A stretch of DNA of 64,000 nt from an uncultured Planctomycetota bacterium (GCA_963737655.1 CAVTTN010000002.1:1152001-1216000), one strand, 5' to 3'; shown: positions 1 to 64,000, counted from the first letter of the stretch. Notes: generated by a model from the letters alone, not told the origin. A program made the numbers and translations.

Positions 1-1835
1 TGACGGTGCTCTCGGTGTAAGGGCGGTCATCATCGGGGACGACCACGCGGAGCAGTCGCCGCCTGGCCGGGTCGAGCGTGGTCTCGAACAGGAGCTTCGC
101 CGGCATCTCGCCCAGCCCCTTGAACCGGGTGATGTTCGGCTTCGCGTTCTTCGGGAGCTTCGCGAGGATGCGGTCCTTCTGGGGGTCGTCGGCCGCCCAG
201 TACGTCTCCTGCCCGTGAGAGACCTTGTACAGGGGAGGGCAGGCGAGGTACACGCGGCCCTCGGCGAAGAGGCTCGGCAAGTGCCGATAGAAGAACGTGA
301 GCAACAAGGTGGCGATGTGGTGGCCGTCGCTGTCGGCGTCGGTCAGGAGGATGACCTTGCCGTAGCGGAGCCGCGCCGAGTCGTAGCCGTCGTCCATCCC
401 GCACCCCAGGGCGCTGACGATGTCGGTCAGCTCCTTGTTGTCCAGGACCTTGGCCTTGCCGGCCTGCTCGGCGTTGAGGACCTTGCCCTTGAGGGGCAGG
501 ATCGCCTGGATGTCGCGGTCGCGGCCCTGCTTGGCGGAGCCTCCGGCGGAGTCCCCCTCGACGATGAAGAGCTCCCGACTCCTCGGGGTTCGTGCTGTCG
601 CAGTCGTGGAGCTTGCCGGGGAGGTTCAGGCGGTTGGTGATCGCCGTCTTGCGGCGGACCTGGCTGGCGGCGGCGCGGCTGGCCTCCCGGGCCCGGGCCG
701 CCTGGATCACCCGGTTGGCGATCGCGTCGCCGATGCTCTTGTTCTTCAGGAGGAACCCTTCGAGGGCCGGCCTCACGGCCGACTCGACGAGCGAGCGGAC
801 CTCGGGGTTGTTCAATCGGTCCTTCGTCTGGCCCTGGAACTGCGGCTCGTGGAGGCAGACCGAGAGCACGGCGACCATGCCCTCGCGGATGTCTTCCTCC
901 TTGATTTCCATCCCTTTCTTGATCAGTTCGTGAGTGTCCATGAACTTGCGGACGGCCGCGCCGATGGCCTTGCGGAGGCCCTGCTCGTGGGTGCCGCCGT
1001 CCCGGGTGGGGATCGTGTTGACGAAGGAGCGGACGTCCTCGTCGGTGGCCTCGGTCCAGCCGAGCGCGAGGTTCACGCGGAAGTCGTCCTCGTCGCGTTC
1101 GAGGACGAACGGCTGGGGGGCGACCCTCTGGTCGTTCCTCGACCCGTTGATGGCGTCGAGGAAATCGGCCACGCCACCGTCGTGGCGGAACTCGGCCGAG
1201 GTCTTCCCCTTCTCGTCGATGAACTGGATCACCAACCCTTTATTCAGGTAAGTTTTCACGTCCAGGCGTTCGGTGATCAGCGTGGGGTCGAAGGACTGGT
1301 CGCGGAAGATCTCGGTGTCGGGCGTAAAGGTGATGGTGGTGCCGGTGCCCCGGGCGGGCTCGCCGGGCTCGACGCCCCCGAGCGGCTTGCCCCGGCGGTA
1401 GTTCTGGGTGTAGGTCCGGCCGTCGCGGCGGACCTCGGCCACGAGCGACTTGCTCAACGCGTTGACGACGCTGGCGCCGACGCCGTGGAGGCCGCCGGCC
1501 ACCTTGTAGGCGTCGTTGTCGAACTTGCCGCCGGCGTGGAGGGTCGTGAAGATGACCTCCAGGGCGCTCTGGCCGGTCTTCGGGTGCTTGTCGACGGGGA
1601 TGCCGCGGCCGTTGTCGGCGACGGTGGCGGTCCGGCCGTCGGGCCCGAGGGTGACGACGATCCGCGAGGCGTGGCCGTTCATGACCTCGTCCACGGAGTT
1701 GTCCACGATCTCCCAGAGGAGGTGGTGGAAGCCCGCCTTGTCCACCCCGCCGATGTACATCCCGGGGCGGCGGCGGACGGCCTCCAGGCCCTCCAGGACC
1801 GTGATCGAATCGGCGTTATACGTGCCCGAGGCCAT
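1..1835 (-). CDS. Type IIA topoisomerase subunit B (GyrB/ParE family); runs off the window start; apparent frameshift at ~575
   Basis: [55 protein letters not shown]. After removing one extra G near 575 it continues [47 protein letters not shown]. Confidence 0.93.
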
Positions 1836-1884
1836 CAGGGTCGTCCTCGATCGGGAGGCAGGTGCGAAATAGGATCTCGGAGGC

Positions 1885-2775
1885 TCAGGAGGCATCCTCG
1901 GCGGCCGGGCCGAGGAGGGCCCTGAGGCGTCGGACCTCGGCTTCCAGGTTCTCGGCCCTGGCCCGTTCGGCCGCGGCGGTCGCGCGCTCGGCCTCGGCCC
2001 TGGCCCGTTCGGCCGCGGCGGTCGCGCGCTCGGCCTCGGCTTTGGCTCGTTCGGCCGCAGCCTCGGCTCGCTCGGCCTCGGCGCGACCGTGTTCGTAGTC
2101 CGCCCGGATTCGCTCGTTCTCGGCCCGGATTCGCTCGTCCTCTCGAAGCCTCGCCCCAACCTGGAGGGCCTCGGTCTTCTCCTCGCTCGTCAGCAACGGC
2201 TGGCCGGTCGCCAGGTCGATCAGTCGGATCAAGGGGCCCTCGGGGACGAGCCGGAGGTTCAGCTCCTCGCTGACGAAACCGCCGTCGGCGTCGGGGACGA
2301 GTTCTTCATAGACGCCCTCCCGGAGCCTCAAGCCTCGGAACCGAGGGGTCAGGCATTCGCCGATCGGGTCGAAGAGGAAGTATTCGGGGATGCCGAGCCG
2401 GGCGTAGGTCTCGCGCTTCGGGCCGAGGTCCTCCTTGAGCGTATCCTCGGACGAGAATTCGAAGACGACCGACGGGACCGCCCCCTCGTTCCAGACCTTG
2501 AACGAGCGGCGCTCCGGCTCTCGGGGGACGCCCAGGATGACCATGCAATCCGGGCAGCGGACGGCCTTCGGATTGTGTTGCTCATAATAGAGAAACATAT
2601 TCCCCGCGATGTAGGCATCCCGGCCCGCGAGGTGGTCGCGCAGGACCTGGATCAGGTTGATGGCGGAGGTCGCATGCCAGCCGGTCTCGCCCAAGGGTTT
2701 GCCGTCCTCCGAGGGGTAGAAGACCCCGTCTTCCGTGTCGCTCGTCCGGGATCGGAACGCGGGCGCGATCGACAT
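1885..2775 (-). CDS. Uma2-family (PD-(D/E)XK) endonuclease with C-terminal coiled-coil repeats
   Basis: YPSEDGKPLGET..H, AGNMFLYY, PDCMV, PSVVFEFSS, PKRETYARLGIPEYFLFDP; AERARAE-type tail. Confidence 0.9.
   Translation of the reverse strand: MSIAPAFRSRTSDTEDGVFYPSEDGKPLGETGWHATSAINLIQVLRDHLAGRDAYIAGNMFLYYEQHNPKAVRCPDCMVILGVPREPERRSFKVWNEGAVPSVVFEFSSEDTLKEDLGPKRETYARLGIPEYFLFDPIGECLTPRFRGLRLREGVYEELVPDADGGFVSEELNLRLVPEGPLIRLIDLATGQPLLTSEEKTEALQVGARLREDERIRAENERIRADYEHGRAEAERAEAAAERAKAEAERATAAAERARAEAERATAAAERARAENLEAEVRRLRALLGPAAEDAS
1951..2140. repeat. Intragenic tandem repeats (42-bp and 21-bp units) encoding the Uma2 coiled-coil tail
   Basis: CTCGGCCCTGGCCCGTTCGGCCGCGGCGGTCGCGCGCTCGGC twice plus a degenerate copy; GCCCGGATTCGCTCGT twice at 21-bp spacing. 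Confidence 0.85.
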
Positions 2776-2787
2776 GGCAATGACTCC

Positions 2788-5253
2788 TTACTGCTCGACC
2801 TGATCGACGGGCGGCACGGGCTGGGCGTCGTCGTGGAGGACCGCGTCGAGCGAGCCCCTCTGGAGGATCGCGTATCCCTTGCCCCCCCGGGCGGTCACCG
2901 GGTACTTCGTGGCCCGGACGACCTGGGTCGAGCCTCGATTCGTGCGGACGGTCAGCCCCTCGCGCTTCTTCCCCGCCAGGGCGAAGCCGAGGACGCGGTC
3001 CATCGCGTCGAGCCTCACGGCCGTGACCCCCTTGGCCGCCCCGGAGACCACGTTCGCCTCGCCGACCGGGAAGATCAGGACCCGGGCGCTCTTCGTGGCC
3101 AGGCAGACGTTCTCCGAGCCGTCGCTGACCTCCACGCCGACGACCAGGTCGTCGGCCACGGCCGGGTCGAGCCTCACGACCGACCGGCCCTTGCGAGTGC
3201 TCACCGCCGCGAGAGCCGCCAGCGAGAATCGCAGCACCTTGCCGCCGGCCGTCATCGCCACGATGTAGGGCGGCGGGGGCAACGCCGGGTGGCCGTTGCC
3301 GTTGGCCGAGGGGCCGTCGCCGTTGGCCGCGAGGTCGTCGATCAGCGTGGCCTGGACGGCCTGGCTCGGCGGGGGGGCGTGGGAGACGTCGGGCAGGCAG
3401 CGCGGGTCGTGGCAGGCGGCGCCGACGAGGTGCTCGCGGTCCTCGAAGGCGAATTGCTTCTGGATCGGCTCGCCGTGGCCGGTGGTCAGCGGGATGTCGT
3501 TGACCCTCAGCGTGTAGGCGATCCCGCGATCGGTGAAGAACGTGATCGACTGCCGGGCCCGGGCCCGGTAGACCCAGCCCACCGAGTCCTCGTCGCGGAC
3601 CCGGATGCTCGCCACGTCGGTGAACGTCTTCTGCCTCTTGATCCAGCCCTCTCGGGTCACGATCACCCAGGCGTCCTCGTCGACGATGTAATCTTCCTCG
3701 CGGAACTCGATCGCGGGCAGGGGGCCTTCCAGGAGCTTCGTCCGCCGGGGGTCGCCGTAGGCGCGGCCGATCTCCTTGATCTCCTTGCGGATGATCTTCC
3801 ACCGGGCCGGCTCGTCGTCCAAAAGGCCCTGGATCTCGGCGGCCTTGAGCCGTTTTTCCTCCAGCTCCTTCAGGATGTCGGCGATCTCGAGCTTGCCGAG
3901 GCGATAGAGCTTCGTCTCCAGGACGGCGTCGGCCTGCTCGGCGGAGAGGCCGAAGCGGCTCATGAGCTTCGGGGCGGCGTCGGGCTTGCCGTTGCTGTCG
4001 CGGATGATCCGGATCGCCTCGTCCAGGTTGTTGAAGACGATCGCGAAGCCTTCGAGGACGTGGATTCGCCTCAAGAGCCCCTCAAGCTCGTTGCGGAGCC
4101 TCCGGGTGACGACCTCCAAACGGAAGTCGAGGAAGTGGAGCAGGATGCTCTTGAGGTCCAGCCGGTCCGGGACCGCCACCTCGGCCCCGGCGGCGGGCAG
4201 GAGGCACGTCAAATTGGCGTTGAAGTTGGTTTGAAGGGGCGTGTTCTTGAACAAATAGGCAAGCGCCGCGTCGGCGTTCGCCCCGGGCCGAAGCTCCAGC
4301 GCGATCCGCACGTCGTCGGTGCTCAGGTCCTTCACGTTCGTGAGCTGGGGCACCTTGCCCTGGCCGATCAATTCGCCGATCCGCTCGACCAGCGCGTCTT
4401 TCTCAATCCCATAAGGAATCGAGCTGATCAGCACCTGGTTCGGCCGGTCGGGATCGAGCGCATACTCGCCCCGGAGCTTGATCGTGCCCTGCCCGGTCGC
4501 GTAAACCTGCTGGATTTCCTCGGGAGTGCTGAGGATCAGGCCGCCGGTGGGGAAATCGGGCCCGGGGATCGATTTCAGGAGCTTCTCGAGGGGGAGTTCG
4601 CGATTGCCCTTCAGGACGGCGTCGAGCAGGGTGAGCAGGGCTTCGCAGACCTCGCCGAGGTTGTGGGGCGGGATGTTCGTGGCCATCCCGACGGCGATCC
4701 CCGCCGCCCCGTTGATCAGCAGGTTCGGCACCTGGGCCGGCAGGACCTCCGGCTCCTCGGCCGTGGCGGCGTAGTTCGGCTTCAGATTCACCGTCCGGTC
4801 GCGGAGCTCGGAGAGCATCTCCTGGGCGATCGGCGTCAGGCGGCATTCGGTGTAGCGCATGGCGGCCGGGGGGTCGCCGTCGAGCGAGCCGAAATTGCCG
4901 TAGCCGTCGATCATCGGGTAGCGGAGGCTGAACGGCTGGGCCATCCTCACCAGGGCGTCGTAGATCGACTGGTCGCCGTGGGGGTGGTAGCTCTTCATGA
5001 CCTCGCCGACGACCGCCGCGCTCTTGATATAGCGGCCGTCGGCCGTCACGCGGAGGTCGCTCCACATGGCGAAGAGGATGCGCCTCTGGACCGGCTTCAG
5101 GCCGTCGCGGACGTCGGGCAGGGCGCGCGAGGTGATGACGCTCAGGGCATAATTGAGGTAGCGAGAGCGCGTGGCCTCGGCCAGCGACACGTCCTCGACC
5201 ACGACCTTCGGCCGGGGGCCGAGGTCCTCGATCCGTCGGTTCCGCTTCGCCAT
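2788..5253 (-). CDS. Type IIA topoisomerase subunit A (GyrA/ParC family)
   Basis: YLNYALSVITSRALPDVRDGLKPVQRRIL, YHPHGD, GNFGS, AAMRYTE (catalytic Tyr), GIAVGMATNIPPHN, GPDFPTGG. Confidence 0.95.
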   Translation of the reverse strand: MAKRNRRIEDLGPRPKVVVEDVSLAEATRSRYLNYALSVITSRALPDVRDGLKPVQRRILFAMWSDLRVTADGRYIKSAAVVGEVMKSYHPHGDQSIYDALVRMAQPFSLRYPMIDGYGNFGSLDGDPPAAMRYTECRLTPIAQEMLSELRDRTVNLKPNYAATAEEPEVLPAQVPNLLINGAAGIAVGMATNIPPHNLGEVCEALLTLLDAVLKGNRELPLEKLLKSIPGPDFPTGGLILSTPEEIQQVYATGQGTIKLRGEYALDPDRPNQVLISSIPYGIEKDALVERIGELIGQGKVPQLTNVKDLSTDDVRIALELRPGANADAALAYLFKNTPLQTNFNANLTCLLPAAGAEVAVPDRLDLKSILLHFLDFRLEVVTRRLRNELEGLLRRIHVLEGFAIVFNNLDEAIRIIRDSNGKPDAAPKLMSRFGLSAEQADAVLETKLYRLGKLEIADILKELEEKRLKAAEIQGLLDDEPARWKIIRKEIKEIGRAYGDPRRTKLLEGPLPAIEFREEDYIVDEDAWVIVTREGWIKRQKTFTDVASIRVRDEDSVGWVYRARARQSITFFTDRGIAYTLRVNDIPLTTGHGEPIQKQFAFEDREHLVGAACHDPRCLPDVSHAPPPSQAVQATLIDDLAANGDGPSANGNGHPALPPPPYIVAMTAGGKVLRFSLAALAAVSTRKGRSVVRLDPAVADDLVVGVEVSDGSENVCLATKSARVLIFPVGEANVVSGAAKGVTAVRLDAMDRVLGFALAGKKREGLTVRTNRGSTQVVRATKYPVTARGGKGYAILQRGSLDAVLHDDAQPVPPVDQVEQ

Positions 5254-5422
5254 CGCCCCGTCACGCCCCCGGTTCGCCGTCCTGGAGAGGCCCCGTCCAT
5301 CGCCGCATGACCTACCCATTTTAGCCGGATCGGACAACCCCAAGCAACCGCAATACTGTACAAAATTCTAGAATGGCCCGGGAGGGTCGCGATTCGGCCG
5401 CCGGTCGCGCCCGGGTCGTTGA

Positions 5423-6133
<711 letters not shown>

Positions 6134-6194
6134 GCGGGCCGGGTCTCCTCCTCAGTTCAGAGGGTACTTGAATCTGTCGAGGATCGGCGGGAAA

Positions 6195-6209
6195 TGGCAC
6201 GGGCTGTGC
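6195..6209 (+). promoter_or_regulatory. Putative sigma54 (-24/-12) promoter
   Basis: TGGCACG-GGCT-GTGC versus consensus TGGCACG-N4-TTGC; about 85 nt upstream of the ATG at 6296. Confidence 0.6.
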
Positions 6210-6295
6210 GATAGGGATTCTCTCGACGAGAACACACATGAGCGGCCGCCTCCCGCCCGAGGCGGGCCGTTTTCCCTAACCGCGAACCGACACCC

Positions 6296-7498
6296 ATGAA
6301 CACCCACCGTCGTCCCCGGAACTTCAAGCTGGCCCTGGAAGAGCTGGACGCCCGGATCACGCCCGTAGCGGGCGCGGCCTCGGCGAGCGTGACGGCCTCG
6401 GTCCAACAGGCGGCGATCGCCCCGGTCACCACGGCCGCCGAGCACCGGGCCGAGCTCGTCGCCGAGAAGACCGCCGCCCGGGAGGCGCGCCAGGAGAAGC
6501 TCGCCGCCCAGAGGGAAGCCCGCCAGGAGAAGCTGGCGGCCCGTCGCGAGGCCCGGCTGGCCAGGCTCGACGCCCGGACCTCCACCACGGCCCTCCACAA
6601 CCTCCGATCCACGACCGCCCAGGCCGCCACGGCCGCCACCCCGACGGCTTCCCCCGCCTCGACCTTCCGCGCCCCGGGCTCGAACTTCACCGGGACCACC
6701 GGCTTGACCGTGATCCCCTCGGCCACGACCACCACCGCCGCGAGTAACGGCACCGGGACGACCGCCGCCGCCTCGACCACCGACTCGACCGGCTCGACCG
6801 CGACCACGGCCGGCTCCTCGGGCGGCACGACCTCGACGACGAACGCCGGGACGACGGTCATTTATTATCCGACGACCGGCACCGTCTCCCCCACGGGCGT
6901 GGGCACGGCCGGCACCTCCACGGCCAGCGGCGGGCTCACCGGGGTGACGACCGGCCAGGCCGTCGGCACCACCGGGATCACCACCGGGGCGCTCGGCGGG
7001 ACGTCCACCGGCGGAGTGACCACCAACGGCAGCACCGGGCTGGTCGAGAACACCTCGCTCTACGGCTCGCCGATCCAGCAGGAGCTGGCGGGCCAGCCGG
7101 CCGGCTCGTTGAATAACAACCTCGGCGCCGCCGCCCCGGGCTCGATCTTCAGCGCCTCGCCCACGTTCGACCCGACCAGCTCGATCTTCGGGGCCTCGCC
7201 GACCTACTCCGGCGGCAGCACCCTGCTCGGGTCGACGACTACCGGCGCCTTCCTGGGCCAGCCGGCCTCGAACCTGAACAACAACGTGACGAACCCGAAC
7301 GTCGCCGGCTCGATCTTCACCAGCTCGCCCACGTTCTCCTATCCGAGCTCGACGTTCTCCAGCTCGCCGACGTTCGCCTCGGGGGGTTCGATCTTCAGCG
7401 CGTCGCCGACGTTCAGCAGCGCCCCGTCGCTCTTCGGCAACTCGGTCCAGTACGCCAGCACGGTGGGTGCGCTGTACCGGGCGCCGACCAGTTATTAA
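6296..7498 (+). CDS. Putative secreted Thr/Ser/Gly-rich repeat protein with planctomycete extracellular leader motif
   Basis: N-terminal RRPRNFKLALEELDARITP; REARQEKLAA repeats; Thr/Gly low-complexity linker; 13-aa SIFSASPTF repeats; high GC3. Confidence 0.8.
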   Translation: MNTHRRPRNFKLALEELDARITPVAGAASASVTASVQQAAIAPVTTAAEHRAELVAEKTAAREARQEKLAAQREARQEKLAARREARLARLDARTSTTALHNLRSTTAQAATAATPTASPASTFRAPGSNFTGTTGLTVIPSATTTTAASNGTGTTAAASTTDSTGSTATTAGSSGGTTSTTNAGTTVIYYPTTGTVSPTGVGTAGTSTASGGLTGVTTGQAVGTTGITTGALGGTSTGGVTTNGSTGLVENTSLYGSPIQQELAGQPAGSLNNNLGAAAPGSIFSASPTFDPTSSIFGASPTYSGGSTLLGSTTTGAFLGQPASNLNNNVTNPNVAGSIFTSSPTFSYPSSTFSSSPTFASGGSIFSASPTFSSAPSLFGNSVQYASTVGALYRAPTSY

Positions 7499-7526
7499 GA
7501 TTTCCGGCTTCACGACCCTTCCGCCT

Positions 7527-7551
7527 CGGCCCGGGATGCCTTCCCGGGCCG
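7527..7551. terminator. GC-rich hairpin between convergent genes (probable terminator)
   Basis: CGGCCCGGGA-tgcct-TCCCGGGCCG, a perfect 10-bp stem. Confidence 0.55.
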
Positions 7552-7560
7552 TTGGCGTTT

Positions 7561-8412
7561 CTACGTCGCCCGGATCGCCGGCGGTTTCGGGGCGTGGTTC
7601 AGGCAGCGGCGGAGGCATTCGTAGCTCTGCTGGGCCGTCTCTTCGGCCCCCGCCGAGTAGTCGAACACCTCGACCGAGATCCAGCGGTCGTAGCCCGAGG
7701 CCGACAGGCAGCCGACGATCGGCCCGAAGTCCACCTCGCCCATCCCCGGCCCCCGCAAGTTCGTATCCTGGACGTGGACGTGACCCGCTTCCCGGGCGAA
7801 CCTCGTGAACAGCTCGACCACCGAGCCGCCCGGGTCGCCGCTCTGGGCCTTCACGTCCAGATGGAGCCGAAATTTGTCGTGATCGACCCGGCGGATCAGG
7901 TCGTTCGCCTGCGCGATCGAGGTGAGGAAATTCGTCTCCGTCGCCGCCAACGGTTCCAGGCAAAGCTCCACGCCGCACGCGCCGATCGCCGGCATGACCG
8001 CCGAGAACACCTCCGCCGCCCAGTCCATCGCGTGGTGAAAATCGACCTCGGGGAGCAAATCCCGCTGCTTCGGCGAGCCGAAGACCATCACCGAGCCGCC
8101 CAGCGCCTGGGTGGCCTCGGCCAGGCTCACGAGATAGTGGGCCGTCTGACGCCGGACCTGGCGATCGGGCGAAGTCAGGTAAAATCCCTCGGTCCTGGCG
8201 AGCAACCAGTGGAGGCCGATCGTCTCCAGACCGGAATCCTCGACGATCGTCCGCAACTCCCGGAGCCTCCAGAGGGGAAGGTCGGTGATCTTGGGAGCCA
8301 GGGTGAACGGGGCGATCTCCAGGCCGCCGTAGCCGATCGCCTTGACGGTCTGACAAACCCGGGCGAAGTCCCAGCCCTCGAACAGCTCGTTGCAGATGCC
8401 CAGGCGGATCAT
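7561..8412 (-). CDS. Sugar-phosphate isomerase/epimerase (xylose-isomerase-like TIM barrel)
   Basis: GICNELF, GYGGLEIAP, CLEPL, LHLDV, HVHVQD, WISVEVF metal-ligand pattern. Confidence 0.88.
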   Translation of the reverse strand: MIRLGICNELFEGWDFARVCQTVKAIGYGGLEIAPFTLAPKITDLPLWRLRELRTIVEDSGLETIGLHWLLARTEGFYLTSPDRQVRRQTAHYLVSLAEATQALGGSVMVFGSPKQRDLLPEVDFHHAMDWAAEVFSAVMPAIGACGVELCLEPLAATETNFLTSIAQANDLIRRVDHDKFRLHLDVKAQSGDPGGSVVELFTRFAREAGHVHVQDTNLRGPGMGEVDFGPIVGCLSASGYDRWISVEVFDYSAGAEETAQQSYECLRRCLNHAPKPPAIRAT

Positions 8413-8444
8413 CGCGATTCCCCCTTCGCCCCAGACCTCCTCAA

Positions 8445-8885
8445 TCACATCAAGCCCGCATTTTGCGCCGTCGCCTCGATGGCAGCCCGGAGGGTCACGT
8501 AGACGATCCCGGCGTCGATCGCGATCGTCCCGACGACCATCAGCCAGACCAGGGGCCGCAAGGGGCGGACGAACATCGAGAGCCAGAACCCGGCCACGGC
8601 GATTCCCGCCAGGGTCGCGACGACCCCGAAGACGTCGCGATGGCAGGCGACGGCCAGGGCCCAGACCAACCCCGGCCAGCCTCGGAAGGTCCGTGCCTGG
8701 TCCAGGCCGCCGGGGAGCATCGATCCCCAGACCATCGGCACGAGCCGGCTCGTCAATTGATACCCGAGCAGGAGCCCCAACGCCAGGACGAAGGGGGCCG
8801 TGGAGAACCGCGACCGCCGGGGCCGGGAAGGTCGGCTCATGGCCTTCAGGACGCGCTCAAACGCCCGATCGGTCGAGGGGTTCAT
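8445..8885 (-). CDS. Hypothetical membrane protein
   Basis: Three hydrophobic segments; overlaps the folD 3' end and lies just upstream of the epimerase, same strand. Confidence 0.65.
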   Translation of the reverse strand: MNPSTDRAFERVLKAMSRPSRPRRSRFSTAPFVLALGLLLGYQLTSRLVPMVWGSMLPGGLDQARTFRGWPGLVWALAVACHRDVFGVVATLAGIAVAGFWLSMFVRPLRPLVWLMVVGTIAIDAGIVYVTLRAAIEATAQNAGLM

Positions 8886-9753
8886 GGTCGGGGGTCGCCA
8901 GCTTCGCGGCCAGGAGGGTGTTCTTCATGAGCATGGCGATCGTCATCTTGCCCACCCCTCCGGGGACGGGCGAGATCCACGACGCGCATTGGCTCGCCGA
9001 TGGGAAATGGACGTCCCCGCAGAGCGTCCCGTCTTCTCGACGATGGATGCCCACGTCGATCACCACGGCGCCGGGCTTGACCCACTCGGCGGTGACCGAC
9101 TCGGCCCGGCCCACGGCGACGATCAGGAGGTCGGCCTCCCGGGCGATGGCCGGCGTGTCCTTCGAGGCGGTGTGGCAGACGGTCACCGTGGCGTCGCCGC
9201 CTCGGCCTTTTTGCATCAGGAGCAGGGCCATCGGCTTGCCCACGATGTTCGACCGGCCGAGGACCACGGCCCTCGCCCCGCTCGTGGCGATCTCGGCCGA
9301 GACGAGCATCTCCTGGACCCCCAACGGGGTACACGGGACGAACCGGGGGCGGCCGATCGTCAGGAGGCCGACGTTCTCGGGGTGGAACCCGTCCACGTCC
9401 TTCGCCGGGGCGACCCGTTCGATCACGTTTTGCTCATCCATGTGCCTGGGCAGGGGCAACTGGACGAGGATGCCGTGAATGGTCGGGTCGGCGTTCAGGC
9501 GATCGACGAGGTCGAGCAGGGCGGCCTCGGGGGCGTCGGCCGGCAGCCGTTCGAGCCGGCCGGCCATCCCGGCCGCCTTGCACGCGGCCCTCTTGTTGCG
9601 GACGTAGACCTCGCTGGCCGGATTGTCCCCGACGAGGACCGCCGCCAGACCCGGGACCACCCCGGTCGAGGCCGAGAACCTGGCCGAGTCCTCGGCGACC
9701 TCCCGCAAGATCGTCTCGGACAGGGCCTTACCGTCGAGGATGCGGGCGGGCAC
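8857..9753 (-). CDS. folD: Bifunctional methylenetetrahydrofolate dehydrogenase/cyclohydrolase
   Basis: ILDGK, VLVGDNPASEVYVRNK, GILVQLPLP, KDVDGFHP, PCTP, GRSNIVGKP, SPVPGGVG. GTG start inferred. Confidence 0.97.
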   Translation of the reverse strand: MPARILDGKALSETILREVAEDSARFSASTGVVPGLAAVLVGDNPASEVYVRNKRAACKAAGMAGRLERLPADAPEAALLDLVDRLNADPTIHGILVQLPLPRHMDEQNVIERVAPAKDVDGFHPENVGLLTIGRPRFVPCTPLGVQEMLVSAEIATSGARAVVLGRSNIVGKPMALLLMQKGRGGDATVTVCHTASKDTPAIAREADLLIVAVGRAESVTAEWVKPGAVVIDVGIHRREDGTLCGDVHFPSASQCASWISPVPGGVGKMTIAMLMKNTLLAAKLATPDHEPLDRSGV

Positions 9754-9855
9754 GGCGGGTCTCTCCCGAGGCCGATGGCGAGCGAATCCGATCCCTGCTC
9801 GCCCGATCTTACAAAAGCCGCCTCGGCGGATCGACCCGTCTCTCACCCTCGGCGA

Positions 9856-10371
9856 TCAATCCAGGTCGATATAATTGATCCCGCTGTCCCACTGGGGAGG
9901 GGTGCCGAGCCGGGGGCCGGCGCCTCGGTAGTTGGCCCGGGTGGGGTAGACGACCCCGCCGGCGGCCGGGAAGTTCGGGTAGGAGAAGCCGGTCCCGACC
10001 TCGGGGCGGAGGACGCCGTCATAGCCCCTCTGGTAGAGCTGGACCGGCGCGGCCTCGGCGCGGAAGACCGACAGGGGGCCGTAGATCGGCATCGCGGCGC
10101 CCTCGCCGTAAATGCCCAGGGGGGAGTAGCCGCCTCCGGCGTTGAAGTTGCCTCGGATGTTGACGAACGGCTGGGGATAGAAGGTGCCGAGCATCGGCGA
10201 GGGGGCCACTCCGGCGACCCTCGGGGCCGAGGTCGGGACGTATCGGGGGGTCGTCCGGCGGGCCCGCGGCCATCCGGCGGAGGCCGGGGTCGAGGCCCCC
10301 AGGGCCACGACGCCCGCCAGCAGCAGGAGGGGGCCCAGGGCCCGGGTTCGGGCGCAAACGCGATGGCTCAT
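9856..10371 (-). CDS. Hypothetical secreted protein (Gly/Pro/Tyr-rich)
   Basis: Signal-peptide-like N-terminus ending ASA; high GC3. Confidence 0.65.
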   Translation of the reverse strand: MSHRVCARTRALGPLLLLAGVVALGASTPASAGWPRARRTTPRYVPTSAPRVAGVAPSPMLGTFYPQPFVNIRGNFNAGGGYSPLGIYGEGAAMPIYGPLSVFRAEAAPVQLYQRGYDGVLRPEVGTGFSYPNFPAAGGVVYPTRANYRGAGPRLGTPPQWDSGINYIDLD

Positions 10372-10529
10372 CGGGGCGGCCTCGATTGGTGACGCCGGGG
10401 CCGAGGCGCGGGGGTCGGCCGCGCCTCGGAGAATCTTCAGCGATTCTACCCCATTTTTCGACCGACGGGGATGATTCTGACGGCGGCCCCGCCCTGGGCG
10501 GCGCGGATCAGACGATTGAGGACGATGGG

Positions 10530-11003
10530 TCAGTCCAGCGAGGCACCCACGGCCGAGGGCAGAAGGCGGTGCGACTCCTCGACGATCCGGGCCACGCCCT
10601 CGCCCAGGGGAGACGCCAGCAGCTCGTGGAACTTGCGGTCCAGGTCGGGATGCCGGGCCGCCGGGCCGGCGCCCCGGGAGGCGAAGTGCGGCCCTCCTCG
10701 CGAGCCATGCGCCGGGCTCTCACCCATCGGCGAGTCGGACCGGCCGAAGCTCGGCTCGCGGTACGCCTCCTCGACCGGCGAGGTCGCCGACTCCAGGTCC
10801 CACTCCGCGTTACCCAGCAGCACCTCGATCGACACATCCAGGGCCCGGGCGATCCTCCGCAAGGTCCCCGCCCGGGGCGTCTCGGTCTTCCCGCATTCAA
10901 TCTGGTACAGGGCGGTCCGGGAGATCGCCGCTCTACTGGCCAGCTCGTCCGGCCCCCAACCCTTGGCGTACCGACAGTCACGGATACGCTTCGCCAGATT
11001 CAT
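10530..11003 (-). CDS. XRE-family helix-turn-helix transcriptional regulator
   Basis: MNLAKRIRDCRYAKGWGPDELASRAAISRTALYQIECGK..TLRRIARALDVSIEVLL. Confidence 0.88.
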   Translation of the reverse strand: MNLAKRIRDCRYAKGWGPDELASRAAISRTALYQIECGKTETPRAGTLRRIARALDVSIEVLLGNAEWDLESATSPVEEAYREPSFGRSDSPMGESPAHGSRGGPHFASRGAGPAARHPDLDRKFHELLASPLGEGVARIVEESHRLLPSAVGASLD

Positions 11004-11312
11004 CGTCAGCCTCCTCGCACAAACAGGACTCGTCTTCGAACCCGACCAAAATTTACAAAACGGGAAGAAACGAGTCAATAAGCCATACCTCCGCCCCCGA
11101 ATTTGCGCCAAATCGCTACGAAGCCAAAGATTTCGACAAAGAATCCTGTTTGCAAGCGTGTCCAAGGGCCAACAAGGCCGCGAAATGGCCCAAGAAGCGA
11201 CAAGGCGGCCGTCGGCCCGAGCCCTGGGGGATCGAGGCCGACGGGCCTTGGGGGCGTCCCATGAATCGAATCACGAGGGCCTGGAGATCCCCGGGCCCGG
11301 GCCGTCGGCGGT

Positions 11313-11576
11313 TCAGGCGCCCTTGGCCTCGAGCTCTTTCATGACTCCCACGAGCAGCGCGGGGTCCTTCTTGGCCATCAGGTGGTCGATCCGGGCCGGG
11401 GGGAATTCCAGCTTCGTCAGGATGTCGGCCACTCGCTTCCAGAGCCGATCCTTCGCCTTGCCCTCGGCCAGGTAGAGCTCGGTGACCAGCTCGGAGAGCC
11501 TCTGGGACTGGATCGAGTCGTAATTGTTGTAGTAGCGCTTGACGATCTTCTGCTGATAGGGGGACAGATCGGCCAT
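11313..11576 (-). CDS. Small hypothetical protein (87 aa, helical)
   Basis: Clean ORF with strong codon bias and a GGAGG RBS. Confidence 0.8.
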   Translation of the reverse strand: MADLSPYQQKIVKRYYNNYDSIQSQRLSELVTELYLAEGKAKDRLWKRVADILTKLEFPPARIDHLMAKKDPALLVGVMKELEAKGA

Positions 11577-11621
11577 CGGGGGCCTCCGGGGTGTCCGGGC
11601 GGGGACCGTCTCGGGCGGATT

Positions 11622-12041
11622 CTAATCCAGGTCGGGCTTCTTCCGCAGTTTCTTGACGACCGACCGCCGCCCCTTGGCCTCGACCCGGCGGACCCGGGAG
11701 GCCATCGTCGGCTTGGTCGGGCGCCGGACCTTGGGCGGCCGGCTCGCGGCCAGGACCAGCTCGCGGACCTTCTCCAGGCAATCGTCGATGTTCCGTCCCT
11801 GGTCGCGGGTCTTCTGCGACGTGACGAGCAATTCCCCCTCGGTCGTCAGCCGAGCGGCGACGGCTTTCAGCAATCGATCGCGGACGGCCGGAGGCAGGCT
11901 CGGGCTGGCTCCGGGCGACCACCGAAGCGTCGCCTTCGACGCCACCTTGTTCACGTTCTGACCCCCCGGCCCGCCCGAACGGGCGAACTCGAACGAGAAC
12001 TCGTCCATCGGGATCGCGATCCGTTCGGTGATGATGAGCAT
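11622..12041 (-). CDS. arfB: Alternative ribosome-rescue peptidyl-tRNA hydrolase ArfB (YaeJ)
   Basis: ARSGGPGGQNVNKV, RDQGRN, and basic tail RRPTKPT..SRVRR..K. Confidence 0.95.
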   Translation of the reverse strand: MLIITERIAIPMDEFSFEFARSGGPGGQNVNKVASKATLRWSPGASPSLPPAVRDRLLKAVAARLTTEGELLVTSQKTRDQGRNIDDCLEKVRELVLAASRPPKVRRPTKPTMASRVRRVEAKGRRSVVKKLRKKPDLD

Positions 12042-12173
12042 CGGTCGAGGTCCTGAAGCGGTGTGCCGATCATTCTAACGGATCGCGCGCCAAGCTGCCC
12101 GCGATTCGCCCGGCTTCCCGGCAATCCTCCTCCGAAGCCCGCCCTCCGTGATAAAACAGGACGGGGGCGAGTC

Positions 12174-12194
12174 GGCGGGTTCCACCCGCCTTAC
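12174..12194 (-). repeat. REP-like hairpin, GGCGGG-stem variant
   Basis: Reverse complement GTAA-GGCGGG-TGGAA-CCCGCC. Confidence 0.7.
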
Positions 12195-12230
12195 ACATCG
12201 GTGGGGTCCGCCCACCTCTCGGGGCCTGTC

Positions 12231-13898
12231 ATGGACGATCGCGAAACCCAGGGCGAGGTCGAGCGGGCGGCCCGGTCCCTCCTGGGCTGGCCGTTCAGCC
12301 TGCTCGTGGCGGGGATCTCGGCCGCCATGGTCGCCACCTGGCTGCCCCATTACCTGCTCTGGCCCTGGTGGCCCGACCTGGACACCTGGGCGACGATCGC
12401 CCAGGGGTGGGATTCGGGGATTCGCCCCTATCGCGACGTCGTCATCTTCAACTTCCCCGGGCAGATCTACGGCGCCTACGGCCTGGGCAAGCTCTTCGGC
12501 TGGGGCCGGACCTGGCCGGTCTTCGCGCTCGACGCCGCCCTCCTCCTGACCCTGGGCGGGCTGCTCGCAAGCTGGAGCCGCCGGTGCCTGGGGCGGACAC
12601 TGCCGGGCCTGGTCGGGTTCGCGGCCGTCCTCTCGGCCTACCTGAACCTGGACTACACCTACGCCGCGCAGAGGGACTGGCAGGGGCCGTTGCTCGCCCT
12701 GGCGGGCCTGCTCATCGTCCAGCGATGGCCGGGCCCGAAAGGCCGGCTCGCCGCCTCGGCCCTCCTGGCGATGGGCTTCGCGATCCGGCCCCACGTCGTC
12801 CTCTTCGGGCCTCCGATCGCCCTGGCGATCTACCTTCAGAGGCCCGAGGCCGAGCCCCGATCCGCCACGGCCCGGAGGTTCGCGATCTGGGCCGCGCTTT
12901 CGCTCCTGATGGTCGCTCTGGCGTTCTCGCCGTTGATCTGGCAGGGCTTGATGGGCGATTTCGTCCGGGGGGTCCGCCAGGCCAGCTACGGGAGCCGGTA
13001 CAGCCAGACGACCCGGAAATCCCTGGGGATGGGCCTCCTCCACGGGCTCTCGCTCGACCGCCTCGACCGCCCGTTCCGGCTCCGGGGGCCGGCCCTGGCC
13101 AACGAGCTGTGGGAGCGTCTGGAAGGCTGGAAGACCCTGGCCACGATCGCCCTGCTCATCCTGATCGCCCGGACGGCGCCGGACCGCGTCCGCCGGGTTG
13201 CGTGGCCGTGGGTGGCGGCCCTGGGGTTCGCCCTGCTCTATCGGCCCCTGCACCCGAAACCCCACCTCTATCTCGTCTTGCCGCTCCGGCTGACGTGGGC
13301 CTGCTCGCTCCCGCTGCTCGTCGATGGCCTGCTGAGGACGACGGCGAGGCGCCCCATCCTGGGGCTGGCCGGCACCCTGATCCTGCTCGGGGTGGCGGTC
13401 CCGGGCGTCCCGAGCTTCTGTTCGGTCACCGAGAGCCTCGACGCCCTCCGCGAGTGGAAACGATCGGACGAGCCCGAGCTCCTGCCCCGGACCGCCTCCG
13501 CCCAGTTCCACCCGGGACGGCCGGAATCCCCGTTCACCTGGCCCGACTATCGCCGGACGTTGATTTATTTGCGGTCCCGGACGTCCCCCGCGACCCCGGT
13601 GGCGAACCTCCTGAACAACGTCCCGTTCCCGGCGATCAACGGGCCGATCGGGCGGATTTCGCCGTTGCCGGCCGAGTCCGGCCTGATCTGGATCTGGTCG
13701 GTCGATCCGACCCAGGAAGACGCCTTCGTGAAAGCCCTGGAACGCTCGCCGGCCGGCACGGTGGTCGTCTGGTCGCCGGGCACCCCCACGTTCGACAAAC
13801 GGCTCCAGATCCCCAAGCTCTCGGAGGCCGTTCGCCGCATGTTCCGTCCCGAGGCCAGGTTCGGGCCCATCGAGGTCTGGCGGAAACCGGGCGGCTGA
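12231..13898 (+). CDS. Polytopic membrane protein, GT-C (ArnT/PMT-like) glycosyltransferase-like
   Basis: PDLDTW..G..PYRD..NFPG loop after the first TM; many hydrophobic segments; soluble C-terminal domain. Confidence 0.7.
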   Translation: MDDRETQGEVERAARSLLGWPFSLLVAGISAAMVATWLPHYLLWPWWPDLDTWATIAQGWDSGIRPYRDVVIFNFPGQIYGAYGLGKLFGWGRTWPVFALDAALLLTLGGLLASWSRRCLGRTLPGLVGFAAVLSAYLNLDYTYAAQRDWQGPLLALAGLLIVQRWPGPKGRLAASALLAMGFAIRPHVVLFGPPIALAIYLQRPEAEPRSATARRFAIWAALSLLMVALAFSPLIWQGLMGDFVRGVRQASYGSRYSQTTRKSLGMGLLHGLSLDRLDRPFRLRGPALANELWERLEGWKTLATIALLILIARTAPDRVRRVAWPWVAALGFALLYRPLHPKPHLYLVLPLRLTWACSLPLLVDGLLRTTARRPILGLAGTLILLGVAVPGVPSFCSVTESLDALREWKRSDEPELLPRTASAQFHPGRPESPFTWPDYRRTLIYLRSRTSPATPVANLLNNVPFPAINGPIGRISPLPAESGLIWIWSVDPTQEDAFVKALERSPAGTVVVWSPGTPTFDKRLQIPKLSEAVRRMFRPEARFGPIEVWRKPGG

Positions 13899-14234
13899 CC
13901 AGGAAAACAGGGAGACTCGCACCTCGCCCGCGACACACGGATCTCGCAGTCTTCGTCGGGCGGGCCCTGGCCTGCCGTCTTCGCGTCTCGGCGGGCCAGG
14001 GCCTGCCTGCCCTCCACGGGTGCGACCCGAGCGTGGCCCGCCGTGCCGCTCGGTTCGCGATCGCGCATTTTCCTGCCGGCTCCTCGGTTGAATAGGGGAA
14101 GGGCGGGGACCATAATGGACCGAGATCGACGCCCGCCCGGCCGGCCTCGCGCCCTCCGCCCGCGACCGAGATCCGTCCGCCCCTCCGTTTCGTTCCGTCT
14201 CGATCCGTCCCGCCCGGCCCCGACGAGCCCGCCC

Positions 14235-15455
14235 ATGCCCGCCGCCACCCCGCCTCGCCGCAAAGTCGGTCTCTGGCTCATTGGCGCCTTCGGAGGGGTC
14301 GGCACGACGATCACTCTCGGGCTGGCGGCCCTGGCCCGGGGCCAGAAATCCTCGACCGGGCTGGTCACCGCCCTCCCCATGTTCGAGGGCCTCGACCTGC
14401 CCGATCCGTCCGACTTCGTCGTCGGCGGCCACGACATCCGCCAGGGCTCGTTCGAGGAATCGGCCGAGGAGTTCCGCCGCAATTCCGGCGTGTTCGATTC
14501 GGAACTGATCGCCGCGTGCCGAGCCGACCTGGCCGCCGCCTCCGCCCGCGTCCGGCCCGGGACGAAGCTCGGCTCCGGCGCCGTGATCTCCAGGCTCGGC
14601 ACCTGGGGCGACGCCAAGCCCGCGAGGACCGCCCGCGAGGCCGTCGATCGGATCGCCGCCGACCTCGCCGCGTTCGTCGAGGCCGAGAGGGTCGATCACC
14701 TGATCGTCCTGAACGTCGCCAGCACCGAGCCGCCGTTCACCCTGGGCGACGTCCACCAGAACTGGGACACCCTCAGCGCCGCCCTGGCCGACGGAGGCGC
14801 GGAGCTCCTCCCCTCCAGCTCGCTCTACGCCCTGGCGGCCCTCCGCAACGGCCACACGTATGTGAATTTCACGCCCAGCCTCGGCGCCTCGATCCCGGCC
14901 CTCTCGCAGCTCGCCGAGACGACCGGCTCCCTCCTGGCCGGCAAGGACGGCAAGACGGGCGAGACGCTCATGAAGACCGTCCTCGCCCCGATGTTCGCCG
15001 CCAGGAACCTGGACGTGATGAGCTGGGTCGGCCACAACATTTTCGGCAACCGCGACGGCGTGGTGCTGGACGACCCGGTGAACAAGTCGTCCAAGGTCGA
15101 GACCAAGGACAAGGTCATCACCCAGATCCTCGGCTACAAGCCGTCGACTCTGGTGACGATCGAGTACATCCCCGACATGGGGGACTGGAAGACGGCCTGG
15201 GACCACATCCACTTCCAGGGCTTCCTCGGCTGCAAGATGGCCCTCCAGTTCACCTGGCAAGGCTGCGACAGCCTCCTGGCCGCTCCCCTGGCCATCGACC
15301 TGGCAAGGCTCGCCGACTTCGAGAAGGCGCGGGGCGGGTCCGGCCTGATGAGGCACCTCGCCTCCTTCTTCAAGAGCCCCGAGGGCGTCGCCGAGAACGA
15401 CTTCTTCAAGCAATTCGCCGTCCTGGCGGAATACGCGGCGAAGGCCGGGCGGTGA
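14235..15455 (+). CDS. ino1: myo-inositol-1-phosphate synthase
   Basis: GLWLIGAFGGVGTT, VLNVASTEP, YVNFTPS, GKDGKTGETLMK, NIFGNRDG, GDWKTAWD, GCDSLLAAPL, FFKSP. Confidence 0.93.
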   Translation: MPAATPPRRKVGLWLIGAFGGVGTTITLGLAALARGQKSSTGLVTALPMFEGLDLPDPSDFVVGGHDIRQGSFEESAEEFRRNSGVFDSELIAACRADLAAASARVRPGTKLGSGAVISRLGTWGDAKPARTAREAVDRIAADLAAFVEAERVDHLIVLNVASTEPPFTLGDVHQNWDTLSAALADGGAELLPSSSLYALAALRNGHTYVNFTPSLGASIPALSQLAETTGSLLAGKDGKTGETLMKTVLAPMFAARNLDVMSWVGHNIFGNRDGVVLDDPVNKSSKVETKDKVITQILGYKPSTLVTIEYIPDMGDWKTAWDHIHFQGFLGCKMALQFTWQGCDSLLAAPLAIDLARLADFEKARGGSGLMRHLASFFKSPEGVAENDFFKQFAVLAEYAAKAGR

Positions 15456-15773
15456 GCGTGAGGGTCTACCTCGAAGTGGACCCCAGGACGCTCCGATTGC
15501 CGCCAAGCCGACTCGATGGGGCCGACCCGATCAAACTCAAGGAGCAAATCCTGCGATTCGGCGCGGCGACGCATGAGATGCCGGATGTTTTCGTCTAATC
15601 GCGATCGGGCCGGTCTCCTGATGATCTGGGAAGCGGTCACGAGGGCCACCCGGATCGCGCTCCTCTCGCCCGGGACGATGATTCGAGTCGAAGTACTCGC
15701 CACCAAGGATAAGGACTTCAGCAAGCAACCCAGGGTGGAGGATCGCCTGCCGTGGCAGATCCAATCCGAATAG
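15452..15773 (+). CDS. Small ParB/Srx-fold-like hypothetical protein (apparent frameshift at ~15597)
   Basis: GTG overlaps the ino1 stop. VDPRTLRLPPSRLDGADPIKL..MPDVFV, then with one A removed YRDRAGLLMIWEAVTRATRIALLSPG..IRVEV. Confidence 0.6.
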
Positions 15774-16603
15774 AGCTTCTCGAGGTTGTTTCTCGCATTT
15801 ACCGCATCCTGCCAGGGATGCGATTGGGTCAACTCGTCTGCAACCTTGCGTCCCTGGTCGAGATGTCCATCGAGGCCGTTTGGACCGTGGAGGATGCGCC
15901 CCTCCTCCTGGAATCCGAAGCATTCCTCGACGAGCAGGTGAACCGCCTCGGGCTTTCGGGGCCCTCGTTCACGGAACAGGAACTCGAACTTATCCTCCAG
16001 GGGTCGGAGGAGTTCGAACGCCACCGGGACACGGACTTTCTTTCCTCGATCGCCTGGTGTCTTGAGGAGTTCTCCGAGCTTCGATTCGGAGAATTGATCG
16101 CGCTCCTCGTCGCTCATCACCGACGTCCTAACTCACCACGCGAGTGGGCGGCTTCGATCTGGGACATCAGCGATGAAGATCTCGAAGCGGTGATCTATAG
16201 GCTCAATTGGAGAAATACCGGCATTTCGAATACCACAACCATTGTGTCCATGTTCGGAACGAGCCAGGATGCCCGACCCGTGATCCTGCGACGGGCCTGG
16301 CTCGACACGTTGGCCCTCGCCGTTCGAACCGGAGAGGTCATCTCGGCGAATGATGAAGTCAACGGTCATGGCGCAGCCACCGATCCGGACGCGGTTCGAT
16401 GCAGCCCGAGGATCGGATGGAAACCTGGACGGAACGAGATCGAGAACTCCTGGAATTCATCAAGTCCTTCCTCGAACAGCGGCCATACAATACGATCGAC
16501 GCCGATTAAGGTGTCGATCCCCACATCACGCACCGATGATTCCAAACTCACTCTAGCCTGGGCCGGACCATGCGCCTCGCCTTCAGCACGAACGCCTACA
16601 TGA
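15752..16603 (+). CDS. Hypothetical protein with two tandem YihD/DUF1040-like helical domains
   Basis: PGMRLGQLV..VWTVED..L and SELRFGELI..IWDISDEDL; lower GC than flanks; C-terminal third uncertain. Confidence 0.55.
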   Translation: MADPIRIELLEVVSRIYRILPGMRLGQLVCNLASLVEMSIEAVWTVEDAPLLLESEAFLDEQVNRLGLSGPSFTEQELELILQGSEEFERHRDTDFLSSIAWCLEEFSELRFGELIALLVAHHRRPNSPREWAASIWDISDEDLEAVIYRLNWRNTGISNTTTIVSMFGTSQDARPVILRRAWLDTLALAVRTGEVISANDEVNGHGAATDPDAVRCSPRIGWKPGRNEIENSWNSSSPSSNSGHTIRSTPIKVSIPTSRTDDSKLTLAWAGPCASPSARTPT

Positions 16604-17427
16604 AGTTCTCCTTCGAGGAGGCCGTGGCCCGGATCGCCTCGATCGGCTACGAGGGGCTGGAGCTCATGGCCGACGTCCCCCACGCCTGGCCCAACGGGCT
16701 CCTGCCAGGCCCGAAGAAGGCCATCGGCGCCGCCATGCGCAACGGCGGCCTCGAATTCTCGAACGTCAACGCGTTCATGATGAACGCGATCAACGACTAC
16801 CGCCAGCCGTACTGGTATCCCTCGTTCATCGAGCCCGACGAGGGTTACCGCCGCGTGAGGATCGACCACACGAGGCGGGCCCTGTCCCTCTGCGCCGATC
16901 TCGGCGCCCCGCACATCACCACCGAGCCGGGCGGGCCGATCGCCCCGGGCCAGGCCCGCGAACAGGCCGTCTCGCTGTTCGTGGAGGCGCTGAAGCCGCT
17001 GGCCGAGCATGCCCATCACCTCGGCGTGATGCTGTTGATCGAGCCCGAGCCGGGCCTCCTCGTCGAGACGACCGACGAGTACCTGGAGATCGCCGAGAAG
17101 GTCGATGCCCCCTCGATCGGCCTGAACTTCGACGTCGGCCACGCCTTCTGCATGAGCGAGGACCTCCCCAGGCAGATCGCCAAGCTCGCGAAGCACACGC
17201 GCCACTATCATTTCGAGGACATCGCCGAGACCCGGGTCCATCACCACCTGATCCCCGGCCTCGGCGCGATCGATTTCCCCGAGGTCGTCGCCGCGATCCA
17301 GGCCACCGGCTACGACGGCTGGATCACCGTCGAGCTGTACCCGAACGTGGACGACCCCGACGGCGCCGCCCAGGCCGCGTACGACAAGCTCAAGCCCCTG
17401 ATCGACGCCCCGGCGCCCTCCCGATGA
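16570..17427 (+). CDS. Sugar-phosphate isomerase/epimerase TIM barrel (ebo-cluster type)
   Basis: GYEGLELMAD, LIEPEPG, LNFDVGH, HFED, HHHLIPG, TVELY. Confidence 0.9.
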   Translation: MRLAFSTNAYMKFSFEEAVARIASIGYEGLELMADVPHAWPNGLLPGPKKAIGAAMRNGGLEFSNVNAFMMNAINDYRQPYWYPSFIEPDEGYRRVRIDHTRRALSLCADLGAPHITTEPGGPIAPGQAREQAVSLFVEALKPLAEHAHHLGVMLLIEPEPGLLVETTDEYLEIAEKVDAPSIGLNFDVGHAFCMSEDLPRQIAKLAKHTRHYHFEDIAETRVHHHLIPGLGAIDFPEVVAAIQATGYDGWITVELYPNVDDPDGAAQAAYDKLKPLIDAPAPSR

Positions 17428-18329
17428 CGCTGAAGCCGTACTTCCAGCTCGTCCGCCTGCCGAACCTGTTCACGGCCGCCGCCGACCCGATCGCCGGGGC
17501 GATCCTGGCCGTCGGCGCGACGGTTTCGCCCCGCCGATGGCTCCCCCTGGCCCTCGCGTCGGCCGCGATCTATGCCGCCGGGATCGTCCTCAACGATGTT
17601 TTTGATTACGAGATCGACAAACGGGAGCGCCCGAATCGCCCGTTGCCCTCGGGCCGCGTCTCGCGACGGTTCGCCGCCTGGCTCGGCTCGCTGTTGATGA
17701 TCGGAGGGGTGGCGCTGGCGGCCGTCCCGGGGGAGCGTCCGCCGCTCTTCGTGGCCCTGGCGCTGGCCTCGGCGGTCCTGGTCTACGACGTCTGGGCCCG
17801 CAAGACGGTGCTCGGTCCCGAGGTCATGGGGCTCTGCCGGGGCCTGAACCTGGCGCTCGGGTTGAGCCTCGACCCGGGGTTCGGCGGGCCGTCGGCCCTG
17901 ATGGCGGCGGGGGCGTTCGGGCTGTTCGTCGTCGGCCTGACGTGGATCAGCCGATCGGAGGTCGAGGAGGGGCGGTCTCGGGGCGTGGCGGCGGGGATGG
18001 TGATTCAGGACCTCGCGATCCTCGGCCTCTTCGCCGCGATCTTGAGGGCGGCCACCTTCCCGGGCGCCGGCTCCGAGCGGCCGATCTTGCCATTGGAAGG
18101 CTTGCTGGTCCTCGGGATGGTCGCCCTGATCGTCAACGCGAGAGTCGGCCGGGCCTGGGTGGAACCGACTCCGAAAACGATCCAGATGGCCGTGAAAACC
18201 GGCGTCCTGTCGCTGGTGTGGCTCGACGTGGGCCTCGTGGCGGGCGTCCGGGGGCCGGGCCCGGCCCTGGGCATCGCGGCCCTTTGGCTCCCGGCGTTCG
18301 TCCTGGGTAAATGGCTCTATTCGACGTGA
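17424..18329 (+). CDS. UbiA-family prenyltransferase (EboC-like)
   Basis: LVRLPNLFTA, LNDVFDYEIDKRERPNRPLPSG, YD, MGLCRGLN, ISRSE; ATGA overlap with the upstream gene. Confidence 0.92.
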   Translation: MTLKPYFQLVRLPNLFTAAADPIAGAILAVGATVSPRRWLPLALASAAIYAAGIVLNDVFDYEIDKRERPNRPLPSGRVSRRFAAWLGSLLMIGGVALAAVPGERPPLFVALALASAVLVYDVWARKTVLGPEVMGLCRGLNLALGLSLDPGFGGPSALMAAGAFGLFVVGLTWISRSEVEEGRSRGVAAGMVIQDLAILGLFAAILRAATFPGAGSERPILPLEGLLVLGMVALIVNARVGRAWVEPTPKTIQMAVKTGVLSLVWLDVGLVAGVRGPGPALGIAALWLPAFVLGKWLYST

Positions 18330-18351
18330 TTTCGAGACGAGGGCGTCCGCG

Positions 18352-19235
18352 ATGAGGCTCGGCTACAACACCAACGGCCTCGCCCACCACCGATTGACCG
18401 ACGCGATCCGCCTCCTCGCCGACGAGGGGTTCCGGAGCGTCGCCATCACCCTCGACGCCGCCGCGCTCGACCCGTTCGGCGATCCGATCGCCCTGATGTC
18501 GCAGATTGAGGAAATCCGAACCCTCCTCGACAAATCGCGGATGACCTGCGTGATCGAGACCGGCGCCCGCTACCTCCTGAACCCGAGGATGAAGCACGAC
18601 CCGACGCTGATGGACCCCGATCCCGTCCGCCGGAACGTCCGCATCGACTTCCTCAAGAGGGCCATCGACCTGGCCAGCGAACTCAACGCCGAAGCCATGT
18701 CGTTCTGGTCGGGAATCCTCCGCGATGACGCCTCGGAGGTGATCGCGATGGGGCGACTGGTCGAGGCGCTGAAGCCGGTGCTCGACCACTCCGAGCTCAG
18801 GGACGTCCGGCTCGCCTTCGAGCCCGAGCCGGGGATGTTCATCGACACCCTCGCCCGGTTCGCCGAGCTCGACCGGCGCCTCGCCCACCCGCGCTTTCAG
18901 ATGACGATGGACCTCGGCCACGTCCACTGCAATGAAGAGGGGGCCGTCGCCGACCACATCCTCGCCTGGGCCCGAGGATCGCCAACGTCCACATCGAGGA
19001 CATGGTCCGGGGCGTCCACGATCACCTGATGTTCGGCGAGGGGACGATGGATTTCCCCCCGATTTTCGACGCGTTGCGCGACGTGGGTTACGCCGGGAGC
19101 GTGAACGTCGAGCTCAGCCGCCACAGCCACATGGGCGTGGAGGCCGTCCGCCGGTCCCGAGCGTTCCTCGGCCCGCTCATCCACGGCCGGTCGGGGCCGA
19201 CGACGTCCCGCCTCACATCCGCTCCACCGTCCTGA
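18352..19235 (+). CDS. Sugar-phosphate isomerase/epimerase TIM barrel (apparent frameshift at ~18970)
   Basis: MRLGYNTNG, IETGARYLL, AFEPEPGM, MDLGH; second frame NVHIEDM..HDHLMFGEG..VNVELSRHS. Confidence 0.88.
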
Positions 19236-21069
19236 TCCCCAGCAATCCCAGGCCGAGCTGGAGGGTCCGGGCGGTCAGGTCGCAGAGGGCCAGCCGGCTG
19301 TCTCGTCTCGACGGCGATTCGGCCTTCAACACCGGGCAGCCCTCGAAGAACGTGCTGAACTCGTTGGCCAGGGCGAACAGGTAATCCGTCAGGACGTTCG
19401 GCTTCAGGTCGGCCGCCGCGAGCTCCAGGGTCTCCGGCAGACGCAGGATGCGGACGCCCAGGGCCCGCTCGGCCGGGTGGTTCAGGACGATCGGCGGGCG
19501 GGCCGACCGGATCGCCTCGGGGTCGATCCCGCCCTTGCGAAAGATGCTTCGAATCCTGGCATAAGCATATTGAAGATAGGCCCCGGTGTTCCCGTTCATG
19601 GCCATCATCTTCTTCCAGTCGAACACATAATCGCTCATGCGATTTTGCGAAAGATCGGCATATTTGATCGCGCCGATCCCGACGACCTCGGCGACCCGGG
19701 CGCGCTCGGCCTCGTCCAGCTCCGGGCTGTTCTCGTCGATGACCTTCCTCGCCTCGCTCACGGCCTCATCCAGCAGGGATTCGAGGCCGATCACGTCGCC
19801 GTCGCGGGTCTTGTACGGGCGGCGGTCGCCCCCGAGGACGGTCCCGAAGGCGACGTGCTGGAAGTCCGTGCGGTCGTAGCCCCAGCGGCGGGCCACGTCG
19901 AACAGGCCCTTGAAGTGGTCGGACTGGCGGTGATCGACGACGTACAGCACCTGGTCGGGGTCCCACGTCTCGGCCCGGTAGCGGACCGTGGCGAGGTCCG
20001 TGGTCCCGTAGTTGTACGCGCCGTCGCTCTTGCGGACGAGGAACGGGGCTTTTGACCCCTCGACGAACACGGCCAACGCCCCCTCGCTCTCGACGGCCAG
20101 GCCCTTCTCCTGGAGGTCGGCCACGACGTCGGCGAGCATCGGGTCGTAGAAACTCTCGCCGAGCTGGACGTCGAAATGGACGTCCAGGCGATCGTAAATC
20201 CCCCGCAAGGCGTCCAGGCACAGGGGCATGAACCGTTCCCAGAGGGCGCGGTTCTCGGGGTCTCCGGCGTGGAGCTTCGCGGTCTCCTCCCGGGATTCGT
20301 CGGCGACCTTCCGTCCGAATTCGATCACCCGATGGACGTCGGCGAGGCTCAAGCCCGAGCCGTCATAGGTGTTATTGAACAGGGCCTCGGCGTCGGCCGT
20401 CCTGCCCTGGGCCTCCAGGGCGAGCACCTTGCCGTGCTTCTCCTCCAGGTTGTCGGCGGCCTTGATGTGCGACTGGACCGAGCGGTACAGCCGGGCGAGC
20501 TCGGCCACGGGGTCGGCCTCGAACGCCGATTCCATCCGTTCGTGCTTCCAGCCCCAGAGGATCATCCCCATCTGCGAGCCCCAGTCGCCGAGGTGATTGT
20601 CCCGGATGACCTCGTGGCCCAGGGCCTTGACGATCCTCGACAGGCTCTCGCCGATCGCCGTCGAGCGGACGTGCCCCACGTGCATCGGCTTGGCCACGTT
20701 CGGCGACGAGTAGTCGATCACGACCGTCCTCGGAGCCTCGGGCGGGACGATCCCCAGCGCGTCGTCGTCCAGCAGGTCGCCCAGGGTCGAGGAGATCCAG
20801 TCATCCTTGAGGCGAACATTCAAGAATCCGGCGCCGGCGATCTCGGGGCGATCGGCCATCGGCGCGAGGTCGACGGCCTCGGCCACTTTCTCGGCGAGGT
20901 CGCGGGGCTTCACGCCCAGCGCCTTGGCCAGGGGCATGCAGCCGTTGGCCTGGTAGTCGCCGAACTTCGGGTCGGTGCTCGGCCGGACGGCCGAGGCGAA
21001 GGCGGACGGGTCGCCGCCCGAGGGCGTCGCGGCGGCGAAAGCGGCCCGGAGGCGGTTCAGGACGTTCAT
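19213..21069 (-). CDS. argS: Arginine--tRNA ligase
   Basis: FGDYQAN, DYSSPNVAKPMHVGHVRS, NHLGDWG, KSDG..Y..TDLA, GNTGAYLQYAYARI. Alternative start at 21102. Confidence 0.97.
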   Translation of the reverse strand: MNVLNRLRAAFAAATPSGGDPSAFASAVRPSTDPKFGDYQANGCMPLAKALGVKPRDLAEKVAEAVDLAPMADRPEIAGAGFLNVRLKDDWISSTLGDLLDDDALGIVPPEAPRTVVIDYSSPNVAKPMHVGHVRSTAIGESLSRIVKALGHEVIRDNHLGDWGSQMGMILWGWKHERMESAFEADPVAELARLYRSVQSHIKAADNLEEKHGKVLALEAQGRTADAEALFNNTYDGSGLSLADVHRVIEFGRKVADESREETAKLHAGDPENRALWERFMPLCLDALRGIYDRLDVHFDVQLGESFYDPMLADVVADLQEKGLAVESEGALAVFVEGSKAPFLVRKSDGAYNYGTTDLATVRYRAETWDPDQVLYVVDHRQSDHFKGLFDVARRWGYDRTDFQHVAFGTVLGGDRRPYKTRDGDVIGLESLLDEAVSEARKVIDENSPELDEAERARVAEVVGIGAIKYADLSQNRMSDYVFDWKKMMAMNGNTGAYLQYAYARIRSIFRKGGIDPEAIRSARPPIVLNHPAERALGVRILRLPETLELAAADLKPNVLTDYLFALANEFSTFFEGCPVLKAESPSRRDSRLALCDLTARTLQLGLGLLGIRTVERM

Positions 21070-21098
21070 CGGTCGTCTCGGATCGAGAGGCGAGGAGG

Positions 21099-21656
21099 TC
21101 ATTCCGAGCCGGCACCGGGGCCGGGCCGGACGCGCGAGGGGTCTCGCCAGTCGATCTGGGGGGCGTCGCCCCAGATCTCCTCGAGGGAATAGTAGACCCG
21201 CGCCTCCTCGGCGAACACGTGGACGACGAAATCGCCGTAGTCGATCAGGGTCCACCGGCCCTCCTCGGCCCCCTCGATCCCCATCTTGTGCTCGCCGACC
21301 TTCTTCATCTCGGCGTCGATCTCGTAGGTGATCGACGACGCCTGCCGCCGAGAGGCGGTCGAGGCGATCACGAAGAAATCGACCAGGGGCGTGGCGCCTC
21401 GGAGGTCGAGGACCAGGATGTCCTTCGCGCGGTTGTCCTCGGCGATCCGGGCGCAGAGCTTGGCGTGCTCCAGGGCGGCGTTGAGCCGGCCGGGGAAGGT
21501 CCGGCCCACGGCCGACGACGGCACCGCGTCCTGGACCTCGTGAGTCCCTCGGAGCCGCTTCGGCAGGCCATTCGCGGCGATCGAAGCGTCTTCGGCGGCG
21601 GGGGCCGGGCTATCATTCTCGGCCGGAACGGCCGTATCCTCGTTCATCTCGGGCAT
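21099..21656 (-). CDS. rsfS: Ribosome silencing factor RsfS with N-terminal extension
   Basis: AKDILVLDLR..DFFVIAS..RQ..IEG..WTLIDYGDFVVHVF..R.YYSLEEIWGDA. Confidence 0.93.
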   Translation of the reverse strand: MPEMNEDTAVPAENDSPAPAAEDASIAANGLPKRLRGTHEVQDAVPSSAVGRTFPGRLNAALEHAKLCARIAEDNRAKDILVLDLRGATPLVDFFVIASTASRRQASSITYEIDAEMKKVGEHKMGIEGAEEGRWTLIDYGDFVVHVFAEEARVYYSLEEIWGDAPQIDWRDPSRVRPGPGAGSE

Positions 21657-21806
21657 GCGTCTCAGGTCCCAAAGGCGGACGGCTCAAAAGATCGCGACGC
21701 CAGGCCGACACGACGCCCGGAAAATGGGTTCGTGGGCGGCGAGGGCGCGATCGGCGAACATGGCATTGTATCCCGAAGGCGAGGGGATTCCTATGGGGTG
21801 ATTTCC

Positions 21807-21909
21807 GTAGGGTGCATGCAATGCACCGTCGAGTCGGGCGGGTGAAACCCGCCGGCATGTGGTGGGCGGCCGAGGGCCGCCGCATGTTGGTGCATTTCAT
21901 GCACCCTAC
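21807..21909. repeat. REPIN-like element: inverted GTAG-REP pair with an internal GGCGGG-type REP
   Basis: GTAGGGTGCATGCAATGCACC-GTCGA-GTCGGGCGGGTGAAACCCGCC ... GGTGCATTTCATGCACCCTAC. Confidence 0.85.
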
Positions 21910-24900
21910 TTTCCGGTCGTCACCTGGACCCTGGCCGGCGATCCGGGCGCGTCTTCGAGCTCGACGCGGAGGCCGGAGCCTTCGGTCTTCGGCTTGAGGC
22001 GGAACGTGATCGCGTGGGGGCCGGGGGCGAGGTCGGCGTCGATCATTTCGCCGATGGGGACGCTTTTGCCGTCGATCTGGGCCTCGGCCACCGCCGCGGC
22101 GGGGTCGATCCGGAACCGGACGGTCCCCGGCGTCGAGACGTCCACCGAGAACCCGGCCCGGCCGCTCGGGCCGATCGCCTCGGCGGGCAACGTGCCGTCC
22201 ACCCGGCTGTAGGCCGGCACGTTCAGAGAGGCCGAACCCGGGGCGTCGGTCCTCCACCGCCGGACCAGCCTCGCCTTGCTCACCGAGTACGGCCCGACCT
22301 TGCCGAGCTCGGAGAGGAACCGCACGAGGTCCAGCAATTCGGGCCGGGTCAGGGTTTCCGTGAGCCCGGCGGGCATCAGCGAGCCGGCCTCTTTTTTCGC
22401 CTCGATCGACCCGGCGGGGATCGTCAAATCGCGGCCTTCGGCGTCGCGGAGGACGGTCTCCCGGTCGTTCTCGCGGAGCTTCACCCCGGTCAAGATCCGG
22501 CCGTCGTCGGTGGCCACGGTCAGCGAGTGATAGCCTTCCTTCACGGCCTTGTTGGGCTGCAAGATCGAGTCGATCAGGTAGTCGATCGGGGCGCTCGCGC
22601 CGATCGATTCCAGCCCCGGCCCGACCTGCCCGCCGGCCCCGGCGATGGCGTGGCAGTTCAGGCATTGCAGGGCCGGGGCGCGGAAGATCGCCTCGCCTCG
22701 CGAGGCGTCCCCCTGGGCGATCACGTCGGCGACCATCCGCCTCATCTCGGCGTCAGTCAGGGCGACCGGCTCGGCGGAGAGGCCCCCGGCCTTCGTGAAG
22801 GCTTCCAGGAGCGCGGGTTCGGACCGACCCGACGAGCGGACCGTTCTCACGGCGATTTTCGCGGGGTCGGGCGCCACGGTCTTGCCGGTAAGAGCCCTGG
22901 TGAGCGCCTCGCTGCCGCCCTTCTGGTTCATCAGCCCGGCGACGAGCACGGAGGCGTTGGTCTCCGGGAGCTTCGGGTCGGAGAGCCGCTCGACGGCCCT
23001 CTCGGCGCCGAGGTTCGGATCGATCGCGGCGAGGGCGATCGTCGCGGGCTCGCGGAGGTCCGACGATCGGGCGAGCTCGTCCAGGGCCTTCCGCGAGTCG
23101 TCCCCGCCGAGTCGCGCCAGCGCCATGAACGCCGCGATCCTCACGCCGAACGGCTCGGCCGGGTTCCTCGCCAGGGACAGGAGCTCCGCCTTCAACGCGC
23201 CGACGCCCCAGGCGCCGGCCGCGACGATCGCGGCGGAGCGAACCGCCTCGTCGCCGGGCCCGAGGAGCGTGCCGATCCGCGCCAGGTCCCCTTCGGGCCG
23301 GACCTTGCGGGCCCCGGCGGCGGAGGCCAGCGCCCGGACGATCGCGGCGCGGCGAGGGGCCGGCAGGTCGCTGCTCAGGGCGGCGTCGAACGCGGAGGCC
23401 AGGTCCTTCGGCGTGCCGAGGCTCGCGATCAGCCCGGCGGCGGCGTCTTCGCGGTCGGCCGGGATTTTTCCTTCGCGGAGCGACGCCAGCAACGGCCCGA
23501 CGATCGCCGGGGAACCCGCCGCCCCGAGGACGAACGCCAGCTTCTTCGAATCGCCGCCGAAATCCAGCTTCCCGGCCTGGAGCGCCGGGAGCCAGTGCGG
23601 CTGGAGCTGCCGGGCCGTCAGCCAGAGGGCGTATTCGAGGAACTTGTCGGGCGTCCCGCGATCGAACGCCGTCATGGCGGCTTCCACGGAGCGGACATCG
23701 GGCACGTCGGCCAGGGCGCGGACGGCCTCCAGGCGGACCCGGGGATGCTCGTCCGAGGCCCGGGGCGCCAGCAGGCCGAAGGCGTCGGAAATCCGTCCCT
23801 GCCAGTGAGGGACCACGCGACACGCGGCGGCCCTGGCGCGGAAATCGGGCGACTTCAACACGCTCGCGAGCAGATCGGGCTCGGGCACGTCGATCGTCTG
23901 GTACATCCAGAGCGCTTCCAGCCGGTCGTGCTCGAAATTCGCATCCTTGGGGTCGAGGTTCTTGACCCACTGGGCGAGCTTCGGGGCGACCTCGGCCGCG
24001 CCCTTCTCCTTCATCACCCGCTTGGCGAAGTGGCGGGTGAACCCCTCGGGGGCCTTGAGCGACCCGAGGAGGCTTTCGACCGAAGCCCCTTCCAGCTTCG
24101 GCCGTTCGACGAGAGGACGGTCCTTGGCCGTGACCCGCCAGATCCGGCCTCGGGTGTGGTCGCGCCGGGGATCTCGGAAATCGACCTCGCCGTGCTGGAT
24201 GATCGGGTTGTACCAGTCGGCGATGTAGATCGCCCCGTCCGGGCCCATCTTCACGTCGATGGGACGGAAGGCGCCGTGGGTCGTCTTGATCAGTTCCTGC
24301 TTCTCGCGAGACGCGAAGCCGGAGCCGTCGTCGCTCAGGACGAACCGGCAGACCCGGTTGGCCCGAAAATCGTTCGTGATCAGGTTGCCCTGCCAGTCCT
24401 CCGGCAGGTGCCGGCCCGAGGCCAGCTCCAGGCCGCAATGCTTCGGGCTGCCGGGGTTCAACCCGGGCAGGATGCGGACGGCGTCGGGCGCGGTGAAGTA
24501 GTAGGCGCCGGGGACGATGTAGTTGATCCCCTCGCCGCCGGCGCCGTCGGTGGCGAACGAGGCGCCCCAGGCGTCCTGGGCATAGCCCCAGGGGTTCACG
24601 AGGCCGCGGGCGAACACGTCCAGCCTCATCGTCTCGGGCCGGAACTGCCAGATCCCGCCGCCCCCGAGCCGGCTCGGCCCGTGAGGCGTTTCGATGTGAC
24701 TGTGGATATAAATCGACTGATTGAAGTAGAGGAGGCCGTCCTCGCCCCAGTGGAACGTGTGGATGATGTGGTGGGTATCCTCGGTGCCGAACCCGGAGAG
24801 GACCACGCGGCGGGAGTCGGCCTTGCCGTCGCCGTCGGTGTCCTTGAGGAAGACGATCTCGGTGGAGTTCGCGACGTAGGCCCCGCCGTCGCCGGGCTCG

Positions 24901-25250
24901 ACGCCGGTGGGGATCAGCAGGCCGTCGGCGAACACGCGGGTGGAGTCGGCCTTGCCGTCGCCGTCCTTGTCTTCGAGGACCAGCACCTTGTCATTGGCGG
25001 CCTGGCCCGGCTTGATCTGCGGATAGACCTCGCTCGACGCCACCCAGAGCCGCCCCCGGGCGTCGAAATTGATCCCGATCGGCTTGGCCAGCAGCGGGTC
25101 GGCGGCATAGAGGTTCACCTCGAACCCCGGCGCGACCTGGAACGACTTCCGCTCGACCTCCGGGTCGGGGTCGGGGATCACCGTCAGGTTCCTCTGGGCA
25201 AACGCCGAGGAGGGCAGGGCGATCAGCACGAGGAGGGCGAGACGTCGCAT
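21906..25250 (-). CDS. PVC-type heme-binding CxxCH protein (dehydrogenase-like beta-propeller, HEAT repeats, cytochrome c)
   Basis: Signal peptide; FEVNLYAADP..KP; DTDGDGKAD; GPDGAIYIADWYN; CLNCH; GPGL..IG; SLMPAGL. Confidence 0.92.
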   Translation of the reverse strand: MRRLALLVLIALPSSAFAQRNLTVIPDPDPEVERKSFQVAPGFEVNLYAADPLLAKPIGINFDARGRLWVASSEVYPQIKPGQAANDKVLVLEDKDGDGKADSTRVFADGLLIPTGVEPGDGGAYVANSTEIVFLKDTDGDGKADSRRVVLSGFGTEDTHHIIHTFHWGEDGLLYFNQSIYIHSHIETPHGPSRLGGGGIWQFRPETMRLDVFARGLVNPWGYAQDAWGASFATDGAGGEGINYIVPGAYYFTAPDAVRILPGLNPGSPKHCGLELASGRHLPEDWQGNLITNDFRANRVCRFVLSDDGSGFASREKQELIKTTHGAFRPIDVKMGPDGAIYIADWYNPIIQHGEVDFRDPRRDHTRGRIWRVTAKDRPLVERPKLEGASVESLLGSLKAPEGFTRHFAKRVMKEKGAAEVAPKLAQWVKNLDPKDANFEHDRLEALWMYQTIDVPEPDLLASVLKSPDFRARAAACRVVPHWQGRISDAFGLLAPRASDEHPRVRLEAVRALADVPDVRSVEAAMTAFDRGTPDKFLEYALWLTARQLQPHWLPALQAGKLDFGGDSKKLAFVLGAAGSPAIVGPLLASLREGKIPADREDAAAGLIASLGTPKDLASAFDAALSSDLPAPRRAAIVRALASAAGARKVRPEGDLARIGTLLGPGDEAVRSAAIVAAGAWGVGALKAELLSLARNPAEPFGVRIAAFMALARLGGDDSRKALDELARSSDLREPATIALAAIDPNLGAERAVERLSDPKLPETNASVLVAGLMNQKGGSEALTRALTGKTVAPDPAKIAVRTVRSSGRSEPALLEAFTKAGGLSAEPVALTDAEMRRMVADVIAQGDASRGEAIFRAPALQCLNCHAIAGAGGQVGPGLESIGASAPIDYLIDSILQPNKAVKEGYHSLTVATDDGRILTGVKLRENDRETVLRDAEGRDLTIPAGSIEAKKEAGSLMPAGLTETLTRPELLDLVRFLSELGKVGPYSVSKARLVRRWRTDAPGSASLNVPAYSRVDGTLPAEAIGPSGRAGFSVDVSTPGTVRFRIDPAAAVAEAQIDGKSVPIGEMIDADLAPGPHAITFRLKPKTEGSGLRVELEDAPGSPARVQVTTGK

Positions 25251-25345
25251 GAGAAAAGTCCGCGGAGGAAGGCCGTCCAATCCCGTCGAGCGACTCTAGC
25301 AGGGCCCTCGCCCCTTGCCCACGACCCTCTCCCGGATTTGAAGAA

Positions 25346-25438
25346 GGGGACCGAAACGCAGATCACGCAGATTACGCAGATTGAGAGAAGAGCTTGATTT
25401 CAATCTGCGTAATCTGCGTGATCTGCGTTTCGGTCCCC
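25346..25438. repeat. Perfect 39-bp inverted repeat with internal 9-bp tandem units
   Basis: GGGGACCGAAACGCAGATCACGCAGATTACGCAGATTGA, 15-nt loop, then its exact reverse complement. Confidence 0.9.
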
Positions 25439-25584
25439 CGCTCCCTCCTGGCTTCCGGAAGGCCCGGGCCCGGGATTCCGGCGCCTTGCGGGCGGGCGAG
25501 GGGCTGTTATGATGCGGGGCCAGGCGCCCGGAGGTCCGGGCCGTTCGTTCTCGATTTCGCCCTTTCGGGAGACGCGCAGAGATC

Positions 25585-26097
25585 ATGGCCGACCACACGA
25601 TGCTCATCGGCGAGGCCCTCGTCGGCGAAGGGAACGAGATCGCCCACATCGACCTCATGATCGGGACCAAGACCGGCCCGGTCGGCGTGGCGTTCGCCAC
25701 CGCCCTGGCCAATCAGTCCAACGGCCACACGAATTTGCTGGCGGTCCTCACGCCGAACCTGGCCGTGAAGCCCTCGACGGTCCTGATCACCAAGGTCACG
25801 ATCAAGGGGATGAAGCAGGCCGTGCAGATGTTCGGCCCCGCGCAGAAGGCCGTGGCCAAGGCCGTGGCCGACAGCGTGGCCGCCGGGGTGATCCCCGCCG
25901 ACAAGGCCGAGGAACTGGTGATCGTCTGCGGGGTGTTCATCCACCCGGCCGCCGAGGACGACGCCAAGATCGAGCAGTTCAACTACGAGGCCACCAAGAT
26001 GGCCATCGCCTCGGCCATGCACGGCAAGCCCACCGCCGCCGAGATGATCGCCGGCAAGGACACCGCCAAGCACCCGTTCGCCGCCAACAAGGCGTGA
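25585..26097 (+). CDS. fae: Formaldehyde-activating enzyme
   Basis: IGEALVGEGNEIAHIDLMIG, GHTNLLAV..PNL.VKP, KVTIK..QAVQMFGPAQ, GVFIHP, NYEATK. Confidence 0.97.
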   Translation: MADHTMLIGEALVGEGNEIAHIDLMIGTKTGPVGVAFATALANQSNGHTNLLAVLTPNLAVKPSTVLITKVTIKGMKQAVQMFGPAQKAVAKAVADSVAAGVIPADKAEELVIVCGVFIHPAAEDDAKIEQFNYEATKMAIASAMHGKPTAAEMIAGKDTAKHPFAANKA

Positions 26098-26123
26098 ATC
26101 CCGTGGTCCGTCCATCGCCGAGG

Positions 26124-26214
26124 ATCGGGTGGCATGCCCACGTCCGCGTGGGCATGTCTTCGGACCGGGTCTGACCGAAGACATGCCCACCCGGACGTGG
26201 GCATGCCACCCGAC
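26124..26214. repeat. Nested-palindrome REPIN-like element (GGTGGCATGC family)
   Basis: GGGTGGCATGCCCACGTCCGCGTGGGCATGTCTTCGG ... CCGAAGACATGCCCACCCGGACGTGGGCATGCCACCCGAC. Confidence 0.85.
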
Positions 26215-26310
26215 CAGGCAAGACGGTCCAACCTTCTCGCCCTCGACCCGAGGCAAGGGAGAAGGTTCCTGGCGCCTGCGCCGCGGGTTTCCGACGAGGA
26301 TTCGCCCTCT

Positions 26311-26350
26311 CCGAACCGAACCGAGCCAAGCCGAACCGAGCCGAGCCGAC
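26311..26350 (+). repeat. Pentanucleotide tandem repeat (CCGAR-like, about 8 units) just upstream of mtd
   Basis: ccgaa ccgaa ccgag ccaag ccgaa ccgag ccgag ccgac. Confidence 0.7.
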
Positions 26351-26353
26351 GCG

Positions 26354-27220
26354 ATGAAGCCGACGATCCTGGTCCAGCTCGACACCGACCCTCAGCCCAG
26401 CGTGTTCGACTCGGTCGTGGCCGTGGATTCGGGGGTCGCCCACCTGTTCCGCCACGGCGGAATCCGGGCCGAGGCCGTTCGCGACCTCGTCCACGGGGCG
26501 TTGTTCACCCGGGGGCCGGCGGATTTGAAGAACACGGCCATTTTCGTCGGAGGGTCGGACGTCCGCGAGGGCGAGGCAGTGCTCCAGGCGGTCCTGGACA
26601 GCTTCTTCGGGCCGTTCCGCGTGTCGGTCCTGTTCGACCCCAACGGCTGCAACACCACGGCCGCCGCCGCCGTCCTGGCGGCTTTGAAAGGGTCGGGCGG
26701 GTCCGTGAAAGGCCGAAAAGCGGCCGTCCTGGGGGCGTCGGGGCCGGTCGGCCAGAGGGTCGCTCGGCTCCTGGCTCGCGAGGGGGCCGAGGTCGCCGTC
26801 GGGTCGAGACGGCTCGATCGCGCCGTGGCCACCGCCGAGGTCCTTCGAACGACCACCGGGGCGACCTTCTCCCCGTTCGCCTCGGGCGAGGCAGACGAGC
26901 CGGCCGAGCCCCTGGAAAACGCCGAGATCGTCGTCTCGGCCGGCGCCGCCGGGGCGCTCACGCTCCCGAAATCGGCCCGCGATCGCCTCGAGCACCTGAA
27001 GGTCGCCATCGACCTCAACGCCGTCCCTCCGCTGGGGATCGAGGGGGTCGAGGCGACCGATCGCGAGAAGTCGCTCGACGGCCTGATCGCCTGGGGCGCG
27101 CTGGGCGTGGGGGCCACGAAGATGAAGATCCACAAGAAGGCGCTTCAGGACCTCTTCACGACCAATGACCGCATCCTGGACGCCGAACAATGCCTGGAAA
27201 TCGGCCGGTCGCTCGGCTGA
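26354..27220 (+). CDS. mtdC: NADP-dependent methylene-H4MPT/H4F dehydrogenase (MtdA/MtdC family)
   Basis: LDTDPQPSVFD..VAVDSG, GALFTRGP, GCNTTAAAAV, GASGPVG, DLNAVPPLGIEG, GALGVG; next to fae. Confidence 0.9.
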   Translation: MKPTILVQLDTDPQPSVFDSVVAVDSGVAHLFRHGGIRAEAVRDLVHGALFTRGPADLKNTAIFVGGSDVREGEAVLQAVLDSFFGPFRVSVLFDPNGCNTTAAAAVLAALKGSGGSVKGRKAAVLGASGPVGQRVARLLAREGAEVAVGSRRLDRAVATAEVLRTTTGATFSPFASGEADEPAEPLENAEIVVSAGAAGALTLPKSARDRLEHLKVAIDLNAVPPLGIEGVEATDREKSLDGLIAWGALGVGATKMKIHKKALQDLFTTNDRILDAEQCLEIGRSLG

Positions 27221-27248
27221 TCGGTTCGGATCTCGGAGGGAACCCCAA

Positions 27249-28301
27249 GTGCGACGCCTCCTCTCCCCGCTCGTCGCCCTGGTCCTCGGCGCCTCGGTCT
27301 CGACCGTTTCGGCCGCCGACCTGGAAATCTATTTCATCGATGTGGACGGCGGGGCCGCGACCCTGATCGTCACCCCGGATCGCGAGTCGATCCTGATCGA
27401 TTCGGGCTGGCCCGGCCGGGACGACCGCGACCCCAAGCGGATCGTGAGCGTCCTGAAAAACGAGGCGAAGCTCGACCGGATCGACCACCTTGTGACGAGC
27501 CACTGGCACATGGACCACTTCGGAGGGGTCGAAGGGCTGGCGAAGCTCGTCGCGATCGGCCACTTCTGGGACCGCGGCCTCCCCGAAGACCGGTCCCCCG
27601 GCCTGGACTTCCCCGACGGGCCGAAGGCCGACGACCCCCTGGGGATCGCCTACCGGAAGGCCAGCGCCGGCAAGAGGACCGCGTTGAAACCCGGCGATCG
27701 GCTGCCCCTGAAGGGGGCCGAGGCGCTGGTCCTGGCCTCGGGAGGCCGGACGATCTCGTTCTCGCAACGATATCCCGTCCGGGCCGTCCGCGACCTCCCG
27801 GCCAACCCCCTCTGCGAATCCGCGCCCGCCGATTTGCCCGTCGATCCCAGCGACAACGCCCGGAGCCTCGCCCTGCTGATCTCGGCGGGGAGCTTCCGGT
27901 TCCTCGACTGTGGCGACCTGACCTGGAACGTGGAGAAGGCGCTGGTCTGCCCGGCCGACCTGATCGGCAAGGTCGATCTCTTCCAGGTCACCCATCACGG
28001 GATGGACATTTCCAATCATCCCACGCTGGTCCGGACGATCGCCCCGAAGGTCGCGATCATGGACAACGGCCCGAGAAAAGGCGGGTCGGCGGCCACGGTG
28101 AAGCTCCTGAAGGCGACGCCCAGCGTCCAGGCGATTTACGCCCTCCACAAGAACCTCGCCACCGGCCCCGAGGACAACGCCCCGGCCGACCGGATCGCCA
28201 ACGCCGACCCCGCCGGAGGCAAGTTCCTCAAGGTCACGGTCCCGCCCGGAGGAAAGTCGTTCACCGTCTACCTCGGCGACAAGGCGGAGACGTTCAAGTG
28301 A
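27249..28301 (+). CDS. Secreted metallo-beta-lactamase-fold hydrolase (ComEC/Rec2-like)
   Basis: Signal peptide; FIDVDGG, IDSG, SHWHMDHFGG, CGDL, THHG. Confidence 0.88.
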   Translation: MRRLLSPLVALVLGASVSTVSAADLEIYFIDVDGGAATLIVTPDRESILIDSGWPGRDDRDPKRIVSVLKNEAKLDRIDHLVTSHWHMDHFGGVEGLAKLVAIGHFWDRGLPEDRSPGLDFPDGPKADDPLGIAYRKASAGKRTALKPGDRLPLKGAEALVLASGGRTISFSQRYPVRAVRDLPANPLCESAPADLPVDPSDNARSLALLISAGSFRFLDCGDLTWNVEKALVCPADLIGKVDLFQVTHHGMDISNHPTLVRTIAPKVAIMDNGPRKGGSAATVKLLKATPSVQAIYALHKNLATGPEDNAPADRIANADPAGGKFLKVTVPPGGKSFTVYLGDKAETFK

Positions 28302-28316
28302 CGAAAACCCATGTTC

Positions 28317-28363
28317 GGCGGGTTTCACCCGCCCGACACGACGGTGGATTTCCTCCACCCTAC
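28317..28363 (-). repeat. Tandem REP-like pair
   Basis: Reverse complement GTAGGGTGGAGGAAATCCACC-GTCGT-GTCGGGCGGGTGAAACCCGCC. Confidence 0.8.
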
Positions 28364-29037
28364 AGGTTCAGCTCATACGAATTCGACCGGGGCAGGCTGC
28401 CGCCGACGTCTTCCCATCCGTAGCCGTAAACGCCGATGTGCTGGAGGCGGATCGTGGTATCCGCAACGATCTTGTAGCCGCACCGGCGGACCCGTTCGCT
28501 GAAGGCGAAGTCCTCGCCCAGATAGCGGTGGCCGTCGCGGTCGGGGATGACCATCGGCAGGAAGAACGGGTAGGTCGGCGGGCCGACCCGGCTCCGGCAG
28601 GGCGGCAGTCCGCGGCGGATCAGCTCGAGGTAGATCTCTCGGCGAGTGAAGGTAAATCCGCCCGCGGCGCGGAGGATCTCGATCAACCCCCCGCCGTCGC
28701 CGAACGTGACTCGCGTCGTCCCCGGCAGGAGCTCGCTGGTCAGGTCTTTTTCGACCTTCTTGGGATAGATCCCGCAGCAGATGGGCAGCCCGTGAGACCT
28801 CAACCGATCGACCGACCGGGGGTCGAAGGCGATGTCGGCGTCGATCCACATCAATTCGTCGAACCCCTCGGCCAGGGCGTCGGCGGCCAGGCGATTGCGG
28901 GCCACGTCGATCTGGGAGAAGCCGTAGAGCCGCCGGACCGGGTAGCCCATCGCCTCGAGCTGGCCGAGAGACAGGGCGCAATGCGGCTCGATGTAATACA
29001 ACGCCGGCACGAGGATGGCGCACCGGGAGTTATCCAC
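28360..29037 (-). CDS. GT-A fold (GT2-like) glycosyltransferase
   Basis: ARNRLA, WIDADIAF (DxD), GIYPKK, GGFT, GEDFAF, DTTIRLQHIG. Confidence 0.8.
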   Translation of the reverse strand: MDNSRCAILVPALYYIEPHCALSLGQLEAMGYPVRRLYGFSQIDVARNRLAADALAEGFDELMWIDADIAFDPRSVDRLRSHGLPICCGIYPKKVEKDLTSELLPGTTRVTFGDGGGLIEILRAAGGFTFTRREIYLELIRRGLPPCRSRVGPPTYPFFLPMVIPDRDGHRYLGEDFAFSERVRRCGYKIVADTTIRLQHIGVYGYGWEDVGGSLPRSNSYELNL

Positions 29038-29998
29038 CGACCGCCTCCCTCGCCTCGGTCATCGCGGTCGCCGACGGCTTCCGCCCCCGACCCCGGGGCT
29101 TCGGCTGGTGCTTCCACCGGCGATGGAGCCAGAGGTACTGGTCGGGGTCGCGGCGGATGATCCGTTCCAACGCCGCCGTATAGCGTTGCGTCAACAGCTT
29201 CACGTCGTCGGACGTCCCGGTGAACTCCCCCGGCTCGATGATCGCGTCGCATCCCACCTCGTACCGGAACCCCGGGCCGATCCTCCGGGCGTAGCCGACG
29301 ACGACCGGAGCGTTGTGCTCCAAAGCCAGCAGGGCGATGGCCTTGTGGGTCGAGGCGGGTCGGCCGAAGAAGTCGACGTAGAGGCCGTTCTGACCGGCGT
29401 CCTGGTCGGCCAGGAACGACAGGACCCCTCCGTTGCGGAGGACGTCCAGCATCTGCTCGTAGCCCCCCTTCTTCGGGATCATCTTCTGGCCGGTCCGCTC
29501 GCGGAACGAGCGGAGGAAGCGGTCGAGGTGGGGATTGTCCAGCGTCCGGGCCACCGAATGAGGCGGGAACCCGAACACGCCGAACAGATACCCCGCCATC
29601 TCCCAGTTGCCGAAGTGGCCGGTCAGCATGATCACCGGCCCGCCCTTCAGCAAGCGATCGACGACCGGCTCATGGCCGACCAGGGTGATCCGGTCCCGCC
29701 AGGTGGTGGGATGGAGCTTCCGGGGGATGTGGAGGATCTCCATCAACATCCGGCAGAAGTGGCGAAACACCCCCCGGACGATCGCATCCCGCCGCTTTTC
29801 CGAATAGCGGTCGCCGAACGCCAGGCGCAGATTCTCCATCCCCACCCGCCGATGCCTCTTATCCAGGCGATAGAGGAGGGCGGCCAGGAGATCGGCGAAT
29901 CGATACGATTGCTCGACCCCAAACGCCTGGCACACGCCGACGACGACGCGGGCGGCGAGGTAAACCAGGTAATCCAGGGCAGGGCGACGGCGCTTCAC
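29030..29998 (-). CDS. Lipid A late acyltransferase / lysophospholipid acyltransferase (LpxL/HtrB family)
   Basis: ENLRLAF, TGHFGNWE, LDNP, LADQD, VDFFGRPA, PDQYLWLHRRWK. Start approximate. Confidence 0.92.
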   Translation of the reverse strand: MKRRRPALDYLVYLAARVVVGVCQAFGVEQSYRFADLLAALLYRLDKRHRRVGMENLRLAFGDRYSEKRRDAIVRGVFRHFCRMLMEILHIPRKLHPTTWRDRITLVGHEPVVDRLLKGGPVIMLTGHFGNWEMAGYLFGVFGFPPHSVARTLDNPHLDRFLRSFRERTGQKMIPKKGGYEQMLDVLRNGGVLSFLADQDAGQNGLYVDFFGRPASTHKAIALLALEHNAPVVVGYARRIGPGFRYEVGCDAIIEPGEFTGTSDDVKLLTQRYTAALERIIRRDPDQYLWLHRRWKHQPKPRGRGRKPSATAMTEAREAVGG

Positions 29999-30276
29999 GA
30001 CGGTCACTCCGTTGACCGAGAGGCCGGCGAAAGATCGGGCGATCGGCGAATCTAATCGGAAACGGCCGATCGCGGTAGGCGGATCGGCGGCGATTCGTGA
30101 CCCGGGCGCGGTGGTCGGCTCGTCGAACCGTCGATCCCGCAATCCCTTGCGGCCGTCCCGGCGACTCAGACGGATTCGTGGAGGTCCGGCGAGGATCGCA
30201 GTGAAAGGGCATGCCGGACCGCGAGACGAGGGCCGGGGCCGTCTCGGCGGACGGCCCTCGGCGGCGAGGCGCGGGG

Positions 30277-31884
30277 TCAGCTCACGTTGAAGGCGTCGGT
30301 GGTGGTCCCCGCCAGGCCGGCGGAGGTCAGCTTCAGCGTGTAGCCCTTGCCCTTCTTGCTGATCTTCAGGTTCGAGAACGTGACGACCCCGTTGACGGCC
30401 GAGACCGTGGTCGTGCCGCCGAGCGTCCCTACCCCCGGGTTGGTCCCGATGGCGATCGTCACGGCGTTGTTCGCCGAGGTCACGAGGTTCCCGTACTGGT
30501 CCTCGACCGCCGCGACGACGGTGAACGCGGTGTTGGCCGCGACCCCGGAGGGCCCCTGGGTGACGACGATCTGCGAGGCCGCCGCGGGCGTGATGGCGAA
30601 CGCCGCCGAGGTACCCGTCGCCAGGCCGACCCCGGAGATGTTCAGCGAGTAGCCCGAGCCGGCCCGGGTGAGCGTCAGGCCCGAGAAGCTGGCCACGCCG
30701 TTCGAGGCCGTCACGGTGGTCGTCCCGCCGAGCGTCCCGCCGCCGGGGTTGCTGCCGAGCGAGACGGTCAAAGGGCCGTTGTATGAGGTCAGGACGTCCC
30801 CCGAGGCGTCCTCGGCGGCGACGGTCAGGCCGAAGCCCGATCCGGCCGTCACGCGGCTCGGCGTCTGCTGCGTGACCGTGACCGGCGACGTCGAGAAGCC
30901 GGCGGTGCCGACGGCGGTGGTGCCGAAATCGGTGAACCAGAGGCTGCCGTCGGGGCCGGTCGTGATGGATCGGGGGACGCTCCCGGCGTCGGGGATCGCC
31001 GATTCGGTGATCGCGTGGCTCGTCGGGTCGATCCGTCCGAGCTTGCCCGAGGCGTATTCGGCGAACCAGATGCCGCCGTCGGGGCCGTTGGTCAGGCCCC
31101 AGGAATTCGAGGAGGTCGCGAACGAGGTGAACGCGTGGGTCGTGGCGTTGATCGTCCCGACTTTGGGGGGGCTGGTGAAGTCCTCCGTGAACCAGAGGTT
31201 GCCGTCGGGGCCCGAGAGGATCCCCTCGGGCGACGAATCGACAGCGACGTAGCCGACCGCCAGGGTCGTCGGATTGATGAAACCCACCTCGTCATAGCCC
31301 TGAACGGTGAACCAGACGTTTCCGTCGGACCCGGCGGCGATGCCGTGGCCGAAGACGGCCTGGATCGTGGGCAGGGCGACCTCGCGGATCGCGTGCGTGG
31401 TCGGGTTGATGATCCCGACCTTGAACGCTCGGAACTCGGTGAACCAGAGATTGCCGTCGGGCCCGGCGGTGATCTCGGTCGGGCCGGAGTTCGCCGTCGG
31501 AGTGGGGAACTCGATGATGGCATGGGTCGTCGGGTTGATCACGCCGACCTTGCCGACGCCGCTCTCGGCGAACCAGAGATTGCCGTCCGAACCGACGGCG
31601 ATCCCTTGCGGACCGGAACTCGCCGTGGGGATCGTGAACGAGCTGAGGGTTCCGGTCGCCGGGTTGATCGTGCCGATGGCATTGGATGACGCCTCGGTGA
31701 ACCACAGGTTGCCGTCGGGCCCGGTGACGATCCCTCCGGTTGCGAGGTTGACGCTCGGCACGGGCGATTCGGTGATCGACCCGATGCCCGAGAGCAGCGT
31801 CCGCCCTTCGAGGCATTCGACGCGGAGGACGTGACGAGGGCGACGCCGGGCCGGAGAGGGCCTCGGAACTCGATGGTACAGCAT
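30277..31884 (-). CDS. Secreted Vgb (virginiamycin B lyase)-like beta-propeller repeat protein with C-terminal Ig-like domains
   Basis: Leader LRVECLEGRTLLS; seven G(P/S)DG(N/G/S)(L/V/I)WF repeats; two repeats of V..ED..G..T..GGT..NGV..FS.L..G.GY.L. Confidence 0.85.
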   Translation of the reverse strand: MLYHRVPRPSPARRRPRHVLRVECLEGRTLLSGIGSITESPVPSVNLATGGIVTGPDGNLWFTEASSNAIGTINPATGTLSSFTIPTASSGPQGIAVGSDGNLWFAESGVGKVGVINPTTHAIIEFPTPTANSGPTEITAGPDGNLWFTEFRAFKVGIINPTTHAIREVALPTIQAVFGHGIAAGSDGNVWFTVQGYDEVGFINPTTLAVGYVAVDSSPEGILSGPDGNLWFTEDFTSPPKVGTINATTHAFTSFATSSNSWGLTNGPDGGIWFAEYASGKLGRIDPTSHAITESAIPDAGSVPRSITTGPDGSLWFTDFGTTAVGTAGFSTSPVTVTQQTPSRVTAGSGFGLTVAAEDASGDVLTSYNGPLTVSLGSNPGGGTLGGTTTVTASNGVASFSGLTLTRAGSGYSLNISGVGLATGTSAAFAITPAAASQIVVTQGPSGVAANTAFTVVAAVEDQYGNLVTSANNAVTIAIGTNPGVGTLGGTTTVSAVNGVVTFSNLKISKKGKGYTLKLTSAGLAGTTTDAFNVS

Positions 31885-32080
31885 CTCGTTGGATCTCCAG
31901 GGAATCCCGGCCCGCCGCTGATCGACGCGGATCTCGCGGCGGCCTCGATCCGACCGGCGACCATCGCCGGGGTCTTCCCCTGTCCTGGACGCCGCTCGGG
32001 AGCCCGGCGCGCGCCGACGGACGAGAATTTTGAGGAAATCGCCAAAGAGGGCGCCTGGCCCGCTCGATCGGGCCGGCGAG

Positions 32081-35000
32081 TCATTTCCTGGCGGGACCCG
32101 CCTTCTTGAGGAGGGCATCGAGGTCGTCCCAGAACGCCTTCCACGCCGCGCGTTCCCCGTCGGGCAGTTTCGCCAGGCCGTCGGGATCGCGGACTCGGGC
32201 GAGTTGGGGGCTTTGCTTCAATTCGTCGAGGAATGTGCCGATTTGGGGACGAAGGGGGTCCCTGGCGTCCTTCGCGACGCGGTCCCAGGCCGCCAGGTTG
32301 GCGCGGAGCCATCCGAGGGCCTGGTTCCGCAGCCGGGTCCGCTCGGGGGCGTCCGGGCGGGCCTCGTCCCGCCCTTCGCCCGAGCCGGCAAGGACGGCCA
32401 TGCTCGCGGCGTTGTAGAGGTGGGGCGAGTCGAGCTTGTCGGCGAGCTTCGGGTCGAGCTCGAAGGCCGTCGCATAGAGCCGGGCCGCGGCAGAAGCCAG
32501 CGAATCGCGGGCGGCGACGGCGGCGAGGATGAGGGCCTGCTGGGCCTCCGCCGGAGTCTCCTCGCCCCGGAGGACGGCCGGGAATCGTTCCTCGACCCGC
32601 GCCAGGCCCTCGGCCTCGGCGAGCCAGGAGGCCGACGGGTAATTCCAGCCGGGCCGTCGCGACCCGAGATCGTGCCCGCGTCGAAAGGCCTCGCGTGCCT
32701 CTCGGAATCGGGCCTGGGACATCAGGATCAGGCCGAGGTTGCAATGGGCCTCCGCGAAGCCGGGCTCCAGCCGGATCGTCTCGCGGAACGCCTTGACGGC
32801 CCCGTCGAGGTCGCCGCCGTCTCGCAGGCTGTTGCCGAGGTGGTAATGGGCCCGGGCACGCTTCGGGTCGAGGCGGACCGCCTCGCGCAATTCCGAGGTC
32901 GCGGCCCGGAAGTCTCCCTTGCCACTGAGGGCCATGCCGAGGTTTTCCCGGACCTTCGCGAGGTCGGGCCGCAGGCGGACGGCCTCCCGATACTCGGCGA
33001 TCGCGGCATCGAGCTGTCCCCTCCCGGCGAGGGAGGCCCCGAGGTTGCTGTGCCCCTCGGCGAACTCGGGCCCGAACCGGACGGCGGCCCGGAATTCGGC
33101 GAGGCCCTCCTCCGCGTTCCCGCGGGCCCTCAGGGCCAGCCCGAGCGTGTTGTGGACGACCGGGCTCCCGGGCGCAGGGCCAGAGCCGCGGTCAGGGATC
33201 GAATCGTCTCCTCGTCCGTCGTCGGGTCGATGCCGGCCGCGAAGGCGACCCAGAAATCCCCGGGAAACCGGCTCCTGGCGAGTCGGATGACCCGGCGGGC
33301 CCGTTCTCGTTCGCCGACGAACCGGAGCGATGCGGTCAACAGGACGAGGCTGAGGGCCGGCTGCCGGGCGAGGGCCGGGGCGTCGTCGGCCAGACGGAGC
33401 AAGCCCTGGCGAATCTCCGCCTCGGGGCGGCCGTACAGGGCGCGGAGGCCGTCTCGCCACGGGTCGGGATCGATGGCCTTGGCGACGGCCAGGAGGCGCC
33501 CCCAGGCGGGGTTGTTTGGGGCCTTCGCCAATCGTCGCCGGACGTAGATCCAGTGGTCCAGGGCCGCCGCGACGTCCCCGGCCGAGGGCCGTCCCTTGAC
33601 CCGGGGCACGAGCGTCGAGGGATCGGCTCCGGGGGCGTCCGGGCTCCAGCCGTAGTCACCGAACGCGGCGAGGTAGGAGCGATCGGCCCGTTCGAGGCCG
33701 GATAAGTCCGCGAACTCGCTCCGGACGGACTCCAGATCGTCCACGAGCCGCTGGAGCCGGTCGGCTTCGGCGAGGCGGCCCCGGGCCTCTCGGAGACGCC
33801 GGGGCGAGCCGTTGCCGAACCGACCGGCGGCGAGGCCGTCGGCCGTGGAGAGGGCCACGCGGGCGTCCTGGCGGGCCGAGGCCGCCTCGGGGCCGGAGGC
33901 CGTCTCGGCGCGATCCAGGGCGCGGCCCGCCTCCTCGACCAGGGCGGCGATCCGGACGTCCCGCTCCCGGGTCTGCTGATACGCCCAGGTGCCGGCCCCT
34001 CCGCCGACGATCACCAGGGCGAGGATCGAGCCGGCCAGGGCGACGGTCAGGCGACGCCGGCGGGCCTCCTCCTCGGCGCGGGCCTCGGCCCTCGCGCTCG
34101 ACCCCGGCGAGCCGCAATCGCTCCTGGACGCCGGCCAGGTAGGCGGTCATCCTCCCGGCCACGCCGCGGGCGTCGCGAGGTCGGTCCCTCGGCTCGGGAG
34201 CCAGGCAGGATCGGGCCAGGGCGAGCAGGTCGGGCTCGGCCCCGCAGGCGTCCAGCCTCGCGAAGGCATCGGCCAGGTCGCCGATCGCCGATCGCCGGCG
34301 GAGGTCGGCCGGGGAGTCGCCGACGAACGGGGGCTGGCCCGTCAGGACCTCGCAGAGGATCGCGCCCAGGCCGAACACGTCGGAGCGTTCGTCGAGGCGG
34401 TCGATCTCGCCCCGGGCCTGCTCCGGGGGCATGTACGCTGGAGTGCCGAGCACCGATCCGGCCCGGGAGTCGCCGGCGTCCGATCCGCTGCGCACGGTGC
34501 GGACGGCGCCGGCTCCGGCGTCCGGCCGCGAGGCCGCCTGGTCGTCGGCCTCCCCGCCTTCGCGCAAGACCTTGGCGAGTCCCCAGTCCATCACCTGGAC
34601 CTCGCCGAAGCTGCCGACCATCACGTTGGACGGCTTCAGGTCGCGGTGGATCACGCCCCGGGAGTGCGCGTAGGCGACCGTCTGCGCCACCTGCTCGAAG
34701 ATGCCGAGGTAGCGGGGCCGGTCGATCGAGGGATCGGGGCGATCCCGGAGCAAGGCCGAGAGGGTCCGGCCTCGCACCAGCTTCATGGCGAAGAAGGCGC
34801 GGAGGTCGGCCAGGGTTCCCAGGTCGTAGACCGGGACGATCCCGGGGTGCTGGAGCTGGCCGCCGATTTGAGCCTCCTCGACGAACCGGCGGAGCATCTC
34901 CGGGTCGTCTCGGTGGGCCTCCAGTTGCACCTTGATGGCCAGGTCGCGGCCGAGATCGACGTCCCGGCCGCGGATCACGGCGCCCATGCCCCCTCGGGCG

Positions 35001-35446
35001 ATCTCCTCCAGGAACTGGTAGCGAGGAGGCCGGCCGTCCGCTCGCAGGGAAGGCCCGCGGCCGAGGCGGGGGAGGCCGGGAGGGCCGTCGGGGTCGCCCG
35101 GATCGCGGAGGAAGGCCCGGGGCGGATCGCCCCCGGGCCAGAGGTCCGCCAGGGTGCTGGGCTCGGGCGGCCGGGGCGATGTCCCGCTCGGGGAGGCGGT
35201 GGCCGGCACTTCCGGAGAGTCGCCCCGGGCCTCGCGGGCCAGGTCCCGGATCGGCCCGACGGCGACGTGGAAGCGGTCCTGCTCCGCGAAGAACCCGGCG
35301 AGCGAACCGGCGATCTCCGGGTGCCGCGCGAGCAGTTCGAGCCGGTCGGGGGCCCGGCCGGCCTCGAGGTCGGCGAAGTAGGCCCCGAGGACCTCGTAGA
35401 GCTGGCGCTCGCGGTCCAGGGGATCGATGCCCGGCCCGTCGTTCAT
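32081..35446 (-). CDS. Membrane Ser/Thr protein kinase with C-terminal TPR repeats (apparent frameshifts at ~34094 and ~33168)
   Basis: IARGGMG, LAIK, HPGIVPVY, IHRDLKPSN, MDWGLAK, GTPAYMPPEQ, DVFGLG; a TM segment; TPRs (AHYHLGNSL, AHCNLG). Confidence 0.9.
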
Positions 35447-35999
35447 GGTTCCTCCATCCGAGAGCGAAGGGTCTTGAGGCCCCGGTGCAGCAGGCCCGAG
35501 ACGGCCGGGAGGCTCCGCCCCATCTCCCGGCAGACCTCGGGGACCGTCAGGCCGCGGAGGTGGCGGAGCTCCAGGGCCGTCCTCTGGTCCTCGGGCAGCT
35601 CGGCCATCGCCTCGATCATCCCCAGGAGCGTCTCCTGGTGGCAGGCCGCCGCGCTGGGCGAGGGGACGTCCGAGGCCAGCCAGGCGTCGAGCCGGGCCGA
35701 GGAGGCGTCCAGGGCGGCCTCCAGGGGGCGAGCGTCGTCGGCCGGGCGTCGGCCGGTCCTCCTCTGCGCGTCGAGGATCTGGCGGGCGAGGATGGCGCGG
35801 AGCCACGCGGCCTTCTCGGCGTCGGTCGTCCCCCGATACTGGTCGCGGGCCTGGTGGGCCTTCAGGAGCGTCTGCTGGGCGAGGTCCGAAGGGTCCAGCG
35901 CCCTCGGGCCCCCGGGCCGACCTGGAGACGGGCCAGGAGCCGCAGGTAGTCGCCGTAGCTCTCCAGGGGCCGACCCGGCCCGTCGCCATCGCGGGGCAT
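35443..35999 (-). CDS. ECF sigma-70 factor, planctomycete kinase-associated type (apparent frameshift at ~35901)
   Basis: YGDYLRLLARLQ, then LDPSDLAQQTLLKAH..AWLRAIL..LPEDQRTALELRHLRGL..GLLHRGLKTLR; ATGA overlap with the kinase. Confidence 0.88.
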
Positions 36000-36196
36000 G
36001 CGTGGCCTCCCCACGGAAGGACGCCCCGGGCGGCCCCGGTGCGCGCCGACGTCGGAAAGAATTCTTCGGGAGGCGCGGTCCGAACCGCCGGGCGGACGTC
36101 GCCCGGTCACTCCAGCGACCATGATCGGCCGGTCGCGACGACGGATCAAGGGTCAGGCCGACCTCCGGCCGCCTTCGCGGACCTCCGATCGGAGGA

Positions 36197-37267
36197 TCAC
36201 TCCGAATCCCCCTCCAGGGGGAGCCGGACGGCCCGGCCCTCGCGGGCCGATCGGTAGATGGCCCGGATGATCTCGACGGACTTCCTCCCCTCGCGGCCGT
36301 CGACCATCGGCGGGCGGCCCTCGTCGATCGCGGCGAGGAAGTCGGCGATCTGGTCGCGGTGGCCGGCGTGGGAGATGCCTCTCGGGTCGCTCGCCCCGGC
36401 CTTCGCGCCGCTCGGCGCGTTCATGGCGGCGATGATTTCCGCGTCGCTGGGCACCCTGAGCTGGAAGTCCCAGAGGGTGATGTCGTCCTGCTCGACCCGG
36501 GCCGAGCCGCGGTCCCCGTGGACCTCGGTCCTCTTCACCAGCCCGGGATAGGCGGCGGTGGTCGCCTCGATCGTCCCCAGCGCCCCGCTCCGGAACCGGA
36601 GGGCGGCCACGGCGGTATCCTCGACCTCGATCCGCTCGTGGGCGAGCGTGGCGGCCAGGGCGGTCACCGTCTCCACGTCCCCCATCAGCCACTGGAGGAG
36701 GTCCACGTTGTGGATCGCCTGATTCATCAGGGCGCCCCCGCCGTCGAGCTCCCACGTCCCCCGCCAGCCCCCCGAATCGTAATATTCCTGGGTCCGCCAC
36801 CATTTTACATAGGTATCGCCCAGGGTGAGCCGGCCGAACCGGCCCGAGTCGATCGCGGCCTTCAGCGCGAGATTGGCGGGCGAGAATCGCGACGGGAAGA
36901 TCGTGCAGAGCCTCACTCCGGCCTCGTCGCACGCGGAGATGATCGCGTCGCATCGAGGCAGGGTGATCTCCAAAGGCTTCTCCACCACGACATGCTTGCC
37001 CGCCCTCGCCGCCGAGACGGCCGGGTCCCGATGCGCGCCGCTCGGCGTGCAGACGCAGACGACGTCGAGGTCCGATCGGCCGAGCATGGCCTCCAGATCG
37101 TCATAAATTCGCGTGTCTCCGCCGACGATCCCGGCAATCCTCGCGCCGTTCGCCTCCGACCGGCTGAACGCCGCCACGACCCGGGCCCCGGGGATCTCGG
37201 CGATCGCCCGGGCATGAAACTCCGCGATCATCCCGCAGCCGACCAGCCCGAAACCGTGCTCTGGCAT
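36197..37267 (-). CDS. Gfo/Idh/MocA-family oxidoreductase
   Basis: GLVGCGMIA, CTPSGAH, VEKP, GGGALMNQAIH. Confidence 0.93.
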   Translation of the reverse strand: MPEHGFGLVGCGMIAEFHARAIAEIPGARVVAAFSRSEANGARIAGIVGGDTRIYDDLEAMLGRSDLDVVCVCTPSGAHRDPAVSAARAGKHVVVEKPLEITLPRCDAIISACDEAGVRLCTIFPSRFSPANLALKAAIDSGRFGRLTLGDTYVKWWRTQEYYDSGGWRGTWELDGGGALMNQAIHNVDLLQWLMGDVETVTALAATLAHERIEVEDTAVAALRFRSGALGTIEATTAAYPGLVKRTEVHGDRGSARVEQDDITLWDFQLRVPSDAEIIAAMNAPSGAKAGASDPRGISHAGHRDQIADFLAAIDEGRPPMVDGREGRKSVEIIRAIYRSAREGRAVRLPLEGDSE

Positions 37268-37330
37268 GGGGTCCCTCGCTCGGAAAGGTGGGGCCTCGAC
37301 GGCGTGGAGGGCCGGCCCCGATCTGGCCCG

Positions 37331-38548
37331 TCAGGACAGCCGGACCCGCGCGATCTTCCGCTTGCCCACGCGGACGACCAGGCCGTCGGGGACGTCGACC
37401 AGGGCCTTGGGATCGACGATCACCCGGCGGTCGGGGCCGAGGGTGAAGCCCCCGGCCTCGATCGTCCTCCTCGCGTTGGAGGTGCTCGATTCGAACCCGA
37501 GCGCGACGATCAATCGCGGGGCCGCGATCCGCCCGTCGGCGTCCAGGAGGTCCCGGCCGATCGGGGCGTCGGGGATGTCTTCGGGGTCTTCGCCCTTCGC
37601 CCGGCGGCGGAACGCCTCGGCCGCGGCATCGGCGGCGGCCTGGCCGTGGTACTGGGCGGCGATCGCCTTGCCCAGCGCCTCCTTGGCGTCCCTCGGGTTC
37701 ACGCCCGGGGCGAGCAGGGCCTCGACCTCGGCCATCGGCAGGTCGGTCAGCAAGGTGAAATACTGCCTCATCGGCTCGTCGGGCAGGCTCATGATCTTGC
37801 CAAACTGGGCGTTGGCGTCCTCGGCCACGCCGATGTAGTTGCCCAGGCTCTTGCCCATCCGCCGGTGGCCGTCGGTCCCCACCAGGATCGGCATCGTCAG
37901 TGCCACCTGGGGGGATTGATTTTCCTCTTGCTGCAAGTCCCTGGCCACGAGCAGGTTAAAAAGTTGTTCCGTGCCGCCGAGTTCGACGTCCGCCCGGATC
38001 TCGACCGAATCCCAGCCCTGCATCAGCGGATAGAGGCATTCGCTCAAATAGACCGGCTTCTCTTCCTTCAGGCGTTTCGAGAAGTCCTCCCGGGCGCTGA
38101 TCTTGCCGATGGTGGTCCTCTGCGTGAGGCGGAGGACGTCCAGGAACGCCCACTTGCCGAACCAGTCGCCGTTGTGGTGGACCTCGGCGCGGTCGAGGTC
38201 GATGATCCGGCCGACCTGCTTCAAGTAATCGCGGGCGTTGCGCTCGACCTGTTCGCGAGAGAGGCCCGACCGGGCGGCGTCCCGGCCCGAGGGGTCGCCG
38301 ACCATCGCGGTGTAGTCGCCGATGATGATCACGGCGGTGTGGCCGAATTCCTGGAACTGCCGGAGTTTACGCAAGGGGACCGTGTGGCCGAGGTGGACGT
38401 CGATCCCGGTCGGGTCGATGCCGTACTTGACCCTCAAGGGCGTCCCCGAGGCGACGGAGCGCCCGAGCTTGGATCGAAATTCGTCCTCGGGGACGACCGC
38501 CTCGACCCCCCGGCGGAGGGCCTCCCACTGCTCTTCCGCGCTGACCAT
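37331..38548 (-). CDS. tyrS: Tyrosine--tRNA ligase
   Basis: KYGIDPT..HLGH, GDPSGR, YPLMQGWD, DVELGGTEQ.FN, RMGKSLGN, C-terminal S4-like ..VGKRK. Confidence 0.97.
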   Translation of the reverse strand: MVSAEEQWEALRRGVEAVVPEDEFRSKLGRSVASGTPLRVKYGIDPTGIDVHLGHTVPLRKLRQFQEFGHTAVIIIGDYTAMVGDPSGRDAARSGLSREQVERNARDYLKQVGRIIDLDRAEVHHNGDWFGKWAFLDVLRLTQRTTIGKISAREDFSKRLKEEKPVYLSECLYPLMQGWDSVEIRADVELGGTEQLFNLLVARDLQQEENQSPQVALTMPILVGTDGHRRMGKSLGNYIGVAEDANAQFGKIMSLPDEPMRQYFTLLTDLPMAEVEALLAPGVNPRDAKEALGKAIAAQYHGQAAADAAAEAFRRRAKGEDPEDIPDAPIGRDLLDADGRIAAPRLIVALGFESSTSNARRTIEAGGFTLGPDRRVIVDPKALVDVPDGLVVRVGKRKIARVRLS

Positions 38549-38723
38549 GAGACGATCGACCCCCGCGGCCTCGCTCGGGGGCACCTCGCCCCGGCCGCGA
38601 CCGGCGATTCTAGGCCAGCCGGGACGGACCCGGCAAGGTGGCCGACTCGCCCGTCGTCGGGTACGATGAGGTCGTACAGAGCCGTTTCGTTCGCCTCGCC
38701 CCCCGTCCCGGAGACCGGCCCCG

Positions 38724-39785
38724 ATGCTCCCGCCCGGCGCGAACCCGATCGCATTGGCCATCCTGGGATTCCTGGTGATCGGGGTCACGGGGGCGGTCTT
38801 GACATCCTGGGCGTTCCTGCTGGTGCGGGCCGTCCAGGGCATGCCGATCTTGCCCCGAGTCGCGAAGCCGCCGGTGCCGTGGGGGCCGTGGTCGGTCCTG
38901 GCGGCCCTGGGCCTGTGGTTCCTCTGCCAGAACCTGGCGATGGTCGTCTATGTTCTGGTGAGGAAGTCGGTCAACCCGGGCGTCGTGATCGATCTCAAGT
39001 CCATCTCGATCCAGGACTTGCTGCTGGTGGGCTCGCTGGCGAACCTCGCCTCCTCGGGCCTGATCATCGCCTTGCTTCGCAAGACCTCGAACGCCCGGCC
39101 CGCCGACCTCGGCCTGAGCCTTGGAGACGCTCCGGGGAACGTCCTTCGGGGGATGGTGGCGTGCTTCGTCCTCCTCCCGCCGGTGTATGGAGTGATGGTC
39201 GGGGCCGTGAAGATCTGGGCCCCGAAGGCCCATCCGGTGGACCAGATGATCCGCCAGGGGGCCTCGCCCGGCACGGCGGCCCTGGCGCTGTTCGCGGCCG
39301 TGATCGCCGCCCCCTTGACCGAGGAACTCCTGTTCCGGGGCGTCCTGCTCGGCTGGCTCTGGAAGCTCGGGGGCCGCACGGGACCGATCTCGCCGGTCGA
39401 TCCCGAGGGGATCCTGGTCCTCGAAGGCCCGGAGTCCGAGCCGATCGAGATCGGGGAACTCCCGGACGAGCCGGCCCTCGGCCTCATCGACCCCTGGACG
39501 GCCCCCCAGGCGGCCATCGTCCTGGCGAAACCCGAGGTCCGGGAGGTCTCGGAAATCCGGGGCTTCCTGGCGAATGTGGTGACCTCGGTGATCTTCGCGG
39601 GCCTGCACTATCAGCAATGGCCGGCGCCCCTGGCCCTGTTCGTCCTCTCGCTCGGGCTGGGCCACGTCTACCGGAGGACCGGCAGCCTCTGGGCCCCGAT
39701 CGCTCTGCACGCCACCTTCAACGGCCTGAGCACGACCTTGATGCTCCTCTCGGCCGCGTCGGGCGCGCTGCCCTATCACAAATAA
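38724..39785 (+). CDS. CPBP-family (Abi/CAAX type II) intramembrane protease
   Basis: APLTEELLFRG, FAGLH, HATFN; several TMs; acidic/Pro-rich insertion between motifs. Confidence 0.88.
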   Translation: MLPPGANPIALAILGFLVIGVTGAVLTSWAFLLVRAVQGMPILPRVAKPPVPWGPWSVLAALGLWFLCQNLAMVVYVLVRKSVNPGVVIDLKSISIQDLLLVGSLANLASSGLIIALLRKTSNARPADLGLSLGDAPGNVLRGMVACFVLLPPVYGVMVGAVKIWAPKAHPVDQMIRQGASPGTAALALFAAVIAAPLTEELLFRGVLLGWLWKLGGRTGPISPVDPEGILVLEGPESEPIEIGELPDEPALGLIDPWTAPQAAIVLAKPEVREVSEIRGFLANVVTSVIFAGLHYQQWPAPLALFVLSLGLGHVYRRTGSLWAPIALHATFNGLSTTLMLLSAASGALPYHK

Positions 39786-39867
39786 GGTCCGAGGCGCGGC
39801 ATCGCGATCATCTCGACCGGAGACGGCCCGAAATCCGGCTGGCCAAAAAAATCCCCAAGATTTCCCC

Positions 39868-39896
39868 TTGGCAGGCCGATGGGGAGTCGGTATATT
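39868..39896 (+). promoter_or_regulatory. Putative sigma70 promoter
   Basis: TTGGCA-17 nt-TATATT with an upstream A-tract. Confidence 0.5.
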
Positions 39897-40290
39897 GCTC
39901 TACCCCCGACCGATTGGTTCCGAAGACGCTCGACCGCCCCGGGGATGACTTCCTCAGGCGGCGATCGCTCCCTCCCCCGGGCTTGATCCGGTGGGAATTT
40001 GAGTGATCCGAGAGCGGCGGGCGGACCGATGGACGGGGGACACGATCGCGACGGGGGAACGGATCGCACCGCCGACGAACTCTCCTGACCCTTTCCCCCA
40101 GCATCGGCAGCACGCGAACGAGGTCTCCCGCGAGGGTGTCCCTCGCGGATCGACGGCCCGACCGGCGCGACGACGTGCCTCGGACCGGTTCGAGACTCGG
40201 GACCTCGGTCGCCGCCAAGGGATTGGATCGAAGGGGCGAACCCGCGATGACCGCCGGGGCCGTCCCAACTTCTCGGGGAGCTTCCGTCCG

Positions 40291-40494
40291 ATGAGCGTGG
40301 CGAATTCCAAGAAGAACGCACCCTTGCATACTGGCTTCGAGTGGGCCGGCGTCGTGGCCCGCGTCCGACGTTCCGGCGGCTCGTCCCGATCGGGACGCCG
40401 CTCGGCCCTGCTCGGCGTGTTGACCTCGGTCTACGCCAACTCCTCCCGCGGCAACGGCCCTCGGCCGACCTCCACCGGCACCGACCGCTCCTGA
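40291..40494 (+). CDS. Small basic hypothetical protein (67 aa)
   Basis: GGGGAG RBS about 10 nt upstream; mostly G/C third positions. Confidence 0.5.
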   Translation: MSVANSKKNAPLHTGFEWAGVVARVRRSGGSSRSGRRSALLGVLTSVYANSSRGNGPRPTSTGTDRS

Positions 40495-40504
40495 AGTCCG
40501 CAAG

Positions 40505-40609
40505 AACCGCCAGGTCCAAGACGCCGAGAACGCCAAGGGAACTCGGGAAGAGGGGAAATTTTCCTCCTTTTTCCCCTCTCCCGTTGGCGTTCTCGGCGTC
40601 TTGGCGGTT
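40505..40609. repeat. Long imperfect palindrome with near-9-bp periodic arms
   Basis: CCAAGACGCCGAGAACGCCAA ... TTGGCGTTCTCGGCGTCTTGG, with inner GAGGGGAAA/TTTCCCCTC. Confidence 0.8.
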
Positions 40610-40645
40610 AATCTCGTCGCTTTCCCGGGCACAGGAGGCCGATGG

Positions 40646-43600
40646 ATGAAGATCCGGGCGATCGTCGGGGCGGTGGCGGTGGCGGTGGCGGTGGTCGGCG
40701 GGACGATCCTCGGGGCGGCCCGGGGGGACGAGCCGATCGTCGCCGACTGGGTCTTCCAGAACGGCACGGTCTTCGACGGCACCGGCGCCGAGGGCCGCAA
40801 GGCCGACGTGGCCATCCGGGGCGACCGGATCGTCGCCGTCGGCGCGTTCGCCTTCGACGCGAGGAGGGCGAAGGTCGTCGATGCCTCCGGCCTGATCGTC
40901 GCCCCGGGCTTCATCGACCTCCACACCCATTCCGACGAAGGCATCGCCCGGCCCAAGCTCCGCTCCAACCGCAACTACGTGGCCCAGGGCGTCACCACCG
41001 TCGTCACCGGCAACTGCGGGAGCGGCCCGATCGACATCCGCGCCTATTTCGCCGCCATCGAGAGCGGAGGGGCGCCGGCTCGAACGTGATCCACCTGATC
41101 CCCCAGGGATCGCTCCGAAAGACCGTCCTCGGCACCGCCGACCGCCGCGCCGACGCCAAGAGCCTGGCCAAGATGAAGGAGATCGTGGCCCGGGAGATGG
41201 ACGCCGGCGCCTGGGGGATGTCCTCGGGCCTGATCTACGTCCCCAGCCGCTACGCCGACACCGACGAGCTCGTCGAGCTGGCCAAGATCGTGGCTAAAGA
41301 TGGCGGGATCTACGCCTCGCACATCCGCGACGAGGAATCCGGCCTCCTCGCCTCGATCGACGAGGCCCTGGCCGTCGCCCGCCGGTCCGGGGCGGCCGTC
41401 CACATCTCCCACATCAAGGCCAACGGCAAGCCCCAGTGGGGCAAGATCGAATCGGCCCTCAAGAAGATCGAAAAGGCCCGCGCCGAGGGCTTCAAGGTCA
41501 CGGCCGACCAGTATCCCTACATCGCCTCCAGCACCCAACTTGCCGCGATGGTCGTCCCGCACTGGGCCCGGCAGGGCTCGGCCGTCGATTTCGCGAGGAT
41601 CGCCGCCGACCCGGTCGAAGGGCTCCGGCTCCGCAAGGCGATCCAGACGGAGGTGGACGACCGCGAGGGCGGCAGCTCGATCCGGATCGCCCGGTACCCC
41701 GTCAAGCCCGACCGCGTGGGCCACGATCTGGTAGCGATCGCCGAGGCCGAAATGACGACCCCTCTTGAGGTTGTGCTCGACATCGAGCGCCACGGAGGGG
41801 CCCAGGCGATCAGCTTCGGGATGAGCGAGGACGACGTTCGCACCGCGATGGCCCGCGACTTCGTCGCGACCGCCTCCGACGCCTCCACCCACCTCCCCGG
41901 CTCGGGCGACCAGATCCACCCCCGGGCGTATGGCACGTTCCCGAGGAAAATTCGTTACGCGTTGGACGAGAAGGTCCTGAGCCTCGAAGCCGCGATCCGC
42001 GCGGGGACGGGCCTGCCGGCCGCGATCCTGGGCCTGCCGGACCGGGGGACGATCCGCGTCGGCAACTTCGCCGACCTCATCCTGTTTGATCCCAACACGT
42101 TCCGCGACACCGCCACCTTCGACGAGCCGACGAAGCCCCCCACCGGGCTGGCGTTCGTGTTCGTGAACGGCCAGCCGGCCGTCGAACGGGGCGTGTTCCG
42201 CAACGTGCTGGCGGGTCGGGTGTTGAAGAGGCAGAAGGACGGGCCCGCCGAGGTCGTGGTGAAGGCCGGGAAGGTCTGGACGGGCGACCCGTCCCGCCCC
42301 TGGGCCGAGGCGGTGGCGATCCGCGGCGGATCGATCGTCGCCGTCGGCACCTTCGACGAGATCGAGAGGTTCCGGGGGCCGGGGACCGAGGTCCTCGACC
42401 GCCCGGACGGCCTGGTGGTCCCGGGTCTGATCGACGCCCACGCCCATCTGACCGAACTGGGCGCCGAGATCGAGCAGGTGGACCTCCGAGGCGTGAAGAC
42501 GCCCGAGGCCGCCGCCCAGAAGGTGGCCGAGGCCGGGAAAGCCAGGCCCGGGGACACCTGGATCCTCGGCCGGAACTGGGACCAGAGCCTCTGGCCGGGC
42601 GGCGAGTTCGCCTCGTCGGAAGCGCTCGACAAGGTCGCCCCAAATCGCCCGGTCTGGCTCATTCGCGTGGACGGCCACGCCGGATGGGCCAACGCCGAGG
42701 CGATGCGGAGGGCGAAAATCGGCGTCTCGACCAGGCCGCCGGCCGACGGGCAGATCGTCCGCGACAAGGCCGGCAACCCCCTGGGCGTGTTCGTCGATGG
42801 CGCGATGGATCTGGTCGCCCGGCACGTCCCTCCGCCGACGAAGGAGGCGATCTCGCGGCGGATCCTCGCCGGCCAGGAAGCCTGCCTCCGCCTCGGCCTG
42901 ACCGGCGTCCACGACGCCAGCGTGACCCCCGAGGAAGCGGAGATTTTCCGCAATCTGGATAAGGAAGGCAAGCTGAAGCTCCGCGTGTACGGGATGGCCC
43001 TGCCGCCGAAGGGCAAGGAGGTCGAGTTCGCCTCGTCGGCGCCGATCCCTCGCAAACCCGAACGCCGGTTTGAGATGAGGGCGATCAAGGTCTTCATCGA
43101 CGGCGCGATGGGGTCGCGAGGCGCCCTGTTGTTCGAGCCCTACGCCGACGACCCGAAGAACTCCGGCCTCCAGCTTGCCGACCCGAAGGCCCTGGAACGA
43201 CTGACCATCTCGGCCCTGAGGCACGGCTGGCAGGTCTGCACCCACGCGATCGGCGACAAGGGCAATGCGCTCGTCCTGGAGGCGTATGGCCATGCGCTCA
43301 AGACAGTGCCCGAGGCCAAAGACCGCCGGCTCCGGGTCGAGCATGCCCAGGTCGTCCGCAAGGAGGACGTGGCCCGGTTCGCCGAGCTCGGGCTGATTGC
43401 CTCGATGCAGCCGAGCCACGCCAGCGACGACATGCGATGGGCCGACGCCCGGCTCGGGACCGAGCGAGCCGAGGGGGCCTATGCCTGGCGGTGGTTCCTG
43501 GACGCGGGCGTTCCGATCGCCTTCGGCAGCGATTTTCCCGTCGAGGTCGCCGACCCCCTGTGGGGCCTCTACGCGGCCGTGACCCGGCAGGATCGCCAGG

Positions 43601-43953
43601 GGAAGCCACCGGGAGGCTGGCACCCGGATCAAAAACTCTCGATGGAGGAGGCCCTCCGCCTCTTCACCGCCGGGTCGGCCTTCGCCGGGTTCGAGGAGAA
43701 ACGGCTCGGGACGATCGAGGTCGGCAAGGCGGCCGACCTGACCCTGTTCGACCGCGACCTCTTCCGCGTCGAGCCGGCCCAGGTCCTCCGGGCCCGCGTC
43801 ACGGAAACCCTTGTGGAGGGGGAAGTTCTGCATCGATGGGACAATCGGGCCGAAAAGATCGCCCTGAAGATGACCGCCATCGCCCAGAGGCTCGCCGTCC
43901 CCCGAAGCCCTCTGCCCACCCTGGTCGCGGCGGTGACGGTGCGCTCCCTGTAA
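40646..43953 (+). CDS. Secreted two-domain amidohydrolase: N-acyl-D-amino-acid deacylase-like plus YtcJ/amidohydrolase-3-like (apparent frameshift at ~41070)
   Basis: Signal peptide; PGFIDLHTHSD, GNCG, SHIR, HISHIK, HPRAYGTFPR; then PGLIDAHAH, DGH, KVFIDGAMGSRGA, HAIGD, EHAQ, GSDFPVE. Confidence 0.88.
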
Positions 43954-44038
43954 GGTGCATGCAAGGCACCGGCTTCGAATTCGAGCGGTTGGAATCGACC
44001 CCCAAGAGACAAATTCCGGTGCATGGCATGCACCCCTC
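43950..44038. repeat. Degenerate REPIN-like element (GGTGCA family)
   Basis: GTAAGGTGCATGCAAGGCACC ... GGTGCATGGCATGCACCCCTC. Confidence 0.75.
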
Positions 44039-44048
44039 GGAGGCCCTG

Positions 44049-45629
44049 ATGCGTCATCGCTGGATTGGCACTTGCCTGGTCGGGTTGGCCGTCTTCCCTG
44101 CGCACGTTTTCGCCCAGGCCGAGCGGCCCAACCGCCGTCCCGGAGGGGGCGGCGCCCCTCCGGCGTCGGCGGCCCCGGCGGCCGAGGAGAAGCCGGCCGA
44201 GCGGCCGAAGGCCCCCGAGGCGGACGAGCCTCCGGTCGTCACCCAGCATCAAATCTCGGCCGACGGCAAGACGCTGGCCTACTCGGCCTCGGCCGGGATG
44301 ATGCCGATCAAGAACGCCCAGGGGGAGACCGAGGCGAAGATTTTCTACATCGCCTATACCTTGAAGGATTCGGGAGATGCGGCGAAGAGGCCGGTCATGT
44401 TCAGCTTCAACGGCGGCCCCGGGTCGTCCTCGGTCTGGCTCCACATCGGCGCCCTGGGGCCGAAGCGGGTCGTCATGCCCAGCGACGGCAAGTTCGCCGC
44501 CCCTCCGTTCCACGTCCAGGACAATGACTCGACCTGGCTCGACAAGACCGACCTGGTCTTCATCGACCCGGTGGGCACCGGCTTCAGCCGGGCGAGCAAG
44601 CCCGATCTCACGGCCAAGTTCCACGGCCTCCGGGGCGACATCGACAGCGTGGGCGAGTTCATCCGGATGTACCTGACCAAGACCGGCCGCTGGACCTCGC
44701 CGGTCTACCTCGTCGGCGAGAGCTACGGGACGACCCGCGCCGCCGGCCTGTCCGACCACCTGGTCGAGCATGGCGTGGCCCTGAACGGCGTGGTCCTGGT
44801 CTCGTCGGTGCTCAATTTCCAGACGCTCCGATTCGCCCAGGGCAATGATTTGCCCAACGTCCTGTACTTGCCCACTTACGCCGCGACGGCCTGGTATCAC
44901 AAGAAGCTGTCCAAGGACCTCCAGGCCCGGGACGTCAAGTCGGTGGTGGACGAGGCCCGCCGATGGGCCGACTCCGAATACGCCCGGAGCCTCGACAAGG
45001 GCACCGACCTGAAGCCCGAGGACCGCGCGGCGATGATCGCCGGGGTGGCCAAGTATACGGGCCTGGACCCGGATTACGTCGATGCCGCCGACGGCCGGAT
45101 CGAGATCATGGCGTTCTGCAAGCAGTTGCTCCGCAAGGAGAAGAAGACGGTCGGCCGGCTCGACAGCCGGTACGTCGGCATCGATGCCTCGCACACCGGC
45201 GAGAACCTGGAGACCGACCCGAGCATGGCCGCGATCCGGCCGCCCTACACGTCGGCCTTCAACGCCTACGTCCGCAACGACCTCGGCTACAAGACCGACC
45301 TGCCCTACCACATCCTGGGCGAAGGGGTGGGCCGCTGGGACTGGGGCACCCAGGGCCAGGGTTACGCCGACGTGAGCAACGCCCTGCGCAACGCGATGGC
45401 CAAGAATCCGTACATGAAAGTGTTCGTCGGCTCCGGCTACTTCGACCTGGCCACCCCCCTGGCCGCCACGGATTATACCCTGGCCCACATGGGCCTCCAG
45501 CCCGAGCAGAAGGCGAACGTCCGGGTCGAGACCTACGACGCCGGCCACATGATGTACCTCCACGAGCCGTCCCTGAAGAAGCTCAAGGCCGACGTGGCGA
45601 AGTTCCTGGAGGATTCCGGGACCAAGTGA
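44049..45629 (+). CDS. S10-family serine carboxypeptidase, secreted
   Basis: FNGGPGSSS, FIDPVGTGFS, GESYG, GYFDLATP, AGHMMY. Confidence 0.93.
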   Translation: MRHRWIGTCLVGLAVFPAHVFAQAERPNRRPGGGGAPPASAAPAAEEKPAERPKAPEADEPPVVTQHQISADGKTLAYSASAGMMPIKNAQGETEAKIFYIAYTLKDSGDAAKRPVMFSFNGGPGSSSVWLHIGALGPKRVVMPSDGKFAAPPFHVQDNDSTWLDKTDLVFIDPVGTGFSRASKPDLTAKFHGLRGDIDSVGEFIRMYLTKTGRWTSPVYLVGESYGTTRAAGLSDHLVEHGVALNGVVLVSSVLNFQTLRFAQGNDLPNVLYLPTYAATAWYHKKLSKDLQARDVKSVVDEARRWADSEYARSLDKGTDLKPEDRAAMIAGVAKYTGLDPDYVDAADGRIEIMAFCKQLLRKEKKTVGRLDSRYVGIDASHTGENLETDPSMAAIRPPYTSAFNAYVRNDLGYKTDLPYHILGEGVGRWDWGTQGQGYADVSNALRNAMAKNPYMKVFVGSGYFDLATPLAATDYTLAHMGLQPEQKANVRVETYDAGHMMYLHEPSLKKLKADVAKFLEDSGTK

Positions 45630-45762
45630 TGGACAGGCACTCACCTCGGCACGGCTCTTGCTGATCCTTTGTCCACAGCCGCCGGACGTTCCGGCCCCTC
45701 GCCCCGAGGGGACGTCCGGCGCGGTGGGGCCGCCTTCGAGCGGCGATCGGGAGGAGCCTCCG

Positions 45763-46017
45763 ATGAGCGACCGCGACGCGAACGCGACCGAGGCCGAGAA
45801 CGGCGCGATCAAGGACCCGGCCGAGTGGACCACCGGCGACGAGCCGATGACCGGGGCGCAGGATTCGTACCTCCACACCCTGGCCCGCCAGGCGGGCGAG
45901 GAGGTCGGCGAGGAGCTGACCAAGGCCGAGGCGTCGGTGAAGATCGAGGAGTTGCGGGAGAAGACGGGCAAGACGGCCCGGAAAGCGAAGACGAAGAAGT
46001 CCGCCTCGCGGAAGTGA
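45763..46017 (+). CDS. DUF3072-like small protein
   Basis: KDPAEWTTGDEPMTGAQDSYL.TL..LTKAEAS..IEEL; GGAGG RBS. Confidence 0.85.
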   Translation: MSDRDANATEAENGAIKDPAEWTTGDEPMTGAQDSYLHTLARQAGEEVGEELTKAEASVKIEELREKTGKTARKAKTKKSASRK

Positions 46018-46115
46018 GCCGGGCCGAGGTCGAGGCAAGGCGATTGCCCCCCGGGGGCCGAGGCGATACGCTCGGCGGCCCGGGGGGCGTTTCCGTCCGA
46101 GGCGATCGAGGACCG

Positions 46116-46487
46116 ATGGACGACGATTGGGGCGACGCGATCGTGACGGCCTGCCTGTGGGGGCCTCCGAGCCTGGCGGGGGTGCTCGCGCTCGTGAACG
46201 GGCCGATCCGGTTCTCGGGGCGGGCGCTGACGACGGGGATGAACCGGCTGGTGGCGGCGATCTGGCTCGCGCCGTTGCCGGTGACGATCCTGGTGGCCGT
46301 CGGGATCGTCGCGGCGAGGCGGGCGTCGGCCGACGAGGCGGGGCGGATCGCCCAGGACGCCTCGACGTCCGTCCTCCGCCTCCTGAGCGTCCTCTGCCTG
46401 CTGGCCGGAGGGACCATCGCCCTGGCCGGGGCCCGGCCGGTCATCCCGCCGAAGCGGCCCAAGGGGAAGCGGCGACGACGAGGCTAG
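46116..46487 (+). CDS. Hypothetical membrane protein
   Basis: Three hydrophobic segments and a basic tail; GAGG RBS. Confidence 0.55.
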   Translation: MDDDWGDAIVTACLWGPPSLAGVLALVNGPIRFSGRALTTGMNRLVAAIWLAPLPVTILVAVGIVAARRASADEAGRIAQDASTSVLRLLSVLCLLAGGTIALAGARPVIPPKRPKGKRRRRG

Positions 46488-46506
46488 CGGTCGGCCCGGG
46501 TCGAGA

Positions 46507-46597
46507 GAGGGGTGGCATGCTGACGTCTTCGTCAGCATGTCTTGGGTTCGAGACCGAGCGAAGACCTGCTCACGAAGACGTCAGCATGCCACCCGAC
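46507..46597. repeat. Nested-palindrome REPIN-like element (GGTGGCATGC family)
   Basis: GGGTGGCATGCTGACGTCTTCGTCAGCATGTCTT ... AAGACCTGCTCACGAAGACGTCAGCATGCCACCCGAC. Confidence 0.8.
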
Positions 46598-46703
46598 CGA
46601 TTCGCCCGCCGCGACGGTCCCCTACCCGGCGGGCCTCGGCGCTGCTATGGTCGATCGGTCGGCCCGGCGCCTCGACCCGTCCCTCCCCTTCGGAGACCCG
46701 GCC

Positions 46704-47441
46704 ATGCCCGGCCCTCCCGGATCGGCCCGCGTTTTCGCCCTCGCGTGGGGGCTCGTCTTGCTGGCGATCGGCGCCGGGGCGACGGCCGGGGTCAAGTCGA
46801 CCGTCTCGACCTATCGGAGCGGCCCGGCGGAGGTCTCGGTCGAGTGCTTCGCCCCGACGACCGGGGGGAGGCACCCGGCAGCCCTCCTTTTGCACGGATC
46901 GGGCGGCCTGGACGGGGCCACCGGCGACGTCTTCCGGGGGATGGCCCGGTCGATGGCCCAAAAAGGGTATGTCGTGCTCATCCCCCACTATTTCGATCGC
47001 GAGGAACAGGACGACGGATGGGCCGAGGCGGTCCGCGACGCGATCGAGGTCGCCGCCTCGCGAGACGACGTCGATCCCGACCGCCTCGGCCTCTTCGGCT
47101 TCTCGCTCGGGGCGCACCTGGCGTTCAACCGGGCCTCTCGGGACGACCGCGTCAAGGCCGTGGTCGCGCTCTCGGGCCGGCCGCCGGTCGGTCCGGACGC
47201 CCGGGTCCCGCCGACGCTGGTCCTCCGAGGCTCGAAGGACCCCGGAGTCACCCCGCAGGTCGTCCGCGACTTTGAGGAAGCGATGAAAACGAGGCAAATC
47301 CCCTGTCTCGTGCATGTGTACCCCGGCCAGGGCCACAACTTCGAGGCCGGGAAGTTCGCCGACGTCGGCCAACGGATGATGTCGTTCTTCGATCAGCATG
47401 TCAAACCGAGGAAACCGAGGGCCGGCGCGGATGGAAAATGA
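46704..47441 (+). CDS. Dienelactone-hydrolase-family alpha/beta hydrolase
   Basis: LLHGSGG, GYVVLIPHYF, GFSLGA, GSKD, YPGQGHNF. Confidence 0.85.
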   Translation: MPGPPGSARVFALAWGLVLLAIGAGATAGVKSTVSTYRSGPAEVSVECFAPTTGGRHPAALLLHGSGGLDGATGDVFRGMARSMAQKGYVVLIPHYFDREEQDDGWAEAVRDAIEVAASRDDVDPDRLGLFGFSLGAHLAFNRASRDDRVKAVVALSGRPPVGPDARVPPTLVLRGSKDPGVTPQVVRDFEEAMKTRQIPCLVHVYPGQGHNFEAGKFADVGQRMMSFFDQHVKPRKPRAGADGK

Positions 47442-48215
47442 TCGCGAGGGCGGCCCGGCGGTCTCCTGGGAGGGCGTGGAGAAGGACTATCCCGACGGGC
47501 ACAAGGCGCTGGGCGGCGTGACGCTGGCGGTCGCCCGGGGGGAGTCGCTGGCGATCCTCGGCACCAGCGGATCGGGCAAGACGACGCTCCTGAAGACGGT
47601 CAACCGGCTGATCGAGCCGACCGGCGGCTCGGTGGTGGTCTTCGGCAAGCCGACCTCGGCCTGGGACCGGATCGCGTTGCGGCGGTCGATCGGCTACGTG
47701 ATCCAGGAGGCGGGCTTGATGCCTCATCTGGACTGCCTGGCCAACGCGGGGCTGGTCCCCCGGCTCAAGGGCACGCCCCGGGCCGATCGCGAGGCGAAGG
47801 CCGAGGAGGTGCTGGCGCTCGTGGGCCTGGACCCGTCGCGGTTCGCCCGGCTGCGGCCGCATCAGCTCAGCGGGGGGCAGAGGCAGAGGGTCGGCGTGGC
47901 CCGCGCCCTGGCCGCCGACCCGGACCTGATCCTGATGGACGAGCCGTTCGGCGCGCTCGACCCGATCACCCGCCGCGACCTCCAGGACGAGTTCCGGTCG
48001 CTGCAACGACGGCTGAAGAAGACGGTGATCCTCGTGACCCACGACATCCGCGAGGCGTGCCGGATCGCCGACCGGCTGGCCCTGATGGACCGGGGCAAGC
48101 TCGTCCAGGTCGGCTCGGCCGAGGACTTCCGGGACCGCCCGGCCGATCCGTTCGTCCGCTCGTTCTTCGCCGACGCCGAGGCCGTGGCGATCGGTCACGA
48201 CGGGGGCCCGGCTGA
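47431..48215 (+). CDS. Osmoprotectant ABC transporter ATP-binding subunit (OpuA/ProV-like); stop needs one more G at ~48205
   Basis: GTSGSGKTT, GYVIQ, LSGGQRQRVG, LMDEPFGALDP, VTHD. Restoring one G gives TGATG coupling to the next gene. Confidence 0.9.
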
Positions 48216-49872
48216 TGACGGCATTCCTGAACCTGCTCCGCGAGACGCTCCGACTGGGCTGGGACCACCGGGCCGAGCTCGCGGAGCTGGCGGCGGCCCA
48301 CCTGGACCTGGTCGTCGAGTCGGTGGGGATCGCCTCGGCGATCGCCGTGCCCCTGGGCATCCTCGCGTCGCGGTCGAGGCCGGTCGAGCGGGTCGTGGTG
48401 GGCGCGGCCAACGTGCTGCAGACGGTGCCGAGCCTGGCCCTGCTCGGGTTCCTGCTCGTCCTGTTCGGCGGGGCGATCGGCAAGGCGCCGTCGCTCGCGG
48501 CCCTGGTGATCTATTCGCTGTTGCCGATCCTGAAGAACACGGTCCTGGGCCTCCGGGGGGTCGATCGCGGGACGGTCGAGGCGGCCGAGGGCATGGGGAT
48601 GACCGGGTGGCAGAGGCTCCGGCTGGTGGAGCTGCCGTTGGCCGTCCCGGTGATCCTCGGGGGCGTCCGGGTGGCGGCGGTGGCGGCCGTCGGCATGGCC
48701 ACGATCGCCGCGTTCATCGGCGCGAGGGGGCTGGGCAACTACATCCAGAGGGGCCTCTCGACGCTCGACGCCCGCTGGACCCTGCTCGGCGCGATCCCCG
48801 CGGCGATGCTCGCGCTGGGGTGCGACGCGGCTCTGGGCGAGCTCGAACGGGCGATCGACCCGAAGGCGGCGAAGGGCTCGCGGCTCCGGGGGATCGTCGC
48901 CGGGCTGGCCATCGCGGTGCTCCTGGGCCTGGCCCTCTGGGGCGCCACGGACGGCTGGAGGCCGGGCCGGGCCGCCGAACCGCCCGAGGCCGCCCCGGAC
49001 GGCCAGGCCGGCGAGGGCCGCCGCGAGATCCGGACCGTCGTCGTCGGCTCCAAGGACGGCGGCGAGATGATCCTCCTCGGCCACATGCTCGCGGACCTCA
49101 TCGAGGCAAAGACCGATCTGAACGTCCGGCGGACCATGAACCTCGGCGGGACGATGATCGCCTTCCAGGCGATGAAGGCCGGCGGCCCGGCGCGACCGGC
49201 GACCGGGCCGGCGGGCTGGATCTCTACGTCGAGTACACCGGCACCGCCCTCACGGCGATCCTGAAGAAGCCGCCGGCCAACGACCCGGCCGCCGTCCGCG
49301 ACGAGGTCCGGCTCGGGCTGGCCGCCCAGGGGATCGCGTGCCTCGACCCTCTCGGGTTCGAGAATACGTTCGCCATGCTGATGCGTCGGGACCAGGCCGA
49401 GCGGCTGAAGATCCGGCGGATCTCGGACCTCCGCCCATTCGGCCAGACGATCCGCCCGGGGGCCGGCCCCGAGTTCATGAACCGGCCCGACGGCTTCGCC
49501 GGGCTCGTCCGCGCCTACGGCCTGAAGTTCGCGCAGAGGCCCCGCGAGATGGACCGCAACCTCCTCTATCAGGCCCTGTCTCGGGGCACGATCGACCTCG
49601 CCGCCGGGGACTCCACCGACGGCCGGATCGCCGCGCTGGACCTCGTCGCCCTGGAAGACGACCGCCGCTATTTCCCCCCGTACGAGGCCGTCCCCCTGAT
49701 CCGCGCCTCGACCCTCCAGGCCCATCCCGAGATCGAGAAGGCCCTCCGCCCTCTGCTCGGCAAGATCGACGCCGCGACGATGAGGAGGCTGAACTACGAG
49801 ATCGACGGCAAGAAGCGCGACCCCGCCGAGGTCGCCCGCGAGTACCTCCGGGCCTCGGGCTTGCTGCCTTGA
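48215..49872 (+). CDS. Fused osmoprotectant ABC permease plus substrate-binding domain (apparent frameshift at ~49210)
   Basis: QTVPSLAL, EAAEGMGMT, GARGLG; VGSK..E, DLYVEYTGT, GFENTF, RPDG, LEDDRRYFPPY. Confidence 0.9.
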
Positions 49873-49877
49873 GGCCC

Positions 49878-50037
49878 GGAGGGTGCATGAAATGCACCAA
49901 ACACGCGGCGGCCATCGGCCGCCCACCCAGACTCCGCGAGCACCGGCAAGGACAAGGAACGCGGTAGGCCGGCGTGGCCCGCCGCTTCCTGGCGGGTTTC
50001 GCCCGCCCCAGGTCACGGTGCATTTCATGCACCCTAC
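49878..50037. repeat. REPIN-like element (GGTGCA family)
   Basis: GGAGGGTGCATGAAATGCACC ... GGTGCATTTCATGCACCCTAC. Confidence 0.85.
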
Positions 50038-50122
50038 GGGACGTTGGTCCTCATCACCGTTGTCCCCGGAGGGTCCAGGGGATAGCCTGGAGGCCCTTCG
50101 CCCACCACCCGGAGCGCCTCCC

Positions 50123-51426
50123 GTGAATCGAACCTTCCTCGCGTGCCTCGTCGCCCTGGTCGCCTCGTCGTCGGTCTCGGCCCAGGAGGCCGCGAAGCCT
50201 CCGACGAAGGCGATCGTGATCAAGGCCGGCAAGCTGATCGACCCCCGCGCCGGCCGCGTCTTGACCGATCGCGCGATCCTCGTCCGGGGCGAGCGGATCG
50301 AGGCCGTCGGGCCGATCGACGAGGTCCTCAAGGCCGCGCCGAAGGACTGCGAGACCATCGACCTCTCGGGCTCGACCGTCCTGCCCGGCCTGGCCGACTG
50401 TCATACTCACGTGTTGTTGCAGGGTGACATCACCCAGGCCGACTACGATGAGCAATTGCTCAAGGAATCGATCCCTTACCGGACGATCCGCGCCACGATG
50501 GCCGCCCGGACGGCCGTCATGAACGGCTTCACGGCGATCCGCGACCTGGAGACCGAGGGGGCGATGTACGCCGACGTGGACGTCAAGAAGGCCATCCACA
50601 ACGGCGTGATCCCCGGCCCCCGGATGTTCGTCGCGACCCGGGCGTTCTCGGCCACCGGCATGTATCCGCTGACGGGCTATTCCTGGGAGCTGAAGATGCC
50701 CGAGGGCGTGCAGATCGTCGACGGCCCGGACGCGATCCGCAAGGCCGTCCGCGAGCAGGTCAAGCACGGGGCCGACTGGATCAAATTCTACTGCGATCGC
50801 AAGTATTATCTGAAGGACGGCGTCCTCCGCAGCAAGGTGAACTTCACCGAGGACGAGATGAAGGCGATGGTGGACGAGGCCCACCGGCTCGACCGCAAGG
50901 TGGCCGCCCACGCGATGGGCAGGGACGGCATCGCCGCCGCTTTGAAGGCCGGCGCCGACACCATCGAGCACGGCGACGGCCTCGACGAGGAACTCATGGA
51001 CGAGATGATCCGAAAGGGCGCCTTCTGGTGCCCGACGATCTACGTCGGCGTGTACGTGGCCGAGGGCCGCGCCGCCTCCGGGCGCCGATCTGGAAGGACA
51101 TGGTCGAGATCGAGCGCAAGGCGTTCGGCCTGGCCGTCAAGAAGGGCGTCAAGATCGCCTACGGGACGGACGTCGGCGGCTACTCCTGGAGCGAGAACCA
51201 GGCCAAGGAGTTCTCCTACATGGTCCGCTACGGGATGACCCCGATGCAGGCGATCCGCTCCGCCACGGTCGTCGCCGCCGAGCTCCTCGAATCCGAAAAG
51301 GACCTCGGCGCCATCGAGCCCGGCAAGTTCGCCGACATCATCGCCGTCAAGGGCGACCCCCTGGCCGACATCTCCGAGCTGGAGCACGTCTCGTTCGTCA
51401 TGAAAGGTGGGAAAGTGCTCAAGTAG
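50123..51426 (+). CDS. Secreted metal-dependent amidohydrolase (Xaa-Pro dipeptidase-like); apparent frameshift at ~51080
   Basis: PGLADCHTH, GFTAIRD, GADWIK, VAAHA, IEHG; then YGTDVG, GKFADIIAV.GDPL, FVMKGG. Confidence 0.9.
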
Positions 51427-51600
51427 GGTGCATGTAATGCACCAACCGGCGGCGGCCGGCGGCCGCCCTCGATTTTCTCATGTTTCCCGGGATTTTCTCG
51501 CGTTTTTCGACGCAAACGAGGAGGCGGAGGGCGGCCGACGGCCGCCGCCGGTTGGTGCATTTCATGCACCCGACATGACGGTGCATTCCATGCACCCGAC
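51423..51600. repeat. REPIN-like element with three REP units
   Basis: GTAGGGTGCATGTAATGCACC ... GGTGCATTTCATGCACCCGAC-ATGAC-GGTGCATTCCATGCACCCGAC. Confidence 0.85.
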
Positions 51601-51607
51601 GTCTGGT

Positions 51608-52507
51608 TCAGGGCTTCGGGTGCTTGAGGAAGAAGGCCCAGATCAGGGCGTTGGCGTCGAGGTCCAGCGCCGCCTTGCCGAGCAACGCCCCTCCGATCGG
51701 CTCCCGGCCCGGCCAGGTGTGGCCGCCTCCCTCGATCACGAACAGGACGACCTCGCTCCCCTCGCGACCGGGCCCGAATTCCCTCTTCGCGATCGTCAGG
51801 CCGTCCTTGCTGTCGTGGGGGACGTCGGTTCTGGCCGGCTCGTCGGGGCAGCCGTCGTGCTTCGCCCAGAGCTTGACGGTCTCCTCGACGCCCCGCAATC
51901 GCGACGACCCCGGCCTCCTCCAGAGCGTCCCTCCGAACGAGACGAAGCCGTCCTTGGTGCCGTGGAAGTGGAGGACCGGCACCGGACGCTTCGCCCGGAT
52001 CTCGGGCCCCACCATCGTCCCGGCCACCGGGGCGATCGCGGCGATCCGGTCGGACATCTCCGAGGCCAGCCGGTAGCACATCATCCCGCCGTTGGAGAAC
52101 CCGGTCGCGAACACCCGTCTCGGATCCACGTTCGCCGCCCCGGCCACGTCGTCCAGGACCTTCCCGAGATAGCCGACGTCGTCCACGTCGTCCCCGCCCA
52201 CCAGCCCGACGTTCCACCGGAGCATCGCGCCCCGGCCGGTGCCGTTGGGATAGGCCACCAGGAACCCCTCGCGATCGGCCGTCCCGCTCAACCCGCTGAT
52301 CATCGCCATCGCCGGCCCATTGGTGGCGAAGGGATGCAGGGCCAGGACCACCGGAAACGGCTTCTCCGGGTCATACGACGGAGGGACATGCAACAAATAA
52401 GGCCGCGACTTCCCGCCCGACTCCACCGACCGCGAATGGTCGCCGGGAGTCAAGGGCCCGGCCGCCGAGGCCGTGATCAAGGCCAGCCAGATCGGGACGC
52501 CGCTCAT
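51608..52507 (-). CDS. LpqC/PHB-depolymerase-family secreted esterase
   Basis: RPYLLHVP, GFLVAYPNG, DDVGYL, TGFSNGGMM, HGTKD, GGGHTWPG. Confidence 0.9.
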   Translation of the reverse strand: MSGVPIWLALITASAAGPLTPGDHSRSVESGGKSRPYLLHVPPSYDPEKPFPVVLALHPFATNGPAMAMISGLSGTADREGFLVAYPNGTGRGAMLRWNVGLVGGDDVDDVGYLGKVLDDVAGAANVDPRRVFATGFSNGGMMCYRLASEMSDRIAAIAPVAGTMVGPEIRAKRPVPVLHFHGTKDGFVSFGGTLWRRPGSSRLRGVEETVKLWAKHDGCPDEPARTDVPHDSKDGLTIAKREFGPGREGSEVVLFVIEGGGHTWPGREPIGGALLGKAALDLDANALIWAFFLKHPKP

Positions 52508-52653
52508 CGACCACCCCTTTGCTGTCGAGATCGGCCCGGGGACCGACCGTCGGGCCCGCGAGGCGAGGGATCGACGCGACGCATGGGCTCGTGCGGCCCC
52601 TCTTGCTAGGATAGGGTGGCCTGAGGCGCTGGGGAAGGGATGAGGGACGGATC

Positions 52654-53525
52654 ATGGCGAACGCTCCGGACGGCCTGGAGGCGATCTTCGAGCGGGGTCA
52701 GACCGAGGCGTCCGGCCAGGTCCGCGATCCGGGGCCGGCGCGACGGGCGTTCCTCTCCGCCTCGACGAACATCGACACGGCCCCCTTGAAGGACACGCTC
52801 CGGAGCCGCGGCTTCGCTCCGTTCGAGCTCGACGAGGTCGCCGCCGAGGGCCGGACGATCCCCGAGCTGCTCGAAGATTGCGTGAAGGGCGCCGACCTCA
52901 TGGTCGCCGTGGTCGGCGGCGGTTCGCGAGAGAACGTCCTGTTCGAGCTGGGCTACGCCTCGGCCCTGAAGACGCCGATCCTCGCCCTGGTCCCGCCCGG
53001 CGAGGCGATGCCGATCTCGCTGGCCTCCATCCCGTATCTCCGAACGGGCCCGAACAACCGAGAAGCGATCGAGTTCGGGCTGGATACCCTCCTGGCCGTC
53101 CCGCCGTCGTCCCGGCCATCGCGGGAGAGTCTCCCGAGACGACCCGCCCCATCGGTCCTCTGGCCGATGAACTGCTCGGGAGGCTTCGCACCTCCGGCGA
53201 TTCGGATCAGAATGACCTGACCGAGATCGTTCGTCGGGCCTTGAATGCGAGCGGCGTCGCATCCCTGAACCTCGCTCCCCGCCTGTTCGAAGACGGCTCG
53301 ACCGACTTCGCCGTCTGGTCGGACGATTTCGAGGGTTTTGCAGGGATTGGGGAGTCGGACTCCGAAACTCGGGGAGCTCGCTCTCCCAACTCCCCCGGAT
53401 CGCTCAGCCGCCCGTGCTCCCGGTGGCGATTTTGGTCTCGAAGAGGCTGGATGAACGTGCGTCCCGATGCCGATACCACGGACCTGGCATCGTCTGTTCG
53501 CAGACTGGAAATGCCTGTATACTAG
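52654..53525 (+). CDS. TIR/nucleoside-deoxyribosyltransferase-like domain protein, frameshifted at ~53125, with possibly truncated nuclease-like C-terminus
   Basis: AFLSAS..ADLMVAVV..ENVLFELGYASALKTPIL; second frame ..EIVRRALNASGV..TDFAVWSDDFE, after which the sequence looks non-coding. Confidence 0.55.
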
Positions 53526-53556
53526 GTATTCCGGCGGTCAGTCCAGGCGGGCGAAT

Positions 53557-54677
53557 CTGGAATCCGAAGAGTTCCTGAGCCCCCGGCTGGTCGGGGGTCG
53601 GTTCGAAGGGAATGCCATCCCCCTCGACTTCTTGCGCGACTTATCGGCGCTCAACGACATCCTCCGGGAGGAGGCAAGGGCGGCCTGGTTCAAGGCGAAC
53701 CGCGACCGCAAACGCCTCCCGAACGGCTTCTCCGAAGACTTCACCCTGTCGCTCTCCGGCGTCGAACCAGGGAGTGCCGTCCCGAAGATCACCTTGTTCT
53801 TCGCGATGTTGGGGGCGGCGGCCGCCCCGGCGGTCGAGTACCTCCGCCAATCGCGAGAGAACCTGATCGGCGGCGTCCGCGCCGCTGCGGAGGATCGGCA
53901 ACCGACCGATTATCTCTCGCCGGGAACGTTGGCGAAATTCCAAGGCTTCGGCGAACGGCTCCGCGACGGCGAAGCCATCGAGTTCAGCGACCACGGCACG
54001 ACGGTCCGGTACACGAAGGAAGTCCGTCGCAAGCTGCTGCTGGCGGCACCGGGGGTCGAGGAAGTTTCGGAGGAGGTCGAGCTTCGCGGGCTGGTGTGGC
54101 GAACGGATCAGAGGGACAAGGTCTTTCTCATCAAATTGGCCGATGGGACGGAAGCCCCTGGCCCTATGGCCGGAGATCATTACGATAACATCCTCGAAGC
54201 GACGAAGGATTATCGACGCGGTGCGAAGATCTTCTTGCAGGGCATCGGGACGCGGAACCGGCAAGGAAAACTCGTAAGGATCGACTCCATCGAAAGTTCC
54301 AGCGTGCTAGACCCTCTCGACATCCATGCGAGGCTTGAGGAACTGCGTGTCCTCAAGCAAGGATGGTTTGACGGCGAAGGCGAGTCCTTCGATCCGGCGG
54401 GGATGGACTGGCTCGAATCCTCCGTGCACGATCACTACGCGCCGGATCGCCACTCCCGTACATCTTCCCGTCGCCGGACGGCCAGGTCATCTTCCAGTGG
54501 AAGATTGCCAATACGTCCGCGACGCTGGAGATCGACCTTCGAGACAGGACAGGCTACTGGCATGCCCTCGATCTGGCGAGCAAGAGCGATTCGGATGCGG
54601 ACATCAATCTCGATGAGGCCACCGGCTGGAACAGCCTGACGGAGCGGTTGGCAATGATTCGTGGGGGCAAGGCGTGA
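53557..54677 (+). CDS. Multidomain hypothetical protein (apparent frameshift at ~54449; start uncertain)
   Basis: EFLSPRLVGGRFEGNAIPLDFL..; beta-rich VELRGLV..FLI..IFLQGIG..VRIDSIE; RLEELRVLKQGWFDGEG..PLPYIFPSPDGQVIFQW. The corrected frame ends at a TGA overlapping the next GTG. Confidence 0.7.
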
Positions 54678-55051
54678 TCGATAAAACTCTGCTTTTGCGG
54701 CAGGTGCATCCGACCTTCATCCAAAACGGCGAGATTGGCGTCGTGGCCTTCCGCCCAAACGACAGCGATCACGGGCGCCTGTCGGTTTACGATGGCGATC
54801 AGATCACGCCCGAAAACTCGTTCAAACACTGGACGGACGAACTAAAAAAGAAGTCTGTTGGCGTCCTGGGCGTGACCGTCGGAGAATGCGCCTCGGTGGA
54901 ATTGCAGGCCGTCTCGAGCCCTTTGGAGAACTTCGCTTCCCACGCCCATATCGACTTATCCCCCTATGAAAAGAAGGATCAGCGGACGAAGACAAAGGCG
55001 ATCCTGGCCTTCGCCCTCGCCCGCGATTGGCTTTTCCCGTCGGAAACTTGA
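54674..55051 (+). CDS. Small hypothetical protein, possible ADP-ribosyltransferase/RES-like fold
   Basis: LLLRQVHP..AFRP..D.GRLSVYD..GVLGVTV..HAHID; GTGA coupling; low GC. Confidence 0.7.
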   Translation: MIDKTLLLRQVHPTFIQNGEIGVVAFRPNDSDHGRLSVYDGDQITPENSFKHWTDELKKKSVGVLGVTVGECASVELQAVSSPLENFASHAHIDLSPYEKKDQRTKTKAILAFALARDWLFPSET

Positions 55052-55314
55052 CGAGATGGAATCCCCGCCGCGGATTCAGCCGCCACTGCGCCCGCTCTGC
55101 TTCCCGAGTCGCAGCAGCATTTCCTCGGGGACATGCCGAGCCCGGGTGATTCAGGCGCCGCGGTCTCTCGAATCGACTTCGCCCCCGTGGTAAACTTGAG
55201 GACGACCGGCAGGAGCGGAAAAGCCGGGACCATGCGAATGTTCCGCGCCAGGAACGTGACGAAAACAGGCCAGGGCGTTGGCGCAAACATTTGAAATTGA
55301 TGGAATTGACACAT

Positions 55315-56136
55315 ATGGCCACTTACATCGACCCGCACATCCACATGGTCAGCAGGACCACCGATGATTACAAGCGGATGGCCCTGGCCGGGTGCGTGAT
55401 GGTCAGCGAGCCGGCCTTCTGGGCCGGGTTCGATCGGTCGGGCGTGGAGGGGTTCCGCGACTACTTCCGCCAGCTCACCGAGTTCGAGGGGAAGCGGGCC
55501 GAGGCCTACGGGATCGCCCATCATTGCTGGCTTTGCATCAACGCCAAGGAGGCCGAGAACGTCTCCCTGTCGCGCGAGGTCATCGCCATGATCCCCGAGT
55601 TCCTCGACCGCCCCGGCGTCCTGGGGATCGGCGAGATCGGCCTGAACAAGAACACGAAGAATGAGGCCACGGTGTTCCAGGAACACCTGGACCTGGCCGC
55701 CCGGACCGAGGAGATGGTCCTGGTCCACACCCCCCACCTCGCCGACAAGTACCCCGGGACGCGGATGATCCTGGACATGGTCCGCGACCACCCCAAGATC
55801 CGGCCCGAGCGGGTCTGCATCGACCACGTCGAGGAGCACACGATCCGCCCGGCGCTGGACGCCGGGCACTGGGTCGGGATGACGCTCTATCCGATCACCA
55901 AATGCAGCCCCCAACGCGCGGCCGACATGATCGAGATGTTCGGCACCGGGCGCATCCTGGTGAACTCGGCCGGCGACTGGGGCCACAGCGACCCCCTGGC
56001 CGTCCCGGAGTTCATCTTCGAGATGAGGTCGCGAGGCCACTCCGAGAGCACGATCCGCAAGGTCGTCTACGAGAACCCCCTGGCGTTCTTCTCCGGCTCG
56101 AAACGGTTCCGATTCGAGGAGAGGCCGCAGGGGTAG
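55315..56136 (+). CDS. TatD-family hydrolase (EboB-like)
   Basis: YIDPHIHMVSRTTDDY, EPAFW, GIGEIG, VHTPH, IDH.EE, NSAGDWG.SDPLAVP. Confidence 0.92.
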   Translation: MATYIDPHIHMVSRTTDDYKRMALAGCVMVSEPAFWAGFDRSGVEGFRDYFRQLTEFEGKRAEAYGIAHHCWLCINAKEAENVSLSREVIAMIPEFLDRPGVLGIGEIGLNKNTKNEATVFQEHLDLAARTEEMVLVHTPHLADKYPGTRMILDMVRDHPKIRPERVCIDHVEEHTIRPALDAGHWVGMTLYPITKCSPQRAADMIEMFGTGRILVNSAGDWGHSDPLAVPEFIFEMRSRGHSESTIRKVVYENPLAFFSGSKRFRFEERPQG

Positions 56137-56291
56137 CGGTTGCCCGGCGGGACGGGGCGGGGCAGGGCGGGGGCGAGGCACCCCGCCGAGAGGAGACGCG
56201 AGACGCCACGAGCAAAGGCCCGGGGCGCATCGTCGCGCCCCGGGCCCCGGGGGAAGTCTCGGAGGCCGATTGGTCGGCCCTCTGGACTCGC

Positions 56292-57404
56292 TCAGTACGT
56301 GGCCGGGACGATCTCGCCGCCGTTGCGGCTGGAGAGGGCCTGGTAGAGGCCGACCTTGGTGTTGGTGGCGCTGATGTAATACGGGGTGCCGGCGCCGCTG
56401 CCGCCGGTCACGCCCACGGGCAAGCCGGTCGTGCCGACGATCTGCCAGGAGTCGATCGACTCCTTGATGAACCGGACCGAGCCATCGCAGAAGGCGAAGT
56501 TGGCGCCTCCGGGGTGGAAGCTCGAGGCGGAGAGGACGAAGTCGTCACCCTGCTGGCCGTAGTCCCCGGTCTTGAGCCGCTTCTGGGGGTTGATCCCGTA
56601 GAGGCTGGTGAAGGTGGTGTCGCCGTAGTTGCCCGAGGTCCACCAGTTCCAGTCGTAGATGTCGGTGTTGCCGTTGGCGTCGGGCGTGGTGGAGAACAGG
56701 CCGTGGGCCCTCTCGGTGAAGGCGAAGGTGTTGCTGGTGCCGTCGATGATGTCGGAGATCTTCGTCGGGGAGACGCTGCCGGGGTTGGTGGCCAGGCCGT
56801 TGGGCTGGGAGACGTAGGGCGGGTAGCCGATGTACTGGCAGATGCCGTTCATCTGGCTGAGCATGGCCATGTAGTAGGAGCTGGAGCCGCTGGGGAAGTT
56901 CGGCCACATGCCGAGGTTCATGGCGTAGCTGCTGTAGTACATCGGCAGGTTCGAGCCGTCGTAGTTGCCCCCCTGGTAGAGGTGGTACAGGTTGATGATC
57001 TTGCCGTCGCTGGGGCACCAGAGGCTGCTGATGGCGGAGCCGTTGACCGTCATGTTCTGGGCGATGAACATGCCGACCTGGCTGTTGTACGAGTTGAACA
57101 GCGGCTGCTGCTCCATGAACTGCAGGAGCGGGACGAGCGGCCCGGAGGCGTCGTAGTAGCCGATGCCCGGGTAGTACTGGCGATGGAAGCCCATCGGGAA
57201 CGACCCGTAGGCGCTCTCATAATTCATCATCGCCAGGGCGATCTGCTTCAGGTTGTTGGTGCACTGGGCACGTCGGGCGGCCTCTCGGGCGGCCTGGACG
57301 GCCGGCAGGAGCAGGCCGATCAGCACGCCGATGATGGCGATCACCACCAGCAATTCGATCAGGGTGAAGCCGCGGCGCACGGCTCGGGCGGGGGCGTGGG
57401 TCAT
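56292..57404 (-). CDS. DUF1559 prepilin-type N-terminal cleavage/methylation protein
   Basis: [65 protein letters not shown] (H-X9-DG). Confidence 0.97.
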
Positions 57405-57501
57405 GAGATGGCGACTCCCGGGGGCAAGGACGAAGAGAAGGAATTGATCGAGGACGTCAAGGCGAGGCGAGGCGAGGAACGCGGCTCACGACGGCCGGGG
57501 G

Positions 57502-57738
57502 TCACTCCGACCCCTTGCGACGGGACTTGATCGTGCCGTCCTTGGCGACCTTGTCGGTCTTGGTCTTCGTCGAGGCCGGCACGGTATCCTTGGGACGGAC
57601 CCCGGCGCCGGCCCCTGGGGCGACGGTCGGGCCCACGTCCGGCCCGCATCCGGGCAGGGAACTCACGCCAGCCATCACGGCCGAGGCCAGCCCGAGGCGG
57701 AGGCCCCGGCGGAAGAGAGCGGATCGCGCTTCGATCAT
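57502..57738 (-). CDS. Small putative lipoprotein (DUF1559 partner)
   Basis: Hydrophobic leader with lipobox LPGC and Lys-rich tail. Confidence 0.65.
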   Translation of the reverse strand: MIEARSALFRRGLRLGLASAVMAGVSSLPGCGPDVGPTVAPGAGAGVRPKDTVPASTKTKTDKVAKDGTIKSRRKGSE

Positions 57739-58084
57739 GGGGACGATCCTCGGTGGACGGACGGGATGGCACCAGTCTCTCGGGACGGACCCCAGGCGCG
57801 GACGGCCCCCTCGGGACCCCGGTGCGCAGCGCGGACCGGGCGAGGTGACATCGCTTCAAGAAAAACGGATTAGGAAGAATTCACGCTCGCGAGACCCGGA
57901 GAGGAGAAAGGGCCTCACGTCTGGAAGATTCCGAGGAGAGACGGGTTCACGGTAAGTTCACGGACATCGTCGGTCAAGCGGTCAAGCAAAAATTCCTGAG
58001 GAATTCCGCGGCACCGCGGCGCGATGGGACGCTCGATCGTGACCCTTCCGGAAGGCGGTGCGCTTGACCGGTTTCACGGTCCAG

Positions 58085-58100
58085 GCAAGCCGCGTGCCAA
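58085..58100 (-). promoter_or_regulatory. Putative sigma54 promoter
   Basis: Reverse complement TTGGCACGCGGCTTGC matches TGGCACG-N4-TTGC exactly; points toward the lipoprotein/DUF1559 genes. Confidence 0.7.
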
Positions 58101-58283
58101 GGCCCGGGAACCGCCCGTCCGGGGCCGTCGAAGCGGCGATTTCCGCCCCATTTCGAACCGACCCGGAACGGTGGAGCGCGCGCCGCCCGGTCGGTTTCGC
58201 AGCCCCTGCACGAAACGTTGGCAACGCTGCCAGGCTTCTAATTCCTTCGTCCTATCCATCCATTTCTGCATCAAGGGATGTGA

Positions 58284-59600
58284 TTAGCGCCCCGAGGTCA
58301 AGTCATCCCGGCCGTCGATGTTGTTTTTTCGCAACGTAACGCGATCCGGGAGCAGGGCGTCGAGGACCAGGCCGGCGAGGTCCCGGGCGGCCAGCTGCGG
58401 GGCGTCGCCGAGGACGCCGCGACGCGAGGCGACGGCCACCCCGAGATACGACTCGCCGGCCGGCGTGGCGCCGAGCGACCCCTTGACGTGCCGGGGGTCG
58501 ATCGGCCCGCCGATCCGGAGGCCGGAGGGGGCGGGGCCGGCGGGCCGTTCCTCGTCCGAGCTCCACCAGTCGGGGGCGAACCAGCGGTCGGGCGTGCTGA
58601 CCAGGACGACGTCTCCGGCCCGGGGATGGTCCAGGCCCAGCTCGGCCCTCCGGGCCCCGGGCGCCACCAGGGCGACCCCCTCGTCGTGCAGGCCGGCGAA
58701 CGCCGAGGCCACGTTGGCCGCCTGGCTCGGGTCATTCAAGTAGATGTGGGCGAGCTGATGATCCACCAGGGCGAAGGCGGCCGAGCGCTCCAGGTCCACG
58801 TCCACGCCCCCGCCGGGCGAGGAATCCAGGGCGAGCAGGCCGAGGCCGCGGAGCACGAGGTTCGGGAACGCCGGGCCGGAGACCGGCGCCGTGACCGTCT
58901 CGGTCGCCGCGATCACCAGCGAATCGGGGGCCTCGGCCTTGAGGAACGGGCCGAGGACCGTCTCCAGCTCCCTCAGGGCCCGGCCCGCCTCCCGGCCGTC
59001 GGGGCCGAACCGGCGGGCGACCTGGCCGAGGTACGGGATCCGGACGATGGCCAGGTCGGGCCTCTCGGCCTGGATCGTCGCGGCGGCCGTCTTCAGGATC
59101 CAGGTCGTGGCCTCCAGCCTCGGCGGCTCCCCCTTGGCCTCGACCTCGGGCCGGGGGAACGGCCCGAAGGCCGAGACCAGCGACTCGCCCAGGCCCGGAG
59201 GGTTCGTCACCACGTCCCAATCGGCGTCCACCCCGGCGGAGAACTCCACGTCCGCCCCCCTCGTGTTGGGGCCGAACCACAGGAGCGTCTTCGCCCCGGG
59301 GCGAGCCTGGCGGAGCCGGTCCCAGATCCGGGGCGCCCGGATGGCCGAGTCGGGCAGGGGGCCCGAGACGACCTTCCGCGCCTCCCGGTCGAAATAGGCG
59401 TTTCCGATCAGGCCATGCTCATACGGGCCCGTCCCGGTGATCGCCGAGGCGAACGACGACGCCGCCAGCCCCGGGAACGACGGCACCAGCTCCGTCTCCG
59501 CCCCCCTCGCCGCCAGCGAATCCAGGGACGCCAGGCAGCCCGGAGACACGTCCTTCCGGCGGAGCTGCGGGATCATCAGGAGGACGACCCGATCGGACAT
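58284..59600 (-). CDS. Alkaline-phosphatase/nucleotide-pyrophosphatase superfamily protein (EboF-like), catalytic residues degenerate
   Basis: ITG..P.EHGLIGN, PRIWD, SAAFALVDHQLAHIYLND, GLDHPRAGD, VKGSLG. Confidence 0.82.
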   Translation of the reverse strand: MSDRVVLLMIPQLRRKDVSPGCLASLDSLAARGAETELVPSFPGLAASSFASAITGTGPYEHGLIGNAYFDREARKVVSGPLPDSAIRAPRIWDRLRQARPGAKTLLWFGPNTRGADVEFSAGVDADWDVVTNPPGLGESLVSAFGPFPRPEVEAKGEPPRLEATTWILKTAAATIQAERPDLAIVRIPYLGQVARRFGPDGREAGRALRELETVLGPFLKAEAPDSLVIAATETVTAPVSGPAFPNLVLRGLGLLALDSSPGGGVDVDLERSAAFALVDHQLAHIYLNDPSQAANVASAFAGLHDEGVALVAPGARRAELGLDHPRAGDVVLVSTPDRWFAPDWWSSDEERPAGPAPSGLRIGGPIDPRHVKGSLGATPAGESYLGVAVASRRGVLGDAPQLAARDLAGLVLDALLPDRVTLRKNNIDGRDDLTSGR

Positions 59601-59851
59601 CGGCGGACCCCTTAACCTGATCGTGGACCGAAACTTCCGTCGAAGGGCCTCGCCTCGACCCGACCGGGGCCCGGCCCCGGGGCGCCGAACCTCGCCCGCA
59701 AAGGATAGGCCATCGCCGCGCCGTCGGCAATCCTCCGGGCCTCGGGGCCGGAGACCCCGGCCATCCCGCCGGGTCTTGACGCCTCCTCCCCGGGAGGACA
59801 CCATGAATCGGTCCCGCCCGCCGTCGCCCCGCCCAGGAGCCTCGCCCCGCC

Positions 59852-61732
59852 ATGAGGACGCCGACCCCGACGCCCCTGCCGACGCCTCGCCTGGCCGGCG
59901 GCCTGGCCCTCGTCGCGACTCTCGCCGTCCTGCTCCCGGTCGGGGCCGACCGCCCCGGCTCGGCCGTCGCGAAGGACGAGCCGGCGGCGGCCTCGCCCGC
60001 CTACCCCTCGCCCATCGCCCTGGCGCTGTCGGCCGACGGCTCCCGCCTGATCGTCGCCGAGCAGGGCACCGGCTCCGTCGCCCTGGTCGATCCCCGCGCC
60101 GGGAAGGTCCTCGCCCGCGCGGCCACCGGCGAGAAGCCCTCGGGCGTGGCCATCGGCCGGGACGGCCTCCTCGGCGTCGTCTCCCACTGGTACGGTTCGG
60201 ATGTGGCGATCCTCAAGATCGGCCCCGAATCGATCCATGTGGATGGACGGATCGAGGTCGGGCCCGAACCCCGAGGCGTCGTCCTCTCGCCCGACGCCTC
60301 GACCGCCTACGTCGCCGTGGGCGCCTCCAACGAGGTCGTCCGCGTGGACCTCGCCTCGAAGAAGGTCACCGGCCGATTGGCCGTCGGCCGGGAGCCTCGC
60401 GGGATCGCCCTCACCCCCGACGGCGCCCGCCTCCTCGTCGGCAACGCGCGGTCGAGGTCGCTCTCCGCGATCTCGACGAAGGATTGGGCCGTCGAGCGCA
60501 CCCTGCCGATCGACGGCGACAACCTCCGCCAGGTCGCGCTGTCGCCCGACGGCTCGCTCGGCTATGTGGCCAACATGAAAAACCGTGGATTCCCCACGAC
60601 CAAGAATAACATCGACATTGGATGGGTCCTGGGCCAGAGGCTCACGCGGGTCCCCCTCGACGGCTCCGAGCCGTTCGCCACCCAGACGCTCGACCCCGAG
60701 GGCAAGGCCGTCGGCGACGCCCACGGCGTGGCCGTCTCCGGCGACGGCCGTTTCCTCGCCGTCTCGGCCGGGGGCACCCACGAGGTCCTCGCCTTCCGCA
60801 CCGACTCCAGCCCCCTGCCGTGGCGGGTCGGCGCCTCCCGCGACCTGATCGCCCCCGAGCTCCTCAAGGACGACGGCCGGTATCGCCGCGTCGATCTGGG
60901 CGGCCGGCCCACCGAGATCGCGTTCGATCCCGACGCGAAAACGCTTTACGTCGCCAACTATCTGGATGATTCGATCCAGGTCGTGGACGTCGAGTCGATG
61001 ACGCTCGCCAGGTCGATCCCCCTGGGAGCGCCGTCGGAGGCGAGCCTGGTCCGCCGAGGGGAGGCGCTGTTCCACGACGCCTCGCGGTCGTTCAACCAGT
61101 GGTATAGCTGCAACACCTGCCACAGCGACGGCCACACCAACGGCCTCGACTTCGACACCCTGAACGACGGCTGGCACGACAACAGCACGGCCCACACCCG
61201 GAGCCGCAAGAAGGTGCCGACGCTCCGACGTGTCGATCGCACCGGCCCGTGGACCTGGCACGGCTGGCAGACCAGCCTGGAAGACGCCGTGGTCGAGTCG
61301 TTCACCAAGAGCATGCAGGGCAAGAGGCCGACCGATGATGAGGTCAGGGCCCTGGCCGCCTTCCTCGGCACGCTCGACTTCCCCAGGAACCCCCATCGCG
61401 GCCCCGACGGCGCGATCTCCGAGGCCGCCCGCCGCGGGGAGGCCGTCTACCGCTCCGAGAAGGCCGCGTGCCTCTCCTGCCACGGAGGCCCCGAGCTCAC
61501 CGACGGCAAGATCCACAAGGTCGGCCTCGAAGAGCCCAGGGACGTCTACAAGGGATACAACCCGCCCTCCCTGCGAGGCGTGTACGACAAGGATCCCTAC
61601 CTCCACGACGGCCGGGCCAGGACGCTCAAAGAGGCCCTCACCCGCTGGCACAGCCCCGAGGAAGTCACCGGCCTCGGCGCCCTGACCGAACCCGAGACCG
61701 ACGACCTCATCGAGTACCTGAAGACCCTGTAG
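59852..61732 (+). CDS. YVTN-type beta-propeller plus two-heme cytochrome c (peroxidase-like) protein
   Basis: Signal peptide; VG.EPRG..L.PDG repeats; SCNTCH and ACLSCH; PTLR, PWTWHG, PSLRGV..PYLHDGRA. Confidence 0.88.
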   Translation: MRTPTPTPLPTPRLAGGLALVATLAVLLPVGADRPGSAVAKDEPAAASPAYPSPIALALSADGSRLIVAEQGTGSVALVDPRAGKVLARAATGEKPSGVAIGRDGLLGVVSHWYGSDVAILKIGPESIHVDGRIEVGPEPRGVVLSPDASTAYVAVGASNEVVRVDLASKKVTGRLAVGREPRGIALTPDGARLLVGNARSRSLSAISTKDWAVERTLPIDGDNLRQVALSPDGSLGYVANMKNRGFPTTKNNIDIGWVLGQRLTRVPLDGSEPFATQTLDPEGKAVGDAHGVAVSGDGRFLAVSAGGTHEVLAFRTDSSPLPWRVGASRDLIAPELLKDDGRYRRVDLGGRPTEIAFDPDAKTLYVANYLDDSIQVVDVESMTLARSIPLGAPSEASLVRRGEALFHDASRSFNQWYSCNTCHSDGHTNGLDFDTLNDGWHDNSTAHTRSRKKVPTLRRVDRTGPWTWHGWQTSLEDAVVESFTKSMQGKRPTDDEVRALAAFLGTLDFPRNPHRGPDGAISEAARRGEAVYRSEKAACLSCHGGPELTDGKIHKVGLEEPRDVYKGYNPPSLRGVYDKDPYLHDGRARTLKEALTRWHSPEEVTGLGALTEPETDDLIEYLKTL

Positions 61733-62098
61733 GGTGCATGAAATGCACCAAACATGAGCACGCGGCGGCCACCGGCCGCCCACCCCGTCCTCCGGGAGTC
61801 TCCCTCCCGAGGTCCCATGGCAATCGAAGCGGAAGGCGGCCGGTGGCCGCCGCGTGCTCATGTTTGGTGCATTTCATGCACCCTACGTCACATCAACACC
61901 GGAGACCGACGACCTCGCCGAGTGACTGAGGACCCTGTAGGGTGCATGAAATGCACCAAACATGAACACGCGGCGGCCACCGGCCGCCCACCCCGTCCTC
62001 CGGGAGTCTCCCTCCCGAGGTCCCGTCGCAATCGAAGCGGAAGGCGGCCGAGGGCCGCCGCGTGCTCATGTTTGGTGCATTTCATGCACCCTACGTCA
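61690..62098. repeat. 208-bp-period tandem duplication containing two 158-bp REPIN-like elements (61729-61886, 61937-62094)
   Basis: Near-identical copies bounded by GTAGGGTGCATGAAATGCACC and GGTGCATTTCATGCACCCTAC; the preceding ~40 bp are also duplicated with mismatches. Confidence 0.92.
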
Positions 62099-62606
62099 AC
62101 TTCACCGCCGCTTGGGGAAAACGTGTTCCCTGTGAACACTCGTCCACAGGATGGCCGCCGACCGGCACCGCCCGGGTCATCGGGCGGCCCGTTTCGCATT
62201 CCATGGACAATCACTTGACGAAACCGCCTGGGCGTTAACTTGACTACACTTTTTCGCCGAAAACGCCGGAAACCGCGGAAAAACCGCCATTTGCTGCGCA
62301 ACGACTCGTGCGCACACAATCCACCACAACGTTTCATTCGAAAATCCGTCGGACCGAACCACCGGACAACACGGGACTTGAGGCGAGGCGGCGGATCGGG
62401 CCATCGGCCCGAAAAACGTCGTCGGGGCGGTCACTTCGTGCGCGCCGGCCGGGTGCCCGTGTGACACTGGGTTGTCACGGTCCCGCGACCCGTCCCGGGC
62501 GATCTCGAAGAAAAGGTGATCGCCGACGGGGCCCGGCCTCGATGGTTCCGGTCGTGGGCCTCGCTCGTGGCCGAGGCCGTCGCCGATCGTCCCGGCCGCC
62601 GGTGTT

Positions 62607-63726
62607 TCATGCGTTCACAATCATCCGAGAATTCCACCGATCCCGCCGCGCCTCCAGCCTCGCCTCGCAGGAATCCGGCGACGCCCCCCGGGCCAGGACC
62701 GTCAGGACCGGCTCGCCCGCCTCGAAGGTCGATCCCTCCGGCGGGAGGTCCGCCCGAGGGGGCAGGGCCATCGTGCCGATCCCTCGGAATCGCGTGCGAT
62801 CCGAGGGCGGGAGGCGGCTGCGGCCCGGGGCGAACAGGATCGACTTGCCCACGATCGAGGGCCTCCGACCCGGCCCGGCCGAGGCCGGCGCCGACGGGTC
62901 GAACGCCCGGCGATGCTCGGCCAGGAACGCCCGGCCCGAGGCCAGCTCCAGCACTTCCACCGACGCCGAGTACCTCGGGTTGACCTCCACCGGGGCCGCG
63001 CGATCGCCCCTCAGGAGGAAATCGACCCCGAACAGGCCGACCAGGCCGATCCGTCCCGCCAGGACCTCGCCGATGGCCCGCAAGTCGTCCCGGGCCGGGC
63101 CGGGGACGTCGATCGGCCCGAGGCTGCCCCGATAGGCGAACGGGTTGCCGGGCTTGCCCAGGAGCTGGCGGGTCACGCCGAGAAGCTCGGCCGAGCCGGC
63201 CCGGCCTACGAACACGGCGGCGAGGCTCGGCCCGTCGATGCGTTCCTGGAAATACCAGGGGCGATCGGCCCTCGCCGAACCGAGCCAGGGCGCGATCTTC
63301 CGCCCCCCGGCCGAGCCTCACGGGCTTGATGAGCCAGGAGCCGTCGGTGGGCAGGCCGTCGGGGGAGACGCGGGCCTCGGGCGCCGGAATCCCTTCGGCT
63401 CGAAGGATTTCGGACAGGCCCACCGGGTCGCGGACCACGCGCAACGCCAGTCCCGAGACGCCCCAGAGGGGCCGGGTCGCGGCCAGGCGGTCGATCAGGT
63501 CGGGGCGGTTCTCCAGGGCCCCGGTATACATCCACGGGCCGGGCGGCAGGGCGGAGGCGAGGGCCTCGAAGCCGTCGGGATACGTCGATCCGTCGATCCG
63601 AACCGTCGGCGCCACGGCCAGGAGGTCGCGGTCGGCGAACAGGTCGATGGCCGAGGGCTTCAGCCCGGCGCGGAGGGCGGAATGGGCGGCGCTTCGGGCG
63701 CTGGCGCCGAGGATCAGGAGGTCCAT
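62607..63726 (-). CDS. ATP-grasp protein (COG2232-like, type found in H4MPT/methanofuran C1 clusters); apparent frameshift at ~63315
   Basis: LGASARSAAHSALRAG..IDLFADRDL, YTGALEN, LIKP..SAGG, QERIDG, GLFGVDF, EVNPRYSAS.E. Confidence 0.85.
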
Positions 63727-63821
63727 CGGCGGTTTCCGGGGATTGCGCGGAGCCGGGGCCTTCGCTCTCGATGGTCCCTCTTGTCGGCCGTCGAAAGATC
63801 GGCCCGGCCGCCGGGGGGCAG

Positions 63822-63886
63822 GCCCACGAAGCCGTGGGCATGTCCGTTGCGCAAGCCATGCCCACGAAGCCGTGGGTATGCCAACC
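63822..63886. repeat. Degenerate GGTGGCATGC-family element (two hairpins)
   Basis: GCCCACGAAGCCGTGGGCATG ... CATGCCCACGAAGCCGTGGGTATGCCAACC. Confidence 0.65.
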
Positions 63887-63921
63887 GGCGACCGGGCCCG
63901 ATCTCGGACGATGGACGGGGA

Positions 63922-64000
63922 TTACTTCTTGACGACCTCGATCTTGGTCGGCTCGATCATCATCTTGCCGTCCTTCTCGGAGGTGGTGCCGGTGACCTTG
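63922..64000 (-). CDS. C-terminal fragment of a protein entering from beyond the window
   Basis: KVTGTTSEKDGKMMIEPTKIEVVKK-stop with strong codon bias. Confidence 0.7.
   Translation of the reverse strand, partial: KVTGTTSEKDGKMMIEPTKIEVVKK

Follow-up and report, generated by a model that had tools for sequence, protein, structure and literature searches.

PDC-M32 in a planctomycete genome: a candidate phage-defence gene pair with a predicted ADP-ribosyltransferase-fold toxin and its probable antitoxin

Introduction

The question raised by positions 53557-55051 of the stretch of DNA analysed here (64,000 nucleotides from an uncultured Planctomycetota bacterium, GCA_963737655.1 CAVTTN010000002.1:1152001-1216000, referred to below as the window) is what a pair of overlapping genes of unusual composition might be doing there, and how far such a pair is already known. 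An original prediction, made from the sequence alone, had suggested a translationally coupled module of two genes, encoding a large multidomain protein (A) and a small protein resembling ADP-ribosyltransferases (ARTs; B), and had proposed it as a candidate toxin–antitoxin or anti-phage system. The reading preferred here, to which a probability of roughly 55 % may be attached, is that the pair is a type II toxin–antitoxin system used in phage defence, in which B would be an NAD+-dependent, Tse2-like toxin, the C-terminal domain of A (C-domain) its silencer, and the rest of A (an N-terminal domain followed by an OB-fold domain, together N+OB) a sensor. The cassette and its upstream neighbour lie on the + strand, and positions are counted from the first letter of the window.

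The locus and the limits of the cassette

The GC content of 53557-55051 is 60.7 %, as against a genome mean of 68.7 % (standard deviation 2.8), and about 1 % of 1.5-kb segments of the genome are equally low. At third codon positions GC is 0.77/0.79 in gene A and 0.72 in gene B, compared with 0.92-0.97 in three flanking genes, and codon adaptation is 0.53/0.54 for A and 0.47 for B, compared with 0.73 ± 0.05; the lower GC and the greater use of A/T in third positions that first drew attention to the locus are thus borne out. The pair is present as a single copy in this genome (7.6 Mb in three contigs, 88 % complete), where it lies between a truncated TIR-like gene and TatD.

The accessory cassette, comprising a leader, gene A and gene B, can be placed approximately at 53330..55093 from the range matched by two related contigs, X1 and X2, which match the window from 53327-53333 up to 55075-55093; its right-hand end is soft, in that the loose letters past this match still look window-like by eye. 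At the other end lies a TIR/nucleoside-deoxyribosyltransferase-like gene (52654..53345, recognised from weak Pfam TIR-like matches below cut-off), a neighbour outside the system, whose frame is broken near 53110-53135 and which ends abruptly at the start of the cassette: its similarity to homologues ends at 53333-53345, a homologue of 332 residues (G962) aligns to it only as far as its own residue 242, and the last 90 or so residues found in a homologue are missing. Since the start of the cassette near 53330 truncates this gene, the cassette looks like a recent insertion in the window. No convincing terminal repeats were found for the cassette, and no terminator was found at the locus.

Within the leader, the hexamer TATACT (53518..53523), suggested at the outset to resemble a -10 element, is indeed present and is rare in the genome (0.015 per kb). 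It is kept upstream of the homologue at locus L001, with a CCGGCGGT block nearby, but it is changed in the X2 contig and a search for a sigma-70 promoter found no -35/-10 pair, leaving it without a -35 partner, and a role as a -10 element can be offered only tentatively.

Two minor observations belong here. Homologues of the TIR-like protein (307-332 residues; G962, G993) run on, by eye, into a segment resembling a PD-(D/E)xK nuclease. In addition, an intergenic repeat of about 80 bases on contig C2 (51518-51604 of the window) occurs in several copies in the genome and in genome G002, and text similar to it recurs near 49880 and 61750-62200.

Family identity

Both genes fall in a family that is already catalogued. 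In the PADLOC HMM library (PADLOC-DB 2.0.0), gene A matches PDC-M32A (PDLC04574) with E = 5e-88 over model positions 4-299 and E = 2e-17 over positions 302-373, of 376, the two halves being consecutive, while gene B matches PDC-M32B (PDLC04579) with E = 6e-41 over positions 1-121 of 123. The two genes match these models over their length and are adjacent, on the same strand and in the same order as in PDC-M32, so that by profile and layout the pair is a PDC-M32 member (membership being judged here by matches to the library profiles and by gene order). The view that the system is uncharacterised and nameless therefore needs qualifying: it has already been listed, but as one of 145 candidates (PDCs) that Payne et al. 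(bioRxiv 10.1101/2024.01.29.577857), in the accessible part of their preprint, drew from the genes lying inside BREX, DISARM and type I restriction systems, and which they describe as untested.

PDC-M32 is not named in the main text of that preprint, the supplementary tables of which may carry annotation bearing on novelty. The sole paper found that does name it reports, in its accessible part, a PADLOC match in a Sinorhizobium prophage (PMC12429752); the A-B system is not covered in the accessible text of PMC13069673. No account of the A-B pair, or of the module swap described below, was found in the literature searched, which took in few subscription papers. Searches of Pfam, NCBIfam and PDB sequences gave no family for A or B, and the Atlas returned only unnamed clusters, with DUF6575, DUF7946/7947 and DUF6098 as weak leads. 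The position is thus that the family is already listed, and that neither the folds assigned here, nor the antitoxin domain, nor the exchange with PIN toxins was met with in the literature searched. Searches found 278 relatives of B and 59 homologues of A, the full-length examples of the latter being mostly 366-386 residues long.

Domain architecture of A

Gene A (53557..54677) would encode about 373 residues when intact; in the window it starts with CTG and its frame is broken once in the assembly, points that are taken up in the last section. Its structure was approached through that of an intact homologue, P0123, the model of which has a pLDDT of 90.7. This model has the three parts that had been anticipated from the sequence, namely an alpha/beta N-domain, an OB-like middle and a C-domain.

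The N-domain (residues 1-165; 53557..54051), delimited by the model and by conservation, has as its conserved residues G13-R15-F16, R51, R53, G72-S73, G132 and R157; its fold is unplaced, OB matches having filled both structural lists when it was searched within the whole-protein model. The predicted OB-fold domain (residues 169-252; 54061..54312) was recognised by structural comparison: of the 50 highest matches to A, almost all are OB folds aligned at 169-257 (SilF, MCM, RPA, SSB and PriB), SilF giving Z 8.9 and rmsd 2.9 over 72 aligned residues. The C-domain (residues ~253-372; 54313..54677), which is the predicted antitoxin, consists of a W-x-D-G motif followed by a beta sheet. Its residues 285-369 match the immunity protein TriTu (7zhm_D) with Z 7.1 and rmsd 2.8, with 82/87 aligned and 5 % identity, in a single row at rank 23; no PDB sequence match to the C-domain was found below E 1.8.

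Matches to A in the viral structure library BFVD include three phage proteins, Q6NE06, A0A8S5QA00 and A0A345BPV0 (E 6e-9, 2e-6 and 7e-5), and among the BFVD matches are a Leptospira phage LE1 protein and a protein of 114 residues (TM 0.73), perhaps an antitoxin-like domain standing on its own. A search of A against GenBank phages gave no match, and a single-protein metagenome scan found nothing.

Gene B as a predicted ART-fold toxin

Gene B (54674..55051) is intact and encodes 125 residues. Six of these (R9, Q10, S37, G41, S61 and H90) are the same in every one of 109 aligned proteins; in 98 genome and viral rows the R, S and H are kept in 98, 97 and 98, respectively. R9, S37 and H90, the last being the first H of HAHID, are the early Arg, the residue of the LSVY strand and the late His on which the original prediction had fixed as an ART-like arrangement. 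In the model of B (pLDDT 95.8), R9 lies within strand 6-11 and S37 within strand 35-40, and the split beta-sheet of an ART fold is found. When the structural comparison that had been proposed for the small protein was made with an exhaustive aligner, the closest match was Tse2 (5ako_D), with Z 8.2 (near the level that the aligner calls common), rmsd 2.9, 105 aligned residues and 17 % identity. Tpt1, AvrPphF ORF2, DarT, Tne2, TreX, Scabin, TreTu and other ART-type chains come next at the top of the list, all of which we take to be members of the ART superfamily. Foldseek searches of the PDB returned nothing at E <= 0.001 for the B model or for the A homologue model. The residues R9, S37 and H90 come in the same order as R14, S80 and H122 of Tse2, although the aligner yields ranges rather than residue pairs; a pocket formed by R14, T79, S80 and H122 has been predicted for Tse2 (bioRxiv 10.64898/2026.06.15.732508, accessible part), and Tse2 is described as NAD-dependent in the accessible part of a review (PMC6099711). 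On the strength of the model, B is best read as an R-S-H ART-fold protein.

It is not a classical one. The Glu of R-S-E enzymes was not found on the late core strand, where the invariant His90 stands; a Glu close to H90 is found in 89 of 98 rows, short of invariance, and the window copy has Ser instead. Among 109 B members there was no match at E <= 0.1 to RES or any other ART family in Pfam, nor to a Tse2-family profile, and no PDB sequence matched at E <= 10. Of the suggested likeness to ART/RES-type NAD-using toxins, then, the predicted ART fold has stood; the predicted toxin is R-S-H (Tse2-like) rather than of RES or classical R-S-E type.

What B would do with NAD+ is a separate matter. 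One alternative, which seems doubtful, is that it destroys NAD+ (as a hydrolase or phosphorylase) rather than transferring ADP-ribose to a macromolecule. Such an activity would sit well with a His in the place where R-S-E enzymes have Glu and with a nearby Glu that varies, and with the presence of Tne2, RES toxins and MbcT, all of NADase type, in the structural list. Phosphorolysis of NAD+ is the chemistry described for RES toxins (PMC9503650, accessible part). However, TreTu also lacks the canonical Glu and yet modifies EF-Tu (accessible part of PMC9825190), and the highest structural matches of B are Tse2, Tpt1, AvrPphF ORF2 and DarT. In the preferred reading B would transfer ADP-ribose.

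Pairing of B with the C-domain

The C-domain lies directly upstream of B in every genome locus examined (80 of 80, these being the best 80 of 164 and close relatives picked by one motif), whatever precedes the C-domain itself; it does so too in 17 of 17 viral loci, of which 14 are full-length, and four plasmid records carry the pair, the C-domain being present in the three inspected. The conservation of the pair among homologues that had been proposed as a check thus holds, and with an overlap of four bases between A and B in 67 of the 79 loci measured, the conserved two-gene operon expected of type II toxin–antitoxin systems is what is observed; conservation across the 80 loci does not extend to a third gene. 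In the window the stop codon of A (TGA, 54675-54677) overlaps the GTG of B in the sequence GTGA at 54674-54677, just as had been read originally.

Within the same best 80 of 164 loci, A is full-length in one frame in 55, full-length but split in 2 and partial in 23, the partial cases comprising 4 cut by the end of a contig, 2 with OB+C and 17 in which the C-domain stands alone or behind other N-termini (among them repeat-rich, AF2212-like, as in L021, and unassigned ones). (L017, from genome G437, which is flagged as unpublished, accounts for one locus in each of the totals 80, 55, 23 and 79 and provides a type III example; no conclusion rests on it.) N+OB is found on 114 of the 120 longer C-domain proteins listed, the rest having partial N+OB (three) or being fusions to TIR, DUF4419 and an unknown domain (one each). 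More distantly, C-domains in another phylum precede small ORFs in which R, S and H can be made out by eye in the same order.

Structure prediction points the same way. The C-domain of P0123 modelled with B of the window scores 0.87, as against 0.01 for the best of three controls, where the mark used for such scores separates solved complexes (116 of 157 attain it) from mismatched pairs (2 of 215); the runs agree in at least 98 % of contacts, and the partners have pLDDT of at least 92. The outcome of the proposed complex prediction is thus favourable, with the reservations that it concerns the C-domain of the homologue (P0123 and A of the window are 80 % identical over residues 1-296 and 66 % over 297-373) and that the score may reflect likeness to solved ART-immunity complexes. 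In the predicted interface, the face of the beta-sheet of A and its W-x-D-G motif lie on residues 12-31, 58-60 and the C-terminal helix 100-112 of B, while R9, S37 and H90 are outside the listed predicted contacts. We consider it very probable that B is an NAD-using toxin neutralised by the C-domain of A.

At three loci (L057:4422-5159, L080:4440-5111 and L222:911-1285) an extra gene, which could be a chaperone-like third component, lies upstream of variants of A with long N-termini; the extra protein of L057 has no Pfam, NCBIfam or PADLOC match.

The N+OB module beside predicted PIN toxins

The remaining part of A, N+OB, is also met with apart from the C-domain. In 56 of 94 loci examined, near-complete N+OB is fused to a short DHYLYG tail ahead of an overlapping PIN gene (PF01850), which would encode a toxin unrelated to B and probably an RNase, none of these having the C-domain, and a further 21 of the 94 have partial N+OB or the tail only, plus PIN. 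The N+OB segments of the two groups are homologous (profile probability 99.9 %, E 6e-32, 242 columns, 24 % identity). As 50 of the 56 PIN loci came from a metagenome scan for which the DHYLYG tail was one search pattern, these counts are biased toward the tail; in whole-genome HMM scans that were not tied to it, the PIN type was found in 3 of 7 and 3 of 10 matching genomes. The first of these figures refers to the phylum of the window, where N+OB occurs in 7 of 401 genomes, four with the C-domain and B and three with the DHYLYG tail overlapping PIN; the second refers to the phylum of G438, where 10 of 401 genomes with an N+OB search match comprise the centre genome, three of PIN type, one cut by a contig end and five with a distant C-domain only. 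Conversely, at least 17 of the best 80 of 164 loci have B without N+OB, which is not required for the pair. The C-domain, in short, follows the toxin and N+OB does not; and because the toxin partner and N+OB swap independently, the C-domain is to be seen as the partner of the toxin and N+OB as a toxin-independent module.

That N+OB is an infection sensor, and not merely a regulator of its own promoter, is a real possibility, though we put it somewhat below even odds. A more ambitious version, which should be regarded as speculative, is that N+OB is a portable infection sensor (for single-stranded nucleic acid or for a phage protein) grafted onto the antitoxins of both R-S-H ARTs and PIN RNases; a Tse2-like toxin paired with a TriTu-fold antitoxin would then be met in phage defence for the first time, in PDC-M32, which would also offer access to R-S-H ART chemistry by way of the cytoplasm. 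With one module of 250 residues carried by two predicted antitoxins that would guard two classes of toxin, its role can be tested by deletion and swap.

The pairs of N+OB and DHYLYG tail with an overlapping PIN gene (L131-L133, L134-L213, L215-L217) are widespread and unnamed, and are themselves a candidate defence system; PADLOC gave only a partial PDC-M32A match for this pair, and nothing for the PIN gene tested.

Genomic context

Type I restriction genes are present within 6 kb in 24 of the 80 loci (the best 80 of 164, as raw counts from crude gene calls, many loci being short). The pair lies between such genes in 14 of the 80, often as hsdM-A-B-hsdS, and next to a hsd or mod gene in 23. 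Other neighbours include McrB/McrC on either side as well as Eco57I-type, GmrSD, TIR, reverse-transcriptase and toxin-antitoxin genes (the family names of neighbours were checked on representatives, namely 106 of 196 selected cluster representatives, plus variants). A defence-rich neighbourhood, which had been put forward as something to look for, is present, though many loci sit among housekeeping genes. The distribution of B is patchy: it is present in 2 of 41 related genomes and was not found in 39 of 40 relatives, and the closest named locus with B among the best 80 of 164 is in an Isosphaeraceae genome.

It is against this background that an ordinary selfish or stress-type toxin-antitoxin module has to be considered, in which N+OB would repress its own promoter and restriction operons would be tolerated landing sites. 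Type II antitoxins normally carry an N-terminal DNA-binding domain, and the conserved arginines and OB fold would suit nucleic-acid binding; the fusion of the C-domain to an AF2212-like domain in L021 can be read in the same sense, as can the occurrence of the pair on 4 plasmid records and 17 viral contigs and the 56 of 80 loci that have no type I gene nearby. On the other hand, 250 residues is large for a repressor, no HTH, RHH or AbrB family was matched in 47 A members at E <= 0.1, and no operator-like palindrome stood out in the leader. The 14 of 80 loci inside hsd operons also tell against such a module, given that, of the 9 systems that Payne et al. tested, 7 bore out the defence role predicted from their embedding (bioRxiv 10.1101/2024.01.29.577857, accessible part). 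An explanation of this kind seems to us rather unlikely. We think it fairly likely that the cassette serves in defence against phage or other mobile elements.

Three further observations concern the neighbourhoods. A full pair (L071) lies beside a mod-type methylase and an IS110 transposase on a contig labelled as a Nitrosopumilaceae archaeon; in L031, L048 and L065, B and short versions of A lie inside type I restriction operons, alongside a gene for a ThsB-like TIR protein and a small gene whose family matches PDC-M50A; and the protein P0190 is a ThsB-like TIR fused to the C-domain.

Proposed mechanism and comparison with known systems

Under the preferred reading, A and B would be made together, and the C-domain of A would cap B and silence the predicted NAD+-dependent, Tse2-like ADP-ribosyltransferase until a signal read via N+OB freed B, which would then arrest the infected cell. 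The scheme draws on family identity, pairing, overlap, the invariant R-S-H residues, the swap and the location in restriction operons, all read from the loci, and on the model-predicted ART, OB and TriTu-like folds and A-B interface; from these we infer toxicity, neutralisation, phage defence and the sensor role.

The closest relatives are of course the PDC-M32 homologues, the embedding of which in type I restriction operons is how PDCs were found; for this candidate the gain is a concrete, if predicted, mechanism and a set of residues to mutate. In predicted fold (Z 8.2) and in the R-S-H order of its putative pocket, B is like the toxin of Tse2-Tsi2 from Pseudomonas aeruginosa (PDB 5ako), although the identity is 17 %, there is no Pfam link, Tse2 is a secreted type VI effector and no Tsi2 match is listed for A. 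The antitoxin side recalls instead TreTu-TriTu of a Salmonella Rhs protein (PDB 7zhm), in which TriTu covers the ART toxin TreTu with a beta-lid that also grips the toxin's C-terminal helix (PMC9825190, accessible part): the C-domain matches TriTu (in which a sheet of five strands, with two helices, caps the toxin), and it too is predicted to bind its toxin with a sheet and to contact the C-terminal helix, the comparison resting on one match (Z 7.1, 82/87, 5 % identity). TriTu differs in being a separate immunity protein, encoded downstream of its secreted toxin, while the C-domain is the end of a three-part protein encoded upstream. On these models, folds from type VI effector-immunity pairs (Tse2, TriTu) may be linked to a widespread cytoplasmic pair.

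With the best fold matches of both B and the C-domain coming from type VI effector-immunity pairs, it might be asked whether A and B are an orphaned effector with its immunity protein, used between bacteria by way of a secretion system as Tse2-Tsi2 and TreTu-TriTu are. This is very improbable, and a secreted effector pair was rejected, as no Hcp, VgrG, PAAR or Rhs family was found among the 106 neighbouring proteins scanned; moreover, the partner lies upstream with extra domains, and B has no delivery domain.

The toxin-antitoxin reading of PDC-M32 places it beside CmdTAC (PMC11618068) and DarTG, likewise phage-defence toxin-antitoxin systems with ART toxins. It is not CmdTAC, which was rejected because B has R-S-H in place of the H-Y-[E/D/Q] triad of CmdT and because there is no third gene like the SecB-like chaperone that accompanies CmdT and its small helical antitoxin (PMC11618068). 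DarTG was rejected since neither A nor B has a macrodomain, NADAR or DarT match in Pfam or PADLOC. Its antitoxin, DarG, is an ADP-ribose hydrolase. RES-Xre, ParST and MbcTA were rejected also, there being no RES or Xre match in Pfam in 109 B or 47 A members and RES toxins reaching only Z 3.3-4.6. The VapBC-type PIN modules (L131-L133, L215-L217 and metagenome loci) share with PDC-M32 the homologous 250 residues of N+OB and the 4-base overlap with the toxin gene, and differ in having the DHYLYG tail instead of the C-domain and a PIN toxin (PF01850); they are unnamed as far as searched. To our knowledge, how toxin-antitoxin defence systems sense phage is established in a few cases only.

One lead of a different kind is DUF6575, a protein of which, 370 residues long, is a structural match to A in the viral library (E 2e-6) and a weak lead in the Atlas (0.84), though with a low TM-score (0.26) and without any Pfam or PADLOC match; it is mentioned here as a lead only. 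Vassallo et al. 2022 (PMC9519451) validated one DUF6575 protein as a single defence hit, DUF6575 not being found in those supplements of that paper that were searched.

Condition of the window copy

There remains the question of whether the copy in the window is itself in working order. Codon 1 of gene A is CTG in the window and ATG in L001 and in both related contigs. An in-frame ATG at 53467 was considered as the start and rejected, since homologues begin at the codon at 53557 and X1 and X2 are without that ATG. Compared with an intact homologue, residues 1-296 of A are in one frame and 297-373 in another, and X1 and X2 (short-read contigs of relatives, about 93-96 % alike to the window, and not from the source sample) are each one base longer, placing the frame break, at which the window is one base short, at 54439..54442. 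The indel predicted at about 54449 is thus confirmed as a one-base frame break, though on the evidence of the two related short-read contigs its site is slightly further to the left.

The CTG start and the missing base near 54440 are probably errors of the assembly. The alternative, that the family is as described but that the window copy is a decaying remnant with a genuine CTG start and frame break, we regard as unlikely. It has in its favour that there are two lesions in one gene, that X2 shows its own one-base loss at window position 54260 (depth 5.7, one contig), that 2 of 57 full-length A homologues are split and that the neighbouring TIR-like gene is truncated. However, the assembly is indel-prone, since there are frame breaks in ordinary genes: domains are split across frames in three nearby ordinary genes, and a frame switch was seen in 3 of 18 conserved orthologues relative to genome G001 and in 1 of 7 window orthologues relative to G003. 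X1, for its part, has an ATG and an open frame where covered. B is intact, from which it may be argued that the antitoxin is intact too, as loss of the antitoxin sheet beside a live toxin should be lethal. Given that the copy is possibly damaged, work is nevertheless best begun from an intact homologue.

The frame breaks in ordinary genes of the window are at 48215-49872, 49883-51426, 62431-63726 and ~18966 (ABC transporter, amidohydrolase, ATP-grasp and TIM-barrel genes). The loss in X2 at 54260 would cut A just ahead of the C-domain. Finally, an in-frame GTG at window position 54305 lies where stand-alone C-domains begin and, speculatively, might allow the antitoxin part to be made separately.
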